NCBI GenBank assembly: GCA_028719205.1
Contig: JAQUKH010000005.1
Location: 62,001-107,015, forward strand
From: a bacterium
Lineage (GTDB): Bacteria > JACRDZ01 > JAQUKH01
DNA length: 45,015 nt
Direction: 5' to 3'
The translations under genes were made by a program, and so were the position numbers. Below are positions 1 through 45,015 of this stretch, one piece after another. The notes under the pieces were generated by a model. That model worked only from the letters and a program-made list of their open reading frames with translations. It was not told where the DNA came from and did no database searches. How positions within the stretch are numbered: position 1 is the first letter of the stretch; the number at the start of each line of letters is the position of its first letter.

Positions 1-694
1 TTGAATATAAACCGGCTGTGATCGCCCTGAAAAGCATTTTTTCTGAAAACGGATAATCAAAGTCAACCTGGGTTAATTCTCCAAAACCATTATCACTATA
101 CCAGAAAACAGACTGGTGGAAATTCGCCGTCCAGCTTTTGATCTTAATACTGCTTCTTAACAATTTCACACGGCTGTATACAACTGTCCTTTTATCACGG
201 ATAGTAATTCCGGTTCCGAGAGAAAGTACTAATCTTTTTAATTTAAGTAAATAAAATTTTATTCCTGTGCTTACTTCTTCAGCATTTCCGTCAAGAAGCT
301 CCGAACTGGGTAAATTATCCCTTTCATTGTTATTTATTAATATCGATAAATACGGAAAATACAAACTAACATTTATTTTTGTCTTGAATTCCGGATCTTT
401 CCCCTCTTCCTTAAGGCCCTCATACCTGAGCAGGAACTTATCTTCCTGCTGTATATCATCGTATTCCTTATCCTGAAAAAGGTATTCATCTATTTTCTGG
501 GTAATTGACCTGAAATTTTTTCCGATATTTTCTCTTTGCCTGCTTAAGAACCTGGAGGTATTTGTTTTGTTATTGGTATTGTTAATTACCGGTTCTTCTT
601 GAGCATCGGTAATGCAATTAAATATAATTATAAAAACTAAACCAAAAAATATGATTATTTTTTTATTTTTTATATCTTCCCAAGAATGTCCCAT
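1..694 (-). CDS. Exported hypothetical protein, probable outer-membrane beta-barrel (partial, runs off window start; not in ORF track)
   Basis: Manual translation from ATG at 694 is open to position 2: MGHSWEDIKNKKIIIFFGLVFIIIFNCITDAQEE... (signal-peptide-like), later alternating beta-strand patterns such as FHQSVFWYSDNGFGELTQVDFDY. TGnTATAAT lies at 711-703. Confidence 0.7.
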   Translation of the reverse strand, partial: MGHSWEDIKNKKIIIFFGLVFIIIFNCITDAQEEPVINNTNNKTNTSRFLSRQRENIGKNFRSITQKIDEYLFQDKEYDDIQQEDKFLLRYEGLKEEGKDPEFKTKINVSLYFPYLSILINNNERDNLPSSELLDGNAEEVSTGIKFYLLKLKRLVLSLGTGITIRDKRTVVYSRVKLLRSSIKIKSWTANFHQSVFWYSDNGFGELTQVDFDYPFSEKMLFRAITAGLYS

Positions 695-736
695 ATTTTT
701 GGATTATACCAAATATTCAAGGATATTTAATATAAT

Positions 737-801
737 AAAAAAAGCAGCACAATAAAAATCTGCTGCTTTTTTTTCCAGCATACACTCACGTTTATGCTGG
801 A
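737..801. terminator. Intrinsic terminator (probably bidirectional) with an adjacent second hairpin
   Basis: A7-GCAGCA...TGCTGC-T8 at 737-774 and TCCAGCATA...TATGCTGGA at 774-801, just downstream of the stop at 817. Confidence 0.7.
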
Positions 802-816
802 TTTATATTTCTTTAT

Positions 817-1551
817 TTAACTGTTAAAAATAATCTTTCTTTTATGCCTTATTCCTCTTAAATTAAATCTTTCAATACGCATTTTTTTATGCACAATAAC
901 CGTCATTACGCCATTATCACAATTATTTTCTTCAATAAAATCCCTTATTGATTTAAGCTGGACCCATGTCAGGAATTTCTGGCATTCACGAAGTATCTCT
1001 CTGATCTCCTGGAAACCCAGTTTAGCCAGGACAACCATTGAATCACCTGTATCCCAAAAACATTCTTCCATCGCGCTCAAATCCATTTTTTCAACACTAT
1101 GCGCCGCTATTTCGACAAATCTTTCAATTTTGCCATTGTCCATCCACACGAACTGTTTCTTTAAATGGATCCTGATCAGGTCAGCCTGGCAAGTAACTTT
1201 CACATTTTTAACTTTTAGACGGCTATCTTCCATAATTTTATAATGCAGCGGTTCATTAATATTATTGCGCCACTTTTTTATCAAAAAAACTTTTTTACCA
1301 TTGGTAGCTTTAAAATATCCGACTTGCGCCTTATCCCTGCAGGACATTTTGCTGATGGATGAATCTTCTAAAACACTTAATTCCCGTAAATGATGGCCCT
1401 TATGTTCAATTGTAAAATCTTTATAATCATCTTTGGGAACCGAAATAAAATCATTTAAATTCTTATCAAAAACAAAAATCGGAGCATTATCATGATCTGT
1501 CTTTCTCAAGATCTTATTGCATTCCAGACAATGTATAATATCTTTATTCAT
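817..1551 (-). CDS. Hypothetical protein with N-terminal CxxC and HxxHH (possible metal binding)
   Basis: 244 aa ORF overlapping the HD-GYP stop by 8 bp; HCLECN and EHKGHH motifs; no family recognised. Confidence 0.8.
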   Translation of the reverse strand: MNKDIIHCLECNKILRKTDHDNAPIFVFDKNLNDFISVPKDDYKDFTIEHKGHHLRELSVLEDSSISKMSCRDKAQVGYFKATNGKKVFLIKKWRNNINEPLHYKIMEDSRLKVKNVKVTCQADLIRIHLKKQFVWMDNGKIERFVEIAAHSVEKMDLSAMEECFWDTGDSMVVLAKLGFQEIREILRECQKFLTWVQLKSIRDFIEENNCDNGVMTVIVHKKMRIERFNLRGIRHKRKIIFNS

Positions 1552-2671
1552 TAATCATCCTCCTTTTATCGGAATTATTGTCTCCCTCTTCTTCTTCCAG
1601 CAGAATTTCAATAAATACTGCTGCGGCATTAGGATCAAACTGTGTGCCTGAACAGCGCTTAAGCTCCATAATTGCCTCTTTTCTGGTTTTTGCCTTGGAA
1701 TATGGCCTATGGCTCGTCATCGCGTCATAAGAATCAACTATATTTATAATTCTTGCCCCCAACGGTATATCTTCACCCTTTAATCCAAAAGGGTATCCGG
1801 TTCCATCATAGTTTTCATGATGATGTAAAACAATCCGGATAACTTCTCCCGAACCAAACATAGGTTCGAGTATATGCGCGCCTTCTTCCGGATGTTTTCT
1901 TATAATTTTCCATTCTTCAGGATTCAAAGCCCCGCGCCTGAGAAGAATATCATTATTAATTCCAAGCTTGCCAATATCATGAAGAAAACTGGCCCTTTGA
2001 AGATCCAATCTCAATTCAGACGTGATATTCATCTTGTTGCAAATTAAACGCGTATAATAATTAACCCTGTCCGAATGGCCATGCGTGCATGTATCCTTTG
2101 TTTCCAGGGTTCTCGACAACACTTTAATGAAATCCAGATAATCACCTTCTTCATTGCCATCTGTCCTCTGTACATAATTTTGTATGAACGTTCTTGCCTT
2201 GTTAATGACTTCTATTTCCTGTATTTCCCCTTCTGTATTTTGCGTTACAGGCCCTTCAGCCATTCCCAACTCTTTAAATAAACCCTTTAATTCAACATTC
2301 ATACGATGCCGGCGGATACTCTTTTTTACAACACGGTTAACTTCTTCCACATCGAATGGTTTGGAAATATAATCGAACGCCCCATATCTAATCGCCTCTT
2401 TTGCCGTATCTAATGTGCCAAAACCTGTTACAACTATAACTTCAACATTAGGGTTATAAGTCTTAATGGCCTTTAAAGTAGTTATTCCATCCATCTCCGG
2501 CATTCTAAGGTCCAAAGTGATCAGGTCATATTCATCTCTATACAATTTCACGAGAGCGTCTTTACCGTTAATTGCCAAGGCTACGTTATAAGTATTTTTT
2601 AAAACCTGCCTCAAGGATTCACGGGCTCCAAGCTCATCATCCACTATTAAAACATTTGCCTGAGATTTCAT
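1544..2671 (-). CDS. Response regulator with HD-GYP cyclic-dinucleotide phosphodiesterase domain
   Basis: Receiver domain (LIVDDE, DLRMPEMDG, YISKPF) followed by HGHSDRV, LHDIGK, HHENYDGTGYP, DAMTSHRPY. Confidence 0.95.
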   Translation of the reverse strand: MKSQANVLIVDDELGARESLRQVLKNTYNVALAINGKDALVKLYRDEYDLITLDLRMPEMDGITTLKAIKTYNPNVEVIVVTGFGTLDTAKEAIRYGAFDYISKPFDVEEVNRVVKKSIRRHRMNVELKGLFKELGMAEGPVTQNTEGEIQEIEVINKARTFIQNYVQRTDGNEEGDYLDFIKVLSRTLETKDTCTHGHSDRVNYYTRLICNKMNITSELRLDLQRASFLHDIGKLGINNDILLRRGALNPEEWKIIRKHPEEGAHILEPMFGSGEVIRIVLHHHENYDGTGYPFGLKGEDIPLGARIINIVDSYDAMTSHRPYSKAKTRKEAIMELKRCSGTQFDPNAAAVFIEILLEEEEGDNNSDKRRMINE

Positions 2672-2741
2672 AACTGTTCCTTTCTTTGTACACCAAGCGG
2701 TTATGCTTTGATGTAATTATATCCCCTCGCTAATATTAATA

Positions 2742-2757
2742 TGCAATTAATATGCCA
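2742..2757 (-). promoter_or_regulatory. Sigma-54 (-24/-12) promoter for the HD-GYP operon
   Basis: Minus strand TGGCATATTAATTGCA, matching TGGCAC-N5-TTGCA with exact GG-N10-GC spacing, about 70 bp before the ATG at 2671. Confidence 0.85.
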
Positions 2758-2856
2758 GAGAACTATAAAAGCGGAATATATTTTGATAACTACTTATAAA
2801 TAAAAGATATTTATTTTTTATGGATTTTTTTTACGAATCTGAATACGAAGCCTGGA

Positions 2857-2896
2857 TGTGGTATTTATAACACACTGATAAGGTTTTTATACCACA
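2857..2896. promoter_or_regulatory. Tandem putative enhancer (UAS) sites for the adjacent NtrC-type activator
   Basis: TGTGGTATTTATAACACA (2857-2874) and TAAGGTTTTTATACCACA (2879-2896): 14/18 identical, pseudo-palindromic, 22 bp apart, 100-140 bp upstream of the -24 element. Confidence 0.65.
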
Positions 2897-2911
2897 GTTA
2901 GGGGGGGAAGG

Positions 2912-4297
2912 TTACATAAACTCAGTTTTATCGAGATTGAACTTTTTTAGTTTTAAAAAGAAATTTTTCCGGTCCATATCTGCTTCTTGCGCGGCGTGAC
3001 TGATATTCCCGTTATGCTTATTCAGTAATTCAATAAAATATTGCTTCTCAAATTTTTCTTTCGCGTCTTTAAATGTGGATGCGGTTAACTCCTGATTTAT
3101 TATAGCATCAGAATTCTCCATTTTAAATTCGTGAGGAAGATCTCCCGCCTTAATAACATTATCCGGACAGATAGTTGCCAATCTTTCCATAGCATTTTCT
3201 AATTCACGTATATTGCCGGGCCAATGGTAGCTCTTCATTATTTCCATAGCTTCAGGCGATATAATTTTCTTTTCTTTATGTTCTTCACTGCTTATTTTTT
3301 CAAGAAAATGTTCCGCTAATAAGGGAATATCATTTTTTCTCATTCTTAAAGGGGGAATAAAAATAGGAACAACATTTATACGATAAAATAGATCCGCTCT
3401 GAAACGGTTCTCATTAACTTCTTTTTGAAGGTCTTTATTGGTTGCAGTAACCAAACGGATATCCACTGAAATATTATCGGATCCTCCCACTCTCGTAAAT
3501 TCCTTTTCCTGCAGGACACGAAGGATCTTCGCCTGAGTCATAACGCTCAACTCCCCGATCTCATCCAGAAAGAGCGTCCCCTCATGTGCCAGTTCAAACT
3601 TTCCGGGCCGCTGTCTGAAAGCATCCGTAAACGCGCCTTTCTCATGCCCGAAGAGCTCAGATTCGATCAAGGTATCAGGAATTGCCGCGCAATTAATCGC
3701 GATAAAGGGTTTATTTGTCCTGGGGCTGTGATAATGGATCGCTTTTGCCACTAATTCCTTGCCTGTTCCGCTCTCGCCATGAATAAGGATCGTAGCCTTG
3801 GTTTGGGCGGCTTGCTTAATTAATGTATTGACATCTTTTACATCCCGGCTGGTGCCTATAATATCTTCTATTCTATAGGACCTCTTTACCTCAGACCTGA
3901 GATGTTTGACTTCTTCATATAATTCCTTATCCTTTAACGATTTTTTAACTACCAATTTCAATTCTTCAATATTAAAGGGTTTAATAATATAATCATACGC
4001 GCCGGCTTTCATCGCGTTAACCGCAGTATCAACCATTCTGGTGGCAGTGAGTATAATAACCGGCAAACTGCGCTGGGTCTGCTTTATTTTCGCCAGTGTA
4101 TCCAATCCGCTCATCCCGGGCATAACAATATCAAGCATGACCAGATCAAAATCTTTCTCTTTTAAACAAATAATAGCGTCCTCTCCGTTACCTGCCATAA
4201 CAATATCATACATATCATTAAAAACCATACGGAGCGATTCGCGGCTGCTCATCTCATCATCAACTATTAATAATTTCTTTTTTATTTTATTTATCAT
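2912..4297 (-). CDS. Sigma-54-dependent response regulator, NtrC/AtoC family (REC-AAA+-Fis HTH)
   Basis: REC domain; Walker A GESGTGKE; ESELFGHEKGAFTDA; Walker B LFLDEI; FRADLFYR; WPGNIREL; C-terminal GNISHAA HTH. Confidence 0.96.
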   Translation of the reverse strand: MINKIKKKLLIVDDEMSSRESLRMVFNDMYDIVMAGNGEDAIICLKEKDFDLVMLDIVMPGMSGLDTLAKIKQTQRSLPVIILTATRMVDTAVNAMKAGAYDYIIKPFNIEELKLVVKKSLKDKELYEEVKHLRSEVKRSYRIEDIIGTSRDVKDVNTLIKQAAQTKATILIHGESGTGKELVAKAIHYHSPRTNKPFIAINCAAIPDTLIESELFGHEKGAFTDAFRQRPGKFELAHEGTLFLDEIGELSVMTQAKILRVLQEKEFTRVGGSDNISVDIRLVTATNKDLQKEVNENRFRADLFYRINVVPIFIPPLRMRKNDIPLLAEHFLEKISSEEHKEKKIISPEAMEIMKSYHWPGNIRELENAMERLATICPDNVIKAGDLPHEFKMENSDAIINQELTASTFKDAKEKFEKQYFIELLNKHNGNISHAAQEADMDRKNFFLKLKKFNLDKTEFM

Positions 4298-6770
4298 GAC
4301 TTTTTATTTTATTTTGTTCTACAGGAAGGTTTATCGAAATCGTAGTACCCTGGCCTTCCACGCTTTTAATTTTTATTATTCCATTGTGCCCTTCTATGAT
4401 CTGGTGAACAATAGTTAAACCTAATCCCACGGCGCCGTATTTTGTAGTAAAAAACGGATTAAAGATCTTATTTAAATTATTTTCATCAATCCCGCATCCG
4501 GTATCCTGAACGATGATCTCAACAAAATCACCTTCTGTAAGAAAAGATTCATCATACAGCTTTTCGTCCAGATTCCTCAATTGCCTTAATTTCTGATTTT
4601 TTACAACAATTGAAACAACTCCTCCTTTGGGCATTGATTCAATCGCATTAGCTAACACATTACAAAAAACAATTTTAATCTGTTCGGGATCCAGTAAAAT
4701 ATCAAAAGTATCTCCCTCAAAATCCTGTTTTATCTCTATCTTTCTTTTAAGGATCTCATCTTCCAGAATATTCAGAGATCCAAGCACAATCCCCTCTATT
4801 TTGTGCCTGCTGAAATTCGGATTACCTAAATGAGAAAAATTTACCAGTTTCTCGATCAAATTATCCAGCCGTTCGATCTCTTTGGTTACAACCTCATAAT
4901 AATTATTCCTGAACTCTTTATCATTAAATTTCTGCGGCAAAAGCTGAGTAAAGGTTTTTATTGAAACTAACGGATTTTTTATTTCATGAGCCAAACCCGT
5001 TGCCAGTGTAGTTAAAGATTCCAGCCTTTCTGTCCGCCTGATCTGAGTTTCGATCTGCAGGCCTTCTGAAAGGTCAGCAAAAACAACAATCACTCCAACC
5101 AGATTACCGGCTTCATCTCTTAAGTGAGATGTGCTCATGCCGATAGTAACCATCACTTTGTCTTTGGTTGGGATCTTCAATTCAACCCGGACATAAGCTT
5201 TTCCTTCTATCAAGGCGCCAGATATGATCTCAGCAAACTTACTGCCTATTATGCTGACATCTTTGCCTAAAACATCTTCTACCTTATATCCTGTTATATT
5301 TTCGGCACGTTTATTAAAAGTTGTAACCTTATTTTTTATATTAACGGTAATTATCCCGCTCATAATGTTTTTTAAAATATTTTCCTTGGCATCTTTTGTT
5401 TCTAAAATATGGCTGTAAGTTAACGCGCTCTTTATGGCGCTTGCAGCCTGGGCGGAAAGAATATAAAAAAGCTCCAAATCAGGCACTGTATCATTTTTTA
5501 GCTTTTTATCAAATCCTAAATTACAAAATCCGATAAGAAAACCCTCGATGATCAGCGGAGCACAAATATCAGCATTAATATCCTCCATAAACTTGGCCAT
5601 CTCACTATATTCCGGATATACTAATTTATTTTTTAACTCACTGAGGATCAAGATCTTACCATCATCCACTAAAAGCTTGACTAATTGTTTGGAAGGTTTA
5701 AAATAAAATTTTTCTTTTAACTCTTCGGAAAGGCCAACCATATCTTTTATACTATATTCCCAATCGGAATTATCGAGAAGCAGGAGAGATATACTCTCTC
5801 CATGCATAACCTCAAGGATCATATTAATAATAGTTTTTAACAATTCATTTATATTTAAAATGCAATTGATCACATGGCTGAATTTTTTGATCGTTTCACG
5901 GTAATATAAATCATCAGAAGGAGTTATTTGTTTATCTAAAAAGGAGGTGTCAGATTTTAAATTATCAATTAATATTCCGGAGCTGATATCACAGGGAACA
6001 GTTTCATTTTTAATTTCAGGGATATCTGATAAACGTTCTTTGGGAAAGATTATGTCTCTTGGGGATATATATTCATTTTCAGCTAAAACAGCCGCCCGTT
6101 TTATCACACTTTCTAATTCCCGCATATTACCGGGCCAATCGTATGCTGTCAAAACCTCCAATGCTTCTTTAGAAAAACCCTTTAAAATATTTTGTTTATT
6201 ATTCCTGATTATTTTTTCAGCTATTAACGGAATATCATTTTTTCGATGACGGAGCGGAATAAGATTAATAGTCAGGACCGAGAGCCTGTAATATAAATTT
6301 TCATTAAAATTATTTTTTAAAACTTCGCTATAAAGATCCTGCCGGGTAATACCTATAAATCGCATATCTACCTGATACGGATAAAGGCCTTCCATGACAT
6401 CCAGCAATCTGGCCTGAACCGCAGTATCAGTCTTATCGATCCCGGAAATTAATAAAGTCCCCGAATCAGCCAGAGTCAGGGCATAGATATTTTCGCTTTT
6501 GGAATCCAAATCTTTTTTGATCCCGAAAAGCTCGCAATATAAATCCGAAGGAGAAAACACCGCGCAGTTAACGCTCACAAAAGGCCTGCCGCAGCGCGCA
6601 CTTCCCCTATGGATCGCCTGAGCTATGATACCTTTACCTGTTCCTTTTTCCCCTTGAATCAATACAGGTAGGTCACTTTGGCCGGCTTTTTCCACTAAAT
6701 GGCTCAATTCCTGCCCGGACGCACCGATACCGTTCAAATAAATTTCTTTTGCCTCTTCGAAACTAATCAT
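4287..6770 (-). CDS. Histidine kinase with degenerate sigma-54-activator AAA+ domain, GAF, PAS, HisKA and HATPase domains
   Basis: N-terminal GEKGTGK, PFVSVNC, LYYRL, WPGNMREL; then GAF-like region, PAS (FNKRAENITGY), H-box LAHEIKNPL, N-box NVLANAIES, DTGCGI, FNPFFTTK, GLGL. Confidence 0.9.
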   Translation of the reverse strand: MISFEEAKEIYLNGIGASGQELSHLVEKAGQSDLPVLIQGEKGTGKGIIAQAIHRGSARCGRPFVSVNCAVFSPSDLYCELFGIKKDLDSKSENIYALTLADSGTLLISGIDKTDTAVQARLLDVMEGLYPYQVDMRFIGITRQDLYSEVLKNNFNENLYYRLSVLTINLIPLRHRKNDIPLIAEKIIRNNKQNILKGFSKEALEVLTAYDWPGNMRELESVIKRAAVLAENEYISPRDIIFPKERLSDIPEIKNETVPCDISSGILIDNLKSDTSFLDKQITPSDDLYYRETIKKFSHVINCILNINELLKTIINMILEVMHGESISLLLLDNSDWEYSIKDMVGLSEELKEKFYFKPSKQLVKLLVDDGKILILSELKNKLVYPEYSEMAKFMEDINADICAPLIIEGFLIGFCNLGFDKKLKNDTVPDLELFYILSAQAASAIKSALTYSHILETKDAKENILKNIMSGIITVNIKNKVTTFNKRAENITGYKVEDVLGKDVSIIGSKFAEIISGALIEGKAYVRVELKIPTKDKVMVTIGMSTSHLRDEAGNLVGVIVVFADLSEGLQIETQIRRTERLESLTTLATGLAHEIKNPLVSIKTFTQLLPQKFNDKEFRNNYYEVVTKEIERLDNLIEKLVNFSHLGNPNFSRHKIEGIVLGSLNILEDEILKRKIEIKQDFEGDTFDILLDPEQIKIVFCNVLANAIESMPKGGVVSIVVKNQKLRQLRNLDEKLYDESFLTEGDFVEIIVQDTGCGIDENNLNKIFNPFFTTKYGAVGLGLTIVHQIIEGHNGIIKIKSVEGQGTTISINLPVEQNKIKSHDK

Positions 6771-6816
6771 TCCAATCCCTCGCTAATGATTAATCATGCC
6801 GGTAAGGGCGTTAAAT

Positions 6817-7416
6817 TTAACGCCCCTGCTTATTCAATTTTGCCTTAACCTTTTCTGCCCAGAGATGTTCAGGGTAAAGCTTTAAAAAATTTTCATAAGA
6901 TTTTATTGCCTCAGTATTAAGCCCTTCTAATTCATAACATAAACCTATATAATACTGCGCCTGCGGAGCTTCTTCTGAATCAGGATATTCAGTAAGTACG
7001 CGGTTAAAGCTGCCTCTTGCTTCTTTATAGTTCTTAAGGCCATAATCAATCAGTCCAATATTATAAATTGCCTTTACGTCCCAGTATGATCTAAATTGCG
7101 AATTAACTATCTTTTCAAAGTAGGATTTTGCATTTTCATATTTTTCCTGTTTATTCTGGCTATCTCCCAGGCTGAAATATATTCTCGGGACAACTATATT
7201 TTTTGATAACTCTTCCTGCGGATTAGGGTTTTCTTTATTAACCTCCCGCAGAACCTCATTTAATATTTTATCAGCCTCAGTATATTTCTTCTCAGAGACT
7301 AACTCATCTCCCTTTTCCAATTTTTCCCGAATTTCATCGGGTGTAAAACCTGACAATAAAATAAAACTGATCACTCCAATAAAAAATAATTTAACATTTT
7401 TACGGTTAGCATCCAT
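6817..7416 (-). CDS. Exported tetratricopeptide-repeat protein (CpoB/BamD-like)
   Basis: Hydrophobic N-terminus and TPR motifs (AIYNIGLIDY, EYPDSEEAPQAQYYIGLCY, YPEHLWA). Start moved to ATG 7416, which follows a G-rich SD (track start 7455). Confidence 0.85.
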   Translation of the reverse strand: MDANRKNVKLFFIGVISFILLSGFTPDEIREKLEKGDELVSEKKYTEADKILNEVLREVNKENPNPQEELSKNIVVPRIYFSLGDSQNKQEKYENAKSYFEKIVNSQFRSYWDVKAIYNIGLIDYGLKNYKEARGSFNRVLTEYPDSEEAPQAQYYIGLCYELEGLNTEAIKSYENFLKLYPEHLWAEKVKAKLNKQGR

Positions 7417-7463
7417 GATTCCCCCCATTTTCACCTGTAAAAACAAAACACCCATAATAGGAT

Positions 7464-7491
7464 ATTATACCTCAAGTAAAAATTATGTCAA
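7464..7491 (-). promoter_or_regulatory. Sigma-70-type promoter upstream of the TPR gene
   Basis: Minus strand TTGACA-16 bp-TATAAT, both hexamers consensus. Confidence 0.7.
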
Positions 7492-7512
7492 GAACTGGTT
7501 TTTTTCGAAGAA

Positions 7513-7707
7513 TTATGGACGGAATATCCAGAAGAAAAATAAAAAAATAGCGCTCATTTTTAAGAGGAGAAATATTATTTCAGTAACTTCATCTTGTTTG
7601 GTTTTAAATATCGGGCCTACCCGGACCTTTTTCACATTTTGCTTTATTTTTTTCTTTTTGAATATTTTTTTAAATTGCATCTTGAATTCATTATCGGAAA
7701 AGATCAA
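7513..7707 (-). CDS. Small basic protein with C-terminal membrane anchor
   Basis: 64 aa; TTG start 7 nt after the mltG stop with AAGG SD; Lys-rich N-terminus, hydrophobic C-terminus; same strand as neighbours. Confidence 0.5.
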   Translation of the reverse strand: MIFSDNEFKMQFKKIFKKKKIKQNVKKVRVGPIFKTKQDEVTEIIFLLLKMSAIFLFFFWIFRP

Positions 7708-7714
7708 TTTACCT

Positions 7715-8677
7715 TTATATCTTCTTCGAAATTTTTTTATATTTATTTTTAGCTGTTACATGTTCCTGTAATGTACGGCTGAATTCATGAGTTCCGTCCA
7801 GACGGGATACAAAAAACAAAAAATCGCTCTTGGCAGGATTAAAAACACTCTCCAATGCGGATCTCCCGGGATTACCGATCGGCCCGGGCGGAAGTCCATA
7901 ATGGAGATAAGTATTATAAGGCGAATCTATCCTTAAATCATTATTATACAAACTGTTTTTATGCCTTCCAATAGCATACATAACCGTAACACACGATTCG
8001 AGTTTGATCTTTTTACGCAAACGGTTAAGAAAAACAGAAGCAACCATTTTTCTGTCATTATTAGCCTCCTTTTCAACAATAGAGGCTAATATTACACATT
8101 CTCTCAGGTCTAAATTAATTTCTTTATCCTTCCGGGCGGCCAGGGGTAAAATAATATTATTAAATTGTTCTCTCATGAGATCAATGATCTTCTGTTCACT
8201 TATACCTTTGTAGAAATAATAAGTATCCGGGAACAAAAAGCCTTCTTCTTTATTACTTAACGCGACAAATTTTTCTTTATCTACTAATTTTAAACTTGCC
8301 AAAAGTTCCGCTATCTCAACATTCGTATAACCCTCGGGTATGGTTATCCTTATCCCCTTAATTTCACCCAGATGGACTTTTTTTAAAACTTCCTTTGTTG
8401 ATAAAGGTGAAAAAAATTCATATTCCCCGGCCAGAAGGCTTGAATCCCAGCCCGTTATTTTCAGAAAAACTCTGGTAATAAATTCATTTCTGATAATTCG
8501 GTTGGATTTTAATATTTTTATGATCTCTCTTGCTGAAACAGACTGGGGAATGGTTATTATTATTGACTTATTTCCTTCGACAAAATCAAACGGGGAATAA
8601 ATATCATAAAAATATGATCCCGCGAATAGAATAATTATTACTGAACAAAATATTAATATTTTAGTTTTCATCGTCAT
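7715..8677 (-). CDS. mltG: Endolytic peptidoglycan transglycosylase MltG
   Basis: TIPEGY, EGFLFPDTY, LASIVEKEA, SPYNTY, GLPPGPIGNPG. Confidence 0.95.
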   Translation of the reverse strand: MTMKTKILIFCSVIIILFAGSYFYDIYSPFDFVEGNKSIIITIPQSVSAREIIKILKSNRIIRNEFITRVFLKITGWDSSLLAGEYEFFSPLSTKEVLKKVHLGEIKGIRITIPEGYTNVEIAELLASLKLVDKEKFVALSNKEEGFLFPDTYYFYKGISEQKIIDLMREQFNNIILPLAARKDKEINLDLRECVILASIVEKEANNDRKMVASVFLNRLRKKIKLESCVTVMYAIGRHKNSLYNNDLRIDSPYNTYLHYGLPPGPIGNPGRSALESVFNPAKSDFLFFVSRLDGTHEFSRTLQEHVTAKNKYKKISKKI

Positions 8678-9101
8678 TTTGCCGGAAGGTAGATTTAAGG
8701 CTGTCTAGGTATCCCTGTAAGATCAAAACCGCGGATAATTGATCTACGAATTTTTTTCTATCTTTTCTTGAAACATCCCCGCCTATAAGAACATTATTTG
8801 ATTCTTTGGAAGTGAACATTTCATTCCATTCATAAACCGGTATTATTATTTTCCCTTTAATAAAAGCAATAAATTCTTTAACTTTAAGGGTTTGCGGAGT
8901 CTCCTCACCCTTAAGATTTTTCGGCAGGCCTATAACTATTCCGTCAACTAAATGTTCGTTTATTATCCTTTGCAATTCGGAAACCGCGTTGCTCCATGAA
9001 AGATTCTCAAGTGTCTTCAGTTTTCCCGCTATAATTCCCAGTTGATCAGAAATTGCCAGGCCAATCCTCTTTTCTCCGTAATCTATTCCTAAATAACGCA
9101 T
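8661..9101 (-). CDS. ruvX: RuvX/YqgF family nuclease (pre-16S rRNA processing)
   Basis: LGIDYGEKRIGLAISD, IVIGLP, VDQLSAVLILQGYLD. Confidence 0.95.
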   Translation of the reverse strand: MRYLGIDYGEKRIGLAISDQLGIIAGKLKTLENLSWSNAVSELQRIINEHLVDGIVIGLPKNLKGEETPQTLKVKEFIAFIKGKIIIPVYEWNEMFTSKESNNVLIGGDVSRKDRKKFVDQLSAVLILQGYLDSLKSTFRQNDDEN

Positions 9102-9120
9102 ATTTTTTGTATTAATTAAA

Positions 9121-9867
9121 TTAATTGGCTGTAATCGGGCCTTTTGAGCTCCCGGTTATAAATTGCTTGATTACGGGATCGGTTGTACTTTTTATCTCAT
9201 CCGGCGTCCCGTAAAAAATTACCTTTCCTTCATAAAGCATCGCTATCCTGTCGGCAATTTTGTAAGCGCTCCTCATATCATGGGTAACAGTTACTGACGT
9301 GACATTAAGGCTTCTATTGAGATCACTGATCAAGCTGTCGATCGCGTCTGCCATAATAGGATCCAAACCTGTCGTAGGTTCATCATAAAGCACTATTTCC
9401 GGATTTGTGGCGATAGCCCTTGCTAATCCGACTCTCTTTCTCATACCGCCGGATAATTCGGAAGGGCTCAATTTCTCAACCCCGGGTAATCCTACTAACT
9501 TTAATTTTTCAGCTACGATCTGGTCAATAAATTCCCTTGGATATTTTTTCTGTTCATTTAATCCGAAGGAAACATTTTCTCCCACGGATAAAGAATCAAA
9601 CAACGCCGCGCCCTGGAACAGCATGCCGAACTTTCGCCTGAAATTATTTAATTCCCGTTCTTTAAGGCCTGATATATCAACACCGTCAATAAGGATCTGC
9701 CCTTTATCAGACTTCATGATCCCGATTATCAATTTCAGCAAAATACTTTTTCCACAACCGCTTCTTCCAATAATTACTACGGATTCACCCTTTTTTATTT
9801 CCAGATTTACGCCGTTTAAAACTTTTTTTTCATCAAAATTCTTATAAGCTTCAGAGATCTTTATCAT
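9121..9867 (-). CDS. mlaF: ABC transporter ATP-binding protein, MlaF/Ttg2A family
   Basis: GRSGCGKS, GMLFQGAALFDSL, LSGGMRKRVGLARA, YDEPTTGLDPI, C-terminal DPVIKQFI. Confidence 0.88.
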   Translation of the reverse strand: MIKISEAYKNFDEKKVLNGVNLEIKKGESVVIIGRSGCGKSILLKLIIGIMKSDKGQILIDGVDISGLKERELNNFRRKFGMLFQGAALFDSLSVGENVSFGLNEQKKYPREFIDQIVAEKLKLVGLPGVEKLSPSELSGGMRKRVGLARAIATNPEIVLYDEPTTGLDPIMADAIDSLISDLNRSLNVTSVTVTHDMRSAYKIADRIAMLYEGKVIFYGTPDEIKSTTDPVIKQFITGSSKGPITAN

Positions 9868-10988
9868 ATATATTCCTTTTCAGCATTCATGCCAAACCGG
9901 CAGGTTATCTCATAATTGATTGTCCCGCTTTTTTTAGCTATTTCTTCAGCGGTAATTATCGCCCTGCCCTGCCTGCCCATAAGCACAACCTCTTCTCCCC
10001 GTTCAGGTTCTGCCTTACCAAGATTAACCAAAAGGCTATCCATACAGATCGTACCCGTCTGGGGATATTTTTTCCCTCTAAAAATAATTTCAGTTTTATT
10101 GGATAGAACCCGGCTGTATCCATGCGAATATCCTATCGGAAGCGTGGCAATAACCGCCTTCTTTGTCAGATGATATGTATGATTATAACTCAGGCCGCAT
10201 CCTGCTTTAACTTCCTTCGCAAAAATTATTCTCGACTTCAAACTCATAACCGGTTTCAGGGATATTTTTTTCGGATATTCTTTCGCATCATCAGGATAAA
10301 GGCCGTAAAGTATCACTCCCGGCCGCACTAAATTGAAATGCGAGTCAGGATAATTCAGTATACCGGCGCTATTAGCCATATGCCGGCAGGGAATATGAAT
10401 ACCCTTATTTTCAGACCCCTTAATTAAATTCTTAAATAATCTTAATTGTTTTTCTGAAAAATCATTATCGCTGTGCGCTTTAGCAAAATGTGAAAAAACA
10501 CCTTCAATTTTTAAGTTTTTAAGATTTTTAATTTTTTCAACAAATTCCCAAAAAGAATCTAATGAAACACCAAGCCGTCCCATTCCCGTGTCAACTTTTA
10601 TATGTACAGGATATGATTTATTTCTTTTTTTTGATATTTGATCTAATTTTTTCGCGAAATCCAGAGTTAAAACAGTCGGAGTAAGATGAAAATCAATAAT
10701 TTCCTGCGCCTCTTCAGGAAAAGACGGCTGTAAAAGAATAATGGACCCGGGTATCCCTGCCTGGCGAAGTTGTTTTCCTTCTTTTAAGTTAGCCACGGCA
10801 AACTTGCTTACTCCGTTATCAGCCAAAGTTTCAGCTATTTTTTCAGCTCCGTGCCCGTAAGCGTCTGCTTTAACAACAGCGCAGATTTCAACCTTTGGGG
10901 CGACTACTCTTCTCACTTCATTAAGATTATGAACTAACGCCGATAAATCAATCTCTACCCAGCTATATTCCATTTTGTTTATCATCAA
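9864..10988 (-). CDS. alr: Alanine racemase
   Basis: AVVKADAYGHG (PLP lysine), HIKVDTGMGRLG, HMANSAG, GTINYE. Confidence 0.97.
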   Translation of the reverse strand: MMINKMEYSWVEIDLSALVHNLNEVRRVVAPKVEICAVVKADAYGHGAEKIAETLADNGVSKFAVANLKEGKQLRQAGIPGSIILLQPSFPEEAQEIIDFHLTPTVLTLDFAKKLDQISKKRNKSYPVHIKVDTGMGRLGVSLDSFWEFVEKIKNLKNLKIEGVFSHFAKAHSDNDFSEKQLRLFKNLIKGSENKGIHIPCRHMANSAGILNYPDSHFNLVRPGVILYGLYPDDAKEYPKKISLKPVMSLKSRIIFAKEVKAGCGLSYNHTYHLTKKAVIATLPIGYSHGYSRVLSNKTEIIFRGKKYPQTGTICMDSLLVNLGKAEPERGEEVVLMGRQGRAIITAEEIAKKSGTINYEITCRFGMNAEKEYI

Positions 10989-12337
10989 CCATTCTCTTCC
11001 TGATGTGATAAATTTTCAAATTTAGTGTATTCTTTAATAAAAGTCAACTCCACGCTTCCAATAGGCCCGTTTCTTTGTTTACCTATTATTATTTCGGCAA
11101 TATTTTCAATTTCTGGAGAAGGTTCATCATCATAGTATTCTTTCCTGTAAATAAAAATAACAAGGTCGGCATCCTGTTCGATCGAACCAGATTCCCTTAG
11201 ATCCGACAACTGGGGTTTATGGTCAGTTCTTGACTCCACTGCACGGCTAAGCTGTGATAAAACCATTACAGGTACATTTAATTCTTTTGCTAATGCCTTT
11301 AAGGAACGGCAAATATTAGTAATTTCCTGCTGCCTGTTTTCTGTCCTTCTCGCGGACTGCATAAGTTGTAAATAATCCACAATGATCAAACCTACATTTT
11401 GAGTGCTCATTAACCGCCGGGCCTTGATCCTCATCTCTAATTCCGACATCATTGAACTGTCATCAATATATATAGGTGCCTCCGCCAATTTTCCGCCCGC
11501 GATCGTTAATTTCGGCCAATCAGAGTCCCTTATAAATCCGGAACGGACATCATGAGCATTGACCCTTGCCTCCGCACAAAGCAAACGCTGAACTAATTGT
11601 TCACGCGACATTTCAAGGCTGAAAATTGCTACAGGGATTTTTTGTTCCACAGCTATATTCTGCGCCATTGTTAAACATAAACTGGTTTTCCCCATTGACG
11701 GACGGCCGGCTACAATGATCAGATCTCCTTTGTGTAAACCGGCTGTTAACATGTCAAATTTTGGGAAACCTGTTGATACCCCGGTAACATACTCTTTCCG
11801 CTGATACATCTTTTCAATATTATCAAAGGTCCCTTTTAAAATATCTTTTACAGCAACAAAGCCCTGCTTCATTTTTTCTTTTGAAACATCTAAAATAAGG
11901 CGTTCTGCATTTTCTAATATTGAATCAGTTTCCTTTTCATCAGATAAGCTTTCAGACATTATATGCCCCGCGGCATTAATGAGTTCCCGAAGAGTTGATT
12001 TTTCCTTAACAATTTTAGAATGGTGTTCCACATTGGCAGTCGTATCAGTATTCTCTAAAATAGCGGTAAGCGCGGCCGCGCCGCCGATCTCCTCCAATAA
12101 ATTATTTTTACGCAGGTTCTCAGTTAAAGTTATCAGGTCAACAGGCTGATTTAGTTCATAGAGTTCAACAATGGCAGAAAAGATCTTACGGTGAGCGATC
12201 CGATAGAAATCATTTTCTTTTAAGATCTCTAATACTTTTCCCATAGCCTCAGGATCAAGTATCATCGATCCGATGACTGCCTGTTCCGCCTCATAATTTT
12301 GAGGAAGCTTTTCAAAATTCGCCTCGGAGGTTTTCAT
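10985..12337 (-). CDS. dnaB: Replicative DNA helicase
   Basis: AGRPSMGKT, IVDYLQLM, LSQLSR, DLRESGSIEQDAD, KQRNGPIG; no intein. Confidence 0.98.
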   Translation of the reverse strand: MKTSEANFEKLPQNYEAEQAVIGSMILDPEAMGKVLEILKENDFYRIAHRKIFSAIVELYELNQPVDLITLTENLRKNNLLEEIGGAAALTAILENTDTTANVEHHSKIVKEKSTLRELINAAGHIMSESLSDEKETDSILENAERLILDVSKEKMKQGFVAVKDILKGTFDNIEKMYQRKEYVTGVSTGFPKFDMLTAGLHKGDLIIVAGRPSMGKTSLCLTMAQNIAVEQKIPVAIFSLEMSREQLVQRLLCAEARVNAHDVRSGFIRDSDWPKLTIAGGKLAEAPIYIDDSSMMSELEMRIKARRLMSTQNVGLIIVDYLQLMQSARRTENRQQEITNICRSLKALAKELNVPVMVLSQLSRAVESRTDHKPQLSDLRESGSIEQDADLVIFIYRKEYYDDEPSPEIENIAEIIIGKQRNGPIGSVELTFIKEYTKFENLSHQEENG

Positions 12338-12479
12338 AAATTACATCCTTATAAAAATAACTTTTTAAAGAAATAGTATATCACAAATGTCAAGATTATT
12401 TTATCTCTAATTTAAACAAAACAAAAATATATTTAATAATTTATCCATTAATATCTGATATAATTAAAAAGGAGGCAGT

Positions 12480-13625
12480 GTGCGTTATTCTCCTTATATT
12501 ATTTTAATAACTGTTTTATATTGTTTAAATTTATTGTCTGCCGGCATAACCTGCGCGCAATCTTCAGATAATAGAAACTCATATGATAGTTCATCGCAAT
12601 ATGTTTTAAATATATTGACCGGAAAGGCCTGGGAAAGAGATAAAACAGATGAAGAAGATTTTATTGAAAATATTGAATTTGGACAGGGGTGGCTGTATTT
12701 CAAAGGTAAATATAGCGGAATTATCCGCAAGGATATTAACCAAATAGATATTAAAAATAACCGGTATATTAATTTCAATTTTGTAAACAGCGATTTTGAA
12801 AAAATTAATAAAAGCGATTATGGATCAAATGTATATAGCATTAATATTAAGCTCATCAATTCGGATGGCGAAATAGTTGTGGAAAAATATATAGAGTTTC
12901 CAAGCGATATTGAAGAAAATCTTGTTTCTGTCAACCTGCGTGAATTCTCCCATTTTATCAATACGAATACAATAATAAATAAATTTATTATTTCCAATCC
13001 TACATATCCGGGAAAATGGGGTTTTAAAGAGATAACTATTACTCAAAAACCCGCAGGTTCTTTGCTCCGGTATGACGGATATGGTTACGCGCCGGAAGAG
13101 AGTGAGGGAACATCATTGATACCCCAGCCTTTTATATCTAAAAATGTGATCGATCAATATAATAACCTTATTATGGAAGGAGATATTCATCCGAGAGAAG
13201 GAACTGTATATGATGATGATGGCGGAATTATTTCATTATTTGGATATGAAATGCCGGTTTCATCCGGCGGATGGCTGGATATTGTTATACCCGATGATCT
13301 TGTTATTAATATTAAAGAAAATCCCATAATGTCTCTGGATGTAAAAACAGAAGCAGATCTTTTTAATTTTAATATTATGGCCAGGAATACAGACGGAGAG
13401 CTCATTATCGGCGGCAATAATGACAATAAAGCGCTTGTTGAAATCCAAAACACGAAAAAGGAATGGGAAAATTATAAAATAAATCTTGGAGAAAAAATCT
13501 CGAATAAAATATCAAATACTAAGATCAAATCAATAAGGTTTTACGATCTGGAAGTAAAAACCAAAGGCGAAAAAATCAAAAATTATTATGAAATAAAATT
13601 ATCAGGTTTACATTTTGAAAAATAA
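12480..13625 (+). CDS. Exported hypothetical protein with two similar beta-rich (CBM-like) halves
   Basis: GGAGG SD, TGATATAAT upstream, signal peptide, own terminator. The halves share patterns (IDIKNNRYINFNF...INSDGEI / INIKENPIMSLDV...RNTDGEL). Confidence 0.8.
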   Translation: MRYSPYIILITVLYCLNLLSAGITCAQSSDNRNSYDSSSQYVLNILTGKAWERDKTDEEDFIENIEFGQGWLYFKGKYSGIIRKDINQIDIKNNRYINFNFVNSDFEKINKSDYGSNVYSINIKLINSDGEIVVEKYIEFPSDIEENLVSVNLREFSHFINTNTIINKFIISNPTYPGKWGFKEITITQKPAGSLLRYDGYGYAPEESEGTSLIPQPFISKNVIDQYNNLIMEGDIHPREGTVYDDDGGIISLFGYEMPVSSGGWLDIVIPDDLVINIKENPIMSLDVKTEADLFNFNIMARNTDGELIIGGNNDNKALVEIQNTKKEWENYKINLGEKISNKISNTKIKSIRFYDLEVKTKGEKIKNYYEIKLSGLHFEK

Positions 13626-13638
13626 CAGTTAAAAACAA

Positions 13639-13673
13639 ATAGGGAGAAGGCTGTATTTGCACCATCTCCCTAT
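13639..13673. terminator. Hairpin/terminator between convergent genes
   Basis: ATAGGGAGA...TCTCCCTAT stem with A-rich and T-rich flanks. Confidence 0.7.
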
Positions 13674-13699
13674 ATTTTATCTGATTTTTTCTTTAACTA

Positions 13700-14143
13700 T
13701 TATTCTTTTACAACTGAAACTTTAATATTGCAGACAACATCTTTATGAATTTTATATGGTAGAGTATGAACGCCCAGTGTTTTTAAAGGTTCATCCAGAT
13801 GGATGTCTCTTTTATCGATAACAACACCCTGCGCTTCTAAAGCCTCCTGTATATCAGCCGAAGTGACAGATCCGAATAATTTATCCTCTTCGCCGCATTT
13901 TCTGGTTATTGTTAAAGTTAAACTTTCTATTTTGCCGGCTAAAGTTTTCGCGTCTTCAACTTTTTGCTTGTCAAGTTTCTCGTAGCGGGCTTTTTCCGCT
14001 TCATAAACTTTAATGTTAGAAGGAGTTGCGACTAAAGCTAATTTTTTTGGTAATAAAAAATTCCTTGCATACCCTTCCTTAACCTCAAGGACTTTTCCTC
14101 TGTTGCCTAATTTTTCAACATCTTGTATAAGTATGACTTTCAT
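13700..14143 (-). CDS. rplI: 50S ribosomal protein L9
   Basis: MKVIL..DVEKLG, GYARNFLLPK, KLFGSVT. Confidence 0.98.
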   Translation of the reverse strand: MKVILIQDVEKLGNRGKVLEVKEGYARNFLLPKKLALVATPSNIKVYEAEKARYEKLDKQKVEDAKTLAGKIESLTLTITRKCGEEDKLFGSVTSADIQEALEAQGVVIDKRDIHLDEPLKTLGVHTLPYKIHKDVVCNIKVSVVKE

Positions 14144-14156
14144 TGATCCTCCTGAC

Positions 14157-14450
14157 CTATTCTGCTACAAATGGTAATATTGAGATATCTCTGGCCTTTT
14201 TTATTGCCGCTGTGATCTTACGTTGATGTACAGCGCAGCTGCCGGATATTCTTTTAGGAATAATTCTTCCTCTCTCAGACACAAAACTCCTAAGACGGTT
14301 TACGTCTTTATAATCTATTGTCCAATCCGGATTTGTACAAAATTTGCAAATTTTAGGCTTTACAATTATCTTAGCCTTCTTTAATTTCGCATTTTTTGCA
14401 TCTTTAGAATTTTTTGAATTTCTTGAATTTGTATTTCTTTCCATAAACAT
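14157..14450 (-). CDS. rpsR: 30S ribosomal protein S18 (zinc-binding type)
   Basis: CKFC, IDYKD, SERGRIIPKRISGSCAVHQR, AIKKAR. Confidence 0.97.
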   Translation of the reverse strand: MFMERNTNSRNSKNSKDAKNAKLKKAKIIVKPKICKFCTNPDWTIDYKDVNRLRSFVSERGRIIPKRISGSCAVHQRKITAAIKKARDISILPFVAE

Positions 14451-14468
14451 ATTAAAGCACCTCCCCGA

Positions 14469-14906
14469 TTAAAATGGCACATCTCCATCATTGTTTTTTA
14501 AATCATCCGTTTCTTCTTTAAAACTATCAGCAAAATCATTGTCGCTGGAAGCTGATTGCGGTAATTTTCCTAAAAATTCGATTTTATCGGCAACTACTTC
14601 AAGATTACTTCTCTTTTGCCCGTCTTCTGTTTCCCAAGACCTGCTCTGGAGCCGGCCCTCAACAAGTACAGGGCTTCCCATTTTAAGGTATTCTCCGCAA
14701 AGTTCAGCCAGTTTTCTCCATGCCACAATATTCACATAACAAACCTCTTCTTTTTTCTCTCCGGAGGTCGTTTTGTATAAACGATTAACCGCGATCCTGA
14801 AATTTACCACTGCTGTCCCGCTTGGCACAAAACGCAATTCAGGATCTCTGGTTAAACGCCCTATCAAAAAAACCCTGTTTAACGTTCCTAATCTTAAGTC
14901 GGCCAT
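14469..14906 (-). CDS. ssb: Single-stranded DNA-binding protein
   Basis: NRVFLIGRLTRDPELR, VEGRLQSRSW, acidic tail DVPF. Confidence 0.97.
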   Translation of the reverse strand: MADLRLGTLNRVFLIGRLTRDPELRFVPSGTAVVNFRIAVNRLYKTTSGEKKEEVCYVNIVAWRKLAELCGEYLKMGSPVLVEGRLQSRSWETEDGQKRSNLEVVADKIEFLGKLPQSASSDNDFADSFKEETDDLKNNDGDVPF

Positions 14907-14939
14907 TTTCTTCCCCTGTCTTACCGATATTATAATAAT

Positions 14940-15227
14940 TTATTCCACTTTTGTAACTAAATGTCTGATGATACTATCGTTCAATCTGAAATTCCTAACA
15001 AGCTCATCTAAAGTCTTTGCTTCACAGTTGATCTTCATAAAAACATAGTTTCCTTTACCTTCTTTTTCGATAATAAAAGATAATTTCCGCCTGCCCCACT
15101 TTTCAATAGTTTCAATTTTGCCGCCAGTGGAAATCACTATCTGCTGGAACTTGTTAATTATTTCTTCTGCCTCTTCATCTGTCTTGTTATGATTAATAAT
15201 ATAAATTACTTCATAATTTCTCAACAC
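14940..15227 (-). CDS. rpsF: 30S ribosomal protein S6
   Basis: RNYEVIYII, WGRRKLSFII, IIRHL; GGAGGTGA SD; canonical rpsF-ssb-rpsR-rplI order. Confidence 0.96.
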   Translation of the reverse strand: MLRNYEVIYIINHNKTDEEAEEIINKFQQIVISTGGKIETIEKWGRRKLSFIIEKEGKGNYVFMKINCEAKTLDELVRNFRLNDSIIRHLVTKVE

Positions 15228-15451
15228 CGATCACCTCCCTGAACTTTACAAAAATATTTTTTTATGTAAATCCATTTATTATTGAAAAAGACATATTATA
15301 TATAAAATTATTTCATTTAGCAAGAAATATTTTATTTTTTTTTAAATTAAAGTCTGTTTATTTTAAACCGATAATGTCTTAGAATTTAATTATTATATTA
15401 TTTAAAAAAAACATTGTAAAAAATTTAATATTAAAATATAATCTAAACAAA

Positions 15452-16252
15452 ATGAATACAAGAATAATTGCAATAGTTAACCAAAAAGGCGGCGTCGGTA
15501 AAACCACCTCCGCGGTAAATTTAAGTGCCGGGCTTGCGATGATGGGCCATAAGACTTTGCTTATTGATATAGATCATCAGTCAAATACCAGTTCAAGCTT
15601 AGGGGTTCGCCCATTAACCCAGGAAAATACCGTTTGCCAGCTTTTTACGGCCCCCGCGGAAACTTTTAATATCTCCACAATCATTCTGGAAACTATGGTG
15701 GATAATTTGTTTTTAATACCTTCGCACAGGAACCTGTCGTCGGTAGAATTAGACCTGCCGTATAAAACTAATATTGATAATAGAATTATGTTAAGAGACC
15801 GGATCTCAATTATCTCTAATAATTATGAATTTATTATTATTGACTGCCCGCCATCACTAAACCTTCTGGCAATTAACTGCCTTACCTGCGCTAAAGAAAT
15901 ATTGATCCCGATAAAAAGCGAGGATAAATTCTCATTGGACGGAATCGTCCAGCTGCATTCAGTTATATCCAGCATAAAACAAAATCTTAATCCCGATATT
16001 GAAATAATGGGATATTTACCTACATTTTACACCGCATCCACTAATCTGGCCAGAGAAATTCTTGACCAATTAAAAAAACAATTTGACAAACAAGTTTTTG
16101 AAACAGTTATTGGAAAACGGATCCATATCGCAGAAGCACCAATAGCACATCAACCGGTACAGTTATACGCCAAGGGATCATATGGGGCAAAGGCATATAA
16201 CGAACTGGCTAAGGAGGTAATTAACCGTGGCAAAGAAAAAATTATTAGCTGA
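15452..16252 (+). CDS. parA: ParA/Soj family ATPase
   Basis: Deviant Walker A NQKGGVGKTT, LLIDID, IIIDCPPSL, IAEAP. Confidence 0.92.
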   Translation: MNTRIIAIVNQKGGVGKTTSAVNLSAGLAMMGHKTLLIDIDHQSNTSSSLGVRPLTQENTVCQLFTAPAETFNISTIILETMVDNLFLIPSHRNLSSVELDLPYKTNIDNRIMLRDRISIISNNYEFIIIDCPPSLNLLAINCLTCAKEILIPIKSEDKFSLDGIVQLHSVISSIKQNLNPDIEIMGYLPTFYTASTNLAREILDQLKKQFDKQVFETVIGKRIHIAEAPIAHQPVQLYAKGSYGAKAYNELAKEVINRGKEKIIS

Positions 16253-16619
16253 TGATTATCTGGCTACCCAGCTTGCGATCTTAACCCCCTCTCCTAATAT
16301 TTCATCCACGCTTGTTCGAGGGCCTTTAGTAAGACACTTAATAATGAAAGAACATCTCGAGGAAGAGAAAAAAGCGGTTGAAATTATAACAATCGATATA
16401 AATCCGATAAAAAGAGAGATCGGCACGTTAGCTGTTAAATTTATGGGAAGAAAAGGCAAGCTCATTGAGGAAAAAATACAAAAAGCCAATACCCCCCGTG
16501 AAATTATGCAATCTCTCAAAGATATTGAAAAATTCGCGTCGATCTTTTTAAAAACAAGCATAGCCGAACAAATGCTGGAAGAAATGCATTGGACGGCAAA
16601 CCAATTTATCCAGCCATAA
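16227..16619 (+). CDS. Hypothetical protein overlapping the parA stop (putative ParA partner)
   Basis: AAGGAGG SD, GTG start inside the end of parA; 130 aa, basic N-terminus, helical C-terminal half; no ParB GERR motif. Confidence 0.8.
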   Translation: MAKKKLLADDYLATQLAILTPSPNISSTLVRGPLVRHLIMKEHLEEEKKAVEIITIDINPIKREIGTLAVKFMGRKGKLIEEKIQKANTPREIMQSLKDIEKFASIFLKTSIAEQMLEEMHWTANQFIQP

Positions 16620-16699
16620 ACAAGACTTAAGCGGAAGGTTCTGACTGAAAGTCAGGTTCTTTCCGCTTCTAGTTCTTGTTATCCTCGAAGGGGATAAAC
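16616..16699 (+). mobile_element. 78-bp structured repeat, copy A (attC-like mini-element)
   Basis: 16617-16698 matches the reverse complement of 36274-36355 at 70/82 positions without gaps; ATAAAC direct repeats at 16616 and 16694; two hairpins. Repeat is seen directly, mobility is inferred. Confidence 0.75.
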
Positions 16700-16769
16700 C
16701 TGAGTAAAAAAATAATTTACTTTACTCCTATCCTGTGTTATCATAACTAATATTTTTTTTGAGGATAGA

Positions 16770-18122
16770 ATGATAAATAAACCCGTGAGTATTTTCTTAT
16801 TTTTTTTGATTTTAGTAATTGAACTGATATTCCCTTCCTTTATGCAAAAAATAGAATGTAAAGAATTCCCGGCAATCATTATGATATCTTTAAACCGTTC
16901 AATTATAAAAACAATCGCCCGTGATTCCCTTGGACAGGAGCAGGACAAGATAATAAAAGATTTCGGTAAAACCAATATTCATATAAAAAATTTTAGTTAT
17001 ACCCATGTGGATACTTCAGTTTTGTTTAATATTACCACCGCCAATTATCAATTTATCGGCACCCCTCCTCCCGGTGTTAAAAAAGAAATGAAAATAACTT
17101 TTTCGTGCAGTAAATTTACACTTTACAAAATGTCGATGGCTGATTATGAATTCAAAGACAATGATATGAATGAATTCAATGTAGGCGGAAACCCCATTGA
17201 ATTTAAAATAATACCTGAAAGTGACTCGTATAATTTCTATTTTACATATAATATTACACCTGAGGAGCAGATAATACCAAAAGTGAAAGAGATAAAAAAA
17301 GAAGAACCTAAATCAATCCCTAAAGAAAAAACACCTCCTGTTAAAAAAGACAACGTTGTCTATTCATATGAAACAAATCTTACACCGGTCATCGACGGTA
17401 AAGAATCAGATAGCGCTTGGGATATAGCACCCTTTACTATTATAAGCCTTTCGGGTAATCTGGATATTCAAAATATACAGGTTAAATCCATCCATACAAA
17501 AGAAAAAATATTTTTTATTTTTAAATGGCAGGACTTTAGTAATGATTATTTGCATAGATTATGGGTATGGGATAAAAACAGAAAAACCTATTTAGAAAAT
17601 GACAGCCGCGAAGACAGGCTGGTTATTAAATTTTCAATAAACAGTAATTTCGCTTCCTGCCCTGATGAAGGAATAGATTCCATAGCGGACATTTGGGACT
17701 GGCGGGCTGCGTTAACTAATCCATCGGGATTTGCCGATGATAAAAAAGAAATAATGAGTTTAAGAAGATTACCCCGCTCATACGAAGTCAAAACGAAAAA
17801 TAATAAAAAAATATATCTTCAATATCTGCCTGATGAAGGAAATTCTCCTTACCGGCAGGATATAGCAACCGCTTTTTCAGGGGAAACCATCCCTCAATTT
17901 CTTACTCAAAAACCTTCCGGCAGCCGGGCTGATGTTCTTGCTTCCGGATCGTGGGATAAAAATTACTGGGTAGTAGAATTTGAACGCACACTTACTACTT
18001 CCGATACGGAGGACGTTCAATTTAATTCAAAAGACAACATTGATTTTTTAATTGCGGTTTATAATCATTCAGAACTGAGCAATCATAATTTTTCGCAAAA
18101 ACTAAATTTTATTTTTAAATGA
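16770..18122 (+). CDS. Exported protein with C-terminal ethylbenzene-dehydrogenase-related (EB_dh/DOMON-like) domain
   Basis: PVIDG..SDSAW, IFFIFKWQD, EDRL, DIWDWRA, NPSGFADD, GSRADV.A.G.W, WVVEFERTL, DVQF. Confidence 0.75.
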   Translation: MINKPVSIFLFFLILVIELIFPSFMQKIECKEFPAIIMISLNRSIIKTIARDSLGQEQDKIIKDFGKTNIHIKNFSYTHVDTSVLFNITTANYQFIGTPPPGVKKEMKITFSCSKFTLYKMSMADYEFKDNDMNEFNVGGNPIEFKIIPESDSYNFYFTYNITPEEQIIPKVKEIKKEEPKSIPKEKTPPVKKDNVVYSYETNLTPVIDGKESDSAWDIAPFTIISLSGNLDIQNIQVKSIHTKEKIFFIFKWQDFSNDYLHRLWVWDKNRKTYLENDSREDRLVIKFSINSNFASCPDEGIDSIADIWDWRAALTNPSGFADDKKEIMSLRRLPRSYEVKTKNNKKIYLQYLPDEGNSPYRQDIATAFSGETIPQFLTQKPSGSRADVLASGSWDKNYWVVEFERTLTTSDTEDVQFNSKDNIDFLIAVYNHSELSNHNFSQKLNFIFK

Positions 18123-18132
18123 GGAGTTATTT

Positions 18133-18762
18133 ATGGGAGAAAAACCTGTCGGAAGTCAAATTCAATATTGGTTTTCAATACTTGTAATATTGGTCATTTC
18201 GATTAATATAGTAGGAATAACCGGTGTATTACAAATAAAGAAACGGCTGAATCAAACTATAGATAAATATCAGCCAATGGTAAAACTATGCGAAGGTATA
18301 TATACAAATATACTTTCATCACAAATGGAAGCATATAAATTTCTTTCAGGTTATACCAAGAATACAAATTCGCTGACACCTTACATTAAAGAAACCCGAA
18401 AACTTATTGATGAATTATCAGAATTGCAGTTAAGTTCCGCTTTAAACACACAAGTCCAGCTGATAAAAGATACACTTGACAAATATGATAAAACTTCATC
18501 CCTTCTTGAAAATTCGTCTACATGGGACCAAAAAGATCAGATTGAGAAAAATCTGATAAGCATGGGAAAAGAAATTACAGAAATGGCTTTGAAATTAAAA
18601 AATCAGGCGTATAATGAAATCTCCGATAATAATGATCTCTCCAATAATACTATGAAAAGAGTAATTTTTCTTTTTCTGGGACTTTGCGGAGTAAGTATAA
18701 TTATTACATTCCTGGAATATAAATTCTGGAATAAACTTCAAAAAATATTATTAAAATTATAA
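18133..18762 (+). CDS. Membrane protein: two TM helices around a four-helix-bundle sensor-like domain, no cytoplasmic output domain
   Basis: Hydrophobic segments near both ends, amphipathic helical middle, only about 15 aa after TM2; GAGGAG SD. Confidence 0.75.
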   Translation: MGEKPVGSQIQYWFSILVILVISINIVGITGVLQIKKRLNQTIDKYQPMVKLCEGIYTNILSSQMEAYKFLSGYTKNTNSLTPYIKETRKLIDELSELQLSSALNTQVQLIKDTLDKYDKTSSLLENSSTWDQKDQIEKNLISMGKEITEMALKLKNQAYNEISDNNDLSNNTMKRVIFLFLGLCGVSIIITFLEYKFWNKLQKILLKL

Positions 18763-18769
18763 CAAAATC

Positions 18770-19492
18770 ATGAATATTATATTATCAAAATTAATTGACC
18801 TCCAAAAAATGGATACTGAAATTCTGAATTTAAAAAAAGATTCACTTAAAATACCTCTGGATATAAATAATGATCTTACTGTATTTCACGCGAAAGAGAA
18901 ACAATTGCTGGATACAAAAAATTTAATTTCTGAACTTCAAAAATTGAAGAGAGATCAAGAACGTGAAATAGAGACAAAAGATACTGAAATAACTAAATTA
19001 AACAGCCAGCTTTCTCAAATATCCACGAATAAAGAATATTCCACGCTTATATTTGAAATAGAAAATAAAAAGAAGGAAAAGGTAAAAATCGAGGAAACGG
19101 AATTGGAAGTTATGTATAAAATAGAAACGCAGGAGAAAAACATCAAAAACGAGGAAAAAATATTCTCTGAAGAAAAAAATAAGATGGACAAAGAAAAAAA
19201 AATAAAAGAGGAAGCATTAAATAAAATAAATAATGTTATTGAAGAAAAAATACAGCAAAGGACTGTATTAATGAAAGATATCCCTAAAGAAATATTATTC
19301 AAGTATGAACAAATACTACGATCTAAAGAAGGAATAGCTGTAGCAAAAATTAATTTTACCAGAGAAGTTTGTCTTGGATGTCATATGAGCCTGCCTCCTC
19401 AACTTATTAATGAAGTAAAACCTAACAAAAAACTTCTAAATTGTGATAAATGCGGCAGGTTTTTATACTGGGAAGATGAAACGCATGGCTAA
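18770..19492 (+). CDS. Coiled-coil protein with C4 zinc ribbon (DUF164 / CT398 / HP0958 family)
   Basis: LIDLQKMD, TNKEYSTLIFEIE, CLGCHMSLPPQ, CDKCGRFLY. Confidence 0.9.
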   Translation: MNIILSKLIDLQKMDTEILNLKKDSLKIPLDINNDLTVFHAKEKQLLDTKNLISELQKLKRDQEREIETKDTEITKLNSQLSQISTNKEYSTLIFEIENKKKEKVKIEETELEVMYKIETQEKNIKNEEKIFSEEKNKMDKEKKIKEEALNKINNVIEEKIQQRTVLMKDIPKEILFKYEQILRSKEGIAVAKINFTREVCLGCHMSLPPQLINEVKPNKKLLNCDKCGRFLYWEDETHG

Positions 19493-20837
19493 ATTAAAAG
19501 TCAGATATGTATGCCAGCAATGCGGATTTACTTCCCCAAAATGGCTGGGGAGATGCCCTGACTGCAGCCAGTGGAACAGCTTCATTGAAGAAATTGAAGA
19601 GGATCTTTCTCCACATATACAAAACATATCCGCGGCAAATTCACCTCAACTGCTCCACAAAATAGAGATCGGATCCGAAGAAAGACTAAGTACCGGCCTG
19701 AAAGAATTTGACCTGGTGCTTGGCGGAGGTATCATACCAGGTTCTTTAATCCTGATCGGTGGAGAACCCGGTATCGGAAAGTCCACATTGATCCTGCAAA
19801 CAGCCGATAACCTCGCAAAAAAATACGGTAAAATACTTTATGTATCAGGAGAAGAATCTCTCAAACAAATAAAACACCGGGCAGAACGGTTATCGATAAA
19901 TTCCGAATCCATTTACCTGCTTTCAGAAAATATTCTGGAAGTCATTTTGGACCAGATCCAGAAAACTAAACCCAAACTGGTAATTATTGATTCAATCCAG
20001 TCAATATATAAAAATTCAATACCATCCTCACCCGGGACAATTACCCAAATAAGGGAATGCGCGAATCACTTAATGACGCTGGCTAAAAATGAATCAATAG
20101 CAACCATCATAATAGGCCATGTAACAAAGGATGGAGCCCTGGCGGGCCCTAAAACACTGGAACATCTGGTTGATACTGTATTATATTTTGAAGGAGACCT
20201 GCATCATAATTACAGGATACTCAGGACTATTAAAAACCGTTTCGGTAAAACTTCAGAAGTGGCGATCTTCAACATGGAATCAAAGGGATTGACGGAGGTG
20301 TTAAATCCTTCCTCTGTATTTATAACTGAACGGCCAAAAAAAACACCGGGTTCTGTAATTACAGTAATGATGGAAGGAACACGCCCTATTCTCGTTGAAA
20401 TACAAGCGCTTGTAAGTTCCTCCAGTTTTAATATCCCGCAAAGAAAATCAACCGGCATAGATTATTCCAGGCTTATTTTGATCGTGGCGGTCCTTGAAAA
20501 ACGCCTCGGGCTTTCCCTTGCTTCACAGGATATCTTTGTTAATGTAACGGGAGGACTGGATGTATCAGAACCTTCCGCGGACCTTGGAATTGCCATGGCT
20601 ATTTATTCTTCATTCAGAAATATTCCGCTCAATGAAAAAATGGTTGTTATGGGAGAGGTCGGGCTTGGCGGCGAGGTTAGAAGCATAAATTATATTGAAA
20701 AAAGGATCAATGAATCCGAAAAACTTGGTTTTGAAAAAATAGTCCTTCCCAAATATAATCTAAAAAATATTAATAAAATTCCGAATATTACATTTAAAGG
20801 GATATCATCTGTTGAAGAAGCAACAGATTTTGAATAG
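19485..20837 (+). CDS. radA: DNA repair protein RadA/Sms
   Basis: CQQCG...WLGRCPDC zinc finger, GGEPGIGKST, KNRFG. Start moved to ATG 19485 (track 19443). Confidence 0.97.
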   Translation: MAKLKVRYVCQQCGFTSPKWLGRCPDCSQWNSFIEEIEEDLSPHIQNISAANSPQLLHKIEIGSEERLSTGLKEFDLVLGGGIIPGSLILIGGEPGIGKSTLILQTADNLAKKYGKILYVSGEESLKQIKHRAERLSINSESIYLLSENILEVILDQIQKTKPKLVIIDSIQSIYKNSIPSSPGTITQIRECANHLMTLAKNESIATIIIGHVTKDGALAGPKTLEHLVDTVLYFEGDLHHNYRILRTIKNRFGKTSEVAIFNMESKGLTEVLNPSSVFITERPKKTPGSVITVMMEGTRPILVEIQALVSSSSFNIPQRKSTGIDYSRLILIVAVLEKRLGLSLASQDIFVNVTGGLDVSEPSADLGIAMAIYSSFRNIPLNEKMVVMGEVGLGGEVRSINYIEKRINESEKLGFEKIVLPKYNLKNINKIPNITFKGISSVEEATDFE

Positions 20838-20845
20838 GAGATAAC

Positions 20846-21856
20846 ATGGGAATAACACTTATAAGATTTATTTTTATTATCATCTCAGGCCTGTTAAGCT
20901 ATAGGCTTACAAATCAATTATTCACAAAATTATCCCCTTATATCGGAACTACCATAGGGGTTTTAATTGCTTTAATTATAATAGCTGCTGAAGAGCGGCT
21001 GAAAAAAGTATCACTTAAAAATATTCTTATAATTATTTTAGGGCTTGCCGCCGGGTTAACTTTGGCTAATCTCGCGTTTACCTTATTTCTTCCCATTAAC
21101 AATGAAGAACTTGCGATCTTTGTCCGTATTTTTCTTAATCTTATTTGCGGGTATTTTGGTATCACTCTGGCAGTTAAAAAAGGCGGGGATCTGACTATTC
21201 TTGGTTCTAATATTATCATTGGGCCCAGAGATCAAATGTTCAGCTATAAAATCCTGGATACGAATGTGATCATAGACGGGCGTATAGCGGAAATAGTTGA
21301 AAGCGGTTTTTTAGAAGGAACCCTTGTTATCCCCCAGTTCGTTCTCAATGAATTGCATCATATAGCGGATTCAGCTGATTCCCAAAAGCGAACCCGCGGC
21401 CGCAGAGGGCTTGATATATTAAATAAGATTCAAAAAAAACAAAACTTAAAAGTTGAAATAAGCGATAAGAATTTCCCTGATATCCGGGAAGTGGACGCGA
21501 AACTCGTGGCGCTTGCTAAATCTCTTTCATGCCCTGTTGTGACTAATGATTACAACCTTAATAAGATCGCGGAGCTTCAGGGAGTCCGGGTTTTAAATAT
21601 TAATGATCTCGCTAACGCGGTTAAACCGATCGTTCTCCCCGGCGAAACCATGCATGTCAGGATAATCAAGGAAGGCAAGGAATTCTCTCAGGGAATCGGT
21701 TATATGGATGACGGAACCATGATCGTGGTAGATAACGGCAAAAGATATGTCGGCCAAAAGGTTGACGCCCTGGTAACAAGCGTCCTTCAAAACACCGCGG
21801 GCAGGATGATTTTTGCCCAATTCAAACAGGAATTAAAAAATGAGGAAAATAAATGA
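20846..21856 (+). CDS. yacL: Membrane PIN/TRAM domain protein (YacL family)
   Basis: N-terminal TM helices, KILDTNVIIDGRI, RGRRGLDIL, TNDYNLNK, DDGTMIVV, TAGRMIFA. Confidence 0.92.
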   Translation: MGITLIRFIFIIISGLLSYRLTNQLFTKLSPYIGTTIGVLIALIIIAAEERLKKVSLKNILIIILGLAAGLTLANLAFTLFLPINNEELAIFVRIFLNLICGYFGITLAVKKGGDLTILGSNIIIGPRDQMFSYKILDTNVIIDGRIAEIVESGFLEGTLVIPQFVLNELHHIADSADSQKRTRGRRGLDILNKIQKKQNLKVEISDKNFPDIREVDAKLVALAKSLSCPVVTNDYNLNKIAELQGVRVLNINDLANAVKPIVLPGETMHVRIIKEGKEFSQGIGYMDDGTMIVVDNGKRYVGQKVDALVTSVLQNTAGRMIFAQFKQELKNEENK

Positions 21857-22584
21857 TCAGCGTTATTATCCCCTCTGCCGGCCTGGGCAAACGTATAGGA
21901 TTTAAAAAACAATACTATCTTTTAAATAAAAAACCGATTCTCGCCTACACCCTTTCAATTTTTCAAAATAGCCCTCTTATCTCCGAAATTATATTGGCAG
22001 TGCCAAAAGATGACATTAAATTTTCAAAAAATAATATTGTAATAAAATATAAATTTAATAAAGTCAAAAAAATTGTCGCCGGCGGGAAAACCCGCCAGAT
22101 TTCAGTATCCAACGGACTTAATGTTTGTGATCCAAAGTCAGAATATATTCTTGTCCATGACGCGGTACGCCCCTTTTTTGATAAAATGTTGCTCCCTGAA
22201 CTAATAAAGGAAGTAAAAAAATACAAGGCTGTTGTCACAGCTGTTCCCGCGAGGGACACAATAAAAATAGCTTCACCGGATAAAATAATAATAAAAACCC
22301 CTCCCAGAAAGGATATATATCTTGCCCAGACACCTCAAATATTTTCGCATGAATTAATTAAAAAAGCCTATCAAAAAGCCTTTAAAGAAAAATTCGCGGG
22401 AACTGATGACTCAAACCTTGTAGAACGAACAGGTAAGAAGGTAAAAATATTTATCGGAAATGAAGAAAATATTAAGATCACCACACTAAATGATCTGGAA
22501 ATAGCAGAAATTTTAGCCGCTAATTTTTTTCCCTCAACCTGCGGACCGCAATGGAAAAGGCATGATTATCAGTGTAAGGGTTAA
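21853..22584 (+). CDS. ispD: 2-C-methyl-D-erythritol 4-phosphate cytidylyltransferase
   Basis: AGLGKR, KQY, GGKTRQISV, VHDAVRPF, AQTPQ, TDD, NIKITT..DL. Confidence 0.95.
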   Translation: MISVIIPSAGLGKRIGFKKQYYLLNKKPILAYTLSIFQNSPLISEIILAVPKDDIKFSKNNIVIKYKFNKVKKIVAGGKTRQISVSNGLNVCDPKSEYILVHDAVRPFFDKMLLPELIKEVKKYKAVVTAVPARDTIKIASPDKIIIKTPPRKDIYLAQTPQIFSHELIKKAYQKAFKEKFAGTDDSNLVERTGKKVKIFIGNEENIKITTLNDLEIAEILAANFFPSTCGPQWKRHDYQCKG

Positions 22585-23593
22585 ATGTCATGTCAATTGT
22601 ACCATCGGTATTGAGCCTCGCTACATAGCTTTCCCCCGCACTCCCTATGCCTTTAAAAGTTCCACATGCAAGTATTTTGCCGTCAGGCTGCACTGAGATC
22701 AAATGGCCATCATAACTATTATTATTATCCAGATTAAATGTCGTATCAGCGGTTCCATCAGAATTAAACCTCACGATATGGTTTATTTCTTTCCTTTCAA
22801 TGCCGGTTAAAGACCGGCCCGCCAGAATCTTGCCGTTTTGTTGTACTGCAATGGAGATAACAAAGTTGCCTTCAATGTTTGAGGAATCTACTGATATCTC
22901 CCAATGCGGGTTAAATGTCATATCAAGAGTTCCGTCGGAATTAAGCCTTGCGATACGATCCCTTGACTGGCCCCCAATGCTTGTAAATCCTCCCCCTGTT
23001 AGTATCTTCCCATCAGGCTGGACTACGATCGAGTAAACATTGTTATCAGGATTCGGATCAAATGTTGTATCAAGGGCCCCGTCTGGATTAAGCCTCACTA
23101 TATGATTCCTTGTCTGGCCCCATACGCTTGTAAAAATCCCTCCAACGAGGATCTTATCGTCAGGCTGAACCTCAATGGAAGTAACATAACTGTTAAAATC
23201 AGGATTAAATGTCTCATCAAGGGTTCCATTGGAATTAAGCCTGGCTATACCTTCTCTTAACTGGCCTCCGATGCTTGTAAAATCTCCCCCTACCAGTATC
23301 CTGCCGTCGTGCTGAACTGCCATGGAGAACACAGCATTATTCGCATCCAGGCTGAATGCCGAGTCAATGGCCCCGTCGGGATCAAGCCTTACTATATAGT
23401 TTCTTCCCTTGCCGCTAATACTTTTGAAATTTCCCCCAGCCAGTATCTTTCCATCAAGCTGAACCGCAAAAGAATAGACATAGATATTAGACTCCAGATC
23501 AAAATCTTCAATGGCTGAAACCTGATGGATTTTTCCTGTAACCCCCGCCAAAAATAATAATGCTAAAAGAATTATCCTGAATTTTTTATCCAT
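22520..23593 (-). CDS. Exported delta-60 repeat (DUF5122) beta-propeller protein, apparently 3'-truncated
   Basis: Signal peptide; six ~49-aa repeats (VQPDGKILxGG...RLNxDGxLDxTF); ORF ends a few residues into a seventh. Confidence 0.88.
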   Translation of the reverse strand: MDKKFRIILLALLFLAGVTGKIHQVSAIEDFDLESNIYVYSFAVQLDGKILAGGNFKSISGKGRNYIVRLDPDGAIDSAFSLDANNAVFSMAVQHDGRILVGGDFTSIGGQLREGIARLNSNGTLDETFNPDFNSYVTSIEVQPDDKILVGGIFTSVWGQTRNHIVRLNPDGALDTTFDPNPDNNVYSIVVQPDGKILTGGGFTSIGGQSRDRIARLNSDGTLDMTFNPHWEISVDSSNIEGNFVISIAVQQNGKILAGRSLTGIERKEINHIVRFNSDGTADTTFNLDNNNSYDGHLISVQPDGKILACGTFKGIGSAGESYVARLNTDGTIDMTFNPYTDNHAFSIAVRRLREKN

Positions 23594-23627
23594 AATATAA
23601 TCCTCCTAAGAAAAACCCGACACAGTA

Positions 23628-23656
23628 ATTCTATTCTTCTTCTTACTTCGTGTCAA
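23628..23656 (-). promoter_or_regulatory. Sigma-70-type promoter for the delta-60 gene
   Basis: TTGACA-17 bp-TAGAAT, followed by AGGAGG SD. Confidence 0.7.
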
Positions 23657-23730
23657 TAAGTTTTAAGAAATTGCCAAGCCAATTCAGAAACATGTTGAGT
23701 TTTTTGAGGAATATTAAGTAATATTTCGGT

Positions 23731-24636
23731 TTAAAATTGAATAGTATATGAAACTTTATAGACATCCCCTAATTCGCCGTAAGGCAGATAGGCAATATCA
23801 ATATACCCGATCCTGGATTCACTTTTATGAACGATCCCAAGGCCGAAAGAGACCGCATCCATCCCTTTCTGGTCATAATTTAACCGGTAACCGCAGCGTA
23901 GAGCTATCAAATCCGCGGGACAATATTCTAATCCGATATTATAACGCTGTTTCGCGTCATTAGGAAAATTACCGTCAAAGGCAAATGCAAGCTTATCTTT
24001 CCAAGGTAAAATAGCTATCCCTGCTTTATAATTTAACGGCAGGTCATCTTTTTTATCCAAACCTATTTTCCCGCCAAGATTTTGAACGGCAAATCCTAAC
24101 CGGAACTTTCCATCCATAAAACGGCTAAGATAGCCGACATCATACGCTAACGCTTTAATTTTATCGCTATCAAGATCTTCTTTTATATATCTTAGATTAA
24201 CACCCCATGAAGATTCTTCACTAAAAAGATAACTATAATTTATGGTTCCCGCGAAATTATTAAAATTTATATCACCTGTATTCTGGCCTAATGTATCCCT
24301 GCCTTCAATTTTTGTGGTCAAATAAATCCCGGTAAAACCAAGCGTAACATTGGAACCAACGGGCTGCGCATAACCTAAAAAACCATAATTAATGTCCGCG
24401 ATCCATTTCATATATAACGCGGAAAATTCTTTATCCCCGCTGAATGCTATCCCCGCGGGATTCCAATGTATCCCGCTGACACCTTCCGCTAAGGCTGTAT
24501 ATGCCCCACCCATGGCCTGCGCGCGCACTCCGGGTAATATCTTAAGAAAAGCCGCACCGCTGGTACCCGCGCTGCCCGCGTATATTTTGCCATTAATTGC
24601 TAAAAATACTATTAAACAACAAATTATTTTTTTCAT
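23731..24636 (-). CDS. PorV/PorQ family outer-membrane protein
   Basis: AFLKILPGVRAQAMGGAYTALA, IHWNPAG, QNLG, LPLNYKAG, C-terminal Phe. Confidence 0.88.
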   Translation of the reverse strand: MKKIICCLIVFLAINGKIYAGSAGTSGAAFLKILPGVRAQAMGGAYTALAEGVSGIHWNPAGIAFSGDKEFSALYMKWIADINYGFLGYAQPVGSNVTLGFTGIYLTTKIEGRDTLGQNTGDINFNNFAGTINYSYLFSEESSWGVNLRYIKEDLDSDKIKALAYDVGYLSRFMDGKFRLGFAVQNLGGKIGLDKKDDLPLNYKAGIAILPWKDKLAFAFDGNFPNDAKQRYNIGLEYCPADLIALRCGYRLNYDQKGMDAVSFGLGIVHKSESRIGYIDIAYLPYGELGDVYKVSYTIQF

Positions 24637-24649
24637 ATATATCTATTAT

Positions 24650-26323
24650 TTATTTAATAAATAATATTTTCCCTTTGAAATTTCCCTGCGGGCTGTCTAT
24701 TAAATAAATATATAAACCAGTGCCGACTAAAACTCCATCGTCATTTTTTCCGTCCCAAAAGGCCTCGCCTCTTGATGTGATCAATTCAGTGCCCGCTTCA
24801 TCAAGCGTCCTGACAATTTCTCCCGCAATATTATAAATTTTCAAAGTTATCGGCAAATCATTCGGATATTTAATAATTATTTCTTTTGTAGACGCATTGA
24901 GTTTAAAAGGGTTAGGATAACAGAAGGTCTCACCAAGGCCGGTTATTAAAGGCCCCACAGTACCTGCAGTAAAACTTACTAAAGAAGCAGAACTAATATT
25001 AACAATAGCTGCACCGCTTTTTTCTCCATTATTTTTATTACTGGAAGGATTACTTGCCGCTGTAAAAGCCGTATTCCCGGTGGTTCCTGGATAAAAATCT
25101 CCGCCATCACCTTGATTACCGCCGTTATTTTCATTTTTTTGCAGATTAAGCTCACCATCTGCCTGCATTAAACTAATACTCTGAGCGGATTCATCATCGT
25201 TAAGTTTTCCGCTTAACCAGTTACTATTGATCCTGTTTTCATCAACATGCCAAATAAGAAGTCCGCTCCCCGGTAAATACTTATCAAAACCCGATTTTTG
25301 GCGGTTACAAAGCAGAAAATATTCCTTGGAACTCCCATACACCTCAATTTTAACAATGTCATTACTTCCTTCAACCTGCGATAAGTTTTTAACGCCGTTA
25401 ATTTTCGTATAATCATAAACATTAGCCCATTGCAAATAATATTTGCTCCACGCGGAAAGTTGCGTTGGAGTTTCAGGATGTTTTCCATCTCCTCCCCATG
25501 CCCCACTGGACATAAGGTCAAACACTCCATCGCCTGACGAACTATAATCGGTATCATACAGGTCTGGCAGGCCCAGCAAATGACCGAATTCATGGCAAAA
25601 CACACCAATTTCTATCATAATTCCTTTTGCGTTTGTTTCCGGCTGCATAATATATTCATTGATCCTTACACCATCATAGGTTCTCGCTGTACCGCCGCCT
25701 GAAGTTATATCCCATTTATGCGACCAGATATAATTTCCCTCATCGGCTTTTGGAACTGCTTCAGCTCCTGCCCCCTGATGAACGACAAAAATACCGTCTA
25801 CCTCACCATCGCCATCATTATCAAATTTTGAAAAATCTACACCCGCTGCCTCAGCCGCGTCAATAGCCTCTTCAACAAGACTAACCGCGTTATGGGGATA
25901 AACTCCAAGCCCTGAGTTTCCATCTGTATAATATGAATAATCTTTTTTGGCGGGATAAAATCCAAAAACACTGCCCTCAACATTAAATTTATTATTTGAA
26001 ACTTCGGCAAAATAATCCCTTAAACTGCCGGAAGAAAATGTCCCGTTTGAAAACAGAAGTTTTTCAAAATCCGTGGAATCATAAGTAGCAGGTTTGTCTA
26101 ATGCTTTAATAAGAATTACTAAATATTTTTTTGTTCCTGAAACTGACTGTTTATTTAACTTTAAGGGCCTGTTTAAATTTCTATTTTTATTAAGCTGGCT
26201 TGAACGGCGGGATAAAAATAATTTTTGTTCTTCTTTTAAAAGAGAAGGATCTTTAGGCATAGCGGAAACAGAATAAACCAGAAGCAAAATAAATATTTTT
26301 ACTAAAAATATTTTATTTTTCAT
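24650..26323 (-). CDS. M6 family (immune inhibitor A-like) metalloprotease with T9SS-A/FlgD-like C-terminal domain
   Basis: SLRDYFAEVS, FDNDGDGEVD, IWSHKW, HEFGHLLGLPDLY, GLLIWHVD; C-terminus YPNPF...IYNIAGEIVRTL...WDGKNDDG..VGTGLYIY. Confidence 0.92.
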   Translation of the reverse strand: MKNKIFLVKIFILLLVYSVSAMPKDPSLLKEEQKLFLSRRSSQLNKNRNLNRPLKLNKQSVSGTKKYLVILIKALDKPATYDSTDFEKLLFSNGTFSSGSLRDYFAEVSNNKFNVEGSVFGFYPAKKDYSYYTDGNSGLGVYPHNAVSLVEEAIDAAEAAGVDFSKFDNDGDGEVDGIFVVHQGAGAEAVPKADEGNYIWSHKWDITSGGGTARTYDGVRINEYIMQPETNAKGIMIEIGVFCHEFGHLLGLPDLYDTDYSSSGDGVFDLMSSGAWGGDGKHPETPTQLSAWSKYYLQWANVYDYTKINGVKNLSQVEGSNDIVKIEVYGSSKEYFLLCNRQKSGFDKYLPGSGLLIWHVDENRINSNWLSGKLNDDESAQSISLMQADGELNLQKNENNGGNQGDGGDFYPGTTGNTAFTAASNPSSNKNNGEKSGAAIVNISSASLVSFTAGTVGPLITGLGETFCYPNPFKLNASTKEIIIKYPNDLPITLKIYNIAGEIVRTLDEAGTELITSRGEAFWDGKNDDGVLVGTGLYIYLIDSPQGNFKGKILFIK

Positions 26324-27320
26324 TTTTCTTTAGTACTTTAACGATTTCTTTGATTAAATCTTTCAAACCTTCTCCGCTAACACCGGATATAGTCAGAAAA
26401 GGTATTTTTTTTCGTTTAAAAAACTTTTCCGCCTTAGGCAAAATTTCTTTTGCCCTCGGCATATCGATCTTATTCCCGACTACGATCTGTTTCTTTTTCA
26501 ATAGCATCGGGTCGAACAATCCCAATTCATGAATGATCGACTCATAATCCGACTGAAAATTTCTTCCCTCTTCTTCATTAGAAAGATCAATTAAATGTAC
26601 CAAAATTTTTGTGCGTTGTATATGACGTAAAAATTTGTCGCCAAGCCCTTCTCCTAAAGCCGCGCCATCTATCAATCCGGGCATATCCGCGACAACAAAT
26701 GAAAACCCATCTCCCAGATCCACCACCCCTAAATTCGGGAACAGAGTGGTAAACGGATAATTAGCGATCTTTGGTTTTGCCTTGCTGATACGGCTTAACA
26801 AAGTCGATTTCCCCGCGTTAGGCAAACCGATTATTCCAACCTCAGCAATAAGTTTCAGGTCTAAACGAATTTTATATTCTTCACCGGGTTCACCTTTTTG
26901 AGAGAACCTGGGTGCTTGACGGGTTGATGTAGCAAAATGGGCGTTTCCTTTACCTCCACGGCCTCCTTTGGCAATTAAAAACTCCTGTCCCTTTTCAACA
27001 AGGTCACAAAGGAGATCACCTGTTTCCATGTTGTAGAGCATCGTCCCTAAAGGAGCAAGCATAACTATGTCTTCGCCGCTTTTCCCGCTGCAGTTATTCC
27101 CCTGCCCATGGCCGCCCCTTCCAGCTTTATATTGAGGGCGATAATAAAAATCAACTAACGTCTTAATATTTTTATCGGCCTTTATTATAACACTGCCGCC
27201 GCGGCCGCCTTCTCCCCCATCAGGGCCGCCGCGAGGCACATATTTCTCCCTGCGGAAAGAAACAGCGCCGCTGCCTCCATCACCCGCCTTAACATAAATT
27301 TCCATTTGATCAATAAACAT
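26313..27320 (-). CDS. obgE: GTPase ObgE
   Basis: FRREKYVPRGGPDGG, GLPNAGKST, YPFTT, DMPGL, NKID. Confidence 0.98.
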   Translation of the reverse strand: MFIDQMEIYVKAGDGGSGAVSFRREKYVPRGGPDGGEGGRGGSVIIKADKNIKTLVDFYYRPQYKAGRGGHGQGNNCSGKSGEDIVMLAPLGTMLYNMETGDLLCDLVEKGQEFLIAKGGRGGKGNAHFATSTRQAPRFSQKGEPGEEYKIRLDLKLIAEVGIIGLPNAGKSTLLSRISKAKPKIANYPFTTLFPNLGVVDLGDGFSFVVADMPGLIDGAALGEGLGDKFLRHIQRTKILVHLIDLSNEEEGRNFQSDYESIIHELGLFDPMLLKKKQIVVGNKIDMPRAKEILPKAEKFFKRKKIPFLTISGVSGEGLKDLIKEIVKVLKKNEK

Positions 27321-27358
27321 ATACTCGCTTCGCTCCGTGTTAGTGTACTGACATTATT

Positions 27359-27616
27359 CTATGCTGCAACCGGAGTAATATTAATAAGCTTTTTCTTACC
27401 CCTTACAACGTATTTCACTAAACCATCCACCAACGCGAATAGAGTATCATCTCTTCCTATTCCTACATTTAATCCGGGGTGATATTTAGTTCCGCGCTGG
27501 CGCACCAAAATATTTCCGGCTTTAACAATTTCTCCACCGAATTTTTTTGGGCCTAAACGCTTTCCCGCGCTGTCTCTGCCGTTTCTAGCACTACCTGATG
27601 ATTTTTTTGTAGCCAT
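27359..27616 (-). CDS. rpmA: 50S ribosomal protein L27
   Basis: [27 protein letters not shown]. Confidence 0.98.
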
Positions 27617-27628
27617 TACTTTCTCCTT

Positions 27629-27943
27629 CTACATATTAATTTCATTTATTTTTACTTTAGAAAAATCTGAACGATGACCAATAGTTTTTCTATAACCCTT
27701 TTTCGCTTTATATTTCGTAACCCGGATCTTTTCACCTCTTAACTCCTCAACAACTTCACCCTGAACCTTGATCTTTTTCAAAGCCTTGTTATCTGTAATA
27801 AGTTTTTCTCCATCCTGAGCTAAAACTACATTAATAAATTCAATTTTTTCTCCCGGCTTTTGTTTTAAACGGTCCATTGTTACAACATCTCCCTCTTTTA
27901 CCTGCAACTGGCTGCCCTGAGCCTCAATTACTGCCTTTTTCAT
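27629..27943 (-). CDS. rplU: 50S ribosomal protein L21
   Basis: AVIE..G.Q..V.EGD, RGEKI, KGYRKTIGHR; directly upstream of rpmA. Confidence 0.95.
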   Translation of the reverse strand: MKKAVIEAQGSQLQVKEGDVVTMDRLKQKPGEKIEFINVVLAQDGEKLITDNKALKKIKVQGEVVEELRGEKIRVTKYKAKKGYRKTIGHRSDFSKVKINEINM

Positions 27944-29456
27944 AAAATTTCACCTCCTTCTGCTGAATAATTTCATAATTTTCCATATTTATATCCTTAT
28001 CGGCCTTAATAAAAATGTCCCGATTCAGTAATTTTTCTAAATATCTTACCTCCGAGATCGCCTCCCGAAGTATATAGATCGCAACGCTATTATGAACCTT
28101 TACCAGTATCCTGTTTGTAAACTGGTCATATTTTTTATGCTTTATTTCATTAAATACTTCACCTGCAATAACAGCAACCGGCCGTACAATCCCCTCACCG
28201 CGGCAGCAGGGACAAACCTCCCCCAATAATTTTTCAAGGCTCGGCCGCGAACGTTTCCGGGTCATCTCTACCAATCCTAATTTGCCGTATGCTACAACAT
28301 TGGTACGGGAACGGTCGCTCTTTAACGCTTCACGGAAAGTAGCAAGCACTTTGCCCTTATTTTCCTCTCTTTCCATGTCTATAAAATCCACTACAATAAT
28401 ACCGCCAAGATCCCTTAAACGCATCTGCTTTGCTATTTCAACCGCGGCTTCAAGATTGGTTTTCAACGCGGTCTCTTCCAGATCCTTCTTGCCGATAAAT
28501 TTCCCGCTGTTAACATCAATAGAAACCAATGCCTCAGTTTCATCAATAACAATATGGCCTCCGCATTTTAATTTTACACTGCGGTTCAAGGCCTCATAGA
28601 TCTCATGTTCAATTCCATAAAAAGAAAATAAAGGTTCCTGTCCCTGGTAAAATTCCACTCTCGACTTCAAATTAGGCTGAATATATGAAACAAATTCCAT
28701 TATTTCTTCATACTCGCTGTGAGAATCTATCACGAGCTTCACAACATCAAACGACATCAAATCCCTAATTACCCTGAATATTATCCCCAGATCCTGATGT
28801 ATCAAACTGGGCGCGCGGACAGAATTAGACGTTTTCTGGATCTTATCCCAAAGTTTGCTCAAAAATTGAACATCGCTCGACAGGTCTTTTTTCGATCTTT
28901 TTCCCGCTACAGTCCGGATGATAATGCCTTTTCCCTGAGGTTTTATCTCCTTGACGAGTTTTCTGAGCCTTGTCCTTTCTTCCTCGCTTTCGATCTTCCT
29001 TGAAATTCCAACATGGTCTTCCGTCGGCATAAAAACCAGATATCTGCCGGGAAGCGCGATATGTGTTGTTATCCTCGCGCCTTTTTCACCCAATGGTTCT
29101 TTAGCTATCTGAACCAGGACTTCCTGATTCCTTTTCAAACTTGAGTTAAACGGTCCCGATTTATCGGCTCTTGACGCGCTTATTTTTTCTATTTCACCAT
29201 CGCTGTCATCTCCCAGGAATCCTGCGTCAGACAAACTCAAATAAGCATTTTTTTCCAGCCCGATATCGACAAAAGCCGCCTGAATTCCCGGAATAACTCT
29301 GGATATCTTGCCCTTATAAACGCTCCCGACTAAACGTCCGGTTTCTCTTTTTTCCCAAAATATCTCGCATAATCTTCCGTTCTCTCTTAACGCGACACGT
29401 GTATCTTTTTGCCCCACATTAATAAAGATTTCTCTTTTTACTTTTATTTTACTCAT
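27924..29456 (-). CDS. rng: Ribonuclease G/E family
   Basis: GSVYKGKI, AAFVDIG, QIAKEPLGEKGAR, IDVNSG, LRDLGGIIVVDFIDM, CPCC. Start moved to ATG 29456 (track 29543 overlaps the upstream gene). Confidence 0.95.
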   Translation of the reverse strand: MSKIKVKREIFINVGQKDTRVALRENGRLCEIFWEKRETGRLVGSVYKGKISRVIPGIQAAFVDIGLEKNAYLSLSDAGFLGDDSDGEIEKISASRADKSGPFNSSLKRNQEVLVQIAKEPLGEKGARITTHIALPGRYLVFMPTEDHVGISRKIESEEERTRLRKLVKEIKPQGKGIIIRTVAGKRSKKDLSSDVQFLSKLWDKIQKTSNSVRAPSLIHQDLGIIFRVIRDLMSFDVVKLVIDSHSEYEEIMEFVSYIQPNLKSRVEFYQGQEPLFSFYGIEHEIYEALNRSVKLKCGGHIVIDETEALVSIDVNSGKFIGKKDLEETALKTNLEAAVEIAKQMRLRDLGGIIVVDFIDMEREENKGKVLATFREALKSDRSRTNVVAYGKLGLVEMTRKRSRPSLEKLLGEVCPCCRGEGIVRPVAVIAGEVFNEIKHKKYDQFTNRILVKVHNSVAIYILREAISEVRYLEKLLNRDIFIKADKDINMENYEIIQQKEVKFYEKGSN

Positions 29457-29460
29457 ATCA

Positions 29461-30114
29461 TCAAATCCTATTCCCGTCTTTATCATAGAACGCAAGTCTT
29501 TTAACAAAGATATAAAACCATCCTGAAGATTCAGTAATTTCATTTAAAACATCCTTCATTTTCACAGATTCTTCAACTTTCAGAACAAAATAATTCTTTG
29601 TCAGATCGTTCCCAGAACGGCTTTCATCATTAAAGATCTCAATCTTCTTATCGGCAAATTTTGCGCTTAATTTTCTCTCTAATAATTCTTTATCAAGATC
29701 CCGCGGCAAACTAAGCCTGTAAGCTATATATTTAATTTCTTTGTTCAGCAAACCTTTTTTACTTACAAATACCACTTCAGAAAGCATTAAACCTTCAGGA
29801 AGATTTTTATTGATCTTTTCCGACAGATCCTTCCAGTCATTTTTCCCCGCAAGTTCGATCTCCATCATCTCTGTTTCACTTTCCCATCCAAGCGATAACG
29901 GCGGACCGAAGGAAATTTTCGGATGCGGGCTGTACCCCTGGGAATAAAGAAAAGGGATATCCGCTCTTCCCATCGCCCTCAATATGGACCTGGTAAAATC
30001 CAGATGAGATATAAAACGGACCAAACCCTCTTTTTTAAAACGCAGCCTCACTGAAAAAGTAAATGAAGGCGGATTGTTCCCGCCTTTATTCAGCAGCATT
30101 TTTCCAATCCGCAA
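29461..30114 (-). CDS. Radical SAM-linked protein (TIGR03936 / DUF2344)
   Basis: RFISHLD, RA..RADIP..YSQGYSPHPKISFGPPLSLG.ES..E; true start may be slightly downstream. Confidence 0.9.
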   Translation of the reverse strand: MRIGKMLLNKGGNNPPSFTFSVRLRFKKEGLVRFISHLDFTRSILRAMGRADIPFLYSQGYSPHPKISFGPPLSLGWESETEMMEIELAGKNDWKDLSEKINKNLPEGLMLSEVVFVSKKGLLNKEIKYIAYRLSLPRDLDKELLERKLSAKFADKKIEIFNDESRSGNDLTKNYFVLKVEESVKMKDVLNEITESSGWFYIFVKRLAFYDKDGNRI

Positions 30115-31883
30115 AAATTACATCCCGCTTTACTGCAGTCTAAAGTAATTTCTGAATCCTGTGACTTTTTATGTTCAGATATAAGGTATTCCTTCTTCAC
30201 ACCTGTATCAATATGATCCCAAGGGAAAACCTCGTCATAATCTCTCTTTCTATTCGCGTAAAACGCGGGATCCAGATCGTTTTCTTTAAAAGCATCCAGC
30301 CATAAAGAAAATTTAAAATGTTCATGCCAACTGTCAAATCTAGCACCTTTTTGCCACGCTGATAATATTACGTTTCCAACCCTGCGGTCGCCTCTGCAAA
30401 TAACCGCCTCCAGAAAAGACTGCTCAATATTATGGAACTTGAGCGGATACCTTACCCGCTTTCTTAAATAATCCAGCTTTTCTTTTAAAACACTTATTTC
30501 AGGCTGTTCACACCATTGAAAAGCCGTATGGGGTTTAGGAACAAAAAATGATAAACTGACATTTACCTTACCACCGTTCCTCTTCCTCATGATCTTCGAT
30601 ACTTTATCTAAAAGCAGTCCTATCTCTTCCAGATCCCGCGATTCCTCCTGAGGCAGCCCGACAATAAAATAAAGCTTAAGTAAATTCCAGCCCAAACCCG
30701 TGACCTTTTCCGCTATCCCCAAAAGGTCTTCTTCAGTTACCTGCTTATTAACCATATCCCGCAAACGCTGAGACCCTGCCTCCAGCGCGAAAGTAAATCC
30801 GGTCTTTTTAACCTTTTGTATCTTTTGCGCTACCGCGACAGGAAAATTATCAATACGCATCGACGGAAGGCTTACAGAAACCCTTTTCGCGTAAAACTTT
30901 TCAATCAAAAGGTCAACCAATCCTTCCAGGTCCGGATAATCACCCGGACAAAGGCTGGAAAGAGAAATTTCATCGTATCCGGTATTTTTAATACCCTCTT
31001 CCGCTAAACGCAGGATCCGTTCTTTGTTTCTGGATCTATATGGACGATAAAGCATCCCTGCCTGGCAAAACCTGCAGCCATGCACACATCCCCTTGAGAT
31101 CTCAACCATCAGCCTGTCGTGTATCGTTTCAATGTATGGAACAACAAATTTCTCAGGGAAAAAACTATCTGAAAAATTTTTAACAAACCGTTTTTCTATT
31201 CTTGACGAAATCCCGTCTTTTTTCGGCTTTATTTCTTTAAGCCTGCCGTCAGGCAAATAACTCGCTTCATAGAAGGAAGGAATATATACTCCCTGAATTT
31301 TAGCCAGATCTTCGAGTAAAACATCCTTCTTTTCTTTTTTTTCTCTCCAGCTGGAAAAGGCCCGGATCAGTTCTTGTGAAACCTCTTCCCCTTCGCCGAC
31401 AACAAAAGCGTCAAAAAACAGGGCTAAAGGTTCGGGAGTAAAGGCTCCAACCCCGCCCGCTATAATCAGAGGATAATCCCCTTTTTCCCTCTCAGATGCT
31501 AAAAAAGGGATACCGCATAAATCCAATATTGTAAATATATTAGTATAGCATAATTCATATGGTAAAGTAAAGCCAATAATATCGAAATCCTTAAGATCTT
31601 TCTTTGACTCCAGGCTGAAAACAGGAACCCTTTTTTCCCTTAAAAGAGCTTCCATATCTGCACTGGGCGCGTAAGCCCTTTCAGCTATACAATTATCCAT
31701 CTCATTAAGCAAAGAATAAAGTATTTTCAAACCAAGATGCGACATCCCAACCTCATACAGGTCAGGAAAAGCAAGGGCAATTTTCACCTTTTCATCATCC
31801 CAGGGCTTTTTTACTATATTCCATTCCTCTCCGATATACCGCCCCGGCTTATAAACTTTATTCAATATTTCTTCTAAATTCAC
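30090..31883 (-). CDS. B12-binding radical SAM protein (TIGR03960 family)
   Basis: KPGRYIGEE.N, FPDLYEVGMSHLG, RGCVHGCRFCQAG (CxxxCxxC), PKPHT.FQW. Confidence 0.93.
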   Translation of the reverse strand: MNLEEILNKVYKPGRYIGEEWNIVKKPWDDEKVKIALAFPDLYEVGMSHLGLKILYSLLNEMDNCIAERAYAPSADMEALLREKRVPVFSLESKKDLKDFDIIGFTLPYELCYTNIFTILDLCGIPFLASEREKGDYPLIIAGGVGAFTPEPLALFFDAFVVGEGEEVSQELIRAFSSWREKKEKKDVLLEDLAKIQGVYIPSFYEASYLPDGRLKEIKPKKDGISSRIEKRFVKNFSDSFFPEKFVVPYIETIHDRLMVEISRGCVHGCRFCQAGMLYRPYRSRNKERILRLAEEGIKNTGYDEISLSSLCPGDYPDLEGLVDLLIEKFYAKRVSVSLPSMRIDNFPVAVAQKIQKVKKTGFTFALEAGSQRLRDMVNKQVTEEDLLGIAEKVTGLGWNLLKLYFIVGLPQEESRDLEEIGLLLDKVSKIMRKRNGGKVNVSLSFFVPKPHTAFQWCEQPEISVLKEKLDYLRKRVRYPLKFHNIEQSFLEAVICRGDRRVGNVILSAWQKGARFDSWHEHFKFSLWLDAFKENDLDPAFYANRKRDYDEVFPWDHIDTGVKKEYLISEHKKSQDSEITLDCSKAGCNFCGLEKCC

Positions 31884-31979
31884 TTGATTCCTTTAATTAA
31901 ATTAGATATTGTATCATTTTTTGAGACTTAATAGGTAAAAAAGATGAAAATCTGGTAAGAAAGGCGTAATATTAAAATT

Positions 31980-32738
31980 TTATTGAATATTGGTTGTATA
32001 TTCTTTCAATTGACATTTTATGTAGCCGTATTTTGTCTTAAACTTTACCTGGACGGGAAATGTCCCGTTTTTATACGCGAACCATATCCAGGTTCCGCTC
32101 GAAAGCCTTAATTGATTCGAACCGCCTGATCTTATATAAAATTCAACAGCCTTTGTTTCAAATCTGCCTGAAGGCACGTTAATAATTTCTTCTCCTAAAA
32201 CTTTTCCATCCAGTGTTTTTATCCCCCTGTCCGTAACATAATTCAAGTTTATACTTTCATCTTTATTTAATTTAAGGAATCTAAGATAAATCAGAACGGA
32301 TAAAGGATCCTGACAATCGGAAGGTATAAAATATTTCCCGCCGGGAGTAATAACCGTCTTTCGGCCGCTGTCAAAAATGTATTCACCTTTGCTGTGGCTC
32401 TTGCCCTCATTTATATCCTTAATATAACGCCATGAATAATAATTTTCAATATCTATAAAAGTCTCTTCAAGATCCCTGACCTTGAAGAAAAGATCGGCTA
32501 TTCCCGTCGAATAAGTCTCACTTACGATATGATAGGTTTTATGCCCGCCTGTTTCCATTAAACCTTTCACGTAAAAAATAGTTTTGCCTACCTTTATTCC
32601 TTTCCAGGTAATATCATAAACTAATTTCTGGCCGGGACAAAAATACTCCTTCCCGTAATTCCCTGCCGTGCAGGTAAATGTTAAAAAAAATAAAACAGAA
32701 ATCAGTAATTTATTTTTTTTCATTAAATTGTCAGGCAA
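31980..32738 (-). CDS. DUF3108-like exported protein
   Basis: Signal-like N-terminus, GQKLVYDITW.GI.VG, FFKVRD, DPLS, E.I.VPSGRFET; likely start ATG 32723. Confidence 0.8.
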   Translation of the reverse strand: MPDNLMKKNKLLISVLFFLTFTCTAGNYGKEYFCPGQKLVYDITWKGIKVGKTIFYVKGLMETGGHKTYHIVSETYSTGIADLFFKVRDLEETFIDIENYYSWRYIKDINEGKSHSKGEYIFDSGRKTVITPGGKYFIPSDCQDPLSVLIYLRFLKLNKDESINLNYVTDRGIKTLDGKVLGEEIINVPSGRFETKAVEFYIRSGGSNQLRLSSGTWIWFAYKNGTFPVQVKFKTKYGYIKCQLKEYTTNIQ

Positions 32739-32740
32739 TT

Positions 32741-33952
32741 TTATCCTTCATCCTTGATCTTTTCCAAAACTCCGATCATAATTAAAAAATTCAGTAAATA
32801 GGACCCGCCGTAACTTAAGAAAGGCAGAGGCACGCCGACAACGGGCGCGACTCCCATTGACATTCCGATATTTACAACGATATGAAAAACAAATATCACT
32901 GAAATTCCGCTGGCAACTAATGTGCTGAATTTATTTTTAGCCTGAAGCGCTATATCCAATATTCTTATTATTAAAATAAAAAACAATATCAAAAGCAAAA
33001 ATCCGCCGACAAAACCCCATTCTTCGCCGATAACGGAAAAAATAAAATCAGTATGATGTTCAGGAATAAAATTCAGGCGGTTTTGCGAACCATGAAGCCA
33101 ACCTTTGCCAAAGAACTGCCCCGATCCTACAGCAATCTTTGACTGAATTACACTGTATCCGCTTCCCAGAGGATCAAGCTCAGGATTAAGAAAGATCATG
33201 ATACGTTTCTTCTGGTAATCTTTAAGGAAATTCCATAATAACGGCTGGCCGATCCCTGAAAGAATTGAACTGATAATAACTATCCACGCGTCAATCCTTG
33301 AAGTTTTATTAAAATAAATTATAAGCGCAAGCAATACCATAAAAGAAAACCAGAGGGCCGGAAATTTAAATAATAAAAGGCTCAAAAACGGGGTTATTAA
33401 ATAAAATAAATACCGGTACGGCAGGTCACAAAGATATACTGAAATAAAAAATATAGGAATAAAAGCCAGCGCCGTTCCAAGATCCGGCTGTTTTAAAACC
33501 AGAAAAAACGGGACTAAAACGATCCCGATAGGAATTACGAGATCCGCAAATCCCTTAAGTTTTTTCTCTTTATCCATCAAATATCTTGAAAGCGCGAGAA
33601 TAACGGCGAATTTCATAAATTCAGAAGGCTGCATCATAAACGGCCCCAAAGAAAGCCATCTGCTGCTCCCTTTTGTAGAAACGCGTAAAACCAGAAGTAA
33701 TACCAAAAGAATAATATTAAACAAATAATAATAATACGAGTAGTTTAAAAATATTTCATTATTTAAATTATAAATGGCCGCTATTAAGCCCAATCCCGCT
33801 AACGCCCAGCATAATTGTTTAAGATAAAAAGGCAGTCCTGGAGTATTAAAAGTAAATGAGGCGCTGTAAATATTAAGCAGCCCGAATGCTATTAATATCA
33901 AAACTATGCCTAATAATATAAAATCGAAATTCTTAAAGACATTTTTTTTCAT
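32741..33952 (-). CDS. rodA: Rod shape-determining protein RodA
   Basis: QPSEFMK, QPDLGTA, QSKIAVGSG, PEHHTDFIFS, PFLSYGGS. Confidence 0.96.
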   Translation of the reverse strand: MKKNVFKNFDFILLGIVLILIAFGLLNIYSASFTFNTPGLPFYLKQLCWALAGLGLIAAIYNLNNEIFLNYSYYYYLFNIILLVLLLVLRVSTKGSSRWLSLGPFMMQPSEFMKFAVILALSRYLMDKEKKLKGFADLVIPIGIVLVPFFLVLKQPDLGTALAFIPIFFISVYLCDLPYRYLFYLITPFLSLLLFKFPALWFSFMVLLALIIYFNKTSRIDAWIVIISSILSGIGQPLLWNFLKDYQKKRIMIFLNPELDPLGSGYSVIQSKIAVGSGQFFGKGWLHGSQNRLNFIPEHHTDFIFSVIGEEWGFVGGFLLLILFFILIIRILDIALQAKNKFSTLVASGISVIFVFHIVVNIGMSMGVAPVVGVPLPFLSYGGSYLLNFLIMIGVLEKIKDEG

Positions 33953-35770
33953 TTAGTTTATTTCCATATCAAAATTTCTGGGTTCATCCTTAAGATAATA
34001 TGAAATTAATTCTTTTGCTATCGGAGCGGCGGAAGTACCGCCTTCTCCCCCGTGTTCCACCAGAATAACCAGACATATCTTTGGATTTTTCATCGGCGCG
34101 AAACACGCGAACCACGCATGAGGCCGAAGTTGTGCCGGCAGTCTTTTTTCCTCTTCTTCATCCATAGGCCTCGCGACCAATTGCGCTGTGCCTGTCTTTC
34201 CTGAAACATCAAGGCCCGGGATACGCGCTCGTACTCCGGTTCCGCCGCTGCCGTTAACTGCCTGCCATAAATATGATCTTACCATGTTAAAAGCTTCAGG
34301 CGGAAAATCGATTTTTTTTAATTCAACAGGCGCAAATTCTTTCAGGATCTTATTATCATAGCTTATTACCTTACTTACCATAAAAGGTCTATATATCGTT
34401 CCTCCGTTGGCCAACGCGGAATAAGCAATGGCAAGCTGAAGCGGTGTCGCTAAAATATATCCCTGCCCGATAGCAAGCTGGGCTGTATTCCCAGGAAACC
34501 ATTGAGAATGTTCCGAGATCAACCCGGCTTTTTCTGTATAAATATCGATCCCGGCGGCATTCCCGAAATTAAACTCTTTAAAAATATTAATTAATTTTTT
34601 CGCGCCAAGCTTCAAGCCAAGCTTATAAAAAAATATATTGCAGGAATACCGGATCGCGTGCCCCATATCAACTTTGCCATGCCCGTCTTTTTTCCAGCAA
34701 CGGAATACCTTATCTTTGATCGGGAACTCCCCGGTACATTCATTCAGGATCTTCGCGTTATCCATATCGTCGGACAACGCGCCAACAGATACGATCGGTT
34801 TCATAGTTGATCCCGGGGGATATTGACCCTGAATGGCACGGTTCAGTAATGGCAAATCAGGATTATTAATCAATTTTTTCCATTCACGGACAGTAACGCC
34901 TCCGATAAAAATATTCGGATCATATTTTGGAGAACTTACAAGCGCCAGTACCTCTCCGTTTGCCGGGTTTAACGCGACAACCGCGCCTTTCCTGTTCTTT
35001 AAAAGATCCTCTGCGAGCGCCTGCAGGCCGAGATCCAAAGTGGTTACTAAATTCGCGCCTTTAACAGGGTCTTCCATGGCTAAAACTTTAGTCTTTCGTC
35101 CCCACGCGTCAACCTCTATTTCTTCCCTTCCATTCCCTCCGCGCAAATAATTATCATAAGCCTGCTCTAATCCGCCCTGCCCCGCCAAATCTCCGGGGTC
35201 ATAATTACCTGATGGGTCTTTCAATTTTGATTCATTAACCTCACTTAAATAACCAATAATATGGCAAATCCCTTCAGACGGATAAAAACGTAAAGGCTCC
35301 AACCTTACACTGATACCCGGCAGGGAATTTTTATTTTCTTCAAATATTATAAGCTGTTTCTTTGAAATATTTTTTAATAATAACTGTGACTGATACGGAC
35401 GTATCATTCTGTTTTTATAGATCAGATCAAAATTTTCTTTTTCAACGTCAAATAACTTTGTTAGATTTTTCTTCAGTTCCGCTTCTTTATTTTTTGCGTC
35501 TTCCATTGTTATATACAGAGAATAACCCACAGAGTTTGACGCCAATAACTTATGGTTCCGGTCCAGGATCAAACCCCGCGGCGCCCTGATATAAGCTATA
35601 CGAACACGATTATACTTCGCCTGTTCCAGAAAATCTTTTCCCTTTATCAACTGCAGATACGCCAGATAAAAGATAAGAATAATAAAAAATATGCAAAAAA
35701 CAAAAATAACAGACTGTAATTTTTCCTTCATCCTGGGATTAATTGAAGTCTGTAAAGAAATAAAAGGCAT
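33953..35770 (-). CDS. mrdA: Penicillin-binding protein 2
   Basis: APRGLILDRN, YPPGSTMK (SxxK), SCN, GKTGTAQ. Confidence 0.96.
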   Translation of the reverse strand: MPFISLQTSINPRMKEKLQSVIFVFCIFFIILIFYLAYLQLIKGKDFLEQAKYNRVRIAYIRAPRGLILDRNHKLLASNSVGYSLYITMEDAKNKEAELKKNLTKLFDVEKENFDLIYKNRMIRPYQSQLLLKNISKKQLIIFEENKNSLPGISVRLEPLRFYPSEGICHIIGYLSEVNESKLKDPSGNYDPGDLAGQGGLEQAYDNYLRGGNGREEIEVDAWGRKTKVLAMEDPVKGANLVTTLDLGLQALAEDLLKNRKGAVVALNPANGEVLALVSSPKYDPNIFIGGVTVREWKKLINNPDLPLLNRAIQGQYPPGSTMKPIVSVGALSDDMDNAKILNECTGEFPIKDKVFRCWKKDGHGKVDMGHAIRYSCNIFFYKLGLKLGAKKLINIFKEFNFGNAAGIDIYTEKAGLISEHSQWFPGNTAQLAIGQGYILATPLQLAIAYSALANGGTIYRPFMVSKVISYDNKILKEFAPVELKKIDFPPEAFNMVRSYLWQAVNGSGGTGVRARIPGLDVSGKTGTAQLVARPMDEEEEKRLPAQLRPHAWFACFAPMKNPKICLVILVEHGGEGGTSAAPIAKELISYYLKDEPRNFDMEIN

Positions 35771-35779
35771 TTTTTACCC

Positions 35780-36262
35780 CTATTTTGTTCTAAATATCTT
35801 TTTGAGCCCAAGAACAACAAATGGAGTCAATATTGTATTGTAAATCACTAAAGGAAGGATGATATTTCTGAAACTTGAACCAAAAAAAGAAGCATATGGT
35901 TGAAACATTTTTAGCCAGAAAAAAATGAAAAACTCCTGAAAAACACTTGCTGCAAAAGCAGCTATCGCGTACGGATAGATACCTGTTTTATAAATATGCT
36001 TTCCAATAATACCTAACGCGAAACCTATCAAAGTTTTGCTTACAGTAAACAAACCTAAATACCCGCTTCCTAAAATATCTTCCGTCAATCCGCCGATAAA
36101 GCCTAAACTGGCCCCTGTCAAGGGACCTTCGTAAATTGAAATAAACACGACGATAATCAAAAGAATATCCGGTTTATAAGAACCAAATTCAATAAACCTG
36201 AATAATGTAATTTTAAGTACTACACTTATAATTACTACGGCAAGCATTAGTAATTTTGACAT
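35780..36262 (-). CDS. mreD: Rod shape-determining protein MreD
   Basis: Hydrophobic; KPDILLI, GFIGGL.ED; between mreC and mrdA. Confidence 0.92.
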   Translation of the reverse strand: MSKLLMLAVVIISVVLKITLFRFIEFGSYKPDILLIIVVFISIYEGPLTGASLGFIGGLTEDILGSGYLGLFTVSKTLIGFALGIIGKHIYKTGIYPYAIAAFAASVFQEFFIFFWLKMFQPYASFFGSSFRNIILPLVIYNTILTPFVVLGLKKIFRTK

Positions 36263-36272
36263 AAAAAACCTT

Positions 36273-36356
36273 TTTTATCCCCTTCGAGGATAACAATGAG
36301 TAAAAGCGAAAAGAACCTGGCTTTCAGCCAGGATCTTCCGCTTAACTCAAGTTTAT
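36273..36356 (-). mobile_element. 78-bp structured repeat, copy B (attC-like mini-element)
   Basis: Reverse complement matches copy A; begins at the mreC TAA; ATAAA direct repeats 78 bp apart. Confidence 0.75.
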
Positions 36357-37213
36357 TCCACTTCCGGATTTATATTTTCCATCTCAGGCCAAACCAGGTC
36401 CATATTTTTCTTGAGAATAAATACTTCCTCCAATTTTGAGAAATTTACATAGGGAGTGATCTCAATATAACGGCTCATATTTAAAGACCTTTGTTCTATC
36501 TTTGTCACTTTTCCGATCAAGATCCCTTTTGGATAAACCATTCCCAGCCCGGAAGTGATAAGAATGTCTCCTTCTTGAAGGTCTTCTTTGTCATCAAAAT
36601 ATTTAAACTCACAAATATTTTTCATCATACCCGAGGCTACACCATTCGCGCGTGTTCTCTGCACCATCGCGCCAACCCCGCTGTTTCTGTCAATGATCAA
36701 CTGCACCTTACTCATATCAGGCCAAACCTTAGCTACACGGCCTGCTAATCCATCAGCCGTGATCACCACCATATCCACGGTAATATTATTTTTGCCGCCC
36801 TTATCAATAATAATATACTGTGACCAGTTGCTTGGATCCTGGCCGATAACTGCCGCGGAAAGTAATATTTTGGGGAATTTACTTGAAAAATCAAGAAGTT
36901 TATTCAGCCTGTTATTCTCTGACTCAAGTTCCGTGATCCTGGCCGTTCTTTGCATCAGAAAACTGTTTTCCTTATTTAGTTTCTGATTTTCTTCCCAAAC
37001 ATTTTTAAATTCTTTAATAAAAATATTCACGTCATTAATTTTCTTTCCAACCTTAGAAATAACCCAATTTCCTGGCAGAAAAAAACTATCCAGCCAGCTG
37101 CCCCAATCACGGCCGTGATAATCACCGACACTTGAGATCAAAAGAATAATAAATGAAACACAAATAAGAATTGAAGGCAAGAATTTCTCTCTGGACTGCT
37201 TAGAGATATCCAT
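36353..37213 (-). CDS. mreC: Rod shape-determining protein MreC
   Basis: LESENNRL.KLL, IDKG, GLAGRV, TSGLG.VYPKGI.IG, LEEVFI. Confidence 0.95.
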   Translation of the reverse strand: MDISKQSREKFLPSILICVSFIILLISSVGDYHGRDWGSWLDSFFLPGNWVISKVGKKINDVNIFIKEFKNVWEENQKLNKENSFLMQRTARITELESENNRLNKLLDFSSKFPKILLSAAVIGQDPSNWSQYIIIDKGGKNNITVDMVVITADGLAGRVAKVWPDMSKVQLIIDRNSGVGAMVQRTRANGVASGMMKNICEFKYFDDKEDLQEGDILITSGLGMVYPKGILIGKVTKIEQRSLNMSRYIEITPYVNFSKLEEVFILKKNMDLVWPEMENINPEVE

Positions 37214-37228
37214 AATAATTTCCTATTC

Positions 37229-37342
37229 ATAAGCGTTCAGCAATCAGCTGTCAGCGTTCAGCATTTAAAACTTAGTAGTATTCAGCCGTCAGCTTTTGAG
37301 TAAAATTAGCTGATAGCTGAACACTGATGCCTGAAAGCTTAT
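37229..37342. repeat. Inverted array of NNTCAGC heptamer repeats between mreB and mreC
   Basis: Left arm GTTCAGC AATCAGC TGTCAGC GTTCAGC; two more TCAGC units in the middle; right arm GCTGATA GCTGAAC ACTGATG CCTGAAA; ends ATAAGC/GCTTAT. Confidence 0.85.
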
Positions 37343-37344
37343 TT

Positions 37345-38400
<1,056 letters not shown>

Positions 38401-38414
38401 TTAATCCTCCTATC

Positions 38415-39383
38415 CTAAAGTTCCTTTTCTTCAATTAATTCTCCATCAAGAAATATTTTCATTTTGGCTTCACCTGTAACCTTAACGTCCAAATTTATCC
38501 TCTCCGATGGCTTAACCGTTCTGTTTAACTCCTCACGCGATCCTCTGTCATCAAGCACTTCGACCTTAATTACTCTATCTACCAATCCGGCAGGTACAGA
38601 ATAAACTATAAAAACCTGCCGTTCTTTTTCTGCTTTAACTTCCGAATCGCCCGGAACGCTTATCTTAAGATCAACAGGGTCTCCATAAGAAACCATGTAA
38701 CCTGCCTGCGGATTCTGTTCCAATATGGTTCCATTTTCCCAATCGTTTGTCTTTTCCTCTTTTATCTCGCCTTCGACTAATGCCAAACTTTTTATAAGCT
38801 TTTTAGTTTCCACAATATTTTTGCCAATAAGATCCGGCATATAAAAGTAATATTTTTCCTTACCGGAACTTACCAGTAAATTAATTTTAGAATCCGGCAA
38901 TACATCTGAATCCGGCCGCGGCGTCTGTGAAATAACCTTTCCATCCTCAGCGTAAGCTGAAGACACAAAAGCGATCCGGCCGACGGTCCAGCCCTCCCTC
39001 TTTAAAATACCCTGCGCCTCTCTTAAATTTGTATTTTCAACATTAGGAACTTTTGTCTGCATTATACCACGGCTTATAACTACCCTGATTATCCTGCCCT
39101 CTTTTACCTCTTCTCCAGGAGCCGGATACTGGGAAATAATATAATCCCGCGGAATAACGCTGTCAAAGGCCTTTTCAGCGATCTGCAGATTTAATTTTTT
39201 CGGGTTCAAGGCCTCAAGCGCGTCAACAACACTTTGGCCCGCCACATCAGGTATTTCAACCTTTTTCTTTTGACTGATTATTGCCCCGGCGATAAAAAAA
39301 CCCAAAAAGACAGCAAATATTATAATGCCCAGAAAGCTGAAAAACAACTTTCCCCAATGTGTAGGAGTATTTTCATTTGCCAT
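38415..39383 (-). CDS. Membrane-anchored protein with three PASTA domains
   Basis: TM helix then IPDV.G / VPNV / MPDLIG repeats with ISQ.P.PG. Start moved to ATG 39383 because a promoter overlaps the track start. Confidence 0.9.
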   Translation of the reverse strand: MANENTPTHWGKLFFSFLGIIIFAVFLGFFIAGAIISQKKKVEIPDVAGQSVVDALEALNPKKLNLQIAEKAFDSVIPRDYIISQYPAPGEEVKEGRIIRVVISRGIMQTKVPNVENTNLREAQGILKREGWTVGRIAFVSSAYAEDGKVISQTPRPDSDVLPDSKINLLVSSGKEKYYFYMPDLIGKNIVETKKLIKSLALVEGEIKEEKTNDWENGTILEQNPQAGYMVSYGDPVDLKISVPGDSEVKAEKERQVFIVYSVPAGLVDRVIKVEVLDDRGSREELNRTVKPSERINLDVKVTGEAKMKIFLDGELIEEKEL

Positions 39384-39404
39384 TTTATAGTACCAAAACA
39401 AGTT

Positions 39405-39433
39405 ATTTTATCAGGATAATCGATTTTTGTCAA
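39405..39433 (-). promoter_or_regulatory. Sigma-70-type promoter for the PASTA-mre operon
   Basis: TTGACA-17 bp-TAAAAT with extended TG. Confidence 0.7.
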
Positions 39434-39443
39434 ATTATCCAGT

Positions 39444-40373
39444 TTATCCTAATTGCATCCCGGTTTTTAATCTGTAGCCTGAAACAAATTCACCGGCCGT
39501 CATCGCTTTTTTCGCTTCAGGCTTTACCTCTTTTATATAAATCAGACCGTCAGCGCATAAAATGCCGATCTTTTCTTTATCCGCTGCAACTATTTCGCCC
39601 GGTTTTCCTTCTTTTTTATCTAGAACATATTCCGCTTTGATAATTTTGACTATTTTCCCATTAAAAAAAGAATAAGTTCCAGGCCAGGGATTTAACGCCC
39701 TTATTTTATTATGTATCTTTAACGCGCCGTCATTCCAATTTATCGATCCGTCTTCTTTTGTGATCTTCCGTACATAAGTTGCTGATCTTTCATCCTGCGG
39801 GACAGGGATTGCGTTTTTATTCTTTATTAAATTAACCGCTTCTTTTAACGCTTCAGCGCCAAGAAAAGCCAACCTTGTGTATAATGAACTGAAATTATCT
39901 TCACTTGTAATTTCTGTTTCTTTCTGGATAATAATATCTCCCGCGTCCAGTTTTTCTAAAACATTCTGGATAGTAACCCCTGTCTTCGATTCACCTTCCA
40001 GTATCGCCCACTGTATCGGCGCGCTGCCCCTGAATTTAGGTAAAAGAGAGGCGTGAACATTTATACACCCGAGTTTTGGTATAGATAAAAATTCTTTAGT
40101 CAGGATCTGCCCGTACGCGACTACAACGATAATATCCGGCTTCAGGTCTTTAACCTCCTGTATAAAATCCGGCTCCTTCGAGGATTCCGGCTGTAAAATA
40201 CTAAGACAATTTACCATCGCCAGTTTTTTAACCGGCGTGACATCCTGCTTCATTCCTCTGCCTTTTTTCCTGTCAGGCCTTGTTACAACACAAACAATAT
40301 TTTCACCGCTATCAATTAATATTTTTAAAGAAGGAACCGCGAATTCCGGGGTACCCATAAAAATAATACGCAT
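39444..40373 (-). CDS. fmt: Methionyl-tRNA formyltransferase
   Basis: MRIIFMGTPEFA, VVAYGQIL, NVHASLLP..RGSAPIQ, LDAGD. Confidence 0.98.
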   Translation of the reverse strand: MRIIFMGTPEFAVPSLKILIDSGENIVCVVTRPDRKKGRGMKQDVTPVKKLAMVNCLSILQPESSKEPDFIQEVKDLKPDIIVVVAYGQILTKEFLSIPKLGCINVHASLLPKFRGSAPIQWAILEGESKTGVTIQNVLEKLDAGDIIIQKETEITSEDNFSSLYTRLAFLGAEALKEAVNLIKNKNAIPVPQDERSATYVRKITKEDGSINWNDGALKIHNKIRALNPWPGTYSFFNGKIVKIIKAEYVLDKKEGKPGEIVAADKEKIGILCADGLIYIKEVKPEAKKAMTAGEFVSGYRLKTGMQLG

Positions 40374-40491
40374 AAATAATATCCTTTCAAATTATCTTCA
40401 GTCTCTGCAAATTACTAAACAACCTTACAGCTTCATAAAAATTTTCAGCCTGTTTTTCTTCCATTCCGCCTGTTTCCATAGTCGGTATAAT

Positions 40492-41292
40492 CTAAATTCT
40501 GTCTACTCTTCTCAGAATATATGAAGCAAGAGAAAATAGATCTAAAGCGTCTTCTTTAGACATATCCCATGATTTTCTCGGTTCATGCGCTAACGGATTT
40601 CTAAATGTTCCAAATAAACCTTTCAGTAAATTTGAAAATCCTTTTTGTTCAGATTTCTCAGTTTCAGTTATATAATCATTAATTTTTAAAATAGGAGAAT
40701 CTCCTGAAAAGACTTTATCAACTAAATCTGCTCCATCTTTGTCTAACTTGCTTTTTTGTCTAATTATCTCACCTACACCTTTTGTTGCTTCAAAGACAGC
40801 ATGAAAATAATTATCGGAAAGTAGCTCTTCGCAGCAATAATTAAGAAGCTCCGGGTGTAAATTTCTATCCTTTATTCCGCTCTTTAAATTTTCCGCTCTC
40901 CTCTGGGCTTCAGTTAAAGAATTTGACTTATCTATAACATGGAATTTCCCATCGTCCCTATATTCTAAACCTTGAAATGATAGAATTACATTGATTTCAT
41001 TAAGAATGGAATTAAAGTATCCAGTATTTCCAACAAAACGTGCTGGTTCAAGGGCTTTGCTAATAAACGATAATACGTGATTATCTGATTGCCGTTCGTT
41101 ATGGGCAGTAACAAAAGCGTTAAAGAGCCGTTTCCATTTAGTTATTGCCGGGTCAGTATCCATAATCCGCGTCTCAGCCAGAAAACGACCTATCTCTGTA
41201 CCAGTTAATCTAAACTTCGTATCTCCCAATATTTTTGCAATTTGTTCGATTTGACCTGGTTTAAAAATTCTAATTTTCGTATCTTTAGACAT
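40492..41292 (-). CDS. TIGR02391 family protein (Ymh/HEPN-like C-terminal domain)
   Basis: LTGTEIG, TKWKRL.NAF, NYFHAVFEA.K, DG..LVD..F, SEQKGF.NLLKGLFGTFRNPLAH (RxxxxH). Confidence 0.85.
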   Translation of the reverse strand: MSKDTKIRIFKPGQIEQIAKILGDTKFRLTGTEIGRFLAETRIMDTDPAITKWKRLFNAFVTAHNERQSDNHVLSFISKALEPARFVGNTGYFNSILNEINVILSFQGLEYRDDGKFHVIDKSNSLTEAQRRAENLKSGIKDRNLHPELLNYCCEELLSDNYFHAVFEATKGVGEIIRQKSKLDKDGADLVDKVFSGDSPILKINDYITETEKSEQKGFSNLLKGLFGTFRNPLAHEPRKSWDMSKEDALDLFSLASYILRRVDRI

Positions 41293-41463
41293 ATTTTTAT
41301 CAATTCGGGCTCACTTGTTCATTCTAAAATAATTCAAATTTGATTACTATATCTCTATAATTCTGTTTTCTATAGAGATTAATTAAAATTTAATTTTTAT
41401 TCTCTCGCTTTTACACCACAGCAAGTTTTACTTAATCTATCCAAATTGTAGGCAGGTTTGATT

Positions 41464-42297
41464 TTATTTACCCTGCGTCAGTTTTAATATATGGTTATTT
41501 CCAAGTAATGATTTCATCTGGTTTATGGCGATACTGTTAAGCTGCTGAAGCCGTTCGGATTGGCTTAATCCCTGATGAATCAGCACTGAATTGATGCTCT
41601 CAAGATTGGATAAAACTACTAATTGCTCAATAGTTGCATAATCGCGGATATTGCCATCAATTTTGGAGTATTTATCCCGCCATTCTTTAGCCGTTATTCC
41701 AAATAACGCCACATTGAGAAGATCGGCTTCATTAGCATAAATCATCTGCATTTGATTTTTGTTCAATTCAGGCGGTATCAAATTTTCTTTGATAGCATCA
41801 GTATGTATCCTGTAGTTAATTTTAGAAATGGTTCGCTGCAGATTCCATCCCAGTTTGAGACGGTTATTTTCATCATTTTTTAATCGCTGAAATTCCTTTA
41901 AAAGAAACAGTTTAAATTCAGCGCTTATCCATGCCGCAAACTCAAAAGCAATATCACGGTGGGCATATGTACCACCATTATTGCCGGGTTTTGAGATGAT
42001 CCCTATTGCATTAGTAGCTTCTATCCATTTTGAAGGAGATAGTACAAAAGAATTACTTCCAGCCTTGTACATAAAGGAGTCGAATTCGACCCCTTTGAAA
42101 TCAGGATTATGAAGTTTTTCCCATAAACCCAGAAATTCAATGGTTGTTTTTGAACGCATCCAGTTTTTTACAATATCCTTTGGCTCTTCCTTATTTTTAT
42201 AACGAGCTATATCAGTTAATGAAATATATTCTTCCTCTTCTTTTGAAAAAAATGTAATTTCAGTACCTTTAACAGTTATTGTTGCATTCTTTTTCAT
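41464..42297 (-). CDS. KilA-N domain DNA-binding protein
   Basis: YISLTDIARYK, NWMR..TTIEFLGLWE, GGTYAHRDIAFEFA.WIS.EFKL. Confidence 0.9.
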   Translation of the reverse strand: MKKNATITVKGTEITFFSKEEEEYISLTDIARYKNKEEPKDIVKNWMRSKTTIEFLGLWEKLHNPDFKGVEFDSFMYKAGSNSFVLSPSKWIEATNAIGIISKPGNNGGTYAHRDIAFEFAAWISAEFKLFLLKEFQRLKNDENNRLKLGWNLQRTISKINYRIHTDAIKENLIPPELNKNQMQMIYANEADLLNVALFGITAKEWRDKYSKIDGNIRDYATIEQLVVLSNLESINSVLIHQGLSQSERLQQLNSIAINQMKSLLGNNHILKLTQGK

Positions 42298-42815
42298 ATT
42301 TTCGTGTTCCCGTGTTTTTTTAACTCTTTCAATTTATTTTGAATAAAGAACTTTTGGGCAAAGGATAAATGGTCAACGAACAGGATACCGTCAAGATGGT
42401 CTATTTCATGCTGGAGCGCCTTCGCGAGCAGATCTGACACCGTGATCTTTACAGGTTTGCCTTTAATGTTTAAACCGCAAACGGTAACTTTCGCGGATCG
42501 TTTCACGCTGGCATTGATACCCGGAAGGCTGAGACACCCTTCATCCTCTTCCATCTGGCCTTCTTTCTCGACAATTTCCGGATTAATAAGAGCTATTAAA
42601 TTTTTGCCCCCGTCTTCTCCGACTGTTATGTCAATAACGATTATTCTTTTCAAGACTCCTACCTGATTAGCGGCAAGGCCCACCCCGGGGGCCTTATACA
42701 TTGTTTCCGCCATATCATTGATCAGGTCAATTATTTTTTTATTAATTTCTTTTACAGGCTTAGCCTTCTCCCTGAGAACCTCTTCCCCATATATTTTTAT
42801 ATTCAAAATAGACAT
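42294..42815 (-). CDS. def: Peptide deformylase
   Basis: GVGLAANQVG, EGCLS, QHEIDHLDG. Confidence 0.98.
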   Translation of the reverse strand: MSILNIKIYGEEVLREKAKPVKEINKKIIDLINDMAETMYKAPGVGLAANQVGVLKRIIVIDITVGEDGGKNLIALINPEIVEKEGQMEEDEGCLSLPGINASVKRSAKVTVCGLNIKGKPVKITVSDLLAKALQHEIDHLDGILFVDHLSFAQKFFIQNKLKELKKHGNTKI

Positions 42816-42837
42816 TAAATCTCCTTATTCACAAATC

Positions 42838-43824
42838 TCATGCTTTCATTTCTTTGTTTGAGACTTGTTTTTTATCTTCAACATGTGACCTTTTCCCGCA
42901 CCGGCTGCCCCATGAGGCAATTAGCTCACCCATTTCTTTCATAACAATAACCTCGCAATGATTAACGCAGTCCTGGCATTCAAAACAGGATGTTTCAAAC
43001 TCCCGTTTGTTTAAATAAAAACCTTTAAATTTCGATCTCTGGCCTGTTTTTTTTCTTTCTTTCGCGAGCAGCGCTGCCCCTATCGCGCCCATAATTTTAT
43101 GCTCTTTCGGGACAAAGACCGGCAAATTCAATTCCTCTTCAAAAACCTTTTTTATCCCTTGATTCGCCGCGACACCGCCCTGAAAAATTATCGGAGCAAG
43201 GATCTCCTTGCCTTTTACAAGATTATTTAAATAATTCCTCACGAGCGCGCGGCATAAACCTCCAATAATATTTTCATTGGAATATCCTAACTGCTGTTTA
43301 TGGATCATATCGGATTCAGCAAAAACAGTGCATCTCCCCGCGATTTTCACGTTAAGGTCGGCCTTTAACGCCAACGCCCCGAATTCCTCGATAGGGATCT
43401 TCAGCCTTTCCGCCTGATGATCTAAAAAAGAACCTGTCCCCGCAGCACAGACTGTATTCATGGCAAAATCAACAGGTATCCCGTCCCTGATAATAATTAT
43501 CTTGGAATCCTGCCCGCCTATCTCAAGAACAGTCTTAACATCAGGATTTATATGAATAGCCGCAACCGCATGAGCAGTAATTTCATTAACCACACAATCC
43601 GCGCCAACTAATACACCCGCAAGCATACGGCCGCTTCCCGTCGCCCCGCATGCCTCAATTTCTATATTCATTCCAAGCTTATCAGCAAGATCTTCCAGCC
43701 CCTGTTTAATTACATCAATAGGCCGGCCTTTAGTCCGGAGATACGAATGAGCCAATAATTTAAAGTCCTTATCTAAAAGCGCCAGATCCACACTGACTGA
43801 ACCGACATCAATACCAAGATACAT
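42838..43824 (-). CDS. Acyl-CoA dehydratase activase (HgdC/BadF/BcrA ATPase family)
   Basis: GIDVGSVS, TGSGR, EIGGQDSK, MNTVCAAGTGSFL, CTVFAESD, QGGVA.N; C-terminal CxxCxxxC. Confidence 0.92.
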   Translation of the reverse strand: MYLGIDVGSVSVDLALLDKDFKLLAHSYLRTKGRPIDVIKQGLEDLADKLGMNIEIEACGATGSGRMLAGVLVGADCVVNEITAHAVAAIHINPDVKTVLEIGGQDSKIIIIRDGIPVDFAMNTVCAAGTGSFLDHQAERLKIPIEEFGALALKADLNVKIAGRCTVFAESDMIHKQQLGYSNENIIGGLCRALVRNYLNNLVKGKEILAPIIFQGGVAANQGIKKVFEEELNLPVFVPKEHKIMGAIGAALLAKERKKTGQRSKFKGFYLNKREFETSCFECQDCVNHCEVIVMKEMGELIASWGSRCGKRSHVEDKKQVSNKEMKA

Positions 43825-43992
43825 AAAACTCCTTGAAAATTAAAAGTAATATAGCCTCAACCGGATAATTATGGTTTAATTATATATTATAACTTAATAT
43901 AATCTAAAAATAATCATATTTTTTTATAAACTAATTTTTAGCGTAATGGATAGAATATGTTCATAGCCACCTGCAGCAATTAAATCCTTTTT

Positions 43993-45015
43993 CTATATCC
44001 ATGCCTTGCGAAGCAGTAACCATTTTACGGTCTGAGTAAGAATAAGATAACAAAACAGTGTTAAAGCTAATAAAGGCCAGTACAGATTCGGTAATTGAGC
44101 AAATCCAAGTGAGGAAGCTATCGGTGAAAACGGCAGCCATAAACCAATCATCATAATAATTGTTGTGGTAATAGTTACCGGCCAACTGGCGCGGCTTTGA
44201 AGAAACGGTATGCGATTTGTACGGATAACGTGAATAATTAATGTTTGTGTCAATAATGATTCTACAAACCATCCGGTTTGAAACAATGACGCGTGAGATA
44301 AATCTCTGCAGTTAAAAATGTAAAACATCATGAAATACGTCGTATAATCAAATATCGAACTGCAAGGGCCGATAAAAAGTATAAACCTGGAAATTTCCTT
44401 TATTGACCATGGACGAGGCTTCGCGATTTGTTCAGGATCCACATTATCGGTAGGAATAGGTACCTGAGAGAAATCATAAAGTAAATTGTTGGTTAGTATC
44501 TGGATCGGCGCCATAGGAACAAACGGTAAAAAAATGCTCGCGCCCAGAACACTGAACATATTTCCAAAATTTGAGCTGGCACCCATTCGCACATATTTGA
44601 GAATATTCGCAAAAACTTTTCTCCCTTCCAAAATACCTTCCTCAAGTATCATCAGGTTTTTTTCCAGGAGAATTACATCCGCTGATTCCTTAGCTATATC
44701 CACCGCCGAGTCAACAGAAATTCCCACGTCGGAAGCACGCAACGCGGGAGCGTCATTAATGCCGTCTCCCAGAAAACCGACTACATGTCCCTTGCTCTGG
44801 AGAGCTTTGATAATCCGCTGTTTGTGAGCAGGTGATAGCCTTGCAAATAATACAGTCCGCTCCGCTATATCGCCGAGCTGTTCATCGGTCATACCTTCAA
44901 CCTGCGATCCCAAAAGCATTTTATCTATGACAAGACCAACTTCAGTACAAATTTTTCGGCTTACCAGGTCATTATCCCCGGTCAGAACTTTGACAGATAC
45001 ACCATGTTTCTGAAG
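43993..45015 (-). CDS. mgtA: Magnesium-translocating P-type ATPase (C-terminal part; N-terminus outside window)
   Basis: Frame open to window end (LQKHGVSVKVLTGDN...); GDGINDAPAL, SSNFGNMFSV, NLLYD.SQ, FQTGWFVES. Confidence 0.93.
   Translation of the reverse strand, partial: LQKHGVSVKVLTGDNDLVSRKICTEVGLVIDKMLLGSQVEGMTDEQLGDIAERTVLFARLSPAHKQRIIKALQSKGHVVGFLGDGINDAPALRASDVGISVDSAVDIAKESADVILLEKNLMILEEGILEGRKVFANILKYVRMGASSNFGNMFSVLGASIFLPFVPMAPIQILTNNLLYDFSQVPIPTDNVDPEQIAKPRPWSIKEISRFILFIGPCSSIFDYTTYFMMFYIFNCRDLSHASLFQTGWFVESLLTQTLIIHVIRTNRIPFLQSRASWPVTITTTIIMMIGLWLPFSPIASSLGFAQLPNLYWPLLALTLFCYLILTQTVKWLLLRKAWI

Follow-up and report, generated by a model that had tools for sequence, protein, structure and literature searches.

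The 82 bases flagged at 16617-16698 of the window (the whole stretch of 45,015 nucleotides that was analysed) are one copy of a family of dispersed mobile DNA elements, each consisting of a 78-bp unit with two hairpins. The 2.6-Mb source genome (G000; a 68-contig draft assembly of 2.59 Mb) contains 26 full-length copies plus about a dozen truncated members. The ends and the 3′ hairpin are kept by sequence, whereas the inner stem is kept by structure alone and its apical hairpins are exchangeable. With a probability of roughly one half, the family is a REP/IS200-like, non-autonomous element that a Y1 (HUH) transposase mobilises in single-stranded form.

Two full copies, A and B, are present in the window in opposite orientations. 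Positions 16617-16698 and the reverse complement of 36274-36355 are identical at 70 of 82 positions in an ungapped alignment. ATAAA starts at 16616 and again at 16694 in copy A (a spacing of 78 bp); for copy B, read on the minus strand, the starts are 36356 and 36278. The first ATAA of each copy contains the TAA with which the upstream, co-oriented ORF terminates. These features, which the original prediction had read from the letters, are all reproduced, as are the stem swaps between the copies (CTGACT/AGTCAG versus CTGGCT/AGCCAG, and GACT/AGTC versus GAGT/ACTC) and the invariance of the short hairpin TTATCCTC-GAA-GGGGATAA. The features located in the window are as follows.

16616..16619, plus strand: target tetranucleotide of copy A (left ATAA), also present at the empty site of the congener G001
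16617-16619, plus strand: stop codon TAA of the ORF 16227-16619, within the left ATAA of copy A
16620..16697, plus strand: inserted unit of copy A, 78 bp, from ACAAGACT to GGGGATAA, absent at the orthologous G001 site; 101.7 bits with the covariance model of the element (CM R1)
16621..16678, plus strand: long imperfect hairpin of copy A (H1), from folds and covariation
16679..16697, plus strand: 3′ hairpin of copy A (H2), TTATCCTC-GAA-GGGGATAA
29137..29169, plus strand: truncated member, left end and half of an alternative apical hairpin
36275..36356, minus strand: copy B, between mreC and mreD (MreC and MreD by Pfam)
36356-36353, minus strand: left ATAA of copy B, in which TAA (36353-36355) is the stop codon of the mreC homologue
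36352-36275, minus strand: inserted unit of copy B; 101.3 bits with CM R1

In copy A, H1 is composed of an outer stem (CAAGACT/AGTTCTTG), a middle stem (AAGCGGAAGG/CTTTCCGCTT) and an apical stem-loop (CTGACT-GAA-AGTCAG). Subfamilies exist inside the source genome, and copy B belongs to the TTGAGT subfamily.

Mobility of the element, which the original prediction had proposed along with empty orthologous sites carrying a single ATAA(A), is supported by the congener G001. Two exact empty sites, each with one ATAA, are present in this genome (CCAGCC-ATAA-ATTTAAAT for copy A and GGA-ATAA-AGGACA for copy B), the insert being 78 bp, and at a third site (C7:19068) a block of 89 bp is missing. In addition, one copy splits a HEPN gene, of which the piece after the insert matches positions 26-115 of the 117 positions of Pfam HEPN. 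Given the precise empty sites and the interrupted gene, the element has therefore moved. The exact joint was not obtained at the HEPN locus of the congener G002 because of a 298-bp deletion of its own there, nor at C15:29963 and C2:160847, where G001 is without the element and its intergenic DNA is too diverged, nor at C15:13923 and both the C2:8765 and C2:10871 sites, where a single flank is syntenic. Contigs from four sequencing runs contained no joint across the element. A 151-base contig of run X2 (3 differences in 139 bases) departs from the window directly behind TAA, where 12 different letters follow; this may be an empty site in a related strain, but the contig is too short to count.

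The element is a long covarying hairpin followed by a near-invariant 3′ hairpin, and it has no coding capacity; the structured, gene-less element of the original prediction is borne out on these grounds. Copies A and B fold with z of about -6 relative to shuffled sequence, and 0 of 200 shuffles fold as well as the sense strand of either. Over 57 copies, taken from three genomes, pairing holds in 86.2% of cells (at most 51% in slid controls), and both sides change in 22 of 32 pairs, which was reached by 0 of 500 shuffles. In helices 1-4, both sides change in 20 of 24 pairs, whereas helix 5, the 3′ hairpin, is nearly invariant in sequence. A T·G wobble in H2, which pairs on the sense strand only, is present in 23 of the 26 copies. 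With RNA parameters, the sense strand is the more stable in all 26 G000 copies, its mean advantage of 5.2 kcal/mol being due to G·U pairs, and with DNA parameters in 20 of them; the corresponding fractions in the other genomes are 18/21 and 15/21.

Strong covariation and a consistent sense-strand advantage are also in favour of a primarily structured RNA, either a cis-acting 3′-UTR element or a small RNA, for which mobility would be secondary. The 5 of 26 copies that begin at the stop codon of the upstream gene are in line with this, as is the two-hairpin outline shared with lactis-plasmid RNA (RF01742; a long interrupted hairpin, then a short one), the only Rfam family to match the element; it matches 16614-16695 below the threshold, scoring 26.1 bits where the gathering score is 70. 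However, an RNA function is improbable as the primary one. By crude ORF calls, the 26 full copies divide into 11 sense and 7 antisense to co-directional neighbours, 3 between convergent and 5 between divergent genes, one of them interrupts the HEPN gene, and the flanks have no terminator-type U-tract. No Rfam family reaches its gathering score, and the empty sites and ATAA ends are unexplained by an RNA function, even though such a function could coexist with mobility. Membership of RF01742 itself was rejected; few letters match, among them flank bases peculiar to copy A.

Each copy is located directly 3′ of (A)TAA and the element itself ends in ATAA, with the insertion boundaries ATAA|AC (left) and GGGGATAA|N (right). 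Conservation covers the end motifs (A)TAAAC and GGGGATA(A) but not the flanks. T, A and A are kept in 25, 26 and 23 of the 26 copies at the left end, and in 24, 24 and 20 at the right end; one copy has ATAT at each end. The base that follows the right end in G000 is A in 12, T in 12, C in 2 and G in none (n = 26). The same data fit insertion 3′ of ATAA without duplication and a target duplication of 3-4 bp (TAA/ATAA). The stop-codon targeting seen in both window copies is only a weak tendency in the family as a whole (5/26 versus a background of 7.5%, p = 0.04). Insertion after a stop TAA spares the gene, which is probably why some copies, including both in the window, start there.

A target-site duplication of 3-bp TAA (or 2-bp TA) would be expected of a conventional MITE moved by a DDE transposase, and TAA at both ends of most copies, the matching ATAT ends of the exceptional copy and a long hairpin readable as paired inverted repeats could each be accommodated. 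This origin is nevertheless very improbable, as the termini of the unit (ACTTGAGTTAAGC... and ...CTCGAAGGGGA) are not inverted repeats of each other, the 3′ hairpin is present on one side only, leaving the unit asymmetric, and strand-specific wobble pairs are unexplained by a DDE model. In addition, a parent IS with the ends of the element was not found in G000, G041 or G042.

Iterated nhmmer gives 29 matches in the source genome, 26 of them full length, and CM R1 finds 26 copies there at 55-104 bits; the family is thus not confined to the two copies of the original prediction. All full copies are outside called ORFs except the one in the HEPN gene (25 and 1 of 26). The element is also held by two Planctomycetota MAGs, with 2 copies in one (G041) and at least 50 CM matches in the copy-rich other (G042), and judging from these sequence matches it is present in bacteria of different phyla. 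It was found in 0 of 5 further genomes of the phylum of the host (2 congeners and 3 others). No match was found in a plasmid collection, and the sole match in a phage collection (34 coding bases in Pseudomonas phages) was taken as chance; in viral contigs, the right-end pattern occurs in 0 stretches and the left-end 16-mer in 13, which is about the chance expectation. Rfam, where a known family would by the original prediction have removed the novelty, gave 0 matches at gathering score over the whole window and 0 matches at E ≤ 1 in three foreign loci that bear copies. A full-text literature search with the DNA strings of the element returned none (the supplementary REP/TIR lists of PMC3733652 and PMC6006769 are outside its scope), and a search on anammox bacteria or Planctomycetes with MITE or REP returned nothing relevant. 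The family appears previously undescribed, as neither an Rfam family nor a printed description was found.

The preferred reading, transposition by a Y1 enzyme, is modelled on REP/REPIN–RAYT pairs and IS200/IS605 elements. A double-stranded circle of 78 bp is implausible, and a single-stranded intermediate is therefore favoured. A Y1 (HUH) transposase supplied in trans would cut and rejoin the element in single-stranded form. The foot of H2, TTAT, is complementary to the terminal ATAA as well as to the ATAA of the left flank; it may act as a guide by pairing with the terminal ATAA (the right cleavage site) or, alternatively, with the ATAA of the left flank or of a new target. The scheme of a guide and a cleavage-site tetranucleotide is outlined for IS200/IS605 and REP in PMC6006769.

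The candidate enzyme, encoded at C14:25307-26149 of G000, is a Y1 transposase of 280 aa that has a helix-turn-helix at its C-terminus (TIRYT/subclass 2.1-like). The ORF scores 87.2 with the NCBIfam model of REP-associated tyrosine transposase (cut-off 80), and the protein has HFH and YVVLNP motifs. Copy C14:25038, which is the top nhmmer match and the most consensus-like copy, is located 188 bp downstream of this gene. This adjacency is the sole direct link between the element and a Y1 enzyme, and its chance occurrence is estimated at about 2-6% (26 copies, 3 Y1 genes, a 2-kb window and 2.59 Mb); the assignment of the 280-aa protein as the enzyme of the element is weak. An inverted 13-mer around the Y1 gene (GCAGGGGATAATC/GATTATCCTCTGC) is treated as chance because its second arm is inside a coding region and the match runs into a flank that is not part of the element.

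Several searches for a wider association between the element and Y1 genes were negative. Metagenome loci with 42-64% identical Y1 homologues carry the element in 0 of 80 cases. Identity to the closest homologue is 47% in G041, 49% in G042 (a partial one containing a stop codon) and 42-43% in element-free genomes; homologues in carriers are no closer than elsewhere, and the repeat does not co-occur with a RAYT of its own. Within 1.5 kb of 30 copies in G041 and G042 there is no Y1 or IntI homologue, and no gene recurs beside copies. An autonomous version, with left end, gene and right end, was found neither in G000 (pairs up to 5 kb) nor in G042 or G041. The Y1 ORFs of G000 are without the ends of the element, and G042 contains no homologue of the second intact one (C26, 193 aa). 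The many Y1 paralogues of G042 (314-327 aa) have in common only an upstream GGGGACAGG motif and no element-like ends. A PDB sequence search with the Y1 protein gave 0 matches at E ≤ 0.01. The 29 nhmmer matches are oriented 15 positive to 14 negative relative to GC skew (the skew is weak in this draft of 68 contigs) and without bias relative to gene direction, and the lagging-strand hallmark of IS608 is not seen within the limits that a draft assembly sets to this comparison.

Like REP/REPIN–RAYT systems, the element is a short, non-coding, mostly intergenic hairpin repeat with tens of copies per genome, none in sister species, and intragenomic subfamilies, and a RAYT-model protein is present with one copy adjoining. 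Canonical REPs are defined by the tetranucleotide GT[AG]G, located at the 5′ hairpin foot (PMC6006769), whereas the consensus ATAAAC...GTTATCCTCGNAGGGGATAA has GTAG or GTGG at neither foot. The element also differs from REPINs in being an asymmetric two-hairpin unit with ATAA ends and not an inverted doublet. In a REPtron the repeats would flank the RAYT gene; the Y1 gene has one copy 188 bp downstream and none upstream. REPIN–RAYT systems are described as vertically inherited, whereas this family crosses phyla.

Like IS200/IS605 elements and their PATE-like miniature derivatives, the element has no terminal inverted repeats and forms hairpin ends on one strand. It is inserted next to a fixed tetranucleotide without obvious duplication of the latter, terminates in a matching tetranucleotide, and has at the hairpin foot a tetranucleotide (TTAT) complementary to those of both cleavage sites. 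It differs in being far smaller (78 bp), in the single internal guide-like TTAT that would serve both ends, and in its left end, which lacks a separate hairpin and is formed by the 5′ arm of the long stem. Neither a parent IS nor a class-1 TnpA with the ends of the element was found, and no replication-strand bias was detected in the draft assembly with its weak skew.

Proteins of the TIRYT/TnpA-Y1 subclass 2.1 resemble the neighbouring Y1 protein in being long and having a C-terminal HTH. A GGGGTCAGGT located 46 nt upstream of the Y1 start fits the GGGGWSAS motif given for TIRYT/subclass 2.1 in PMC3733652 and PMC6006769, and the element end GGGGATAA partially resembles this motif, at 6 of 8 positions. 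Unlike the TIR families, the element is not a gene-flanking inverted repeat, and it is carried by 0 of the 80 homologous TIRYT loci. No REP-like partner of subclass 2.1 Y1 proteins was identified by Quentin et al. (PMC6006769). An extended form of the preferred reading, in which the family is a minimal 78-nt single-stranded DNA transposon moved in trans by the orphan long Y1 enzymes of TIRYT/subclass 2.1, with one TTAT guide setting both cleavages and the target, and has spread horizontally between phyla, is unlikely.

Very improbable, too, is the explanation that the original prediction placed first, a gene-less cassette derived from an integron attC site and spread by an integron integrase through its folded strand and secondary sites; it is contradicted by the boundaries, the R boxes, the scores of the resident array and an element-free congener with IntI, and the REP/MITE-like family named there as a fallback fits instead. 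The resemblance to attC is a bulged, imperfect long hairpin with a variable apex, AAC...GTT at the base (ATAAAC/GTTATCC) and folding specific to one strand. The caveat that no integrase is present holds for the window but not for the genome, where both of the genes suggested for search, intI and RAYT, are represented by an integron integrase and the RAYT-model protein. The integrase gene (C35:6908-8248; TIGR02249 428 bits, cut-off 265) is located on another contig, beside a genuine cassette array, and its absence from the window is therefore no argument against IntI; an integron integrase is also present in G042 (364 bits) and a fragment in G041 (178 bits). IntI is described to insert cassettes at non-att genome sites, termed attG, with the consensus GWT (bioRxiv 10.1101/2022.09.11.507474).

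However, the ends of the element are at ATAA|AC and GGGGATAA|N, whereas an IntI crossover would predict G|TT. In G000, the right end is followed by no G and by very few C, so that G|WT cannot be fitted in any reading frame. The sequence GTTATCC is internal to the unit and not terminal. The attC boxes have the mutually pairing consensus sequences RYYYAAC (R′′) and GTTRRRY (R′), with which the sense-strand boxes ATAAAC and GTTATCC agree only at AAC, at GTT and at a single additional position; the candidate boxes on the other strand are GGATAAC and GTTTAT. The five resident attC sites differ, with GTTGAAA, GTTAAAA or GTTGCCC as R′ and G+C-rich stems, and CM R1 gives at best 12.3 bits (E 0.26) on the cassette array (C35:1-9000, filters off), compared with 55-104 bits for members. 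The congener G001 has two integron integrase genes and no copy of the element, and no copy is located on the array contig, in the array or beside a cassette ORF. The element has no cassette ORF; SALINs, which consist of a CDS with attC as described in the same preprint, differ likewise from the element, which has no CDS. A bulged hairpin with AAC...GTT is, by itself, insufficient for an attC call.

Small non-autonomous elements of the REP, REPIN and IS200-derived types have been described chiefly in Proteobacteria, with a few other groups besides, and there is still little demonstration that they move. The present family is unusually clean, with a fixed 78-bp unit, exact empty sites, occurrence in unrelated uncultured lineages, and a split between parts kept by sequence and parts kept by structure. 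It is a good substrate for the question of how a hairpin-recognising enzyme picks its cleavage and target sites, and suits the question of whether the large, substrate-less Y1 subclass 2.1 mobilises DNA at all. For annotation, the family accounts for recurrent blocks of 80 bp at gene ends, and for blocks within a toxin–antitoxin gene and an RNase E/G gene. The truncated member at 29137..29169 is antisense within an RNase E/G-family ORF (27924-29543, minus strand), and the stretch around it differs in length from that of the congeners.

The 78-bp element present twice in the window belongs to a family rather than to a pair: 26 full-length copies (55–104 bits), together with weaker partial matches, occur in the window's own genome (G000; 2.59 Mb, 68 contigs). 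The same set is recovered by BLASTN, by iterated nhmmer, and by R1, a covariance model (CM) built on an alignment of the copies (A1); the count rests on the nhmmer agreement because R1 scored 150 of 993 first-look candidates. Compared in pairs, the 26 copies are 46% to 96% identical (median, 68%). The joint reading that the element is mobile, non-autonomous, and not an attC site has a probability of about 0.9.

Copies A and B in the window and the genes beside copy A
16227–16619, same direction as copy A: upstream gene of copy A; matches no Pfam family
16616–16699 region, plus strand: copy A
16770–18122, plus strand: downstream gene of copy A; EB_dh (ethylbenzene-dehydrogenase-like) domain, 72.6 bits
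36275–36356, minus strand: copy B, between an upstream mreC homologue and mreD, which lies 13 nt downstream

The main features of these copies agree with the original prediction. Window 16617–16698 and the reverse complement of 36274–36355 align without gaps at 70 of 82 positions, the ATAAA repeats start 78 bp apart (copy A: 16616 and 16694; copy B, minus strand: 36356 and 36278), and in both copies the same-direction upstream gene stops at the TAA within the first ATAA. In both folds the hairpin TTATCCTC-GAA-GGGGATAA comes after a long interrupted one, and stability is far above that of shuffled sequence (z of about −6).

Order of segments on the sense strand
Left end: (A)TAAAC
Next: AAGACT or TTGAGT
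Next: TAAGCGG and a variable apical module
Next: CCGCTT
Next: CTAGTCCTT or TTACTCATT
Right end: GTTATCCTC-GNA-GGGGATAA

The outer stem separates two subfamilies of 13 copies each, one with G-C and the other with the compensated C-G. For the apical module, copies have CTGGCT-GAA-AGCCAG and its lower stem or else another hairpin, TCCCGAT-TT-ATCGGGA or one of its variants. Two copies (C9:60288–60378 and C12:8307–8397) carry both in series (TCCCGAT..ATCGGGA and GGCTGAAAGCC), as if apical hairpin modules had been exchanged or nested. Across 57 copies from three genomes, in an alignment that was fitted to the model and is therefore biased in favour of structure, 86.2% of cells are paired and two-sided changes occur in 22 of 32 pairs (105 cells), a level reached by none of 500 shuffles; slid controls pair at 51.4% or less. 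Covariation falls mostly within the long hairpin; sequence is conserved in the 3′ hairpin and at the outermost bases. In 23/26 copies the 3′ hairpin has a T.G wobble that would be an A.C mismatch on the opposite strand, and the sense strand is consequently the stabler, in 26/26 copies with RNA parameters and 20/26 with DNA parameters (18/21 and 15/21, respectively, for copies in other genomes), with p-values that overstate significance because the copies share ancestry. The 5′ ATAAAC can also pair with GTTAT, so that TTAT at the foot of the 3′ hairpin has two alternative partners.

Mobility is shown by empty orthologous sites in G001, a congener: at the positions of both window copies it has one ATAA and is short of precisely the 78-bp unit (CCAGCC-ATAA-ATTTAAAT for copy A; GGA-ATAA-AGGACA for copy B). 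What G001 lacks at a third site (C7:19068) is an 89-bp block, one unit and 11 bases of a second left end; at two more the element is missing, and the spacer DNA is too diverged to give an exact joint. No copy is found by CM (150 candidates scored in each genome) and BLASTN in five other genomes of the phylum (two congeners and three others), or by BLASTN in 35 genomes outside it. The copy at C14:25038 interrupts the HEPN gene of a HEPN–nucleotidyltransferase pair (locus L031, C14:24290–27616): the ORF piece past the insert matches Pfam HEPN positions 26–115 of 117, and the 30-codon start lies on the opposite side. In G002, the other congener, the same gene (92% identity) has its own 298-bp deletion. 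Separately, a 151-base contig from an unrelated soil metagenome (run X2) matches window 16481–16619 with 3 differences over 139 bases and departs directly after the TAA of ORF 16227–16619 into CTTAAGTTTAAA rather than the element; it may come from a close relative in which the site is empty.

When one genome per species was scanned with an exact pattern, 73 stretches matched, five of which scored 38–87 bits by R1: one in a Planctomycetota MAG (G041) and four in a Candidatus Anammoxibacter MAG (G042). Many Collinsella matches of about 25 bits were rejected as one conserved unrelated sequence. Whole-genome CM searches find two copies in G041 and at least 50 matches in G042 (150 of 3324 candidates scored). 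The ends of these foreign copies, ATAAACTTGAGTTAAGC and TTTTACTCATTGTTATCCTCGAAGGGGATAA, are nearly identical to those in G000, and the inner stem is altered with compensation. This rare, patchy, cross-phylum distribution points to horizontal spread.

Among the 26 copies, conservation stops at (A)TAAAC at the left end and GGGGATA(A) at the right, beyond which the flanks vary; the first A of the left end is present in 20, and the base next to the right end is A in 12, T in 12, C in 2, and G in none. The ends would be explained equally well by a unit ending in ATAA that inserts 3′ of (A)TAA and by a 3–4 bp duplication. The association with host stop codons noted earlier is real but weak (5/26 copies vs 7.5% of permissive ATAA sites; p = 0.04, based on crude ORF calls); insertion right after a TAA stop is simply harmless. 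Orientation, read from the same kind of crude calls, is mixed: 11 copies are sense and 7 antisense to co-directional neighbours, 3 lie between convergent genes, and 5 between divergent genes. Of 29 nhmmer hits, 15 have positive GC skew on the strand of the element and 14 have negative skew. At C44:8694–8810 a full copy is followed by a head-to-tail partial second copy, both with the rare TTTAGT variant, and at C7:19054–19149 a copy of one subfamily adjoins the 11-base left end of the other; an ATAA next to an existing left end seems to have been reused as a target.

About a dozen further members of the family in G000, found by a motif scan, are truncated or have internal deletions.

Partial members
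29137–29169 of the window, plus strand: 33-base piece (left end and half of the alternative apical hairpin)
C4:42858, C8:57161, C7:19057, C36:14089, C40:12918, C41:11121, and others: solitary left ends

The window piece lies inside an RNase E/G-family ORF (27924–29543, minus strand), ahead of the catalytic domain, in a stretch whose length differs in the two congeners, and may be what is left, in frame, of an insertion into the gene. Of the roughly 12 solitary left ends, about half terminate exactly after TTAA, and two loci share a mini-form in which ATAAACTTGAGTTAA is fused directly to GGGGATAA. The recurrence of breakpoints suggests that part of the unit was excised at an internal ATAA-like site, or that DNA between short repeats was deleted.

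The REP/MITE-like alternative fits: the element works like REP or IS200-type units, yet it lacks the GTAG foot of REPs, is not a doublet as REPINs are, and has neither a clear REPtron nor a detectable parent IS. No Rfam family reaches threshold, the best being RF01742 (26.1 of 70 bits), which has a similar two-hairpin outline; the element strings are absent from the full-text literature searched, and plasmid and phage collections contain nothing similar.

Derivation from an attC cassette is not supported. G000 does have a complete chromosomal integron outside the window (L315, C35:1–8248), with an integrase (C35:6908–8248, plus strand; TIGR02249, 428 bits vs a cut-off of 265) and a divergent array of at least five classical attC sites between small minus-strand ORFs. 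With filters off, however, R1 reaches at most 12.3 bits on this array, whose sites differ in ending GTTGAAA, GTTAAAA, or GTTGCCC and in having G+C-rich stems; on neither strand does the unit end at G|TT, its GTT being internal, and G001 has two integron integrases and no element. GWT genome sites are known to accept cassettes inserted by IntI (bioRxiv 10.1101/2022.09.11.507474); the GWT motif is not seen in the flanks of the 26 copies. The array ORFs include a HEPN/nucleotidyltransferase-like pair, and an IS110-family transposase gene (C35:2408–3424) is inserted beside an attC.

For the mobile element, movement as single-stranded DNA by a Y1 (HUH) enzyme has roughly even odds. Descriptions of such enzymes are matched by a unit that is asymmetric without inverted terminal repeats, has hairpins that pair on one strand only, and shows one fixed tetranucleotide next to its left end and again at its right end, with the complementary tetranucleotide at a hairpin foot. 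In the published scheme, the guide tetranucleotide sits at the foot of the hairpin and pairs with two others, the target tetranucleotide flanking the left end and the final one of the right end (PMC6006769). On general physical grounds, a double-stranded circle of 78 bp would be implausible and a single-stranded one of 78 nt would not.

The search for intI or RAYT genes yielded the C35 integrase and a RAYT-model Y1 ORF, neither tied to the element beyond the adjacency of one copy to the latter. This 280-aa ORF, one of three Y1-like ORFs in G000, exceeds the NCBIfam cut-off for REP-associated tyrosine transposases (87.2 vs 80); its HFH and YVVLNP motifs, weak C-terminal HTH matches, and a GGGGTCAGGT located 46 nt upstream of its start fit subclass 2.1, or TIRYT, a group with no reported REP-like partner (PMC6006769; PMC3733652). 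The copy at C14:25038, the best fit to the family profile, lies directly downstream, 188 bp from the gene. Upstream, two inverted GGGGWSAS-type motifs (1906 and 2115 in L031) enclose a truncated flavodoxin-like ORF of 60 aa, an arrangement that makes the locus look rearranged. In the element-bearing genomes, the best homologues (G041, 47% identity; G042, 49% over a partial match that has a stop codon) are no nearer to it than the homologues of element-less genomes (42–43%). The element is absent from 80 metagenome loci with 42–64% identical homologues (349.5 kb searched), 30 foreign copies have no Y1 or IntI homologue within 1.5 kb, no gene recurrently adjoins copies, and no version with a gene between both ends was found in G000, G041, or G042. 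Because the enzyme link is weak, confidence declines from mobility through the single-strand route to this protein, whose assignment as the enzyme is doubtful.

G042 also contains more than ten diverged paralogues (70–80% identical) of a 314–327-aa Y1 gene (L138, L140, L186–L191), at loci that show no element-like ends. Each has GGGGACAGG, a TIRYT-type motif, about 110 nt upstream of its start, and in L138 the motif is tripled.
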